Positions 1-64,000 of a DNA stretch of 64,000 nt are shown in pieces. A program made the position numbers and the translations under genes. The notes below the pieces were generated by a model, which saw nothing but the letters and a program-made list of their open reading frames with translations, had not been told where the DNA came from and searched no databases. The DNA comes from Octopus sinensis (taxonomy: Eukaryota). The DNA lies in NCBI RefSeq assembly GCF_006345805.1, contig NW_021833024.1, positions 1 to 64,000 on the forward strand, read 5' to 3'. The number at the start of each line of letters is the position of its first letter. Position 1 is the stretch's first letter.

Positions 1-1559
1 GAGGAGGAAACGTTCTTTAATCAGCAAATACCAAAGCTTTTCACTTATATAAATTTATTCACTACTAACAACATTTTTCTAAATTATCTGATAATCTCCA
101 AGAACTTTCATTAAAAGAGTAAAAAATTTCATCTCTCTTTTCAAAAAAAGTTTTTGAAAATTTTGAATATTTTTCATTCCCATTTGACAAATTCAGCATG
201 CATAAAAGAGAGAAACTTCTCAACTTGCTGTATTTGTTTGAACGATAACTGAGGCATTCTAATTTTGTTAACAGTTTGTCAGAATTATTCTAATGACGGG
301 TACAGTGCCTGGAATTGACGTTTTAAGGCATTTAATGAAAACTTAATAAAATCTAATTTCACATTTTAAAAATTTGTTCAAATTAAGACAGAAGGTCTTC
401 GGCTCCTTCAATTGAAAGAAACAGTAACAAACAGAACCAACCTCTTCCCCTTGCTTACCAACCTGTCAACGGTTTGGTTGGTAGTGGCTACGTTCCCTGA
501 CTTTGTCCTATCATTAAAATCGTTTTAATTAAAATACGTTTTTTTTATTAATAATTGTTTAATTAATTTTAATTTTAAATAGAAAATATAATAAATTAAG
601 CCATGTGTAAGCACTAGTGGGTGTTTTTTCACTATGTAGTCGTCTTTTATATTTAGTTTGGATTCAAAGGAAATAATTCATGATGTAGTTTCTTTTAATG
701 ATTAAGTTATCCGAAATTGCATCCTTTTTGTGATATTTTCCGATTTTATTTCCTTGATTTGTTTTATTTTATATACCTTGAAATTTACTATTATTTTCTT
801 TGGAATTTTTATCTTTTTTCATCTTTATTTTTGTTATATTGCATTTATATTCAATTTTAATTCTTGTTGTTTCATGATGAACTGAGGCGCTCTATGGCGA
901 TTATTACAATTTTAAACGCTACACTTTGACTATGAGATATGAACTGTCAATTTATCGTAATGCCTGTCACAGTAATTGTCAAATAATTGTAACTATTGCT
1001 CAACCAAGAGGACTCCCGGGCATCCATTTTCTTCCGAGCAATGAGGATACCGAGGTCTTTTAAAGCAAACCTGTGACTTTATCAAATCAACATTTATTTC
1101 AAAGACCACCGTTAACCAAAAGAAAAAACTAACTAGGTGATCCCGACGAATTTGATCATTGCTCTCAGCTTCTCTCTGTTCTGCTCTCTTGAGCCCACAC
1201 AAGATCGTTGAGGGCGGGTCGTTTCTTTATGCCATTGATGCCCTTTTGAATTCTCCTCAATGAGAGTTTCGAAAGAGATTGGTGGTTTGATAGCTTCACC
1301 TGTATACCACCTTTCGGTAAGTGTGAAAGCTCTTTTCTGGGTTGCGGAGATTCATTTTCTGTATTTGAATTTTGTCTTTTAAATTTTTTCAGCCAAATCT
1401 TCCCGTTCTTGGGTCATTTCGCTAGGAAATAAATCAAATAAACAACCGATATCGCTCGTCATTTATATAAAGGGAATTGTCCTTTATTTCTGCCTTAAGA
1501 GAAGCAATCTCTAATTCGTAAAATTAAAAATCACAATCTATCACCACAAACCTTATTTA

Positions 1560-2060
1560 CAGTGGGCCCAAAAAGTCATGGAACGACTTAATCAATTTTA
1601 GTATTTTACGTTTTTACCCATAAAATATGAAGTATTTTGACTTTTAATTATTTTTTTTGAAAAATTCAAAAGATTCTGATTTAGAAAATAATTTTAAATC
1701 CTCAAAATATTGATAATTGGCAAAGAAAAAACAACTTTTTTTAATTTTTAGCGTTATTGAGGGGTCAAAAAGTGTTGGCACTTTTATATCTACAGTTTTA
1801 GTTTAAGTGCATATGATAAGAGAATGTCATTCTGTCAGATTATTTCTTTTAAGTTTTTCTTCACAAAAGCTTTGTTATTACTTAATAACGCATTCAGCCG
1901 TTTTTAGCACTACTTTATGGAAAATCGGAAGGAATATTTTTTTGAGCTAAAACAGATGATTGTCAAGTTTCACTAAGAAAAAAAGTTACAACCAAATTTG
2001 CAGACAATTCAATATTCCGAAAAGTTCAGTAAGGAATTAATAGCCATTTTATTAAAAGAA
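1560..2060 (+). mobile_element. Tc1/mariner 5' remnant (left TIR plus start of decayed transposase), truncated by the adjacent retroelement
   Basis: TA|CAGTGGGCCCAAAAAGT end at 1558-1576, inner repeat GGGGTCAAAAAGTGTTGGCAC near 1760, decayed ORF start ATGGAAAATCGGAAGGAATAT at 1917. Confidence 0.6.
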
Positions 2061-2086
2061 ACAAAATTTAACTTAAGCTAGACTAT

Positions 2087-3310
2087 TTAATTTAGATTCT
2101 CAGTCCCGATTATTGGAATCTCTCTCCTCCTTTTAGGAGAAGAGCTTGCAACCAGTTCCTCCTCACTCTCTATCTCCCAGTCAGATAGATTTTCTATTTG
2201 CCTCATATCTTTCACCGGCGTGTCACGGCAGCATGCCACTTCTGCAAGCTGGTAAGCAGCAGAGGCGTATTCTTCGGCAGATACTCTCACTCCATGTCTG
2301 TGTTCAACTACCATGCTTTCTAGAGTCCTTTTTAAAACAACAGATTGAATATAAGTTCTTGTGGCTTTTTCGATCGATAATTTGTCCATATAGTTTTTGA
2401 AATATCTCGAAACAACACCGTCCCAGGTCAAGACAACCAGGATAATCTTTACCTTTGCATCATAAAGTATCGAAAGTTCGTTTGCGAGCAGATCATATTT
2501 ATGAAATTTCTCGATTTCGACTTGTTTGAGGCGATCTTGTGATGTGATGCCAACTTCAATTAAGGTTATCTCTTGTTTGGTTTTGTCATACACGAAGATA
2601 TCTGGTTTGTTGGATTAAACTTTAGTTTCCGTCATGATTGACATATCGACTCTGATTTCAACATTCTGCGTCGATAATATGGACTGAACAGAATGAGTCT
2701 TTAATTTGCTTCCTCTCTTAATACCGTAGGTCCGACACAAATGAAGGTGAATGCACTTCACAACTTCATTGTGTCTCCGCAGATAATCACTGTTTAACAT
2801 CTTCCCACACTGCGTAGCCAAATGATCAACTGTTTTCTTGCATTTTTTGCAGTGACTGCATAAAGATCCCATGGATGTGAAGAACAAATTCCTATCCTGT
2901 AAGAGGCAGTACAATGCTTCACTCCGTGGACCATTATTTCCTTTAAATAACCACTCTGAGGATGTGGCTAGATCAACATTTTGTTCGTCCATGCATTTGA
3001 ATAGAACCGAATGTAGCATTTTACAATTGATGTTCTTAAGCAAATATTTTCTTTGAGCATCTTTGATAAATTCAACACCCAAATTCTCCATGTCGAGAAT
3101 TGCATACTTGGAGGCGAGAAATCCTGCAATTGTGGCCATATGCCATTTATTTATTTGTATCACACGCAGGATTCCCGATCTCCGTAAGCATACTGTCGAC
3201 TGTCTTTCTAAACTTTTCATGAACTGGAAAAGTATCAGTTCACTTCTGAAAGAGACTGAAGCAAGTCCTCTCCCAAGAGATTTCCGATTTAAATATGATA
3301 AATAATATAT
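2087..3310 (-). mobile_element. 3' part of an R4/Dong-like (RLE-type) non-LTR retrotransposon, pseudogenised
   Basis: CCHC knuckle CSHCKKCKKTVDHLATQC, RHN motif (YLRRHNEVV), endonuclease NKPDIF...LIEVGIT...KYDLL; one in-frame TAA at 2615 splits the ORF. Confidence 0.85.
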
Positions 3311-3839
3311 TACTCTTAATATAATGAAGTTAGTAATCTTTATGACCAATTCCATCACTTCTAAAATTTCTTTCGGAAACGTTTGCGCAGATAGTGCTTC
3401 TTGGTGGATAATACAATGTAGAGTAATCACTTCATTATCAATTCTCCTTTTAATTAAAGTTATAAATTACTTTCTCGATCCCAGCATGCTTGCAGCACCG
3501 TCAGTTGAAATTGAAACGATTTTATTAAGAGGAATATAATTCGTTTCAAAATATTCTACGACTGCGCCAACAAGATCTTCACCACGGGTTTGACCCTTTA
3601 GAGGCAATAATGCCAAAAGTTCTTGCCTCAGGAAACCTCGAGACACATCACGAACAAACAAAGACACCTAAGTATGACATGAACAATGATACTTGTGCAA
3701 TGTCATTTATATCACATGATTCATCTATTGCTATTGAAATTGAATTAGACAATTTCATGTCAGAAACTTGTTGAACAGATACATTCGTAGACACCTTAAA
3801 AGTCCTGTCGGCTACTATTTTCGCAGATAAAGGTATATA

Positions 3840-5306
3840 CAGTGGGCGCAAAAAAAATCCGGTTTTCTTATTTTTCGAATTTTTCAATATAAATTTTATA
3901 TATTTTTTTTTAATTTAGTATCATTTTGAAATGTAAATCGAGTATGTTTTTAATTTTAAGTATTTTTTTATTTTTCATAGAGATATCTTGAATTTAATTT
4001 TAAAATGCGCAAAAAAAACTCGGTTTTTTAATTATTGAGTCTTTTATTCTTAAAAATTTGAAATTGTTGTCATTTTTGTTGTTGTTGGATGTCGTGTATT
4101 TCAGAAATTGTGAAAGGACAAATTATTCAACTTTATTTCCTTAATTGGACATATAAACAAATTTCAGAAGAAGTAGAAATTCCCAGATCAACAGTGGGAG
4201 ATTACATACGTAAATACAAAAAATATGGAACAACACAGAGACTGTCCGGTTCTGGAAGACCTAGGACATTAAATAATGATGATATAAATACTTTATTGAC
4301 GCTTGTTTCTGACAATCCGAAAAAATCTTCCCGTTGCCTGTCAAAGGATCTTCATTCTTTGACAGGAAAAATCGTCTCAAAACGAACAATTGGGAATTAT
4401 CTGAAACAAAAGGAAATATATTCACGTGTGTGTCAAAAAAAACCGTATCTGTCTAAAATTAATATCGAAAAACGATATTCCTTGTCAAAAAAATTTATCG
4501 CACTGAATATGACGTCATGGAAATCAACTATTTTTAGTGATGAATGCTGTTTCGAAATTTTTAATCACAAAAAAAAGGAATTTTGTTATAGGAAAAACAA
4601 CACACGTCTAGAAAAATCGCACTTATCTCCAACTGTTAAATTTGGAGGGGGAAAAATAATGGTGTGGGGATGTTTCGGGTATTATGGAGTAGGCAATCTA
4701 GTATTTATAAATGGAACTATGAACTCAGCAACTTATGTGAACATATTATCAAATAATCTGTGGGAGTCCGCTGCGAAAATGTGCTTGAATGAATTCATAT
4801 TCCAACAAGACATGGCTCCTCCACACACATCAAAGATCACGAAAGATTTCTTTGCCGAAAGAAGCGTCAAACTATTGGATTGGGCACCGCAATCGCCAGA
4901 TTTAAATCCAATAGAACATCTTTGGGCATATATTAAAAGTAAATTGTACGAAAATCCTCCAAAAAATATGCATGAGCTGAAAGATAAAATTATCGAAATT
5001 TGGGAAAATATGCCGAAAGATCTAATACAGAAACTCATAAACAGCATGCCGAGAAGGGTGTACGATGTTTTTATGGCTAAAGGACGGCATATTAAATATT
5101 AATTTGACATTTTTTTAAAAAACCGGGTTTTTTTTGCGCATTGTAAATTTAAATTGGAAATATCTCTTGAAAAAAATAATGAAAATAATCAAAATAAAAA
5201 AATAAGAGTTACTTTTCACTAAAATTTAAGATTAAAAAAAAATATTATATCGCACAATATAAAAAAATAGAGAAATTAGAAAACCGGATTTTTTTTGCGC
5301 CCACTG
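3840..5306 (+). mobile_element. Complete Tc1 DNA transposon, IR/DR type, TA target duplication
   Basis: TIRs CAGTGGGCGCAAAAAAAATCCGGTTTTCT at 3840 and its reverse complement ending 5306, both flanked by TA; inner repeats near 4007 and 5120. Confidence 0.95.
4089..5102 (+). CDS. Intact Tc1 transposase (DD34E), 337 aa
   Basis: GRPR, FSDE, QQD-x34-E (SPDLNPIEHLW); no stops or frameshifts. Confidence 0.95.
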   Translation: MSCISEIVKGQIIQLYFLNWTYKQISEEVEIPRSTVGDYIRKYKKYGTTQRLSGSGRPRTLNNDDINTLLTLVSDNPKKSSRCLSKDLHSLTGKIVSKRTIGNYLKQKEIYSRVCQKKPYLSKINIEKRYSLSKKFIALNMTSWKSTIFSDECCFEIFNHKKKEFCYRKNNTRLEKSHLSPTVKFGGGKIMVWGCFGYYGVGNLVFINGTMNSATYVNILSNNLWESAAKMCLNEFIFQQDMAPPHTSKITKDFFAERSVKLLDWAPQSPDLNPIEHLWAYIKSKLYENPPKNMHELKDKIIEIWENMPKDLIQKLINSMPRRVYDVFMAKGRHIKY

Positions 5307-5765
5307 TATTCATTATCTTATTCACGATTTCTGCCTTATTGTAAAAATCGTGAAAAAGTTCTTCAGAGGTTTTAATGAAACATGCCTTTATAAATTCCCC
5401 ATCAATAAATGGTTTCCCCTTTTTGCGATGTCGTGGCTTATCAAAAAACTGGCAATATTTGCAGTCCTGGCATTGTCAGACCAACATTTAAAAGCAGAAT
5501 TCTCGAACTGATTGTTCTTTGTAAGTTCTTCTACAGCTTTCTTTCGGGAATCACCAATTGGATATTTTTTGGCGAAATTTGAGTGTTTTGTGTTAAAGTG
5601 TCTCTCTAAATTTGACTTTTTATTTTGATTCAAAGTTTCCTGGCAAATGAGACATTTCGGTAGTTGTTCTGAATTAGACGTGAATGCAAAGGTTTCAGTC
5701 CATTTTGATTGAAAATGTCGCGAGTTATCGATTTTTTTATTAATTTTTTTCTTGCTAGGCATATA

Positions 5766-6271
5766 CACCCCATGTAATAAAAAACCGGATTTTCGAATGC
5801 TTAATTTTTTTGATATTCTGTTTTTAATTTTAGATTTTTATTTAATTTATAATGATAATCTTCGTAACTTTTCTTTTTATAATTTTTCAATAATCTTTTT
5901 GTACAGCTAAACTGACTATATTAAATTTTTTCTGTGTAAAAAAAAACCGGATTAGACAAAAAGTCAAATGATTAATTATTAATGTGTCCTCCATGTGCCT
6001 TATAATGCTCAATGCTTCTTCTTGCCATGTTTTCAGTTAATTTTCTCACAAATTCCATTGGTATTTCGTCCCAAATTTTTATAATATTTTTGCATAAATC
6101 CTTTTTACTATGCAGCATTTTTTTACTCAATTCTTCCTTTATGTAGCTCCACACATGTTCAATTGGGTTCAAATCTGGTGATTGTGGTGCCCAATTTAAT
6201 AATTCAATTTTTTTCTCATCCAAAAATTGTTTTGTTCTCCGTGAATTATGACAGGGGTACAAATGTACCAC
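5766..6271 (-). mobile_element. Tc1 3' remnant (transposase C-terminus plus TIR)
   Basis: WAPQSPDLNPIEHVW; repeated AAAAAACCGGATT at about 5779 and 5941; end TA|CACCCC. Confidence 0.8.
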
Positions 6272-6342
6272 AAAAAATTAATGTTAAACGTGCAAAAATT
6301 TTTTGTTATTAACAAAACAAAAAAAATAGTTAAAAATTGAAA

Positions 6343-7164
6343 TCATTTATAAAAAAAATAGTGTTTTCACGAACAAAATCTCCTTTCCGTTATTGAAAAT
6401 ATTCTGAAGTCCGGAGCAGAGTCGCTATGCAACGTACGTTTCGACCCTCTGGGTTGGATTCAATCCACCTGGCTGGATGCTCTCCCTGTCCCTGCCACCG
6501 GTAACCTATTAGACAAAGATTGCCTACGGATTGGATTATCATTGCGTCTCGGATTGGAAATCTGCGAAATACACAAATGTCGTTGTGGTGCTGTCATTGA
6601 TCGTTTTGGTCTACATCCCCTTTCCTGTCGTCGCAGTGCAGGGCGCGCACCACGCCATGCAGCACTTAACGACGTTATTCAGAGGGGGCTCACGGCCGCT
6701 GGAATTCCATCAATCCTTGAACCCGTTGGGCTTGCGAGGGGAGACGGAAACAGACCCGACGGCCTATCGACTTTCCCGTTTGAGTTCGGCAAGTCTCTGA
6801 TATGGGATGCGACAAGTTCAGACACTTTCTCGGAGCTTAACCTTCCTTCTTCAGCTGTCGAGGCTGGCTCAGTTTCTCGCAAAACCGAGATGAAGATTGG
6901 AAAGTACAAGGAGCTCTCTGAACGATATCTGTTCACTCCTATCGCCGTCGAAACTTCCGGCGTCATCGGCGAAAAGTCTCTTTCCTTTCTGAAAAAGCTT
7001 GGCCGCATGATCTCCCATAAACGGGGAGACCCACGCGAGTCCAAGTGAGTTCTCGAAAGGATTTCCTCGGCTATATTACATGGAAACTGTGTTTCCATTT
7101 ACGAGGCCGGGAATTTAGTTAGTTGATAACTATTTGTCAATATTTTAAAATTATCACTTTAATT
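6343..7164 (+). mobile_element. 5'-truncated CRE-clade non-LTR retrotransposon with about 23-bp target-site duplication
   Basis: HKCRC...HPLSC...RHAALN, RPDG...WDAT endonuclease; AAAAAAATAGTTAAAAATTGAAA at 6320-6342 and 7165-7187. Confidence 0.85.
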
Positions 7165-7259
7165 AAAAAAATAGTTAAAAATTGAAAGAGCCTACACACG
7201 TAGAGAACTCAGTATAGATGTTTATAATTACGCAAATCTCGTTGAAAATTTTAAAACCA

Positions 7260-8530
7260 AGCTTAAAGAGGGTAAGAAGGTTTTAGAGAAGGTGTAAAAA
7301 GCGAATATTGTCGGCAAATATTTCAGTAGTTAATCATGGCCCCAAGACAATCCGCTTCCTTCGCTCGCTCGACGGATTTCAAGGACAAGCCACGATCCAA
7401 GAGAGTATTCTTGGCTCCTGGAACGTCTGTCGATTGCTGTGATCCGAGGGAACAGCTTCGCCATTCGCTAGGCTGGCCGGGTGTCTCGTGAGGCCATTAA
7501 TTAGCTTAGCTATCTTTTTACTTTAAACAGAGTTATGCAATCGGGATTATTGCGCAACTTAGTTGCACAAGAGAATTACGAAATAAAAAATAATCAATGA
7601 GATTTATTCAAAAACACCATTGAAAATAAGAAATGTATAAATAAAAAACAGGCGTTCTTGTTTCAATAGAAAATATCACAAATAGCTTTTTCGACTCAAA
7701 ATATAAAGAATATGGGCAGAATTGTAACAAAATTTCTAGTAATGAATCCTGCTCATATATTTAGACAGCAAAGAATCTCAACGCGACCAGGAATTTGTCC
7801 AATCGCTAAGAAAATGCAAGAATGTTTTGTTTACAAAATTTAAAATTAGCAAAACACGCAGAAAAAATTTGTATCGTCTGCACAGCTTAACCAGGACTTT
7901 GTCCTCTCCCTCCGAAATTGTAGGAATGTTTATAATCGGAGTAGACTCCCGCACTAAGCACAGTTCAGCATTGACTGTGCCGAGAGAATTCAATTCCTCT
8001 CATCGAATAAGACGGAACCCAGTGAAGAGTACACTCGAAATAGACGAAGAGGAGGCGAGGTTCTTAGTTGTACTACTAAGAGCAAAGAATCTCAAGCACA
8101 GATTTATTGTTTCAATAGAAAATATCATAAAAAATATCATAAATAGCTTTATCGACTCAAAATATAAATAATAAAGAATAAAAACGAATAAAAATTTTCA
8201 TTAAAAATAGGATGAAATTCAATTTTCAAAATAAGTAGAATATACAGATTGAAGGAATAAACTTGCAAATATTACAAAATGATGAAATTTCAGATAATTT
8301 AACAATTAAAAGAAACTACATCGCAGAATATCCCTTCTGAATCCAATTAAATAAAAAAATAAAGATCGACCAAATAAAGTAATACAACCCCAAGGTATGT
8401 CAACCGCGTGTTTACACGTGCATAATTTATTAGGTTTTCAATAATTGGATAACCAAAAATTAAAATAATTTATTAATGACAACAAACATTATTTTAATTA
8501 AAACACAATTCTGCCTAGTAGCTTATAAAC
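7260..8530 (+). repeat. Mosaic dispersed repeat (CRE 3' end, LINE RT scrap and AT-rich modules), copy 1
   Basis: Near-identical to reverse complements at 21577-22886 and 29028-30343; 7339-7515 matches the CRE 3' end at 38880-39055. Confidence 0.85.
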
Positions 8531-8832
8531 AGTGTAAATCTTAGATCGAATATTTCATAGTGTTTTTAAGTGATCAATTGTTCTCATCACCCATGACATA
8601 CGATAATAAATAAAGTGTATAATAAATAAACTTTTATTTTATATAAACTTTTATTTTAAATACAATATTTGGTCTAGTTGTTCTCAGAGATGACAGTTGA
8701 AATCACCGAGGATGACGCAAGGTTAATAGTGGGGTCAAAACTACTGATTGCCAGCTCAAAGCACAACCCCAAAATGCTGAAATATCTCAACATCCGAACA
8801 AAGAATGGTTTATTAATAATTGTTATGCAGGT

Positions 8833-9323
8833 CCCAGTCTGATCAATCCCCACTTATTCTGGAAACAAGTCAACGAAGCCGCGACTGTGATATCCACGAA
8901 GAATATAATAGCCGTGAGTACAACACACATCTCCAAATCAGCAGTCCTCGCCTTCTCCCGTGTGGTGGGTGCCTCATTCGTGGAAGGGGGGTCACTTGCC
9001 CAGGTGGGAGTGTGTGTGATGTGATTAGTCGAGTGATGTGGTCGTGGTGGACAATCCCACCCAATTCGACTGTGATGGCCACCACATCATATCCTTCTGT
9101 GACACTGACTGTGACCCCAAACGTTCTCTCTGTGTCATTCCCTCCGCCAATAAAGTAAGCCCACTCTCCAATTATAGGATCCTCACGCCATTGTCGCCGC
9201 CTGGTATTTCCTGGCCAGACAAGTCCTTCGTCTGAGATCCAACTGTGAGCTCGCCTTCCAGGACTTTTTGGATAAGTCGATTGTATGTGTGGGTTTATAT
9301 TTGAGGATGGCCACAATGGACAT
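8833..9323 (-). CDS. Unidentified GC-rich gene with tiny introns; 3' end uncertain, abuts a mosaic-repeat module
   Basis: ATG 9323 MSIVAILKYKPTHTIDLSK, then a 22-nt GT-AG intron joining to WISDEGLVWPG...; divergent from the gene at 9411; family not recognised. Confidence 0.4.
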
Positions 9324-9410
9324 CAGGCTGATTGAGTGTTGTTCATTACATTTTGGTCAATTTTAGTTATTAAATATTTTTTGTTTAAAATAAATTATTT
9401 GAATTTTCAA

Positions 9411-10018
9411 ATGGCTAGTCGTGGTGATTCAACGGGGGCACATCTAAACTGTAAAGTTGAACGACTTATCGAATCTTTAAAATCCCTCAAAGAGAGGAAA
9501 ATAGACCAACTGGGCAGAATACAGAGATTGGACAGGAGATTCCACAAGATTTGCCAGTCCAGCCGCGTGCACAAGGAGGCATGAATGATGTCATCACCCC
9601 TAGTTGATGGAAATAGACAGGGAAGTGCTCTCACAGTCAAACGGGAATCGATTCAATCTGCTGTTGGCGGGACTGGCCTTTGAGGATGAGCGAATAAGGG
9701 AGTTGTCGGAGAACAACGCAATGATGAATGTGTATGTGGAGGAGTGTCTGTCCACCTTGGAAATGGTGATGGACAAGTACAGGGAACATCTGTCTGTCTG
9801 CTCCAACCACGTTTGTGAGGAATATCAGGCAAAATATGTTGGGAGTGTGTCATTAGTTGTAGGACGACACGTCGGGTGTTGTGGGGCCACTCGTCACGAC
9901 TATTAAACAACTTCTTTCTCAGGCCACCCAAGACCAGGATGAACAAATCCAACTTATTTCTAAATTTAAGGATCAGAACGACAAGATTAGGAAGTATTTA
10001 AAGATTGATGAATTCTAA
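9411..10018 (+). CDS. FGFR1OP2: FGFR1OP2/SIKE1-family coiled-coil protein; 2 introns (9579-9603 GC-AG 25 nt, and a 25-nt GT-AG)
   Basis: EDERIRELSENN...LSTLEMVMDKYREH resembles the family motif ENRQIRELQQEN...SALELIMSKYREQ. Confidence 0.7.
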
Positions 10019-10386
10019 GTTATGTTTGTTGTAAACATTCGTTCTGTCTGGTAGGCTGAGTAGGGCATTTATAAGATTTTGGCATAAAGTTAATCCGCAA
10101 AGTGGACTGGTTCTCACATTTGATGGTCGCAACTTTAAAAAGTTTCCATCTCCGTCAACAATTTGCAGGAAATACTCGAATGTGTCTGAAACTACACGAT
10201 ATGTCCAAATCGGGATTTCAGATAAGTAAATATCCAATCTTTCTTGTAGCTCTAAGAGAAGTAGGTGGTGTGGAGAGTCGACAGATCAATAGTTTAAGAA
10301 AATATAAATCTATTAACGCAATTAGGAGAGTGAAATGACAAAATAAATAAGATTTGGGTTTCTAAACCTTCACCAGTAATATATTT

Positions 10387-10440
10387 CAGTGGTTCTCAAC
10401 CTTTATTTTTGTATCGCCCCCTTGGAATTTTTTTCGCTTC
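10387..10440 (+). mobile_element. hAT Charlie/Buster-type terminal remnant
   Basis: CAGTGGTTCTCAACCTT terminus. Confidence 0.45.
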
Positions 10441-10531
10441 ATTTAAAAAACTATGTTAATGTGAAAAATCTATTATTTAAAACGAAGGAAAGCAGCCGAA
10501 AGTAATATTCACAGAAAAGTATAAAACAAGA

Positions 10532-12081
10532 TCAGTGTTTGTTAGTGTTAGCTCCATCGAGTCCCCAGGAGTTGAAAAGTGGCATTCTAGCAGGGACCAT
10601 TCCTCGTAGCATATTTTGTGGCACAAACATGGCCGAACACGGCACATTGAGGGGATTCACCGGGTAGAAAGGAACAAACTGAGTCTGAGCAAATCCCTGG
10701 ACTCCAATTTTAGTCTTGTCGGTTAATTCGTCAATGTAATTGGAGACGTGTTCGGAGTGAGTTTTGGGCGTCTCCTGAGGCATGCCTCCAATCTGAACAA
10801 AATTTCCAAGGCAGGACAAGGAATATGTTTGGAAGTCATCTCGAATGTGCAAATTGGGGAGTTCGGAGGACTCGTCTTGGAGGACGGTCTCATTGGAAGT
10901 GACAGACACAGCATCCGACATGTCATCCTGCTCACGTGGGCGGTCAGTCTGGGAATAGTCCATGATCAAATCGTCATATAAAATGTCATTCGTATCCCTC
11001 CGCTCCTCGACTGGGTCGATTTTTGTTGCGTTTTTTAAAGGCGATGGACGGTTTTTATTAGCAACAACAACGTTCCCTATCATGTTTTTGAAGGGCTCGA
11101 GTATCTTCATTGAATTGAGGATTGAATTTATGTCCTTCGGGTCCTTCAACAACGGCCTTTTCGGAGGATCAGCCGGCCTGCCACAGTTCTCGGGGTCGTA
11201 GGACGAGTCGTCACTGTCGAGGGCATTGACCACCTCGTTCGGCCTTTTCCCGGAATCTAGATTGGTGATGAGTGATATACATTGGGCAGTCTGACTCGTC
11301 TCCCTTAGCAAATAAATAAATAAGGCCATCAAACCGTAAGGACGTGTCTCTGCAGGTGGTCGTACTTGGCAACCCGTGCCTTGAGGAGGGCAATGAATGC
11401 ACGTCTGAGGAGGACATCCCCCTCGACCTTGTCTAGCACAGCACAACCCTCCCTATGCACATCGCGGACTAGGATAGCAATAGAGCACCCAACCCTCCGC
11501 ATTGGTGGATATAGCACGACTAAGGGAGGCGAGGACACCCCGGACTAACACACGACAATCGAATAACTCGTCTTTCATACTAATAAGCTGTTTAACCTAC
11601 CAATTCACAAATATCAATAAACAGTGGCCGGCCTGTCATCCGCACTAATCGACTCCCCTCCGACATTACTCAGCAGACGTCCTTCCAACAACTGGAGATA
11701 CTCGGGAGGGTACACCCCTCGCTCACCCCACACCGACAGCAGTCGTTCCATCCTTCTGTGCATGTCCTCCCCCATCCCCGACACCACTTCCACCGCATCC
11801 GGCAGAACCACCGCGAACGGGCCTCGGAAGCCCACCCGTTTGGGGGATACCTGCACCAGTTCGTTGCACACGTAAAACAGTGGGAGGATTTTGTCCCTTT
11901 CTACAACGGGTGGATTGCCCTTACCGAACTCCTGGATTGCCTTGAACCAGCATTCCACTATTAAAATGTCAAATTTCTTGTAATGCAACAGCCAGAGGGA
12001 TATTTTTTGGATATCCTCGGTGTTCATGCTCACTTCATTCAGACGTTTTAATATTTTTGCTTCGTTCAAAATGAAAGACAT
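10532..12081 (-). CDS. CID-domain protein, RPRD1/RPRD2-like; 4 introns (24, 26, 25 nt and 11309-11334)
   Basis: N-terminal CID (IQKISLWLLH, LFYVCNELVQ, RLLSVWGERGVY), helical mid region, low-complexity tail; one reading frame after splicing. Confidence 0.8.
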
Positions 12082-13230
12082 TCCCACTTATTTTCTACCT
12101 TTCTTCTAAGAAAATTCACTGAATATAAAAACAAACTAACAAAGATGGAGCAACTGCAGTGACTTTATTTTATTGTAAAAATAATTAATATTTAACAAAT
12201 TGACATTTCACTATTATTTTAAGTAATTATTTATTAATTATTTTTAATCTCTCTGAAAACATCAATTATGTGGGGCTAAAAAGTAGCAACATTTTATCCA
12301 AAGTAAACATGTAAACAAGGTGTTTGACTCGCCTAAGTAGCCTCAGATCAAAGCATCGCCTGATACTTGTGACTGACTGTCAGTACTAAAGACCTGCGGA
12401 CTCTGAATAGATTTGAACAGGTCGTCTGGTCGACAGTTGAGTGGATATGACTCTGGAGTGCTCCTCCGCACAAGGAATGAGTCAGCTCTTCACCATTTCC
12501 TGTGAATCCCCACAAAGTAAAGTCCTTCAAGTCAGTTGAGTTAAATCAAATGTGAACGAGAAAGTGTGATGAGTATCCATAAAATTCGTAACAATTTGCA
12601 CTAATTATTTTTCTTTATTGAACAGTGTAAAGTATCTGGATCAATCAAAGTATAGATATAAATACAATTTTCCCTATAAATACGAGAATGTAGATAAGCT
12701 TTATCAACTTTCCACTTGCAATTTCTCCAATCAATTCGATAAAACGAGATTTTTTAATAATTTTTGTGAACAGTCAAGTACACTCCAGTAGGCCAGACAC
12801 ACTCTACTATCAATTAAACATTTTCAATTGAGAGTGACTGTTTATTTTGAAGTAAATTATGAAAAATGTGAGTTTGATGGATTAAAGGTGTAAGCTCAAA
12901 GAAAACGTAAATTCTCCGCCTCAGTTTAAAGAACGGGATCACCAGTCAAGGTTGGAATTCAAGTTGGAATGTTGGGAGTGCTGATGTGAAGTATGGATTA
13001 AAAGCACACAGTCATTAATGAAAGTTAATTAAAAGAAGGAAGTATGAATACCCAGTGATGTAATCCTATTTATGACGTTTTGGGAAAAGTGAATAGTTAA
13101 TAGATTGAAGTGTCATTGACTCATATTAGAATAGGTGGAGTTGTGTTGGTCAATATGTGACAATCATGACAGAAAATAAATATTCGCTAATTTCCGATAT
13201 ATAAACCGCAATGCACTGCGCCATCGTTTT

Positions 13231-14202
13231 ATGAATTATAACAACAATGTGTCGTGTACATCAATTCCCCTCGACCCCCCCGAAATCAACAGTGTGGGCG
13301 GCATTGGGAGGGAGAGAATCCTCAATCGAAATGGCCAATACAAAATGAAAATGTCCGGATGGGGCTATATGAGGAAAATAAAGGATTTGTATAATACATT
13401 TCTTGACCTAGCCTGGTGGAAAGTGTGTCTGATATATCCGATTGTGTTTATTATTTCCTGGCTCTTCTTCGGGCTGCTGTGGTTCCAAATATCAAAGGAG
13501 AAGGGACAGTGTTTGGCCAACGTCGACTCGTTTTATTCCGCGTTCCTGTTCTCCCTGGAGACACAGCGAACGATCGGGTACGGCCACCGATACATCAGAC
13601 AGACGTGTTTCAGTTCCTATGTGGTGCTAGTCCTGCAGTCGAGCATTGGAATTGTCATTCACGCACTCATGGTCGGAATGATGTACGACCGTTTCTCCAA
13701 AAACAACAATCGAGCACAGACTATTCTCTTCTCCAGAAACGCAGTGATCTGCCAGAGGGACAATTTCCCCTGTTTTGTATTCAGAACAGCTAACTTGCAG
13801 GCAACAGGCCTTGTCGACTGCCAGGTTGTTCTCAAGTTTGTGTATTCTACCATTACTGAAGAACAGGAGACTATTCTCCTTGATTTTATTAACCTCCAAG
13901 TCGGCGAGGATGACGTTTCTCAGGAAATTGAATTTTGTACTCCAGTCCTCATTGCACACAGAATCACGCCTGCTAGTCCAATCTACGACTATCTCGAAAA
14001 AGGTCTCGAAGAATCCCAATTTGAAATACTCGTTCTCCTGACTGGGTGCGACGAAGCCACTGGAGTCACCATCCAGGCTCGAGTCTCCTATCTTCCCAGA
14101 GATATCATCCTCAATCACCGATTCGTTATGATTGAGTCTTTGTCCAACTCGAATGATTGGATTCTTGATTTTAAAAAATTTCATTCTATTTTGCCCGAAT
14201 AA
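13231..14202 (+). CDS. Inward-rectifier K+ channel (Kir), intronless, 323 aa
   Basis: SAFLFSLETQRTIGYG filter, two TM helices, the two extracellular Cys, TILFSRNAVI, QARVSY. Confidence 0.95.
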   Translation: MNYNNNVSCTSIPLDPPEINSVGGIGRERILNRNGQYKMKMSGWGYMRKIKDLYNTFLDLAWWKVCLIYPIVFIISWLFFGLLWFQISKEKGQCLANVDSFYSAFLFSLETQRTIGYGHRYIRQTCFSSYVVLVLQSSIGIVIHALMVGMMYDRFSKNNNRAQTILFSRNAVICQRDNFPCFVFRTANLQATGLVDCQVVLKFVYSTITEEQETILLDFINLQVGEDDVSQEIEFCTPVLIAHRITPASPIYDYLEKGLEESQFEILVLLTGCDEATGVTIQARVSYLPRDIILNHRFVMIESLSNSNDWILDFKKFHSILPE

Positions 14203-14285
14203 TATGTTTTCTTATTTTTGTAGAATATTCTTTTTCGGTTAAAATGCTAATTTTTGGATGTTAAAATAAACGAATTATCATTTCA

Positions 14286-14886
14286 ATGAAATATTCAGGT
14301 CAGTCTGTATTTCTTGCATATGTAGGGAGTATTCTATTTGCTGTTTTCACTCTCGTCTCCTTTTCATTTTCGGTCGTGTTCTACGCCAGTGGTACAACAC
14401 GGACTGTAATGTCTAGGGGGAACATCACTTTTTCGTTGTCCCATGAAGAGTGCTATTCCAAAGTTGTTGTTCTGTGCTGGAATATTCGGCATGTTAGTAA
14501 TCCTCACATCTTTTTTCACTTCATTCAACCCCGTTACGAAAAGAAACCGACAAAAGGAGGTAGTCCTTGCAGATTATGTTTCCCTATTCTTCGTGCTAAT
14601 CGTGATCATCTTAAGCATTGCATGTAATTCTATACATAACTATACTCCAGCTCTGGCACTGGCTATTGCAAATCCTATCAGGAAGGAGAATAGCGAGTTT
14701 GTGTTGTCACATGGATTCATTGTCAACCAGATGTACTGTGATCCCCAAATCTACGACATTGTCTATAAATACTTGCCAGTCCAGCTTGTATTTAGTGGGA
14801 CCTACTTTGGGTTTATCTTAATGCGTGTAGTGTTCTACATGAAATCCCAAAAAAACCTTAATCTCCTCAGCATTTTACTTTCTTAA
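14286..14886 (+). CDS. TMEM272-like multi-pass membrane protein; one 25-nt intron
   Basis: Spliced product ...VFYASGGTSLFRCPMKSAIPKLLFCAG...MYCDPQIY, four hydrophobic segments, CP-x4-IP and YC-x4-Y motifs. Confidence 0.6.
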
Positions 14887-15465
14887 TGGTCGAATATTTA
14901 AAAATATTTCGTTTCATTTTTCTAACAAAATGGTAAAGTGGAGACGTGATTCTGGAAATGACCTACATATATAAGCAGAGCAGTTCGTTCTATTCTTTTA
15001 CCCTCAATTGCACCGCACCCTTTATGGAAAGTGCATTTTGATAATTCCAAGAGCACTCATCATCGTGTTTGGACCACCTTCATATCGAATTACCCATAGT
15101 TACTTATCTTTTTAGATTTTAGGAGCCAACTCCAAGTAGGTTAATTTTTTTGTTTTTTTTTAACAACAATAAGGACGTGAAAAGATAGCTAAGCTAATTA
15201 CTGGAGTCACGAGACACCCGGCCAGCCTCGCGAATGGCGAAGCCGTTCTCTCGGATCACAGCAAACGACAGACGTTCCAGTAGCCAAGAATACTCTCTAG
15301 GTTAATTGTCCTAATTTTTAATAGTTTGAGTAAGTAGGTCAATTCTCCATCCAAAAAGAGGTTTTCTGTTTTTTGAAGATTGATGACCATTCTTAGACAG
15401 CTAAGAGTCATGTTTTTGTTGTGGGGGAGAAAACGACTTCAAGTCCTATATATGAAGTGCATAAA

Positions 15466-16100
15466 TTAATGTATTCTGATTGATGGATATGAGAATGTCA
15501 CTTCTTGCTCAAATGAAAAACTGCGGATAGGGAGAAAAGTGGGACAGCAAACAAGGTAAATGGTCGTCAAAGGTGATTGCAGGCATCCAGATATAACACC
15601 TTGTTTTGTATTGACTGAAGTTCCGCCGTGGAGCTTGTAAATAGCCAAGAACTTGCATACCTTGGTACGGGGTGGATGTATTATTTGTAGACTTGTTTGA
15701 GGAGTGGTTTCTGGGCATCAGTGATGTGACCACTTATTGCTTTTGGAATGTTTGTACGCCTGTTTGCATTGTCCGAAATGTTCGAGACATTTTTGTAAAA
15801 CAGAGTTGTGTCAAAAATAAATCCGAAAACAGTGGTGTGTTTGAATAGCGGAAAGTCAAAATCAAAGAGATATGTCATCTATCGGAAGATAATAAAGTGA
15901 TCGAGAACTTGGGGGACAAAACCCCGAGGTGGTTATCGTTTAGCCAAATCACAGTAGAGTATAGTTATTGGTAAATTTTGAAAGAGGCGGTTTTGCAGTC
16001 TTAATGTTTTGAGGCAATAATAATGTGCACAGACAGTGGCATGTTGTTCGGGTCGTTAACCGCAAATTCATCTAAAGTAAGGAACCCTGTTGTACCTTGC
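15466..16100 (-). mobile_element. Decayed LINE (I/Jockey-like) RT C-terminal fragment
   Basis: GFIFDTTL...RRTNI.KAISG...LKQVYK*YIHP...LQSIQNK with stops and frameshifts. Confidence 0.55.
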
Positions 16101-16107
16101 TGATAAG

Positions 16108-16745
16108 ATAACGTTGTTCAGAACAAAAGATTGAGTGATCGCTGGGTAGAATTGTGTTTTAATTAAAATAATGTTTGTTTTCTTTAATAAATTATTTTAA
16201 TTTTTGGTTATCCAATTATTGAAAACCTAATAAATTATGCACGTGTAAACACGCGGTTGACATACCTTGGGGTTGTATTACTTTATTTGGTCGATCTTTA
16301 TTTTTTTATTTAATTGGATTCAGAAGGGATATTCTGCGATGTAGTTTCTTTTAATGGTTAAATTATCTGAAATTTCATCATTTTGTAATATTTGCAAGTT
16401 TATTCCTTCAATCTGTATATTTTACTTATTTTGAAATTTTGAAAATTGAATTTCATCCTATTTTTAATGAAAATTTTTATTCGTTTTTATTCTTTATTAT
16501 TTATATTTTGAGTCGATAAAGCTATTTATGATATTTTTTATATTTTCTATTGAAATCTCAAGCTGTGATATTATTATTAATCAATGAGATTTATTCAAAA
16601 ACACCATTGAAAATAAGAAGTGCTAAGATTCGAGATAGTTGGCTTTATTTTTTATATTTTGAGTCGATCAAGCTATTTATGATATTTTTTATGATTTGAT
16701 TTATACATTTCTTATTTAAAATGGTTTTTTGAATAAATCTTTTTG
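16108..16745 (-). repeat. Mosaic repeat, partial and rearranged copy
   Basis: Reverse complement of 8110-8510 plus modules of 7590-7640 in both orientations. Confidence 0.8.
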
Positions 16746-17110
16746 AGCAAATCTCCGTCTTCTCCTTGTTGATTGACTCGAATTGCAACTCTAAATCTTC
16801 AAGCCGGCCTCGTATGTCCCACGGTTTCCTTTCAGCCTTTTTGGTCGCTATGTCTGATTTAAGAATAGATTTACTTGCTCCCGTCTTTCGAACTGTTTGA
16901 TTAGTGCCTCTCGATGCCACAGTTGTTGATTTTTTAGTCTGAAATACAAATAAAATATATACTCGTCAAATGAGGCTTTAATATGCCCGTTGCTGTGGTT
17001 GGTCTCGTCAAAGTTGAGCTTGTTTTGCCCGTTGCTGTGGTTGGTCTGGCAGAATTTGGAAGATTAGATCCAGTTTTTATTTTTGACAAAAGTTTTAATT
17101 TTAAATTCTG
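16745..17110 (-). pseudogene. Kinesin-14 (KIFC1/Ncd-like) N-terminal tail fragment, no motor domain
   Basis: ERKPWDIRGRLEDLE resembles the KR..WD.KG.L motif; RPTTATG repeats; truncated at the mosaic repeat; the apparent 24-nt intron does not restore frame. Confidence 0.5.
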
Positions 17111-17900
17111 TTTTGTATATATATTTTTTTTTTTTTTTTTTTTTTGATGAAAACCAACCAATAACTACAAGTTAATTGTAATATTTGCAAGTTTTTGACA
17201 AATACCCAGGCTTGTATTTGGGATTAAATATATTCGATAACAAAAATTAAAATCGATGCCAAAGCAGAATGAGCTTTAAAACCGATTTCATAAATAAAAA
17301 TAATATTTTAAAATTTATAATTGATATTTTAGAATAATGAAAAAAAATCTAAATGCTTCATAGTTTATTAAAATGTCAAAACAAGAATCTTCTGAAGGAG
17401 CAAGCCTGTCTGCACAGTTCATTTTTGATTAGAAGACCTAATTTTAGAGATTAAAACGAAAAAATAGCAATGAGATCTGTCAAATTATTACCCCCCTCAC
17501 AACCTAAACCAAATTAGCGTTCAGTATTAATTGATTTTACTTTTTCTATTAAGGTCTACTTATAAATTATTTTATGGGATTCAATGGAAAACTTAAGTTA
17601 TTTCAATTTTAATTTTAAATCATGTTAAAATTTTAAATAATTTAATAAATATATTTGTTGATGATAGGCTTGTTAGCTGTCAAAGTGCGTCTAGCGCTCG
17701 GTCGCGCGCTGCGCTCGCGACATAATATAGTGTAAATAGTTGCAGATACCTTATCCATCACCACTTCAAAAAATTAAATAATGGCGCTTATTTATTTTAA
17801 ATTCTGTAGAGGGTTTTCCAGTGAATAATTCTAAAATAACTAAATATAGAATATTGTGAAAAAATAATATTTTTGTTGTAAACAATTTTAATGAATACCC

Positions 17901-18038
17901 TGGGACATCGTCGTCTCAGGCCGATCTTCCGGGAAGGATTGAACCTTTCAGAAGGATCTCCCTCGTTTGGATCGGCGATCACGGGATTAACTATAATTAA
18001 CTGGCTTTCCCGTATTGGTCTTTAAATAATAATAATAA
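17901..18038 (+). mobile_element. Short LINE 3' end with (TAA)n tail and TSD
   Basis: TSD TAATGAATACC at 17890-17900 and 18039-18049; homologous to 33830-33965 and 54730-54865. Confidence 0.75.
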
Positions 18039-18069
18039 TAATGAATACCAGCAGATATAATTAAAAGTT

Positions 18070-18346
18070 AACACACCAATCCATCCGAAGTGAACACCGC
18101 CAACATTATCGACGTAGCGTTGCCTCTCAGAGATCAACTGGAGAAGCCACCGGATCTCACGTGTTCGTTGCTTTTAATGTGGCTAACCCACTTATTCCTC
18201 CAGTTGTCTCGACCACAATCGGAAAGAACGCGAATTGGTCTCACAACGCTTTATATTTTCTTTTTTTGGCCCTCATTGTGGTGTCGATAACAATCGACGG
18301 TGGCCCCAACACCGGCATTTGTGAGTCTGGCAAATCTCCAGTCTAA
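18070..18346 (-). mobile_element. Decayed CRE C-terminal fragment
   Basis: LEICQTHKCRC and FFPIVVETTGG-like peptides. Confidence 0.55.
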
Positions 18347-18586
18347 GTGGTGAAAAATATATTTTATTGTTAGCTAAGTGAAATAGTGTGAAGGTACTTT
18401 TGGATATCATGCATCAAGAAATAAGGCTCTCAAACAAATATCATTAATTTATTTAGTCTTATTTCATGATGCATGAAATCAGCAAGTATCGATGTGATTG
18501 TTTAAGGTTCGTCAGTAATATACTAGTAACAGAATAAGAATATGATTTTATTGACAGAATAGCAAGAGAAGGAAATAAAAAAAATT

Positions 18587-21500
18587 ATCACTGTCTCATT
18601 TAAATATTTTCGGTTTTTAAGGATCTGAAAAATTCAAGAGTAAATGTATTTAATCTGATTTTATACAAAATATTTTTTGATTTGAACGTAAAAATTTTAT
18701 TTATGAACTTTCGCGATGCCAAATTTTTAATGCAACGGGCTAAGATGTCGATGTGTACTCCACCTAGAAATCAAAATAATAACAATATTATTTATTATAA
18801 CATTCCTAGACCAGGATGGACAACCGCATCGGAGAGGCAGAAGTCCGGTGGACGGAACATCGTTCTTGCCATTGCAGAAGGGACTGAGTGCACGATCCAT
18901 GAGGACTGGGTTAAATTACGTCCTTTCCCAAGTGTTGGGAAGTGCTTCCAGAATGGCCAGGAATAGGTAGCCTACCCTGCTTCAGTGCTTCAATCGACGA
19001 TTCCTCTAGAACTTATCGTTGAATGAAGAAACTTGACGAGATTCCTACTTCTGGCTTGCTAGTGAGACTGTCGGATTCGGTCACTCCGATAGTATTCCCT
19101 TCGTGTTCTAAACAACACGAGCACTAGAGTAGCAGTTATCACTACTCTTGCAAGTTAAGGAGATATTTAGTAGGCATATCTCTCGAATCATGTTGTTCCC
19201 CTTGCGGACCGCAGAGTGACCCGAAAGATACCTCGGTGACAACTTAGGAGTTACGTTATGAGTTGCATCAATCGTGTCATATTTTACGTGATCATGCGTA
19301 AGGCTCCATCGACAATGGACAAGATTTTTCTTTATTTCTACTCGCCACAGACAACCTATGATGAAATAATCCAGAAGCCTATGTCAAAAAGTAGGTGAAA
19401 GGAAAACATTGAAACGAAGGTAGCCGCAAGAAAGGTAGAGCTGGAAGCTCTGACTGGGTACATTCATAATGTGGGCAATGCGGTCAATGGCAAGACTCCC
19501 CTCATAGTGCGTACTGTACTTTGTCGAGAACGAACTGTCAAATAGGACCTATGCTCTCTTGATGACCGAGTCTTGTGATGTTTCTGATATCCACAAAAAT
19601 TTCGATGAGGCACTAACCCGTCTCTCGGACTGGAAGACAGTTGGCGTCGATAAGGTGCATAATTTTTTTATAAATCATCTTTCGTTTTGAAAAAAAGAAG
19701 GCTTGGCGAAACTGTACTTTTCTGACAAAAACAGTACTGTCACTGTGAACAAAGCGATGGCCCTTACAAAAAATCGATTACTAGGTCTTTGAATGACTTG
19801 GTTGAAGAAGAATACATTCTTCGGCATACAAGCTGATGCACGTGAGGACTTCTTCGCTGGTGATTATAGATGCCTGAAATGCACAGTTCGGGGAAAGTGG
19901 GTCTTTTTAAGGCTTCTAGCAATTCAGAAGATACATGGAAGACTGCTTGGCATTCCACAGTCAATGTCTTACAAATATGGTAGCATGGAATATAACGGAA
20001 GGGAAAACTGGAAAAATCAATTTAAATGCAATGAATGCACTTCAAGACTAGCTTAACTCACAGAAGGGAAAAACTAATTCTTACCCTAAAGGTCCTAATT
20101 TTTTAACGTTAACAAACAGGCCAGTTACATCGCTCTCTACATTCGATGATATAATGACTGTCTTTCCTTTGGCTAATAAAAATATTCGGATCTGGACTTC
20201 AGAATAATCAGCAAAACTCTTATTCTAATATCAGAGCAGGAATAATTCAGTCGAATTATTATCTTAATTAATGTTTCTTTTTTAGGGCACCTACTTCGCT
20301 GACATGTTACGTATCCACACCTCTCCTTTTTTATTGTAATAAGAAAGTCAACTCCTCTTACTAGTTTACTGACATTCTTAGTTCCTCTCTTCTAGCAATA
20401 AGACTATTCGTCTCCTCCGAAACTTGATGGTTGTCAACCCTCTTGCCATTTCTGTTTCCTCCATCCTTTTCTTGATTGTCACTGATTGGAATGACGCCAT
20501 AGTTGAGAAATCTATATTCAATTCAAAATTACGTTTTTTGGTCTTGTAAAAGTGCTATTCCTACACTAAGTTTTGATCGACGCTTCAAAATATTGTGGGA
20601 CGCTTCTCTTGTTCTATTTAAACTGTTATGTCATTTAAATCTTACCATCTTCAATACAATGATAACGATCGCCAATTTTTTGAAAAATGTTGTTTCAAGA
20701 GAATTCAGATATTTATATCTTGATCCTTACCTCGAATGACGAACCACGCCTTATTAAACTCCCAGTGAGTACGCGTTAACCAAAAATACTTGAAATACAA
20801 CTAAAAAACGCAATTTGTTTTCTCTACAAGAAACCAATCCATTAAAAGTCTGTAGTTTAAGCTGTCTATTAATTTAACTACAAGAGACAACTTGGGGAAG
20901 CATATGATAGATGTACGATGGGATATAATGAGGGAAAGCGATTACGAACAGATTCTAAAATATGATCTCGACGGATAGAATTGAATGCATTCTTGACATC
21001 TAGTTTAAGGTGGAAATGGACTCCATTATTTTCGGATGAAGCCAGCTGCCGTATACCATAGGCGGCTGCTTCACAAGCACCTTTCACACCTACGCCCAGT
21101 TGGATCGGCATTAAAAGTTCAGTTGCTTCACAGACTACCGAACGGCAAATAATTTTACCGCCAGGCGTCTAAAGACATTCCCAACAGCAATGGGTCGTAT
21201 TCCACCATCACATTTGTTTAGAGCCGTCAGATTTGCGGAGAAAAGTAAATCTTTTGCGAAAGGAGGGATCTCACCAGAGATAATTCTTGTGCATAGGCAC
21301 ATGATGGTCAACATTAGACGTCTTCCCGCCTCAGCAGTTACCGGAGAAAGAAGATCCTTGAGATGGATGGGTTTCATACCGTAATACCACCACTGCTACT
21401 AAAAGGGAAAGAACTGAGAGCAGCAGATACTTCTGCTGAAGTGACGGAAGAGGCGTTACAAACGGAACCAGTGACAGCTCAGGAATTTCGGATAGATCTT

Positions 21501-22886
21501 CCGGTGCCGCAGGGTGTTTTGAACGTAGTTGACTAAGAACCTTGTCCGAAGGAGGGGCAATAGATGAGTTAGAGCAGATAACACGTTGTTCAGAACACAA
21601 GATTGAGTGATCGCTGGGTAGAATTGTGTTTTAATTAAAATAATGTTTGTTTTCATTAATAAATATTTTAATTTTTGGTTATCCAATTATTGAAAACCTA
21701 ATAAATTATGCACGTGTAAACACGCGGTTGACATACCTTGGGGTTGTATTACTTTATTTGGTCGATCTTTATTTTTTATTTAATTGGATTCAGAAGGGAT
21801 ATTCTGCGATGTAGTTTCTTTTAATTGTTAAATTATCTGAAATTTCATCATTTGTAACATTTGCAAGTTTATTCCTTCAATCTGTATATTTTACTTATTT
21901 TGAAATTTTGAAAATTGAATTTCATCCTATTTTTAATGAAAATTTTTATTCGTTTTTATTCTTTATATTTTGATTTGATAAAGCTATTTATGATGTTTTT
22001 TAATGATATTTTCTATTGAAACAAGAAATCTGTTCTTGAGATTCTTTGCTCTTAGTAGTACAACTAAGAACCTCGCCTCCTCTTCGTCTATTCGAGTGTA
22101 CTCTTCACTGGGTCCCGTCTTATTCGATGAGAGAAATTAAATTCTCTCGGCACAGTCAATGCTGAACTGTGCTTAGTGCGGGAGTCTACATTGATTATAA
22201 ACATTCCTACAATTTCGGAGGGAGAGGACAAAGTCCTGGTTAAGCTGTGCAGACGATGCAAATTTTTTCTGCGTGTTTTGCTAATTTTAAATTTTGTAAA
22301 CAAAACATTCTTGCATTTTCTTAGCGATTGGACAAATTCCTGGTCGCGTTGAGATTCTTTGCTGTCTAAATATATGAGCAGGATTCATTACTAGAAATTT
22401 TGTTACAATTCTGCCCATATTCTTTATATTTTGAGTCGAAAAAGCTATTTATGATATTTTTTGATATTTCCTATTGAAACAAGAACGCCTGTTTTTTATT
22501 TATACATTTCTTATTTTCAATGGTGTTTTTGAATAAATCTCATTGATTATTTTTTATTTCGTAATTCTCTTGTGCAAGTAAGTTGCGCAATAATCCCGAT
22601 TGCATAACTCTGTTTAAAGTAAAAAGATAGCTAAGCTAATTAATGGCCTCACGAGACACCCGGCCAGCCTCGCGAATGGCGAAGCTGTTCCCTCGGATCA
22701 CAGCAATCGACAGACGTTCTAGGAGCCAAGAATACTCTCTTGGATCGTGGCTTGTCCTTGTAATCCGTCGAGCGAGCGAAGGAAGCGGAGTGTCTTGGGG
22801 CCATGATTAACTACTGAAATATTTGCCGACAATATTCGCTTTTTACACCTCCTCTAAAACCTTCTTTACTTCTCTAAGCCATTATT
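18587..22886 (+). repeat. 4.3-kb direct duplication, copy A (contains CRE RT fragment 20878-21590 and mosaic repeat 21577-22886)
   Basis: Colinear and near-identical to 26035-30343; ORFs 18682 and 26130 are identical. Confidence 0.95.
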
Positions 22887-23450
22887 TCTGACAACTAATT
22901 TCTGACAGTTGTCAATCTAATTTCTGACAACTGCATATAAGTTTAATGGAAGGATTTAATTTCGATAGAAATATACTCGCATTCTCAAAGGATTCATAAT
23001 AACTTATTATTGTTCAAAATGTTGATTGTTCAAAATGCTGTGTTCCTGTTAAATATGGAAAAAGTTTCAACGTTGAACAACATCGCCAAACGTTGAAACA
23101 CAAAAAGAGATTAGATCAGGAAAATCCAATGTCCAAATAAGTTGGTCTAATAAATAAATAATGGGAGAATAATGCGGTTTAGTCGTGGTCGGCCTTGTGC
23201 AGAGGATTTTTTAACTTCCAAACGAAATAATAGAAGCAGTACATTTTTAAGAATCCTTCAGCTTCATAAGACATCCTTGGTTGACTCAAGTATAATTAAC
23301 TTTGATTTATTTGAATCTAATTAAGAGGGATATAATTCTGCAGCATTACCAACCGAGTTTATTCGTCTTCGATTAAAAAATATGATATTTTAGATCTAAG
23401 TTGAGATAAAATCTGTCCGAAGTTGTTTTAAGTGGAGATCAAGAAACTTA
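22887..23450 (+). mobile_element. Decayed DNA transposon 5' part (zinc-finger N-terminus, hAT-like)
   Basis: Subterminal TTTCTGACA x3; CSKC...VEQHRQTLKHKK. Confidence 0.4.
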
Positions 23451-24879
23451 GAAAATGGGATTTCCAATCTGAGAAAGTGGAACTAATATACTACGAAAAA
23501 GTGAACATTGTCCCGATTTCACTAACTTTGATGCACTCATGAAAAGTATATGGAGTAAGGATAATCAATAAACATGAATGAGTCAGTCATTGATAATTAA
23601 AAACAGACTAGGAAGTAAAATTGTGTATTTTTAAAAACAAAATTGTTCCATAGAAAAGGAACATTGAACTAGATAGTAGAATACATTATAGTAGAATAGA
23701 TTATATTTGACACGATTGTTCCTTTGCAGTTGATAAGTCAAGAGTAAGGATACAGACTTGCTTACGTGAAATCTTTCACGATGAACTGGATAAATGGGAC
23801 TGAATGCCTGAAGGGAGAAATGGATGTCACCATGTAGATAGCGTCGAGTTTACTAGTCAAAGATGAAACTGACTAGTTAATAGCTTACTTTTAATGAACT
23901 ATGCCATGATTACATAAAGAAATGTGTATGAAAAAAAATAAATAACATTTTTTTGAAAAAATTGTTAATAAGGGCCATAACCTTTATATCGAAGGATGTA
24001 AATTGTCATCACTGAAATGAACCCCAAAATGAAGATTACAAAATACAATATTTTTTGCTTCCGGAATTTTCTTAAGGAATATCTTTGCGCATCTGGAGAG
24101 ACCTTAAATTAGGTAATCGACCTCTAAACCACGTATATAATCTGATTCGACTGTTGCAATTTTGGTGCTGACTGTATCTTAATATTTTCCTCATAACTTG
24201 GCGGATCCATATTATTATCACACAATCTACTTAACTAACAAATGCAGACAATTTTATTAATTAATATTTTTAATACAAAATAAAAAACAAATTAAAATTA
24301 ATCATTTCTTTATATCATATTTTGATAAACAAATAAATAAGTATTTATAATTTTTTAGACTTGATAAATTAATCATAAATATTTTTCAGAGAATAAAGCA
24401 AATTTTAATGATATTACATTCATTTTCTCTCACCAACGGTGTGGGTAACCTTCACGTGGTGTTGTTTAGATGCTGTTTTAACAGCAACTAAAAGACCTTC
24501 AACAATCTCCCGATCTGTTCGTTGCCACATCGATCTTCTAGCTGCAATTGAGCGAGGACAAAGCTCTAGTTCCCATGCTTCTTTTCCCTTGTGCGGTGAC
24601 ATAGAGAAGAACTCAGGATCTTCATGACAGTTAAGACTGCTCCAATTGAACATAAATGGAATCTCTTGAAAATCCTTCGAAGTGAATTCATTTCTCTTAA
24701 CACATTGTACCGATATTGCACTGTTTAAGAGACGAGGCTCTCTATGTAAACCAACTCTAAAATTCAAGCTATCATGTCTATCAAAAATATATTGATCGCG
24801 GGGACCTAAATGTAAAAAAAATCCAGTCTGGCTTTCAAATCAATGCCAAGACTAGCAAAACCTACAACTAATGTCGTAA

Positions 24880-25800
24880 CTGAAAAATCTAGTCATATTG
24901 AACGACCCACACTTACACACAAGGTGTGATCTAAGATCTAACGACATTAATACATCCACGGATCTTTCCCTCTCCTCCCCATCAATCGCCTCTTGCATAA
25001 ATTGGTGAGTGATTCATGATCTCCCATCAGGCCACAATCCAATTTTTATTTCAATTAACCTTCTATCACCTTGGGACATTTTTCGAAGAACTATCATCAA
25101 TTAAAACCGGAAAATGGATCCCCCATTGTCAAGATATTGAAGCTGCCTTCAAAGGCTTCTCTGTAGGAGGACATAACTCACTGGAATCCGCTATCCAATT
25201 CTTCACATCAACACTATTAGCGGCTGATAAGAGATATGTGCTGAAAGGATTCCACAAAAATGCAAAACCGTGCTTCAACAGAGAAATAGTAGAAAAAAGA
25301 CGTTCAATGAAAAGAAACAATCGCACAAACGTGCACGAATTGTCAATCCTCGATGAGAAAATCAATCAGATGATCGTAAAGCTTAAGAGAAATAAATGAT
25401 CAGAATTTATTTCCACTTTCGACCACAGCACTAAGCTCTTGCATCTCTGGAGAGCTCTAAAAGGAAAGTGTTCATCACAAACAGCCGACACAACACGCCT
25501 CTGGCCTCAACCAAAAAGGGCAAACGAAATCGGTCAGAGAACAGACAAATACTCTCATGAACCACTATACGAAAATCAGTTACATGAGGATAGATAAAGA
25601 TACCGTTGCTGAAAACTCAAGCTTGATAAAAACTTACTTTCTCCAGAAATAAAAATATCAATTTCTGAAATTAGTTAACTCTTTAAAAACGCTAAGAATA
25701 CTCACGTTGGGCCCGATGGTCTTTGCATATACCATCCGAAAAATCTTGCCAAAATTGATTGAATGCACTGACTGATATTTTTAAAAACATGGACGATTCT
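24880..25800 (+). mobile_element. Decayed LINE ORF2 fragment (endonuclease-RT linker)
   Basis: DLSLSSP.., KPCFNREI, LWRALK, GPDG remnants with stops. Confidence 0.5.
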
Positions 25801-26034
25801 CTACTTGAATTTGAATCTCTCAGACTCGACCTTCGACAGTAAATTTTTTTTTAAGACGTAGACTGTGCTACTCTGATCTGGAGATTGAGGCACTCTTTTC
25901 CAAATATATAACCGGAAAGGACAGAGTTCTCGACTGATATTCTGTTCCCGATCTAATATAATAAAATTTCGCGATAAAAATATCAGAACACTAAGCTTTT
26001 TTTTACAAAATTAGTTACATATAAAATAACGGAA

Positions 26035-29000
26035 ATCACTGTCTCATTTAAATACTTTCGGTTTTTAAGGATCTGAAAAATTCAAGAGTAAATGTATTTA
26101 ATCTGATTTTATACAAAATATTTTTTGATTTGAACGTAAAAATTTTATTTATGAACTTTCGCGATGCCAAATTTTTAATGCAACGGGCTAAGATGTCGAT
26201 GTGTACTCCACCTAGAAATCAAAATAATAACAATATTATTTATTATAACATTCCTAGACCAGGATGGACAACCGCATCGGAGAGGCAGAAGTCCGGTGGA
26301 CGGAACATCGTTCTTGCCATTGCAGAAGGGACTGAGTGCACGATCCATGAGGACTGGGTTAAATTACGTCCTTTCCCAAGTGTTGGGAAGTGCTTCCAGA
26401 ATGGCCAGGAATAGGTAGCCTACCCTGCTTCAGTGCTTCAATCGACGATTCCTCTAGAACTTATCGTTGAATGAAGAAACTTGACGAGATTCCTACTTCT
26501 GGCTTGCTAGTGAGACTGTCGGATTCGGTCACTCCGATAGTATGCCCTTCGTGTTCTAAACAACACGAGCACTAGAGTAGCAGTTATCACTACTCTTGCA
26601 AGTTAAGGAGATATTTAGTAGGCATATCTCTCGAATCATGTTGTTCCCCTTGCGGACCGCAGAGTGACCCGAAAGATACCTCGGTGACAACTTAGGAGTT
26701 ACGTTATGAGTTGCATCAATCGTGTCATATTTTACGTGATCATGCGTAAGGCTCCATCGACAATGGACAAGATTTTTCTTTATTTCTACTCGCCACAGAC
26801 AACCTATGATGAAATAATCCAGAAGCCTATGTCGAAAAGTAGGTGAAAGGAAAACATTGAAACGAAGGTAGCCGCAAGAAAGGTAGAGCTGCAAGCTCTG
26901 ACTGGGTACATTCATAATGTGGGCAATGCGGTCAATGGCAAGACTCCCCTCATAGTGCGTACTGTACTTTGTCGAGAACGAACTGTCAAATAGGACCTAT
27001 GCTCTCTTGATGACCGAGTCTTGTGATGTTTCTGACATCCACAAAAATTTCGATGAGGCACTAACCCGTCTCTCGGACTGGAAGACAGTTGGCGTCGATA
27101 AGGTGCATAATTTTTTTATAAATCATCTTTCGTTTTGAAAAAAGAAGGCTTGGCGAAACTGTACTTTTCTGACAAAAACAGTACTGTCACTGTGAACAAA
27201 GCGATGGCCCTTACAAAAAATCGATTACTAGGTCTTTGAATGACTTGGTTGAAGAAGAATACATTCTTCGGCATACAAGCTGATGCACGTGAGGACTTCT
27301 TCGCTGGTGATTATAGATGCCTGAAATGCACAGTTCGGGGAAAGTGGGTCTTTTTAAGGCTTCTAGCAATTCAGAAGATACATGGAAGACTGCTTGGCAT
27401 TCCACAGTCAATGTCTTACAAATATGGTAGCATGGAATATAACGGAAGGGAAAAACTGGAAAAATCAATTTAAATGCAATGAATGCACTTCAAGACTAGC
27501 TTAACTCACAGAAGGGAAAAACTAATTCTTACCCTAAAGGTCCTAATTTTTTAACGTTAACAAACAGGCCAGTTACATCGCTTCTCTACATTCGATGATA
27601 TAATGACTGTCTTTCCTTTGGCTAATAAAAATATTCGAATCTGGACTTCAGAATAATCAGCAAAACTCTTATTCTAATATCAGAGCAGGAATAATTCAGT
27701 CGAATTATTATCTTAATTAATGTTTCTTTTTTTAGGACACCTACTTCGCTGACATGTTACGTATCCACACCTCTCCTTTTTTTATTGTAATAAGAAAGTC
27801 AACTCCTCTTACTAGTTTACTGACATTCTTAGTTCCTCTCTTCTAGCAATAAGACTATTCGTCTCCTCCGAAACTTGATGGTTGTCAACCCTCTTGCCAT
27901 TTCTGTTTCCTCCATCCTTTTCTTGATTGTCACTGATTGGATTGACGCCATAGTTGAGAAATCTATATTCAATTCAAAATTACGTTTTTTGGTCTTGTAA
28001 AAGTGCTATTCCTACACTAAGTTTTGATCGACGCTTCAAAATATTGTGGGACGCTTCTCTTGTTCTATTTAAACTGTTATGTCATTTAAATTCTTACCAT
28101 CTTCAATACAATGATAACGATCGCCAATTTTTTGAAAAATGTTGTTTCAAGAGAATTCAGATATTTATATCTTGATCCTGACCTCGAATGACGAACCACG
28201 CCTTATTAAACTCCCAGTGAGTACGCGTTAACCAAAAATACTTGAAATACAACTAAAAAACGCAATTTGTTTTCTCTACAAGAAACCAATCCATTAAAAG
28301 TCTGTAGTTTAAGCTGTCTATTAATTTAACTACAAAAGACAACTTGGGGAAGCATATGATAGATGTACGATGGGATATAATGAGGGAAAGCGATTACGAA
28401 CAGATTCTAAAATATGATCTCGACGGATAGAATTGAATGCATTCTTGACATCTAGTTTAAGGTGGAAATGGACTCCATTATTTTCGGATGAAGCCAGCTG
28501 CCGTATACCATAGGCGGCTGCTTCACAAGCACCTTTCACACCTACGCCCAGTTGGATCGGCATTAAAAGTTCACTTGCTTCACAGACTACCGAACGGCAA
28601 ATAATTTTACCCGCCAGGCGTCTAAAGACATTCCCAACAGCAATGGGTCGTATTCCACCATCACATTTGTTTAGAGCAGTCAGATTTGCGGAGAAAAGTA
28701 AATCTTTTGCGAAAGGAGGGATCTCACCAGAGATAATTCTTGTGCATAGGCACATGATGGTCAACATTAGACGTCTTCCCGCCTCAGCAGTTACCGGAGA
28801 AAGAAGATCCTTGAGATGGATGGGTTTCATACCGTAATACCACCACTGCTACTAAAAGGGAAAGAACTGAGAGCAGCAGATACTTCTGCTGAAGTGACGG
28901 AAGATGCGTTACAAACGGAACCAGTGACAGCTCAGGAATTTCGGATAGATCTTCCGGTGCCGCAGGGTGTTTTGAACGTAGTTGACTAAGAACCTTGTCC

Positions 29001-30343
29001 GAAGGAGGGGCAATAGATGAGTTAGAGCAGATAACACGTTGTTCAGAACACAAGATTGAGTGATCGCTGGGTAGAATTGTGTTTTAATTAAAATAATGTT
29101 TGTTTTCATTAATAAATTATTTTAATTTTTGGTTATCCAATTATTGAAAACCTAATAAATTATGCACGTGTAAACACGCGGTTGACATACCTTGGGGTTG
29201 TATTACTTTATTTGGTCGATCTTTATTTTTTTATTTAATTGGATTCAGAAGGGATATTCTGCGATGTAGTTTCTTTTAATTGTTAAATTATCTGAAATTT
29301 CATCATTTTGTAACATTTGCAAGTTTATTCCTTCAATCTGTATATTTTACTTATTTTGAAATTTTGAAAATTGAATTTCATCCTATTTTTAATGAAAATT
29401 TTTATTCGTTTTTATTCTTTATATTTTGATTTGATAAAGCTATTTATGATGTTTTTTAATGATATTTTCTATTGAAACAAGAAATCTGTTCTTGAGATTC
29501 TTTGCTCTTAGTAGTACAACTAAGAACCTCGCCTCCTCTTCGTCTATTTCGAGTGTACTCTTCACTGGGTCCCGTCTTATTCGATGAGAGAAATTAAATT
29601 CTCTCGGCACAGTCAATGCTGAACTGTGCTTAGTGCGGGAGTCTACTCCGATTATAAACATTCCTACAATTTCGGAGGGAGAGGACAAAGTCCTGGTTAA
29701 GCTGTGCAGACGATGCAAATTTTTTCTGCGTGTTTTGCTAATTTTAAATTTTGTAAACAAAACATTCTTGCATTTTCTTAGCGATTGGACAAATTCCTGG
29801 TCGCGTTGAGATTCTTTGCTGTCTAAATATATGAGCAGGATTCATTACTAGAAATTTTGTTACAATTCTGCCCATATTCTTTATATTTTGAGTCGAAAAA
29901 GCTATTTATGATATTTTTTGATATTTCCTATTGAAACAAGAACGACTGTTTTTTATTTATACATTTCTTATTTTCAATGGTGTTTTTGAATAAATCTCAT
30001 TGATTATTTTTTATTTCGTAATTCTCTTGTGCAACTAAGTTGCGCAATAATCCCGATTGCATAACTCTGTTTAAAGTAAAAAGATAGCTAAGCTAATTAA
30101 TGGCCTCACGAGACACCCGGCAAGCCTCGCGAATGGCGAAGCTGTTCCCTCGGATCACATCAATCGACAGACGTTCCAGGAGCCAAGAATACTCTCTTGG
30201 ATTGTGGCTTGTCCTTGAAATCCGTCGAGCGAGCGAAGGAAGCGGATTGTCTTGGGGCCATGATTAACTACTGAAATATTTGCCGACAATATTCGCTTTT
30301 TACACCTCCTCTAAAACCTTCTTTACTTCTCTAAGCCATTATT
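26035..30343 (+). repeat. 4.3-kb direct duplication, copy B (CRE RT fragment 28330-29040, mosaic repeat 29028-30343)
   Basis: Matches copy A; RT motifs GIRPIAVGNVFRRL, QLGVG, KLDVKNAFNSI. Confidence 0.95.
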
Positions 30344-30804
30344 GTTTGCAAAATCTTGTTACTGATCTAGGCTTGTCGGTCGGCGCTGTCATTACTCAGG
30401 CATTCCACGCCACGCTCGCAGTAGTGGAGGAAAATAGAGGCGACAAACTAGTGGGCTTATATCTAGAAAATATCTATAAAATAAGTTTGAGAAGTTGGTG
30501 AGACCACATTGAGGGATGCTGTCAAAGACTTAGAAATGTAGATAGAAGCGGTTCGTTTTGGCGTTCTCTTATCATTAAAGCATTCAGGACGAATTGGGAA
30601 ATCATTCTTAGTGGTTGTTGAGTGCAGTGGTTTGAAACCATGTGGGAAGTTGGTAAGTGTTTGGATATTTGTGAAAGGAATAGTCTTTCAAAGATTTAGG
30701 CCTGTTTGCATAAAAGAAAGATTGGGTGGTAGAAGCTTCGTATTCCCTCGGTGTGTTATTATTAATAATCACACCGCAAAATAACGTTAGTAAAGTTATC
30801 TCGC

Positions 30805-31385
30805 TTGTGCCACCCTCTCCTCCCTTGTGCCATCTCGCTTTACAATATGTTCGTAAAAACAGTCCTACTGTACAACTCCTCCTCTTGGGCACTCACAGTG
30901 CAGGAAATGGAAAATCTGAATTCCTTTTACAGAATGCAGCTGAAATACATCCTAGGAATCTTTTGGCCAAAACGCATTTCAAACAAACATCTTTACTTCA
31001 GGTACAATGCACACCCGTTGGACGAAGAAATAAGAAGCAATAGATGGAGCTTATTCGGTCACATCCTAAGAATGGACAGGAAAACTCCTGCAAATCTTTC
31101 AATGGAACACCACTACGCCCCCCACCAAACTTTCAAGGCAGACCACGAATCACTCTACCAACCCTCCTGCACCAGGACCTAACTTTGATTGGAAAAAGAC
31201 TAAAATCAGCAGACGATCTTGAGCACTTGAGAGAACTATGGAGGAACAGAGGGACTTAGCTATTAACAAAACGCATCCCGGTGTGTCACTTCTTATTAAA
31301 TAAAAAGATTGAATCGTCCCAGAGAGAAAGGCACTTTTCTACTAATTAGAACCAGTATTATTTGACTATAAATAATAATAATAAA
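30805..31385 (+). mobile_element. RTE-clade LINE 3' fragment with (TAA)n tail
   Basis: LYNMFVKTVLLYNSSSW, RWSLFGHILRM, GRPRITL; TAA repeats at 31369-31385. Confidence 0.75.
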
Positions 31386-31415
31386 TAGTAAGCATTGAGT
31401 GTATTTGTGGTCGGA

Positions 31416-31785
31416 ATGGATTACTTGAGCAGATTTAAGTATTTTGTAAACCACCCGGCAGGTGAGTGATTGATTACAATTCAGGCCCGCGGACTATCTT
31501 CTTTTGGGCCCCCTCAATGAAATGGGTATTCAACTCACTCACTCTCAGGCACTCGTCATTGCAGGAATTGGGGACATCAACCGACCTGCGGATAAACTAA
31601 GTCTCCCCCAATCGACAGCACTGGCAGCCACAGGTCACACTCGTCGACTCATTTCAGGACTGATCTGGTCACGCTACTCCCTCGTCATTATTCCCAAGAA
31701 CTACAATCTGCTCAGCGTCAATGTCTTTGTGGCCCTCACTGGATTATACCAACTTTCCAGGATTTATAACCACAAAAATAATTAG
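31416..31785 (+). CDS. MPC2: Mitochondrial pyruvate carrier 2; introns of 23, 23 and 24 nt
   Basis: NHPAGPRTIFFWAPSMKW^ALVIAGIGDINRP...TGLIWSRYSLVIIPKNYNL. Confidence 0.95.
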
Positions 31786-31826
31786 CATTTCTGTTTGTTA
31801 ATTCTGTAATAAAATAATCAATTCGA

Positions 31827-32326
31827 ATGTTCTCTTGTGGTGGTTTTGTGCGTAGTCTGGTGAGAATATCAAGGCGAACATACCACGAGAAAGTATTGGT
31901 GGGGATGAGTGTGGCAGGTGATCGACCACTACGAGAATCCTCGGAATGTGGGTTCCTTCGACAAGAAGGACGTGTCGGTGGGGACGGGAATAGTGGGGGC
32001 ACCAGCCTGTGGGGATGTAATGAAGATGCAGATAAAGGTGGTGGACAACATAATCGTGGATGTCAAGTTCAAGACATTCGGCTGCGGGTCGGCCATTGCT
32101 TCGAGTTCTCTGGTGACTGAGTGGATAAAGGGGAAGACTGTGAGGAGTGGTGTTATGTGGTAGTTGGACCAGGCCAAGTTGATATCGAATGAGGACATTG
32201 CCAAAGAATTGTCACTCCCCCCTATCAAACTGCACTGCTCATGTTTGGTCTCTCCTAATTGTAGTGCTCGCTCATAATTGCATTGCTGCTGCCATTTCCG
32301 ACTACCACTCCAAACAGAACACTTAA
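31827..32326 (+). CDS. ISCU: Fe-S cluster scaffold; introns of 25, 24 and 22 nt
   Basis: YHEK^VIDHYENPRNVGS, GAPACGDVM, FKTFGCGSAIASSS, LPPIKLHCS. Confidence 0.97.
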
Positions 32327-32402
32327 CACTTACTTTAATCTCTCTAACCCTTCTTTAATTAGTTTGTTAAAAATAATAAATATTGCAAAACTGGTTGTAG
32401 TG

Positions 32403-33431
32403 ATGATCACTCACCGTCAGCCTCCGAAGAAGGTGTTGGAGTATATAACCGAGTAGCTACTAATAATGGGGAGGAGTTATGCAGGCAAGACAAGCATGCG
32501 AGGAATAATATTCTCCAATCTGTTATCCTTCGACACGACTCGTCTGGCGGCGACATGTAATGAGGGGTATTGAGTTGTCTAGTCGAGGTGGAGTACACCG
32601 TCTTTAACTTCCTGGACAACCTGGTCCTCAAAATATGGGACTGCGGAGGGTGAGGATTGAGGGTGATGGCAGACAGGAGACCTTCCTGGAACAGTACTTC
32701 TCCACTCGACGGAACGAGGTGTTCGGAAACGCACACGTGCTGATATTCGTGTTCGACATAACCAGCAGAAGGGCAGAACAAGACATGGAGACATTCTACA
32801 GCTGTGTGCTCTGTCTGAAGGAGTTCTCTCCCGACGCCCGTGTGTTCTGCATGGTCAATAAAATGGACTTGGTGCCCCCACACCTCCGGGATGAGTTGTT
32901 TAACAAGAAGGTGACGGACGTGCAGTGGCTGGGGGATTCCTTCATGTGCTACCCCACCTCCATCAAGGACTCCTCCCTCTACAATGTACTCCCCCTCCCT
33001 CACACAGGCCTGGTCTTCCGTCGTCAACCAACTCATTCCCGACATTGAGAGGATCCAAACAATCCTCGACCAGTTCAGACTGGAAAATATTCTCGACAAG
33101 GCCGTCCTCTTTGAAAAGTCCTCGTTCCTGGTATTTCCGCCTGCTCATTCTTCTGGTTGTGGCCGCCTGTGGATCGGGGACGGAAATCGACTTCGAGAAG
33201 ATTTGTTCGGGAATGAAGCAATTTCTGCTAATTTGCCAGGAGGAGAGGAATTGCTTCAACTCGATTATGGCTCATCAGTTCGGCAGTTCGATCATCATTG
33301 CCCCCGTCACCAAAATGTTCTTCATTCTCACTTTGAGTAAAGATCACAACATCAGTATTCTTTTTATACATTTAGACGTCAACCTCATCCACAGAAATAT
33401 CCGCAAACTTGATCGGGAATTTCTGTTGTAG
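32403..33431 (+). CDS. RRAGA: Rag A/B (Gtr1) GTPase; 6 introns of 21-26 nt, one apparently GT-TG (33131-33155)
   Basis: KK^LLIMGRSYAGKTSMRGIIF, WDCGGQ, VLIFVFD, LYN^AWSSVV, LFEKSSFL, FEKICSGMKQF. Confidence 0.9.
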
Positions 33432-33585
33432 CTCGCTAATGCTTCTTGCCAGTAGTGAATGAATAATGATTTGCCTGATCTAACTGTCCAGATAAACTGG
33501 TCATTCTTTATTATGCCTCCCACACTAACAAGGCAAACCAGTAGATTAAACAAACTGATAGTCTATTTAATAGCTCCATTTCCTA

Positions 33586-33963
33586 GATTCAACAAACTGA
33601 AGGAGGCTAGTTTTCATCCGGGGGTCAATTCTCGTTATCGTTCCCCTGCCCGTGAGGCAACGAGTACTTCTGGCACGACACAGTTGGAAATGGGGATCTC
33701 TTACCTTCCTTCCGGTCTTAGCGTGGCGTTATGGGGTCCACCATGTCAGTTGGAAAATTCCAATCAGATATGGCAACGCTCAGAAGGCACTTAATGCCTA
33801 CCGAAAAAGGACTTCTAGATCTCAGACCCTGGGACATCGTCGTCTCAGGCCGTTCATGTGGGCAGGATCAAACCTTTCAGTAGGATCTCCCTCGCTTGAA
33901 TCGGGGACCACGGGGATTATAATAATTAACTGGCTTACCCGTGTTTGGTCTTTAAATAATAAT
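33586..33963 (+). mobile_element. 5'-truncated LINE 3' end with (TAA)n tail and 16-17-bp TSD
   Basis: AATAGCTCCATTTCCT on both sides; homologous to 54559-54865. Confidence 0.8.
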
Positions 33964-34583
33964 AATAGCTCCATTTCCTGTCACTACAAATTGGAGGTGT
34001 CTGTCACTAACCGCAATAATTTAGCTTGGATTAAAAAAGTTTAATCATTTCGATGAGGTTTATTGAGCTTAACAGCGCTACCGTGAAGACAGAGGCACGT
34101 ACTATGCACACTTGCGCCAGCCACACCGTTTTGAGATCAGGAGAAAACCTTAATTACTCTTTTAATTCCTAGGTAGGAACTCCATATTTTTTTTATTGGC
34201 ACTTTTTTATTGGCGACAGGGAAGCTCAATATCCCATCCGTTTTATGCAATGACGGTGTCATTCGTCAAACCCGAACAAAGCTTCTAGGAATTCGAACCC
34301 TGGAACTCGACCACTCAGATAGGGTAATCTTATCGGCTTGACGACAGAATATAATCAATTTTGTTGTAAATAGGTGTAGTTTCACCATTCCTTCTGAGTC
34401 TACTGCCCCTCCATGTGGTCCGGTGTCATGCGGCGTGATAGAAGGCCGTGTTACAGAGGAATAAAGAGATGTTTTAACTAGCAATAAAATTTGCATTTAG
34501 AATCAAAGTGAATCGCAATTTTAATTCATCAAATTGGCATTTTGTAATTTAAAGAAAATTCCTCGAATAATTTCAATGTTCAA

Positions 34584-34928
34584 TCAAATCTTACGATTTT
34601 TAAGTAACCCATGCCTGTGCTCAACAATCATACTCTCCAGTGTTTTATTCAGCACAATTGACTGTGTATAAGACTGAGTTCCGCCTTCGATAGCCAATTC
34701 TTCAATGTATTTCTTAAAAACTTGATCACTGTTGCACTGGGCTGCCAAATGCCCAACAGTTTTTTTGCTTCTCATACAATGATTTCATAATGTTCCCTTG
34801 GTTGAAAAGAACAGATTTTTATCATGCAGTAGGCAATCTAGTGTCTCACTTCTGGGAGAAACATTTTCTCTCCAAAGCTACCCGTTTGAAGTTTCTATAT
34901 CAATATTCTGGTTATTCAGACATTTGAA
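34584..34928 (-). mobile_element. Decayed R4/Dong-like fragment
   Basis: KKTVGHLAAQC and QSIVLNKTLESMIVEHRHG, similar to 2087-3310. Confidence 0.75.
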
Positions 34929-35536
34929 TAATATGTCACATGGGCGGCGCGTTACGCATGGGCAGCCTGTTACATTTTTTGACCTTGATGATGTCTTTTG
35001 ATTATTATCCGACCTTTAATTTTGTATATTCGATTTTTATCGTTATTTAGCCTATTAGATTAGTATTATTTTGTTGCAATGGTTTCTTACAAGGGTTTTG
35101 TAAAAGATTGCGTTGAATATCAAATTTTAAAAGATGCTTTACATGATAAATTTCCCGAAAATCTTCCAAGGCACCGAAAATATAGACTTATAAAGAAGAT
35201 GGAGAATTTCACCATTATCAATGACAGGTACTGTAAATTTGCAATAAATTTACAGACTTTATCTTAAATCTAGTGATCCCAAGTTAGTCATATCCCTCGA
35301 TAATGAAACCGAAATGGAGCTTGTGGCGAAATCATTACATGAGTTTTCACACGGAGGAGTATATAAAATTGAATATGAATGTCGACAAAGATATTATCAG
35401 AAAAGTCATTCGAAATTGTGAAGTTTGCAAATTTTCGCGTCCTTTAAAAGTTCAAGATTTTTTTTAATTGTAGATTGGAGATATAAATCACCATGTGTTT
35501 GCTTCTTGTCCAAATGAACGTTTTCAAATAGACATA

Positions 35537-37947
35537 TGTCGCGTCCCACACGAGCTACCCATCCCATGGTGGTTACATGTCACCTGTCAATAAATAATAA
35601 TGCCTGTCATGGTGACTGTCAAATTTAATAATTAATTTAATTGCATGGGTGCCGGGAGAATTCCCCGTCACACTCATCTGAATGACGTTGTGAGGAGGGC
35701 TCTAGAGTCGGCTGGTTTCCCTTCCACCCTAGAGCCAGTCGGCCTTTCCCGGAGCGACGGCAAGCGTCCCGACGGGATGACGACCTTTCCTTTTAGGGAA
35801 GGCAAGTCCCTGGTTTGGGATGCCACGTGTGTCGACTCTTTTTCGGCGACAATGCTTCCCAGGACTGTCGCAAACCCGGGTTCCGCCAGTGCGCTGGCTG
35901 AAGAGACAAAGATGACGAAATACCGGTGTATTTCGGACGCTTTTGAGTTTGCCCCCCTCGCCTTCGAAACCTCTGGAATCGTCGGAAAGGCTGCGACTCA
36001 ACTCCTCACCGCCATTGGTAGAAAAATCTCCACAAAAACAAACGACCGGAGGGAGACGAGCTGGCTGTTCCAGCGAATCTCGGTTGCTGTGCTCCGCGGA
36101 AACTGCCACTCAATACGCAGCGCGGCATCGTTGAGCTGACCCTCAGGCCCTCGACAATTCCCTTAGCCACCCAATTGCTTACTTTTTCTTTCTAATTATG
36201 TTTTTTTTTATTTAATTGCATTGATTTCTAATCAATAATCGTTTCAACAATAAAAATTTATTAAAATAAAGCGTCTACGTTTTTTTTACTTGATTCATAT
36301 TAACTATTTTAGACTTCCCTGAACTTGTTTTAATCTGTTAAATAAAATAATAATAAAATAGACCTCTAGTCGATTGTTTGACAAAATTTGAACAACTTCA
36401 GCAGGTTCTCCATATGGGGATTCAAATCAGTTTAGCCTTAGGGAAGGATTTGTCCCAAAATCCTTTAGAACTCTAACCTAACAATTATTCACTAAAAATA
36501 CTCCGCTCCCAATTGAAAAATCGTATTTCGATTGATGAACATTCATTTTTTTATTCATGCGTTTAAAATATGGTGAATTTAAATTATGTGGAGAAAAATT
36601 TAATATAAAATCACTAGCATCCAAGTTGTCTAGCATATGTTATTCAAAATTTACCTGAAACATCTAAAATATTTTCTACATCCATATCCTCTGATGATAC
36701 ATGATAAAAATCATCCGAACACTCACTTTCTTTGAAATTAAAAAAGTTAAAAAAACTTTTATCATCATGAATGACGGTGTTTATACCAGAAACTCTTCTT
36801 AGTTTTTTAAATGGTGTTTCATTTATAGAAGAATGAATAGTCGTGTTATATGTAAAAGTGCTTCGTTTAATAAATTGGATCCAGTTTTTAGTTGATTCTT
36901 CACTCATCAGCTTTGAAGGATTTCGTGTTAAAGTTTGATTAAATCTTTCCACGATACCCTGAAACAGATAAATATTGTGTCATTACTTGTGATTGAGGAT
37001 GATTTGGTCTTCCGTAAATATGTTGGATTTTGTTTTTCGTGCAAAAAGAATCGAGATATTTATTCCTAAACTCAGTTCCATTATCTGTTTGTAGAATCTC
37101 GCAAAAGCCGATTTCTGAACAAATTTCTTCGAAAGCCTCGCAAATATCTAAATTCCAATATAAAACATAAATATACTTATTGCAGATTTATTTTTAACTC
37201 CTTTACAAATGGCATACTTACTGTAAACATCAATGACGGTAAATATCCATTTGTAGCCATCGTTCGAATCGTTAAATTTTTTAACGTCTATAAGGTCTGC
37301 TTGGAATCGTTCATTTGGTCTTTTGGCAATTACATGGTACTTAGAATCTGAAACCTGCTATATAAGTTTTTTATTTTATACTTTAAGTGGAATGGAAAAC
37401 TTGCATATTGAGCACTCTTTGACGACTCGTTCGATAATTTTACGCTTTATTGTAAAATAGGAGTGTAAACATTCCTGTTGCAGTTTACGAATTCCAGAAT
37501 GGCTATTCCGGTGAATAGAATCTGCAATAGTTTGCATCTCACTCTCATTATCCATGCAAATAACTAGTTTGTGCTTTTGAAATCTTTCGTCTTTGAGGTA
37601 TAAGCAGTCATCAATGACAATAAATTTAGTGGATTTTTTAGTTAATTTATATTTTATTTGTCTTGAAGATGTCTGTACAGGTTGGCCATTTAAAATATTG
37701 ACTATAGTATGATATTCTGAGATATTTTTTACAAAACCTATTATTACATATACAGGGGCAAACATTTTAAAGAGGACATGTTGAAAATTGAATAATAACG
37801 CTAAAAATATTAAATATGCCCACACGAGTAACGAATGATTAAACCACATTAATTATGACATCTGACAGCCAATGACCTCGTAAAAATGATTGATTGACAG
37901 GTGACATGTAGCCAGCATGGGATGCGTAACCACCATGGGACGCGACA
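35537..37947 (-). mobile_element. Ginger-type transposon B with about 55-bp TIRs; integrase 37779 to about 36644 with 26-29-nt introns
   Basis: TGTCGCGTCCCA...TGGGACGCGACA; HRNSH..CSIC, RFQAD, QTDNGTEF, Q^GIVERFNQTL after removing GT-AG introns. Confidence 0.9.
35645..36139 (+). mobile_element. CRE 3' fragment (RLE domain) inserted in Ginger B
   Basis: RHTHLND, RPDGMT, WDATCVD, FETSG, QRISVAVLRGN. Confidence 0.85.
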
Positions 37948-38482
37948 TAATAAGTCTGGTAAAGAAGTGTGTCAAAAATTGAGATCTTTGTTTCGCCCCA
38001 ATGGACCATGCAAATTTTTTCAATCAGACAATGGGTCTGAATTCAAAAATCAAGAAATAACACAACTATGCGTTGATTTTAATATGTCACATGGGCGACT
38101 ATGTCGCTATGGGCAGCCAGTCCTTTTACGTGTTTCTATGGAAACCGCAGAAAAGGTATTAAATATTGAATATAGCAATTTATATATGGAAGAGTGTAGA
38201 TTAATCAATTATTCTAATTTAAAATTACATTTGAATTATCTTTTAAAAATGGCTTACCCAAAAGTATATTAATTTTAACAGCGTGGTTACTCACACTTTG
38301 TGATGTCTGGGTTTAAGGGTTACGTCAGAAATATGAACGAATACAATCAAATTAAGGAAGCGTTAATCGGGATATTCCCGGAGGATATGAATGCTCGAAG
38401 CAAACACCGGTTGGCCAAAAAGGCTTCCAATTTTTGTCAAAAATGTCTGAAGAATCGTCAGCAGAAACATCATTTAATTTCG

Positions 38483-38730
38483 AGTTAGGGTTAGATTTTG
38501 AATATTTATGTTGTCACTTGCCAACGTTAGGGTTAAGATTAGGGTTAGATTTTGAATATATTTATGTTGTCACTTGCCAACGTTAGGGTTTGGGTTAAGG
38601 TTAGGGTTAGATTTTGAATATATTTGTGTTGTCACTTGCCAACGTTAGGGTTTGGGTTAAGGTTAGGGTTAGATTTTGAATATATTTGTGTTGTCATTTG
38701 CCAACGTTAGGGTTTGGGTTAAGGTAAGAG
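38483..38730 (+). repeat. Minisatellite, about 62-nt unit, about 4 copies, containing TTAGGG/TTTGGG/TTAAGG hexamers
   Basis: GTTAGGGTTTGGGTTAAGGTTAGGGTTAGATTTTGAATATATTTGTGTTGTCACTTGCCAAC repeated in tandem. Confidence 0.9.
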
Positions 38731-38838
38731 TTAAAGTTGTTACAAACTTGGCAAAAAATTTGAGGTAAATTATAATTTGCTAATGTTGCAATTTATATTA
38801 TCAAAAATAAAAATAATTCACATTATAATTTGCTAATT

Positions 38839-41800
38839 CGTCTAAATCCTTTTTTTTTTCAAGACAAAAATTACAGATAGCTAAGTTAGTTAAAGGCCTC
38901 ACGAGACACCCGACCAGCCGCGCGAATGGCGAAGACGTTCCCTCGGATCACAGCAATCGACAGACGTTCCAGGAGCCAAGAAAACTCTCTTGGATCGTGA
39001 CTAGTCCTTGAAATCCGTCGACCGAGCGAGCGAAGGAAGCGGAGTGTCTTGGGACCGAAGATCCCGGAGGACTCCAAGGCAATTGGAGTAAAGAGCAGCG
39101 AGTTGGACAGGTGGCCGTACTTGAGAATCTTTCGCTCCTCGGCCTGCCTGGAAGCGTGCCCAGGATTGGCGGCGGACAGCGCGAGATTTCCCAGCGAGAA
39201 CGTGTCCGAGCAGGTAGAATCCCAAATAAGGGATTTCCCCTGCTCGTAGGGGAAGGTGGACATGCCGTCAGGGCGTTTGCCATCCCCTCTATCCAATCCA
39301 ACAGGTTCAAGGATAGACGGGATGCCTGCTGAGGCGAGGGCTCTCTGTACGACTGAGTTGAGTTCACTGTGACGGGGGCACGACCGGCACTCCGCCGGCA
39401 AGCGAGGGGATGCAAACCGTACTCGTCAACAGTTCCCCCACAACGGCATTTGTGCGACTGGCAGATTTTCAGCCCGACACGGAGGGAGATTGCGATTCTT
39501 AGGCATTCCTTGTCCAACAGGTCCCGATGGAAGGGAGAGGGAGAGCCTTTAACCAGACACCGCTGCTTTCACAGCGACCTGCACGGAGGCAAGCGACACG
39601 GTGTTGATTGGAGACAGGAAGCAGGCCTTCGAAGATTGCCTGACAAGAGATTTCGTCCCAATGGCGCTGTACAGATTGAGAGTTGGGCAGCTTCGAACCA
39701 AACCGAGCCTCCCACCGACCACGGGCTGCAGAGTAAACTTCAGACAATTTCCGTTCGGGGAGGTTTCTAAGAACGATGTCTGAGAGAGTACGAGAAGCGT
39801 GATGAGCGGATAGGAATGCCGGGAGGGCAAGATCGGAATAGGATCTCAAGCCAAGGCCCCCCACCGCACAGGCAGGGATGCCTGAGTCCAGCCTGGATCG
39901 TCGAAAGCCAGATTGCAAAGAGAGCTCGTACCGAGCCTGAGGATATTGTCAAGGTCGGAAAGAAGGTCGCCTCTTTGAAAGCAGGGTGCACATCTTAGGG
40001 TGTAAAGGATAGGATTAGGGACGGAGAAGTGGTTTCGGAGGAGGAAAAAAGCCACATGAGGCTCGATGACTTTAAGCTTGTCGATCATTTTGGATAAGTG
40101 GGAAATTTTTCCAGCGAGTGAGCATTCGAGGGCAGAAGGCCCCATGGGGGCACCGAGAATCGTAAGATTTGATTTGTCCGTAATCCGGACGTCTGAGAGA
40201 ATGCCTCGGCACGTGGAAATTGAAGCAGTGAAGTCACTCGGATTTAAGGCAATGTTCACGATTTCGGATTTATTGGCGTTTATAGATAGGCCGATGTCCG
40301 AGAGGGAAGGGAGGATAGAACGAAGGTCGTCGAAAACAGCGTCGGGGGGACCGCAAATGGTTGCGTCATCCAGATACCATATGTTAACTGGGGATCGAAC
40401 AGAGTGAGCGATACTGTTAACGCCCAAGGCAAAAAGGACAGGACCCAGGGGATCTCCCTGTTGGACCCCGGTGGCCGAAGAGATGGGAACATCGTCGAAC
40501 ATGAGGATACTCGGAGAAGCGTATGAGAGATGTACAAGGGGATAAGCGAACGGAACCAGTTCGCGACAGCACTCCAGCAGGTGGTCACGTCTGATGGAGT
40601 TGAAAGCGTTGAGACGTCTAGTTTGACCATGATAGCCGACTGGGAAGATTCGATGAGTTCACGGAGAGAATGAACGGCCGCTTCGCAGCCGTTTGGGACA
40701 CCGACCCGAGTTGGGCGGGGAGAAACACTTGAGACAAAAAGGGGACAATTGCGTGGCACAGAAGTTTGGCAGAGAGCCTCCGAAAGATATTCCCAACGGC
40801 AATGGGTCTCACGCCGTTGTCCTTTTTCCCAAGGGCAGTAAGGTTGGCGGAAAAGAAAATATCACGAGCAAAATCGGGGAGGGAAACCGGAGATGAAGCG
40901 GTTGCACAGGTTGGTAATTGAGCGTAGGAGTTTTCGACCAGCTTCGGCGGTAGTGGGAGACGTCAGGTCTTTCAGATGACTGGTCTCAGACCATCTACAC
41001 CACCACTGCTTCCAGGTGAAAAGTCCCTCAGGGCTTTCAGTACAAGAGTTTCCGAGACAGCAAAAGGATTGAGAGCGAGGGTGTCAGGGGACGGCTGAGG
41101 CCTGAAGTCGTTTGGCTGAGGGGGATGTTTTCCCTGAGGAATTCAAAACAGCAGGGGTCGTGGGCAAAAGGGACTTGTCGAGGCAACCAGCCTAACTGCA
41201 CCACGAACGTCGCCGTCCAAGAGTTTACTATTAATCTTTCTGTTGAGGTAGTCGACGTCATTCGCGTGAGAGGACACATTATGGGATGGTGAACCAGAGG
41301 GAAATTCGGAGCTAGCGAGGTGGTCCCGCAGCCAGCGGATGGAAAAAGAGTTCTTATCGTACAAGGCCAATTCTTGTTTGACGGTTGTAGCCAGCGAAAT
41401 GGAGGAGGTTTTCACACGGGCTCTTAATGGGGCAAAACCGAGACCAAAAGAGGCGAAGCAAAACAGCTTAAGCCAATCGGAATGGTCATCAGATGCCAAA
41501 GCCTTATCGATTGCGGCGGACAGGGAGGAGGCTGCAAAGATACGCGCAGCTTTTGGGATTCTGGATGGGATTTTCCGGAGACGACGGAAGAGCTTGATAG
41601 ATTTGAGAACTTCCTCGGCAGACGGGGATGTTGCGAATGGCGGTTTTTCGGGGAGTTCTTGCGGGCTGGAACACTGAACCGGCTGGCAAGAGCGGCAGGA
41701 AGGACAGTCCCAAATTAAGAGAGGGCAGAAACGCGCCTGGAAAGACGCACGCAAGAAAGGTGGAAGAATCTGTCGCAACTAGAACAGACTCTCCCTTTCT

Positions 41801-42035
41801 TGCGGTTGTTACTAACTTCGCAAGTAGAGCATAGAACAGAAGTGGGTTGGAAACAGAAAGACATAGAAAGAGAGCAAGATAAACAATGAAAAAATGAAAA
41901 AATGGATGACAGAGAGAAATGGAAAGAGAGAGATTATTAGATAGATGACAATTACAAAAATGGATTATAGAATAAGAAATGAACAAATGAAAAGAAAGAA
42001 ATGAACAACAACAACAACGTGCAACAACGTGCAAG
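38839..42035 (-). mobile_element. Near full-length CRE-clade non-LTR retrotransposon (RT plus RLE), several frameshifts
   Basis: RPIAVGNIFRRL, GVQQGDPLGP, WYLDD, CRC..H..C, RHSELN, RPDG..WDSTC; poly(A) seen as T10 at 38850; candidate TSD TAATTTGCTAATT. Confidence 0.92.
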
Positions 42036-42559
42036 TAATTTGCTAATTGTTGTAAATAATTTTACATTTAAAAAGCAAGCATGGTTCAAATATAAAACAT
42101 CAATTTTCTCAAATTTAAAGTTCATCATTAGTTCGGATCGTTTGCCTTTATATTAGTTGGCCTTTAGTAAATATTGCTATGTAGTTGCCATGGAAACACA
42201 TAAAGGCAGGTTGCCCATAGGGGTCTGATCACCCATGTGACATAATATCAAAAAAATCCACGGAAGGCCCAATAATCCTCGGGCTCAAGGAATTGTCGAA
42301 GGATTCAATCAAACAATAACCAGGAAGTTGTCAAAAATTATGGACAACAGTGAAAAAAAAGTGGGTTGATAAATTATAAAATGCTGTGTACAGTTACAAC
42401 ATTTCTGTCCATTCATTTTCTACTGGAATAGCATCAATTCACTTTTAAAAACAAACGACGTTAATCCTCTTTCAAGGTTTTTTCCTGCATAAATACTTAG
42501 AACATATTTGCTAAGGAAATGTTCGTGGTTTTATTCACTTGACTGATCACTGTTGTCAT

Positions 42560-42980
42560 GATAAAAAAGTTTGATCAGTGCTGGGTGACTCTGAAGATGT
42601 CATCCATAGAAAGATAGTATCAATCACTGTGTATAATAAACTTGTAAACATCTGGCGTCTAAGAAAGCTAAATACAAAGACAAAACTAAAAATCTATAAA
42701 ACGTTTGTTGTCCCGGTCCTGACGTATAACAGGTCGAGATGGGGAATCACGAAAGCTGAAATGAACAGTTTGAACCGATTTCATCAAAACCAACTGAAAA
42801 TAATTATGGACATAAAATTCTTAAGGAGATATCAAACTTAGTCTTATATGAACAATGTAATTCGAGTCCGATCTCCGTGGATATCCTCAATTCCAAATGG
42901 CGACTTTATGGCCACATATTAAGACCGAGCAGCCTCATTTTGCCGAACATCTCAATGGAAAGCTATTTTGTCCGACCATG
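42560..42980 (+). mobile_element. RTE-clade LINE fragment
   Basis: KTKLKIYKTFVVPVLTYN...WRLYGHILR. Confidence 0.7.
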
Positions 42981-43991
42981 ATTATTCTTTATTGGATATT
43001 CACTGGTTTTTTTGGTTGTGAATAACGGATTTCATTGATGGCCTACTTATATAGATTGACAATATATTAAAATTCTATAGAGTAACTTCTCAACAATTAT
43101 TGAAACAAGTGGAAAGAGAAAAGGTGCACAAATGTGATCTACCTGCTGGTGAATTAAGTGAATATACTGCCTTTAGTGTTAATTTGCCACGTTATTTTCA
43201 GTAAATTTTACAAAGTTCACTCAAGGTGGACAATACAGTCAGAGTACTAGATAAGAAAAACCCTTGAAAGTATAAAAGTTGAATACAGAAATAAGCCAAT
43301 TAATTAAAATAACTGTCATTCTGGAGCTACAAGTTAATCCCATGCTAATAAAATAAATTTCATTTTTTACTCTTCGTAATAAATTAATTTTAAATCTATG
43401 GATAAGAGGTCGTATTTTCTTATATTTTAATCAACATTTTCTATCATTCAATTTTTAGTGAAAAATTGCTTTGAATTGCTGTTTTAATTAAAAGGAGTGT
43501 ACTTAATTTTTTTGGAACGCGGAAAGTTTTATTTTGACCCCATTGAATTAATCGTTCTAAATTCATTGGGAATTTTAAATTAGAATATAATAGCACAAAA
43601 TGGGGCTACAAAAATTTGTCAATTTTAGCATAACAGAAATTATATTAAAGAAGAAGAGAAAAGAGTGTTCTTAGGCGGAGCAACCCGCTAAAGAGACACA
43701 ATCAAACAGCCAGCTAGTTCTTTTGGGGTCATACGTTGTTTGGAAGTAAGTGAACTTACCAATCAAATATATTTGTGGGGCTTCAAAATTAAAAAATCCA
43801 ACAGTTAAAATTCATAAACTAGTTAATAATGAATATTTAATGCCAAAATATTGTAAGAGTCAAATATGATTCCATGCTGGTTTATTTTGTGTTAAAATTG
43901 GATAAAATTATTATTTGAAAAATAAATTATGGAAAATCAGTTTTATTTAGCAATGAATCAATGGTAAACGAATGCCAGCTCGGAATTGATT

Positions 43992-44558
43992 TCAAATATC
44001 TAACATTAAAAAAAATAATAACCCATTAAAACTAGCAAAATTAGAATGGAAAATTTGTTTTGAATCAATACACTGAGTTGAAGAGGAGTTTGAGTTTTTG
44101 AGTAAATTCTCAATTCCAAATGCCAAGTTCATTTTTAAATTTGAAGGAGCGGGAACCCCAAATATATTTCTATTTTCATAAAAAAAGTTTGGAGTGATCT
44201 CAGAATACTGACTTGTCCGATTTTTGTATCTGTCTATCTGCCAATATTTAATACAAAGTACAATTTCACTCGGCAGTGTGAATCGGTATACATATTGACA
44301 TCCTTTTACTTTTTTCATTATATTTTTTCTGTAGTAATGACGTAGTGAACGACTCATTTTATCATAATTCATTTTGAATCGACCTTTATGCAAACCCCAT
44401 TGTCTGGCAACTTCTTCCGGGTCCAGAAACTTAAACTCATTATGCTCATTTATCCAGTTTATGAGTTTTGAATATTTATGGCTATTAAGCAGTTCTAAGA
44501 GAAATTCCCATAAGGGCTTTTTGCCAAAAGAATATTGTTTTCGGTCAAAGGGTCTCAT
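43992..44558 (-). CDS. ETS-domain transcription factor, 188 aa, no intron seen
   Basis: LWEFLLELL...INW...DPEEVARQWG..K...MNYDKMSRSLRHYY...YVYRF. Confidence 0.95.
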   Translation of the reverse strand: MRPFDRKQYSFGKKPLWEFLLELLNSHKYSKLINWINEHNEFKFLDPEEVARQWGLHKGRFKMNYDKMSRSLRHYYRKNIMKKVKGCQYVYRFTLPSEIVLCIKYWQIDRYKNRTSQYSEITPNFFYENRNIFGVPAPSNLKMNLAFGIENLLKNSNSSSTQCIDSKQIFHSNFASFNGLLFFLMLDI

Positions 44559-44889
44559 AACTAATTTTTATATAAATCAATAGATAAATAACGCTATTCT
44601 ATAAATTTATCGCCTTAAATTTGGCCAGAGTTAATATTCGGTTTAATTTTATTAGCAAGTTTAAATTACTTACCAGTAATTTTTATAGATTACATGAACG
44701 AATGCTTTGAAATTTATTTAATACATATAATTTACGCTATGTTTCCTGGAAAACGCGATAAGTCATGTCAGATAAATAGTCTATTTCAAAATCAAACTCT
44801 TTGAAATGAAATACGAAAAAATAAACCCCAGTTCTTCTAAATCACTAACTAATTTGAAAATTAATATCATATTTCATTAGGACGTACCG

Positions 44890-45500
44890 ACACAAAGATT
44901 GGCCTACAATTGTCCACGAGAATGACAAAAGAAATGACAGTCAAAAATCCTGGATGAGATCCGTTCCCTGCTTTAAAAAGAAACGCACGTGCGCGGGTGT
45001 CAATGACATCGCTAGTTTCAAATGCAATGGGAGCAAAAGAGAAAGACTTTGGAAAGTATATATTTTTATCTTTGAATTTTCTACCTAAAGAAGGCGTATC
45101 ACAGAATCATTGCCGAAAAGTTTAGGAAAGTAGGTGCGTAGGTGTTTGGAAACGGTGCATACAAGTGACTTTCCGCACTCGGGCGAGAAGATGGTCATTT
45201 CATAAAGACGTTTCAGATCTTCACGGCCGAGGCCAAAAGGCTTGAGTACGGATGAAATCCGGTCGCATCTAGGACTTTCTTCACGACGTCGTCACTGAGC
45301 TTGCACAAAAAAGGTTAAAGACCACATTGCCGCACAACAACTATGAACCTGACATATTTCAAATCGACAAACACCAATTACCAGGGACTGGTTGTCCTAC
45401 CTTATTAACGGGCATCGTCTAGGCTTGAATGCTCTCTAAGGTCTTTCGCAACCTGTTTTTCACTCGGAACGCTGCCAGATGGTTCTTGAAGAAAGTTGAT
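44890..45500 (-). mobile_element. Strongly decayed CRE fragment
   Basis: FSFAPIAFETSDV and RISSRIF remnants. Confidence 0.5.
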
Positions 45501-46787
45501 ACAATTTCATCTCAGGTCATAACGACAGGGACGATTTTCACTTTCGCCCGGTGAATATATTGATGATAAAAGAATATATTTATTCATTTGATGAGGTAAA
45601 AATAACTTGTTATTGCTAGGTTATTTTCTTTGTTTTGAAATTTGTTTGGTTAATTTATTTAAAATATTTAGGGTTCCTTTCAGAATATTTTTAATTGGAG
45701 GATTTTTCTTTGATTTTTTTAACGCCAGGCCGCACAGCATAATTTTGTGGGGTTAGGGGTGGCTTTGATTTATGTGGGAAATAATTCATTTCTTATGGAG
45801 CTGTGGGCAGAACAGTTTAATTTAAAGGAGAAAATGTCTATACAATAAATGCGTTGAAGCAAGATGCAAAAAGATGAGATTCTTAAGTGTTCTTTATATG
45901 CAGTCAACTGTTCTTAAGAAAGCTCTGAAGAGTATCTCGTTTGATGCTCGGAAATCCAATTCTTTCCTGCGATTTAGTCAGAGAGAGGCGTTGGACTGCA
46001 CATTTTCAGACAAATTTTAAAAATAATGAACTTGAAGCAAAAAAGTCATAACACATACCAGATTAAAAATTTATTTTTGACAGATATTTTTAACAAATTA
46101 GATCACCGCAAATAAAATTACATTAAAATTCGTATACAAACTTGAAATCTTGACATATTTTGATCTAAATAACTCAGAATACTAAAATTTGTGGGTTAAT
46201 CTAAATTCTTTGGAATATGAAGGATTTCATTTAAATCTATATTTATAAAGAACAAAACTGTCAAAAACGTGACCTAAAAAGCTATATTGTGAATTTAAGA
46301 AAATTACAAAATAACAAAAATGCCAAATAATTAGTATAAAAGTTTTTATCTTTAGGCCGAAGACAGACAAGTTTTAATCATGTTGAATGTCACAAGCGAT
46401 CTATTTGTTTTTAATACTTAGTTTTGAATGCTGCAAAACTCACCTCAATACACGGAAATTATTTTATTCCTTAGACGAGTACGCCATCTCATTGCTAAAC
46501 TAATACGTTGGCTTAATCGAATTAGTGAGTACGATGAAATAGACCTTATTGTTTGAAGAGTACTCCTAGAGTATCACGTCCACGTGTTAGAAAACAATAA
46601 GGAGAGATTATAATTGACTCGCGAAAAGCTATGACGTGGACTGAGTAACATCGTAAACTTATATGAGCGAATTTTTTTAATAAGATGCAGGACAATTTGT
46701 AAAAGGGTTGAGTGTATCCCAAAGGAAGGCTGTGATCCTTAGTGTTGAAAAAGCGCGTGGTACACACCTAGGGATCATAAAAAGCTA

Positions 46788-47280
46788 CAGTGCGGCCAAT
46801 TAGTCTTGGGACTGTTTTAATTTTTTCCAAAAGTATAAAAGTGCACCTAGTTTTTTACATAATAAAACATTTAAAAATAATTGAAAATGGATTTATCTTA
46901 AGAAAACTTTGACATTTCAAACAAACACTCATAAAATCAAATCCTAATTAGTCTTTAAACAAATCCCTTAAAGAATTATTAAATTTTTAGAAAATTTGAA
47001 TCCAAATAACAACGTCAGGAAGTGAGCGGCCAAGCTCGATCTGCGAGCCTTTTTAAAGTATCCTTTATTTTCCAAAACTTTATTTAAACAATTTTTGTAC
47101 TTGTTCACGTTTTTTAGAAGTTTCTACGGAAATTTCATTCTTCGAAACAAAATGATTTTAAGTCCGTGATATTTTTTTGATGATGTGCCCATACTTTGAC
47201 TTTAAATTCTTTCCAAAGATTTTCAGTGACTTGGACATTCAGTGGTATTAATTAAATATTCTTCTAGCCATTTTTGAGTT
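46788..47280 (+). mobile_element. Tc1/mariner-like 5' remnant
   Basis: TA|CAGTGCGGCCAAT terminus; GSERPSS (GSGRP-like) remnant near 47018. Confidence 0.4.
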
Positions 47281-47422
47281 TTTTTGCAATTTGTTTAGGA
47301 TCATTGTCCTGTTGAAATATTTATACGCGCTAGGCATGCGATAGTGTCCCAGGCACGTTGGGAGGAGAAATCTCCAGGCCTCTCAGAAAACGAGCAATCC
47401 CAGGTAGTAAGCCAATACGAAT

Positions 47423-48875
47423 GACCTACATAACAATTATTAATAAACCATTCTTTGTTCGGATGTTGAGATATTTCAGCATTTTGGGGTTGATAAGCTA
47501 CTAGGTAGAATTGTGTTTTAATTAAAATAATGTTTGTTGTCATTAATAAATTATTTTAATTTTTGGTTACCCAATTATTAATAGAAAACTTAATAAATTA
47601 TGCACGTGTAAATACGCGGTTGACATACCTTTGGGTCGTATTACATTATTTGGTCGATCTTTATGTTTTTATTTAATTGGATTCAGAAGGGATATTCTGC
47701 GATGTAGTTTCTTTTAATTGTTAAATTATCTGAAATTTCATCATTTTGTAATATTTGCAAGTTTATTCCTTCAATCTGTATATTCTACTTATTTTGAAAT
47801 TTTGAAAATTGAATTTCATCTTATTTTTAATGAAAATTTTTATTCGTTTTTATTCTTTATTCTTTTTTTGAGTCGATAAAGCTATTTATGATATTTTTTT
47901 ATGATTTGATTTATACATTTCGTATTTTCAATGGTGTTTTTTAATAAATCTCAATAATATTTTTTTATTTCGTAATTCTCTTGTGCAACTAAGTATTCGA
48001 GTAGAGAAAATAAGAAATGTACAAATCAATTGTACTTTCGCCAAAATTAAATTTACTTTCTAGCAAATTTTGGCGTTTGAGGATAGGTTGGACTAGGAAC
48101 CCGCACACTCGGAAGCTATCAAAAATACAAATAACCCAAACCTCATCCTTGTAATACAAGGATTTTGGCACAGGTCTAGTTTTGTAGACTGTGCTGGCAC
48201 GGAGTCTACCAACACATGAGTATACACTTGTCGATATTTTATTTGTTTCAACACATCTGTGAAGCGGTGAAGAGTACCATGGATGCATTATGTATTGTTT
48301 GATCCGTGATAAAGCTATTTATGATATTTTTTATATTTTCTATTGAAACAAGAACGTCTGTTTGTTTCTATTGAAACAAGAAATCTCAAGCTGTGGTTAA
48401 TTGGGCAGAATGTTTGATCCGTGTCCTATCAAATTACAAGACTTTATCGACCAAACTCAGGACTGTCGAGAATATTTAATGACCCACAATATTCTCGATC
48501 ACGACGAGTACTCCTCCTCACGACTGGAGGGCTGCTTTTTTGCCGCCCTTCGACATTCTTTCCAGAAGGCTTGTATCGAACTCAGGACTGTCGACAATAT
48601 TGTTCCAAGCCTAACTGATCCTCAAACATCAACATTTGCTAGAAAGTAAATTTAATTTACTTGTTTATTCATTTCTTATTTTCAATGGTGTTTTTTCACT
48701 TCAATAAATCTCATTAATTATTTTTTATTTCGTAATTCTCTTGTGCAACTAAGTTGCGCAATAATCCCGATTGCATAACTGTTATTAAAGTAAAAAGATA
48801 GCTGCTAATTAATGGCCTCACGAGACACCCTGCCAGCCTCGCGAATGGCGAAGCTGTCCCTCGGATCACAGCAAT
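47423..48875 (-). repeat. Mosaic repeat, rearranged copy with different inserted cargo
   Basis: Modules matching 8760-8833, 8140-8525, 7555-7640 and 7430-7630, interleaved with unrelated DNA. Confidence 0.8.
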
Positions 48876-49147
48876 GTTGAAATATTCAATTTCCCACATT
48901 TCGATGTTAATAATTGTGTGAATATACGAATGAATTCGAGATTAGTATAAATTCTTTGATCGATATGAAGATAAATCCAAATATTTTATCAAAAAGTGAA
49001 TAAATACCTAACCGTCCCAAGACTAATTTGCACTTGATATTCCAGCTCTTGGATATAAATGGAAAATTCTTCTATAAATTAAACTGATTTCGAATTTTTT
49101 TAATGATCTATGATGTGAAAAACATAGTGCAGTATGCTTTACCATGA

Positions 49148-49780
49148 TTACAAATAAAGGCATAACGAGGTGGTGAGGTCCCTCCATCTTTTGCTCTGCA
49201 ATAAGTATGGCTTGAGGCGGTGTTGCGAACCCATCGAGTTCAATCGGTGTGAGAACTCGCGGGTGTGCATTAAGGTGGATACCCCCATACGCACCTCGAT
49301 TGTTGTCCAGCACATCAGACCCGATATTGTGGTCCACGATAAGGGGAGATTGTTATCGTGGAGGCGGGCATGCCTAGACCGTTTGCAGATAGTGGAGAAA
49401 AGGAGGAAGTATGACCTCCTTGCATACGAGCTAGGACTGATGTCATCCCGTGTGTCATGGGATGGACTGGTCACCACATATCACAAGCGGTATTTAAGAC
49501 AGTTGGGTGTAGATAAGTCTCTACAGACTTGAATGCACAAAATACGAAATGGAAAAGCAGAGCAATATAAAGAGAAGATGAAAGACTGCCACCAAAAATC
49601 ATTAGAATTTTTTTTAAAAAAACTGACGCGAAATGGCCAAAAAGAAAAAAATGCAGGAAAATCAGTCAGTGATGTAAAAAGAACTCTTGTAGACAAATTT
49701 ATGAAAAATTGTGTGTTGTATTCTTTCCTTTTATCTGATGAGTCTGAAGAATCTGTTTTCTAACAGTTTTGGCCAGGAAT
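49148..49780 (+). mobile_element. Decayed R4/Dong-like 3' fragment
   Basis: RHNEVVRSLHL, IRPDIVVHDK, KYDLLAYEL, SWDGLVTTYHKRY. Confidence 0.8.
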
Positions 49781-49968
49781 AAAAGCAAATTGAATAAAAC
49801 ACTTTATTAACAGCATCATCTAACTCAAAGTCCACAAAAAAGCTATTGATCTATTTTTTTGCTTAAACTAAATTATCGTTGAACTTGAAAATATATAAAT
49901 AAAAACCCAATATATTGATTTGCTAACCAAGTACAAAATGTAAGTAAAAAGGCATTATAACAAGCAGA

Positions 49969-52632
49969 ATGAGCGGAAACCCCGAACATATCCTTAAACT
50001 GGCCGAGCAAGCAGTGGCCCTGGACACCGCCAAATGCCCCTGCCAGGCCTACCACTACTACATCGTACTACTCAAACACGACAAATTAGATGGCAATCGA
50101 CCAATTCATTCAACTGGACAGGACATCCACCAGCAGACAACTCAGAGAACGAGTCGGAAAACTCGTCAAACGGGCCGAGCAACTCAAACCCGTCGGTAAA
50201 CACGATTTATACATTTCTAGTCATCAAAGCAAAAGACGAGGTTGATCTATAAAAGTAGGACTCCTAGACTGTAGGCTCTGTCCGGGCTCAGTTGGCTCAA
50301 ATCGAGCAGTCTATTAGGCTTAATGACAAGAAGCTGAGTCAAGGACTTGTTCAGAAGGCGTTGATACAACTGGAAAACTCGAGGGTTGTCGTTAATGAGT
50401 TGACTGGGCAGATGTGGATGCAGTTGATTGCGTCTGAGGAAAGCAATCATTTGGTGGATGAATTGACAGATTTGAATAGACGGTTCACAAATTGAAATAA
50501 AATTAATCAGAATTAATCAAATTGAAGACAAGGAGGATAATATTGATGACAAAACAAAAGAACGTTTGGTTTACACACAACAAGAACTTGTCGTTTTAAG
50601 GTTAATTAGTTAATTAAATTTAGAGCATCATCTTATATAAATAAAATAGAATATGTCCCCTTCATGAATGTAGACTATGGAGAAAATTTCGACCCAGCCT
50701 GTGGATTATTCAAGTAAATAAAGAGCTGTGAGTGGACAGTGACGAGAAGGGGGTCCTCAAATTGTCAAGACATCAAACAAACATGTTCAGTTCCTGGAAG
50801 AGACCCACTCAAATTGTCACCCTGCCAAAATTGATGAGTTCAGTTTCATTCCAAAATATTCGGCAAGTATTGTGTGATGTGGGAATGCAGAGCGTGGTCT
50901 CGGACTGCTCGTTCATATCCTCACTGATTGTGGCCGCTCAGTATCAGACCCGCTTCCGTCGTCCTCTCCTCTCGAATATAATATTCCCACAGTCGAGAGG
51001 ACTGCCTGTTTATAATCCAAAGGGCAAGTTCATGTTCAAACTGCACATCAACGGAGTGTGGAGAAAAGTATTTCCCCCCATTTCCTCAGATCACAATCGA
51101 CGACCGTCTGCCAGTCGGGAAGGACAATTCTCTGCTGTGTGCCTTTACCAAGGAGGACTTTTGGGTGTCTTTGTTGGAGAAGGCCTACATGAAAGTGATG
51201 GGCGGATACGACTTTCCCGGCTCCAACTCAGTTATGGCAATTCTCTATCAGCAGTCGATCGACCTGCATGCCCTCACTGCCTGGATTCCCGAACGAGTGG
51301 ACATTGACACTCTCCGGGACTCCTTTCCTCGAATAATGAAACATCACAACCGCGGGAACTGTCTTGTCACGGCTGCTTCGGGGGCCATAAGTGAGGAGTC
51401 GAGTGCCACTTTGGGCATTGTTTCTCGCCATTCATATTCAGTAATCAAACTTGTCGAACTGGAGGTATGTGCTGAGTGCATTCCAGAGTGGACTGAGGCT
51501 ACTTCGACTGAAGAATCCCTGGGCTGAAAAATGCTGGAAAGGGAGATACAGCAAATACGACAGAGATAGTTGGACTCCCCAACTCAAACATGAACTGCAA
51601 TACAACCCCCTGACTTGCCAGGATGAATCCACAGGCGAGTTCTGGATTGATTTGCAGTCGCTGACTAAATATTTCCAAGTCCTGTATTTGAACTGGTGTC
51701 CTTCGATGTTCCCCCATCAGACATGTTTCCACGAGTTTTGTCTCCACTTAGTTTTATAGTTCGTGGTCTGTAGAAAGCAGTCCAAAGAAAGACCGGATTT
51801 CCATCGGCGCCAATCCTCAATTCCACCTCAAGTTTTCCGCGACCAGTCCTGCTGTCATTTGGATATTACTATCGCGGCATATCACCGAAATTGTATTCCC
51901 CATTCTCCACCCGAACAGGACGATTTTGCCCACAACAAACGATTTGTGACAATCGACGTCTACAGGAGTATGGAGGGGCGTCGAATATATTACACCAGTC
52001 AGTTTTACTCATTGTTGGTAGATGACCCCAAGCCGTACCAAACGGGCGTCCGAGTGAACAGTCCGCACTATTTGTGTCAACTACACACCCAAGAGGGAAT
52101 TCATTCGTTCAATCTGGTTGTGTCCGAGTTTGAAAAATCGGCCTCAATCAACTTTACTTTGCGTGTTTATTCTTCAGTTCAGTTTGACTTGTCCAAAATA
52201 TCCGATTCCTGCACTTTCCGCGAGACTGTTGTTTGTGGGGCTGATTAGTAGATTGTGGGGGAATGGAAGTCCACAACTGCGGGTGGGTGTCCGAATAGTC
52301 GGCCGTATAGCTCTAATCCTACCTATTTGATCTCCGTGGGTGGAAAATGTCCCACAAATGATGTGGTTATAGAACTACGAGCCCCACTGTTTGTCACATT
52401 TCCAATTCATTTTAGTTCCCTATCAGTGGCAATTCACTTCACGTCTGCGGATTTATCAGTAGATAGAAAGCCGAGTGTTTACAGGACTGGATACTGTGTG
52501 GAGGAGTTGACTGGGATTCCCAGTGGAGTATACAAACTAGTGGTGTCCACGTACTCCCCCTCCCAACACGGCACGTTCATTGTGAACTTGAAATCAACTG
52601 CCTCACTCGCAGTCAGACAGGAGTTTTATTAA
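49969..52632 (+). CDS. CAPN7: Calpain-7/PalB; about 16 introns of 22-28 nt
   Basis: MIT domain (AVALD...YY...RAEQL), catalytic SDCSF, HSYS and KNPW, LEKAYMKVMGGYDFPGSNS, two C2-like domains (TAGGCPN). Confidence 0.95.
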
Positions 52633-52689
52633 TTGAATTTTTATTTGTAAATTTGCTGCTGTCATTTCCTAATAAGACAAAGTGTTAAT

Positions 52690-53761
52690 TCACAACAAAT
52701 TATTATTTGCAGAATATTTATCCCTGAGACGCATAGCAAGTCGAGCAGTCTAACCATCACACAAAACACGACTTGTGTTTCGAATGATCTGAAAGACCGA
52801 TGGGCCAGCCATTCACATGCTCGGGAATAGTCATACTCCCCCACTGCGTCCACAACACTCCCCAAACTATGCAGACACTCCTCCCCCGACAGTCCTGCCC
52901 TTCGTTGGAACTCCTCCAGTCCATTTCCTGCCCCAACCTCGTCTCCAATGAGAAGATTCAAAAGTGTCATGTTTATTAGAGGACATAAACACTTGCTGGA
53001 CTGGCCGGCTGCCATTCTCATTTCGATTTCACATTTTGACGAGGAAATGCCTTCTCTGTCACTGAAATTATATTTGTGGGGTACCAATCCTGCGAGAGGA
53101 GGGCTCGGCTGGCCAATTGGTAGCATTCCGCCGCATCGTTCATCATCTCGTCGGCCTACAGTCACTTAGTGGCTCAACCTTGGCAGCCTCGGCAGCACAT
53201 TTATATATCTCGAATGCGTTAATCACGTCGTATTTCTCACACTCTCTATAAATGGTTATTTCTTCATGTCAATAAAATTATTAATTAAATAATCGGTTCT
53301 TGTGGACCTTGCGGCAGATAACATGTTTCTCAGGGCAACAGAATATTTCCCCCCAATTTGATAGTCATAGGAGGCCTTTTTAAAGTATTCCACAGCCTCC
53401 TTGGTGGACTGGGGCAGGTGGAGGAACCCCAGAGACAGCAAATTACTACTTTGCTTAGAGACTATTACTTGGCACTGTCCAAACATCTGCAAATTAAACA
53501 AACAATTTTACGGGAGAGAAGACTGGTCATAAACAGATTTGATGCCCAGTCTTGCCTTGATCTCCTTCTCCGGACACGTCGCTTGTTTGTAGAATTGTAC
53601 TACTTGGTAGGTCATGTTGGCATACAAGCTTCCTCGTACTTCGTTAGGGCTCCCTGTGTATCTGGGAAGGGGCGAAAGAAGCCAGTTTTGAGTCTACGTG
53701 AATATTAGAAATATGAATACAGCTTTTCTGCTTTGGCCAAACATTTGTCTCCATCTTCCAT
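52690..53761 (-). CDS. NAPG: Gamma-SNAP; 8 introns (seven of 23-27 nt, one of 60 nt)
   Basis: AKAEKL^LKTGFFRPFPD resembles AKAEKYLKTGFLKWKPD; EAVEYFKKAS; C-terminal EYD...FRSFET. Confidence 0.85.
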
Positions 53762-54199
53762 ATTTTAGAATTAGCTACAACGAATGATTAATTAATTGGT
53801 TTAATCTATTCAGGGAATATTATTTGAGACTAATTATAATTAATTAAACTGTAATCCTCTCCATTTCAATATTACTTGCTCTATTCTGATAGTTAAGAAC
53901 CGATAAAATATTTAAAGAGATCTAGAAATGTCATAAATCGACTGTTTTAGAAACTTTAATGTATTTAACAAATACAGTGACTTCTCTGAAATTGGCCATT
54001 TTTGGTTCCACGTGTTTTTGTGGTCAATTCGAGAAATGGCCAATTTGAGAAATAAAATCAATCTTTTGTGTAAATTAAATTTTGAATAAGAACAACTTTT
54101 ATCCAGAAAATTTTAAGTAATTAAGCATTATTAATGTTCTTAAAGTAGAATTGGAATTTCGTTTATCATAACGGCAACAATCTAGAATTAAATGATTTA

Positions 54200-54865
54200 A
54201 TTTGTGATTCTATATGACCAGAGAGTCTGTTAAAGACAATCTTTTCCATTGTCTTAGAGAAAGCACAAATGAGGCTAATTGGCCGGTAGTTCTGTGCTAG
54301 CAGTGTCGATTTACCAGATTTTGGAATCATTCGAACAATCGTATGCTTCCACGCCGATGGAAGGTGTCCGAACGTCCAGCTGGCGTGAAACAACATAGTC
54401 AGTGCTCGTATCAAGATTTCGGGGGCCTTCTTTAACAACATCTGAGGGATGTAGTCGAAGCCAGGCGCCTTGTTCTTCAACCCAGCAATTGCCTTTTCAA
54501 CCTCTTCCTGTGTTATCGCCCCACATAATGGTCCCTCCGATAATTGCGAAGAGCCAAGGCAACGAGTACTTCTGGCACGACACAGTTGGAAATGGGGATC
54601 TCTTACCTTCCTTCCGGTCTTAGCGTGGCGTTATGGGGTCCACCATGTCAGTTGGAAAATTCCAATCGGATATGGCAACGCTCAGGAGGCACTTAATATC
54701 TACCGAAAAAGGACTTCTAGATCTCAGACCCTGGGACATCGTCGTCTCAGGCCGATCATGCGGGTAGGATCGAACCTTTCAGTAGGATCTCCCTCGTTTG
54801 GATCGGCGATCACGGGGATTATTATAATTAACTGGCTTATTCGTCTTTGGTCTTTAATAAATAAC
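54200..54865. mobile_element. LINE RT fragment (minus, 54200-54530) joined to a LINE 3' end (plus, 54559-54865)
   Basis: KAPGFDYI...WKHTIVRMIPKSGK...YRPISL; plus part homologous to 33657-33965. Confidence 0.8.
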
Positions 54866-55040
54866 TAAAAATAAATAAAATAAGAACCGATGAAATATTT
54901 AAAGAGATCTAGAAATGTCATCAATCAACTGTTTTAGAAACTTGTATTTATTTTACAAATGGTCATTTACATAATGTATTGTACTCAGAGAATATGGCAG
55001 TGCTTGCCATTAATTTAAATGGAATTTATTATAAATGAAA

Positions 55041-56044
55041 TTACTCATAAAAATATCTAAGATTTTGTGGTAAAAACTGTCTATTTTTGTGAATCCAAAT
55101 TTGGAGGATATACGAAGAGCACATTAAATCCTGCACTAATTTACGCAACGAACTGCAGAAATCATAAAAGGACATTACTTCCAGAACAGTCTCTCGATAT
55201 ACGTGGAGACTAAACATTGCCTCACTATAAAATACTACACATTTAGAGAATGCAATACCTGAGTTTAACAGAATCTCGCATTTTATGTTATAAATGTGAT
55301 GATGATCCAGTTTCCACAAAAAGTGATCAGAATATATTGTAAAGGAGTTGATAATCGAAGGACTGAGACCTACAAGCTCGGCGACGTTGTTTCCTAAGCG
55401 TCTTTTGATCATCTTTTAAAATTATTTCAACAATTTAAACCGAAATGAGAGAATTTTCTCGATTAATTTGAGATTCATGCATCAGTCCAAAAATGACGAA
55501 AACTGGCAAATATTCCTTTATTGTGTTTATCTGAATAATTTGCTACAAATTATCAACAAACGCATACTTCGAAATTCGAAACAAGATGATAAAGAAAAGC
55601 CAATTCATAATCGATTATTGGATTGATTGTCGAGAATATTTCAGGAATAAAATTCAAGTCCTCTTGTATCTCCCATTTCATTACCATTTGAGTGCCCAGA
55701 GCTTGCTGTCTTTTTTTCCGATAATAACCACAGAGAATATTCCGTCCTCCCCTTGAACGATTCCCACGAACGACTAAAAGTAGTTAATTAAGAAGTACGG
55801 TCTTGTCTCATTCCGGCCTTGATACACTTTTTGAACCGACAAGCAGCACATTTCTTTCTAGACTGGATTGTAATTATACAGTCTTCCATATTGCACTTAA
55901 AAGTGCGTTTCCGTTGAATGGTTCTTTTGAAAAACCCTTCAAAATATAATTTAAAAACATACCTTTACAGCTTTCACAGGTCTTTATTCCGTAGTGGAAA
56001 CCTGAGGTCTGATCTTGGCAAATGGGGCATATTAGATCATTCAT
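55041..56044 (-). CDS. Nuclear receptor, NR5A/FTZ-F1-like DNA-binding domain, divergent C-terminus; 4 introns of 25-28 nt
   Basis: [22 protein letters not shown]^GFFKRTIQ...[14 protein letters not shown], then [11 protein letters not shown] (compare VRADRMRGGRN). Confidence 0.88.
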
Positions 56045-57009
56045 CGCATCTAAAAAATGTTAAATTAGTAAAATGGAAAAGCCACTAATCAATCACAGAT
56101 ACCCATATTAGTAATTGATACTTTAGCGAAGAAATGCATTTTATACTAATCTTATTGAAAAAGTTCGTAAATTGACCGACAAATACATTTTGCTAAACGG
56201 AAATTAAGTATATTTTAAAAAATGTAACAAAATTGTAATTTGGAAATATAATTCCAATCTGTAAAATTATTCTTGATTCAGAAATCAATCGAAAATTGAA
56301 ATTTGTAATTCGGTCAATTTTAGACCTTTTCAATTATGCTAAAACAATGTTTGATGTGTTTTCAGTTTATCTTTGCTTATCGGATTGATAGAAAGTTCTC
56401 CGAAATACACTTTAATCAGTTTTAGTGGTTACTCTTTTTTGAACAAGTATGACCACATCAAAGCCTGATTGGATAAACTTTTGCTGAATAGTTTATCCAT
56501 GACCTTCGTAATTAATTCGTTTAACTTTTAATTTTATTCTAATTATCGATTCTCAAGACGTTTTGGTAAGTGATTTTTATATATTTGAAGGCTGTCGAGT
56601 CTGCAATCAGTACCAATAGACTGCGATCCAGAACTCCATTTTTTTGAAATTCGACAGTTTTATAATTCCAGATTATTGTTATTAGATAATATAATCCTAA
56701 CAAATATCAATCATAATTCGACTGTCAGTGGTATTAATGACGACTTTCAGATCCAATTATATTTTGTAGTGATAGTCATTTTTTTTATAATTTGTAAACA
56801 ATTTGATACTGAGGGCAACGTCTCGATCATAAGTAGTTTTAGATTCAAACTAACTTTGCCTCACATGTTAGAGGTGGTTGCACAGTTTTAGTTATTTAAC
56901 ATAATGAGTGTTTCGTTTATCAAAACGGCAACAATCTAGAATTAAATGATTTAAGTAAATCAATTCATGTTGACCTTATGTTGATTAAGACATAATGTAT
57001 CACTGTTAG

Positions 57010-57400
57010 CATTAAGTTAAGTTAGTTAAGTTAAGCCATATTCAGTCGATTCCGGCCATTGGCGATTGTGTAAGACAAGTCCCTCCACGAAGCTCTATCC
57101 CCCACCAGCTCTGCTATTTCCGACAAATGATGTCCGGTAAGTTTCATTACTTCAGATGTCCAGTTTAATTTCGGTCTACCCTGCTTCCTTTTTCCAGCGA
57201 ATGAAAAAAGACAGCAGGATTTCTTTTCCTATACCATTCACCCGAAGCACGTGCCCCAAATATGATAATTGTTGCTTCCAAACTTTCGCCACAAGCGACA
57301 GTGTAGGTTTAATCCTTTCGAGAACAACGACATTTGTTACTTTGTCGTACCAATTTATGTTCAAAAATACTTTTTGAAAAATAGGAATTTTAGAAAAATG
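57010..57400 (-). mobile_element. RTE-clade LINE 3' end with (TTAAC)n tail
   Basis: INWYDKVTN..VL...QLSYLGHVLR; AGTTA repeats at 57013-57035. Confidence 0.75.
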
Positions 57401-57736
57401 ATGCATAATTACATTAGATGCGCAATCTTTTTATTTTTCAAAAAATATTTTTGAATGGCTTTTTTGATAATTACCAAATCAAATATTTTAGCCACTAATA
57501 AAACGTTATACGGCAGACAACTGATATTAAACACAAAACTTCCTGTCCATTCACTCGTCCTCTCAGTCACAGAATTAACGACTGTTTATTTGAAAAATAC
57601 TGACTATTAAAAAAAGCTCAACTAGGTTCGAATGTCAGATTTTTAAATTTATACATAAAACGTAATTACTAAAATTGTGAACAAATATGAAAATTAATAT
57701 TTTATTATTTTTAATTTACAAAACGATTCATTTTTA

Positions 57737-58755
57737 ATGTGTTTGTTCCGTCGCATGATGAGTTCTCTTAGTAGCAAGTCATTTATGACTACCATTGTAT
57801 AGATCGATTATATGTAATGGTTTTGAACTAGCAAAACAAGTCAATCGACAGACAAAAAAACTCTTGGAAGAAGCCAAACACAACCCCACTCTCCACATTG
57901 TCCAGGTGGGGGACAACAAAGCCAGTTCTCTCTACATCAATAAAAAAGTATCAGTCTGTCGGAATATGGGTTGCCTTATTATTTCGAAATAGGGATTGAC
58001 GTGAATGTACAAAATATATCTGAGAATACATCGGAAGGGCAACTAGTGGCCCAGATTGAGGATTTGAACGCGGATTCCACTGTGGACACAATTATGGTAC
58101 AGCTGCCATTGCCGGGTCACATGTCGACTCGTCGAATATTGGATTCCGTCACTTTCTCCAAGGATGTCGACGGAATTGGAAGAACTAATCTATCGAATCT
58201 CCTCTTTTGTGGGAATCACATCCTCCCTCCTCCCGTCGCGGCCATTCTCCACATTCTGTCGTCCCACGGTGCCCTGATCTAATGAAGTAGACATATCCCT
58301 CTACGGGAAGAACGTGACCGTGGTGGGGCACTCCCCCCAACTTGGAATGCCCATTGCCTCCATTCTCAAATCTGCTGGTTCATTCCTGTTTTGTAGTCTA
58401 GGCAAGGCCAATGTGACAATGTTGAGTTCCAGTTGTAATTTGGATGACTTGAAACGGCATATTCTGGGGGCGAGTGTTGTGGTCAGTGTTTGTGGCATTC
58501 CGGGACTGATTCGGGGTGACATGGTGTCTGCGGGGACATGTGTTGTCGATGTGGGGACCACTCATGTGAAGGGGGAGAGGGGACAATCCAGGGTTGTCGG
58601 GGATTGTCATTTTGCTAGTTTGCAATATTTGTTGGTTTGTAGGCGTTGCCCCCAAGTGCAGTTTCATCACCCCCGTGCCCGGAGGAGTGGGGCCTGTCAC
58701 TGTTTCTATGCTTGTTCAGAATGTTGTTAAACTACATATTCAGAAATATTATTGA
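57737..58755 (+). CDS. Methylene-THF dehydrogenase/cyclohydrolase (FolD/MTHFD2-like); 5 introns of 22-25 nt
   Basis: [49 protein letters not shown]; Arg/Ser-rich N-terminus. Confidence 0.93.
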
Positions 58756-58908
58756 TGTGCTTTTTATAAATTGAGGTTTAAGTTCAAAATGTCAGTTCTT
58801 TTATTTCTGTCTTTGCTGAGTACATTTACTCATTTAGTCAATATTTCCTCATAAATATAACTTATCCACAAAATAATAAACTAATATATTTTTAAATATT
58901 TGGTGTGA

Positions 58909-59574
58909 ATGCTACTTCGACATTTCTCAAAAATTTATACACGGCGCGGGGATTTCGGAAAGTCGAGTCTTTTCTCAGGAGAACGCCGCCACAAAAATGA
59001 CTCAATTTTTGAGACATTGGGGACCATCGACGAACTCTCCTCGGCCATCGGGTATTCCAGACCTCACATTTTCGTAGAATAGCTCGCTGTCACTGCTCTA
59101 CCCTCCCACACCTGGACTCAGAACTACTCTCAATCCAGTGTCTTCTCCAGGACGTGGGCTCAGTCATTGCCTCCCCCTCAATCACCAAAAGTCCCCTCCC
59201 ACTGTCGACCATTAGTGCAGTCCCTCATAACCAGTGGACATATCACTCAACTGGAGGAGTTGATCGACAAGCACACAGAAGGACTGCCCCCTCTCCGCGT
59301 CTTTATAATCCCTGTATCCACACAATGTGACTCCCAGTCGGGGGGGATATCCGCTGCCTCTCTCCACATGGCCCGCACGGTCTGTCGGCGGGCGGAGAGA
59401 CGAGTCGTGTCCTTGCTCGAAGGGGGGGACACTCATCCTCTCATTTGTCAAAAATTTTTGAACAGGTTATTTCTTTTGTGGTTATTGTATAGGCTTAGTG
59501 ATTACTTGTTTACTGCTGCCCGTGTTTGTTCACATGAGTTTGGGGTAAAACATGATGTTTACTCGAAAAAATAA
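58909..59574 (+). CDS. MMAB: Cob(I)alamin adenosyltransferase; 4 introns of 24-27 nt
   Basis: [26 protein letters not shown]^[17 protein letters not shown]^[10 protein letters not shown]. Confidence 0.95.
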
Positions 59575-59632
59575 TAAATTAATTATAAATACATATTTTA
59601 AATGAACGATTAATTTTTAATAAATATTTAAA

Positions 59633-60746
59633 ATGAGTTTTCTTGATAGTGTACGATGTGTGTAATAACTAATTGTAGTTGCCCGACTTTTCATCTCGCA
59701 ATTTTAGCACAGTCAATGGTAAGTAATAATAACCAGAAATAGACGTCGAAACACGTTTTTCTGAATACACCAAACTTTTCCCCCACCCATACAGCTGTGT
59801 TAGAGTACTCGTTGACATAATGGCCACATCCCACTGTAAGCACATCTCTCTATTGGCAGCTGCCAGTCTCAAAGGTCTGAGCGAAGAACTCGTCATCGCC
59901 TATAAGCGGATGAGTTCGCTTTCTCCACACAAATTCGCAGTCCATTCAGCAGGGGACATTTGCACACGATTTATCTGCAGTTCCACGTCCATCCACAACC
60001 CCGTTGGTGTGTGTACTCGACTGTAGAACTACTCCGAGTTCAGACAGGCGCTTTTTCTTAGAGCACATTCTTATTTGTGTTTGGTCAAAGAGGCGTCCCT
60101 CAACACTGCCTTCACTTTGGTCACTTTAGTGAGGAAGGCCAAAGTTTTATTTTTTATTTATGTTAGGAACTCGTCATCCTCGGGACTAATCAGGCACTTT
60201 TCGATTTGATTCAAAAAGTTGCCCAAAGTGAGGGTTCGACTCCGATGGTTAACCACACACATGAACAACTGTATGTAAAATTTATTAAAATAATTTATTT
60301 AATCATGAAATAATAATTAGTTTAACTGGAATTAATGGAAAAGTTGAAAACAATTTAATAGACATAAACATATTTTGCAAATGTATTAAAAAATATGATT
60401 TCTTGCTGGTGGGGGCGGAGGCTGTTTTTTCTTCGGGAGAATTCATTACGGAGGTCTGAGAGTCCTGTGATTTGCAGGGCGGGCTACTCCCCTTCCTCAT
60501 CATTGCCAAGAAATTGGAATTGCCAATTTATGTCGTGGTCGAGTCCTACAAGTTTAATCCGGGAACACTCGTCTCCAATCACTATTTGAGCGAGGTTTTG
60601 ATTTTGTTGCAGTCAAGGCGAGTTCGGAGTATTTTGAGGGGAATTTTGATATTGTTGATAAGGAATATGTCACAATGTTCTACACCGATATTGGTTTGGT
60701 GTCGCCTCTCTTGATTAAATATGTCATTGACAATATGTTCATTTAA
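59633..60746 (+). CDS. EIF2B1: eIF2B alpha subunit, divergent; 8 introns (seven of 23-28 nt, one of 50 nt)
   Basis: AVHSAGDICTRFI, DFLLVGAEAVFSSG, PIYVVVESYKF, YVTMFYTDIG. Confidence 0.8.
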
Positions 60747-60839
60747 AATGTTGTTTTCAAACTAAATTCATTCAAATAAAAAACTCGGGTTATTTATTTT
60801 ATCACGTGAAAAGCCGCCAAGTTCTACATTTGTAAAATA

Positions 60840-62000
60840 CAGTGAACAAAATGCTTGCTTTTTTATAAATTTACAATCGGACAATATCAAAAATATGTAT
60901 CAAATTTATTTTTAACATGGAATAAAGTATTTTATATTTTTATTTTTTGAGAAACATGGAAAAACACACAGAGAAATACAAGATATCACCAAAAGATCGC
61001 TATCAGAAGCTACTAAAACAACTGCTTGACGGACAGAAATGCCGGGTTTGGTCGATCATCGATGCTTAATTGTCAAGAAATATTTCAAATGAATGTGGCT
61101 CGAAAAGTGGATGTCCATTTCAGCTGTGTTAAATATGCCAAAACTTTTACAGAAAAAGCAGGGAAATCAGTAACAGCTAAAATAGTAAGAAATACAATGA
61201 AAAAATTGGTTTGAATGATTATCCGCCCACGAAAAGGCCACTTCTTACCAAAAAACATAAACTCCGACGATTGACCCTATACCAAACATAAATATGCTTC
61301 CAAGATATTTTGGGGAGCGAGTTATTTTAAGTGATGAAAGTAAATTTAAAATTTACAATTGTGATGGAAAAAGTTTTGTATGGAGAAATCGCATGGAAAA
61401 AAAAACAGTGACAAAAACAGTAAAATTCAGTAAAGGAAATATCATGGTATGGGGTTCCATATAATAAATGGATTCAGTAATTTGGTTTGGATGAAAGAGA
61501 AGATGGATGGAGCTAGATATGTTAGCATACTCACGAATAATCTTATTTCATTTCTGAACCAAATCAACTTGAAGATCCTATTTACCAACAAGACAATGAT
61601 CCGAAACATACTTCGGCAATAGCAAGGCGCTTTTTTGAATAAATAATATTGAATTGCTCTATGGCCTGAACAAAGCCCAGATTTAAACCCTATAATTTTC
61701 AGAAATATCACCCATTTGGAATGAACTCAAAATAGAATACGCAAAAAGTTTTATTAATAGCATGCCAGGCCGAATACTTTAATTATAGCTAATGGAAGAC
61801 ATAGTAGATATTAAATAAATTTGTTCAGTTTTTTTTGGATTCTGGATTATCAATGAATGAAAAAGGGTATATAAATATAATATTTTTTCGAAAAGCAAAA
61901 AAATAAACAATACTTTATTTAATGTTTTAAATAAATCTAAGTTATTTTTTTAGATATTATTTCATAGTAAATTTGTGAGAAAATGCTTGTTCAATAATCA
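60840..62000 (+). mobile_element. Decayed Tc1 element
   Basis: VILSDESKF, IMVWG, YQQDNDPKH, WPEQSPDLNPI with frameshifts. Confidence 0.85.
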
Positions 62001-62109
62001 GGATAATTTTAGAAGAGGAGGGAACACATGGCTATCCGAGGGAAAACTGATTACGTGGAGTAAATGAATATTGTCAAAAATCTATTTCTCAAACAAGTTC
62101 AAACGTTTT

Positions 62110-63330
62110 AAAAATATTGAATTGCTAAATCACGGGTCGGCAGAATTTCCGACTTCACGGGTCGGATTATAAAAAATTATTATAATCGGATAATTTTTTA
62201 CTTATTTAAGGCTAATATTAATTAATTGAATAAAACTTTATTTAACCAAACAACGAGTAAATTTCATTTTAATTGAATTTGCTGTTTAATTTTTCATATA
62301 CTGTCGTTTATTGTTCGAGAATTCATCAATATTAGGTGCATGGGTCGTTGACGCTAAAATTAAAACATTATTAAGATGATTGTCCGTAATTCTCGTTCTA
62401 TAATATGAGACAACCTGAAAAGGCACTGTTGTTTGTGCTAGCTGCTGGTCTCATAATCTTATGTGAGATTGGCGTCACAAATTCACGACCAAGTGGTTTT
62501 CATTAGGCGGTATTAATAATTGTTTATGAGATCGAAATAAAAAGAAAGGACGAAGCTGTCACTAAAGGACGGGCGAATGATTGAACAATGTAGAGTCTAT
62601 ATGTCAAGAATGATGGGAAAGTTATCTTCTGATGCATTAGCTTCCATAAAGCTACAATAAAAGAACAGTCGATTAAGGATAATAAGCACTCCGATTTTGG
62701 GGAGGACGACAGTCGGTTCTTTGTGACACAAATCAGTGTGATAGTTCATTCCTTTTAATTTTTGACATTTATTTTAAGCAAAACTTCCACGTCTGCTCTT
62801 TCTATTTCAACTATCGTTACCTCGAGGTTATGAGTGACGACAGAAACTGGATATGGTAGTTTGGGAGAGAGTCTGACTTTACTCTTTACTACGTTGACCG
62901 GAAACGGTTCTCCATATTTTAGAGTGTCCTGAAAAAGCCTGCGATCAGTTTGAACGTGCCTTATTCCCTGTGTTTAAGATGTAGTGCGACAACTATTTTA
63001 ACCTCAAAACAGAGGTTAGTTCAAGTTTTACTACTCTCAGCCAAATGTTGCGGAGTCGAGTGCATCTTCTTTGATAACTTAATTGACTACCCTGCACTGA
63101 ACTTGCATGCCTTGGCTAATAGGTGTGCAAGGGCGACGTCCTGAAAACCATTTTAATTGAGTAGTTTTTTGTGACTATTTAAAAAATGCATTCAATGCAG
63201 TTGTTTCTTGATGACCAAAACGAGTCATCACCCAAATCTGTTCTTTGACTAAAGATTCAAAAATGTGGTTTTCATTAGGCTGTTTTCATACCAAATTTCA
63301 TGTTGAAATTTAATATCTCCAGATTAAAAA
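62110..63330 (-). mobile_element. Decayed hAT (SPIN/Buster-like) 3' part; about 100 bp of it recurs at 63762-63866
   Basis: YRTRITDNHLNNVLILA dimerisation-like remnant; subterminal CACGGGTCGG x2. Confidence 0.5.
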
Positions 63331-64000
63331 ACACGCATCTCATAATTGACTGCTTGTTCCACTCTAAATGTGCTAAACGGAAATGGTCGTTCACTAAAGA
63401 ATAGGCCAGCGATTCTATATTTCCGGATCCTTGCTAAAATTTATGGCCTGCACAGATGTTCACATCCAATGAAAACAATTCACGATTCCATCTCAACGTC
63501 AGCAATTCTCAAGCCTAATTCGATCCTCAATAAACTCCCACCGAATGTTCACTCTTCAGAAATGTTTCTTGACTGTTCCGCTTAAGTAAACCTTGCTCGT
63601 TTCTGCTCTGGCCATCACCACTCACTAAACCACTATTCACACAAAATGGACATCTCCCCCTTCTGTAATATTTGCTGTGCTGATAAACACTCAACTGCTC
63701 ATCGCTGTCCTGGTCCTCTTTTAATCCGCCTAAATTTGATATTCACTCCCCGAGGTCATATAAGACAACCTGAAAAGGCACTGTTGTTTGTGCTAGCTGC
63801 AGGACTCATAAAATAACACGAAATCGGCGTAACGCAAAATCAATGCGCACTAATTCACGACCAAGTATATGTTAGCAAAACACTAACTTCGAGACTCCTA
63901 GCATTAAAACCACTGGAACACGCTCAAGAATAATTTGACAACGTATTGAATAAGACAAGGACATTAAAACCAGAAAAAGACATTAATAATAAGTAGAAGG

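Follow-up and report, generated by a model that had tools for sequence, protein, structure and literature searches.

The window analysed here, i.e. the whole 64,000-nt stretch, is the first part of a 349,644-nt contig (G000:C9495:1-64000) of the 2.72 Gb Octopus sinensis assembly. It carries on its forward strand a RagA gene (32403..33431) with seven exons, six introns and a product of 295 amino acids. Three of the exon frames match Pfam PF04670 (80.5, 40.7 and 38.1 bits, for a cut-off of 22), which places the product in the Gtr1/RagA family. Five of the introns are GT-AG: those at 32650-32672, 32986-33007 and 33355-33375 are absent from spliced contigs, and those at 32433-32456 and 32557-32582 lie outside the contig coverage. 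The remaining one, intron 5 (33131..33155; 25 nt, phase 0), starts with GT and ends with TG. It separates exon 5 (33008..33130), which ends with LFEKSSFL and has the same borders as the host exon AWSS..FERATFL, from exon 6 (33156..33354), which begins with VVAACGSGTEIDFEKIC, the host counterpart beginning with VISYW..HRFEKIS. Other genes in the window encode a CID-domain protein (11617-12087), an inward-rectifier channel (13180-14199), IscU (31827-32326), an ETS protein (43995-44567), a calpain (about 49970-52630), FolD (57740-58755) and a cobalamin adenosyltransferase (59000-59575); besides RagA, IscU is the only window gene with introns that was compared to homologues. A 4.3-kb duplication (18587-22886 versus 26035-30343) shows 99.2% identity and 11 gaps.

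Conserved genes are present twice in the assembly, once on the host chromosomes with long introns and once on small contigs with introns of 19-35 nt. According to the accessible text of the dicyemid genome papers, dicyemid introns have a median length of 27 nt (PMC6543705), and their splice signals are reduced to a GTa donor and an AG acceptor (PMC13644364). An aldolase exon on one of the small contigs (C8901) is 93% identical to the aldolase of Dicyema acuticephalum, the next matches being at 63% or below. Repeats common to the window and the small tiny-intron contigs gave 16 hits, against none in the 770 kb of host DNA compared, and the 4-mer signature of the window is that of these contigs. 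Because of the aldolase identity, the common repeats and the matching signature, we conclude that the window is dicyemid (Dicyema) DNA, and not host DNA. The small contigs (C9495, C8901, C8697, C9300, C1794 and others) hold much of a dicyemid genome, with its housekeeping genes intact. Also found there were a very divergent EF-1alpha-like gene (C1794, L143) and many degenerate, frameshifted duplicates of chaperonin and MCM genes (on C11858, C12598, C6343, C8546, C1295 and C2167).

AG is the near-universal 3' end of introns. That of RagA intron 5 is CTG (33153..33155), in the assembly and in a DNA contig alike; the AG acceptor of U2-type introns is lacking. Its length is the modal one in this organism (43 of 239 introns), and its 5' splice site is GTA (33131..33133), with A at +3 as in 85 of the 239. 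A branch site is predicted, from the sequence and from the population peak, in the motif CTCAT (33144..33148): its A at 33147 (-9) is the only A after intron position 3, and the frequency of A along the 239 introns is maximal at -8 (0.42) and -9 (0.32). An unbroken pyrimidine tract follows from -8 to -3 (33148..33153), a property of only nine of the 239 canonical introns; the overall pyrimidine share is equalled or exceeded in five. The terminal G is the first one beyond the predicted branch A. The nearest downstream AG (33196..33197) lies 42 nt beyond the TG.

Excision of 33131-33155 yields the intact 295-amino-acid reading frame, with the junction FL|VVAACGSGTEIDFEKIC. Retention leads to a frameshift and an early stop, splicing to the AG at 33196-33197 (the 67-nt form) would cost 14 residues including the conserved FE, and every canonical alternative of up to 80 nt removes the start of exon 6. 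The earlier note, made from the letters alone, had called a GT-TG intron of typical size, rich in pyrimidines, whose removal joins the two frames; it had also remarked that no AG occurs before 33196-33197, and that use of that first AG would delete FE. All these points are borne out. Closing the reading frame with canonical introns only, and without homology, took a false path through RagA and misplaced three start or stop coordinates, and is hence no test. A 5-nt direct repeat, CTGGT (33128..33157; copies at 33128-33132 and 33153-33157), lets the cut slide over six registers, and the donor is canonical in the GT..TG register only.

The window was compared with contigs from four (X1-X4) of nine listed sequencing runs, a level of evidence at which minor isoforms and single-SNP variants drop out. 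X1, possibly the assembly's own sample, gave a short-read DNA contig over 32529-33600 at a depth of 61, with no gap and a single differing letter (at 32901, a T-for-C difference common to all four runs). The earlier note had asked whether genomic reads show T or A at 33154: the contig reads CTG, not CAG, with neither gap nor other letter at 33153-33155, and for that reason the TG is neither a T-for-A substitution nor the remnant of a lost A. The assembly does contain errors of this sort, since it lacks a G after 31900 (in IscU intron 1) relative to the X1 contig and shows other single-base deletions at surveyed genes, but an error concealing a CAG or TAG acceptor in RagA is largely refuted by the same contig, and we hold it to be extremely unlikely. 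Several short variant DNA contigs cover 32493-32553 (exon 2), which is a polymorphic or repeat-like patch.

X2, X3 and X4 were taken as cDNA on the sole ground that their contigs are without introns. Exactly 25 nt are missing at intron 5 from a spliced contig of X2, from the same sample as X1 (828 nt, depth 12.1), and from one of X3, which comes from another study (328 nt, depth 3.2). The gap is placed at 33128 by left-alignment within the CTGGT repeat, and is the same deletion as 33131-33155; a 31-nt GT..TG reading is ruled out, the spliced contigs lacking 25 nt. X4 gave no gap row at intron 5, and one of its contigs begins matching at 33153, as a spliced molecule would. Six GT-AG introns are likewise skipped in this comparison. 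Neither retention of intron 5 nor the 67-nt form was seen among the contigs of the spliced runs, from which rare forms drop out. The locus is thus present in spliced contigs, the AG at 33197 is unused in them, and the single-intron case, i.e. that intron 5 is a real feature, is well supported. The earlier note went further and held the TG site to be constitutive: it is the only form seen in the contigs, but constitutive use itself does not follow, as contigs drop minor isoforms.

The CTGGT repeat raises the question of whether reverse transcriptase could have switched template across it, producing a false skip in a gene that is really broken or unspliced at this point. Repeats of at least 5 nt are rare at the true junctions of this organism (1 of 110 canonical ones), and according to the accessible text of a human survey such repeats are linked to false junctions (PMC4176328). 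Yet in two studies the main path of assembly contains the 25-nt skip, which restores the only RagA reading frame, falls at the codon of a host intron and has the modal length, and the fold across the region is unremarkable (z = -0.92); template switching is accordingly very improbable. Introns of the IRE1 (XBP1/HAC1) type have CNGCNG loops at both cuts. Intron 5 does not look like one of these, with no match to CNGCNG in 33100-33190 and no notable fold.

A different objection is that the sample is heterozygous for a splice-null mutation: the TG allele would be dead, through retention and decay, and the spliced mRNA would come from a second haplotype, or from a co-infecting strain, with AG. At 33097 the X2 transcript differs from the assembly and the X1 DNA contig by a synonymous T in place of C, and because this T is absent from the X1 contig the X2 mRNA perhaps comes from a haplotype whose intron was not seen. 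In addition, single-SNP variants are lost from contigs, heterozygosity is 1.24% in Dicyema japonicum (PMC6736024, in the part of that paper accessible to us), and X3, with four other letters in 328 nt, represents a different population whose genomic acceptor was not seen. Against this, TG is the majority base in the assembly and in the depth-61 contig, the spliced X3 contig has C at 33097, the assembly holds no second RagA copy or haplotig, and two of the candidates described below (RagC and IleRS) are non-AG on both of two contigs, so that the class looks fixed elsewhere. We consider the heterozygous explanation unlikely.

The host RagA gene has a phase-0 GT-AG intron (GTAAGA..TGTAG) at FERATFL|VISYW, the same codon as that of intron 5, and GT..TG is the one among the six registers that agrees with it. 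As judged from this alignment, the intron position is ancestral, and GT-AG in the host; an ancestral AG acceptor would then have been mutated at -2 in the dicyemid. There is a single dicyemid RagA copy in the assembly, and therefore no intact paralogue. When RagA exon 4 was used to look for homologues in longer proteins, none of 45 candidates proved to be one, and no RagA of another dicyemid was thereby obtained.

Introns of the minor (U12) type tolerate odd 3' ends, and the consensus of their donors is RTATCCTT. Two U6atac-like genes on cobiont-like contigs (L288:1987-2073, on C8703, 51.7 bits for a cut-off of 33; L289:1937-2048, 39.6 bits) suggest that the minor spliceosome has been retained. 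The donor of intron 5, however, matches this consensus at four of nine positions, no U12 branch motif was found by eye, none of 319 called introns begins with RTATCC, and the orthologous host introns are U2-type (donors GTAAGA, GTGAGT and GTAAGT), which makes a minor intron highly unlikely.

A tandem arrangement as in human could also be envisaged: U2AF would bind the AG at 33196-33197 first, and ligation would then occur at the upstream TG. In the accessible text of the relevant papers, TG 3' splice sites of human U2 introns all had an AG partner, never more than 28 nt away, and were judged incapable of constitutive use (Szafranski 2007, PMC2374985), and 22 of 23 GT-TG introns of the fly have a similar alternative splice (PMC4528330). 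The U2AF1 gene is moreover intact in the dicyemid. Here the AG is 42 nt off, beyond the 28-nt limit, and it is used in none of the contigs, from which rare forms drop out; in the MCM2 candidate (see below) one has to go 60 nt from the donor to meet an AG. The tandem reading is therefore quite unlikely. There remains the explanation that we regard as probable, namely that intron 5 is a real 25-nt dicyemid intron ending in TG, that spliced transcripts lack it, and that the ordinary major (U2) spliceosome likely removes it, using the TG as the sole acceptor.

To see how far RagA stands alone, 32 dicyemid genes were aligned to references: 30 to their host orthologues (nine chaperonins, Prp8, seven MCM, six RNA polymerase subunits, four tRNA synthetases, Brr2, SF3B1 and clathrin) and two aldolases to the D. 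acuticephalum protein. This yielded 231 distinct clean canonical introns, seven of them with a GC donor; further ones seen by eye were left uncounted. The non-canonical calls of the aligner were inspected by eye: GT-AG ends were an obvious alternative for most of them, several stood in poor alignment and could not be judged, and none was counted. The count omits the frameshifted or divergent duplicates L164, L167, L174 and L181, five duplicate chaperonin loci, L171, L179 and the proteasome loci, for which the work covered the pairing with host loci; the dropped duplicate L167 has a GT..AT intron where the intact copy L170 has AG.

Two further candidates emerged from these alignments and a third from RagC; in each case the host gene has a GT-AG intron at the corresponding codon. 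The first is a 23-nt GT..TG intron of MCM2 (C8593:89896-89918, L168), at MVE|TVYKNYQR, for which a lost A in the assembly is possible. The second is a 22-nt GT..GG intron of the mitochondrial IleRS gene (C8851:170064-170043, reverse strand, L251), at YEK|GLIY; it is also GG on a second contig (C10424) that differs by six SNPs elsewhere. The third lies in a RagC-like gene (C9532:106092-106115, L011), where an in-frame stop requires either a 24-nt GT..GG or a 21-nt GT..TG intron, the 24-nt reading being the one that agrees with the host position. It is identical on two contigs (C9532 and C725) that are about 1.3% different elsewhere, bearing in mind that the paired contigs of RagC, like those of IleRS, could share reads. 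Both Rag genes would thus have a non-AG intron, that of RagC being read from the assembly sequence. In RagA intron 5 and the three candidates alike, position -1 is still G, position -3 is a pyrimidine, and only -2 varies.

Three non-AG acceptors in about 240-260 unselected introns correspond to about 1% (95% interval 0.2-3.3% for 3/260). Under a rough, self-estimated error expectation of 0.16, the Poisson chance of three such candidates is 0.0006; a positional control (three of four anomalies at -2, p = 0.05) is weaker than this result. No anomaly at the last acceptor base was seen in the intact surveyed genes. The fourth anomaly is at a donor: a 22-nt intron in Brr2 (L268, about C12467:411265) reads TT..AG, most simply because one G of a GG was lost, although a genuine unusual donor is possible. 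It is plausible, on these alignments, that TG and GG ends occur at about 1% of the introns of this organism through a lineage-wide tolerance.

The splicing factors offered no ready cause: no spliceosome change explaining the tolerance was found in the Prp8 alpha-finger region, U2AF1 or U6. The alpha-finger region of dicyemid Prp8 is as in the host. U6, on a cobiont-like contig, has an intact ACAGAGA box and core boxes; host copies dominated another U6 search. Residue S34 of U2AF1 contacts position -3, not -2; the single intact dicyemid U2AF1 gene (L244, C9510) has Thr at the equivalent position. Three further 5' copies of U2AF1 (L242, L243 and L245) are cut off by mobile-element DNA. In the yeast P complex, according to the accessible text of the structural study, the last G of the intron forms a pair with G(+1), the A at -2 forms one with the branch A, and the pyrimidine at -3 contacts Prp8; when -2 is U, the pairing to the branch A is distorted and the second step is strongly defective (bioRxiv 10.1101/212811).

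Given that intron 5 ends in TG in the DNA, is excised exactly and occupies an ancestral position, we infer a mechanism as follows. The 3' end of so short an intron would be set by the branch A at -9, the unbroken pyrimidine tract and the first downstream G. Pairing of G(-1) with G(+1) would be preserved, as would the contact of the pyrimidine at -3, and only the pair between A(-2) and the branch A given up. Geometry is the likely cause: because a 25-nt intron holds no competing site, a weaker second step may be tolerated. The same tolerance is likely behind the TG and GG ends at about 1% of dicyemid introns. In its general form, for which we see a slightly better than even chance, the proposal is that in dicyemids the 3' splice site may be set by branch-point distance and the last G, about 1% of introns having TG or GG as their sole acceptor, among them introns of the conserved essential genes RagA, RagC, MCM2 and mitochondrial IleRS, with apparently unaltered Prp8, U6 and U2AF1.

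Several known systems come close to this situation, the comparisons below holding for the accessible portions of the papers. The human TG sites have in common with dicyemid intron 5 the GT..TG ends, the pyrimidine at -3 and a U2-type donor, whereas the dicyemid intron has only 25 nt and its nearest AG is distant and unused (PMC2374985). In the fly, 37 GT-TG, GT-GG and GT-CG introns were counted among about 60,000, and 35 of them have a similar alternative splice (five of six for GT-GG); sole cases exist and are very rare. The classes are the same as in the dicyemid, and the G at -1 is likewise kept, but the dicyemid has about three in 240-260 and none with a near AG (PMC4528330). The ultra-short introns of Dicyema and the myxobolids have medians of 22-27 nt, a GTa donor and a weak branch A preceding the 3' end, and their acceptor is described as AG only (PMC13644364, PMC6543705, PMC6736024). 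In C. elegans the pyrimidine tract can similarly drive splicing without AG, the non-AG sites there being adjacent alternative or mutant-induced ones (PMC4484395). In the human survey 24% of non-canonical sites were constitutive, a figure not split by type (PMC4176328), and elsewhere 3' splice flexibility was generally greater, GT-TG and GT-GG going unmentioned in the main text (PMC7072748). Our literature search, outside which fell subscription papers and figures, found no report of non-AG acceptors in tiny introns or in Rozella, of sole non-AG sites or, together with a word search of the PMC13644364 supplement, of non-AG intron ends in dicyemids.

The structure of the spliceosome accounts for the reading of A(-2). 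RagA is a natural, expressed, single-copy animal gene using TG alone, with hundreds of AG introns of the same size as controls. With it one can ask whether intron length, branch distance or the pyrimidine tract takes the place of the AG check. Gene models of tiny-intron parasites that admit only GT-AG will truncate or drop real genes. If the figure of about 1% TG and GG acceptors is true, hundreds of introns would be hidden by such annotation, and the use of these acceptors would be a convergent trait of tiny-intron genomes.
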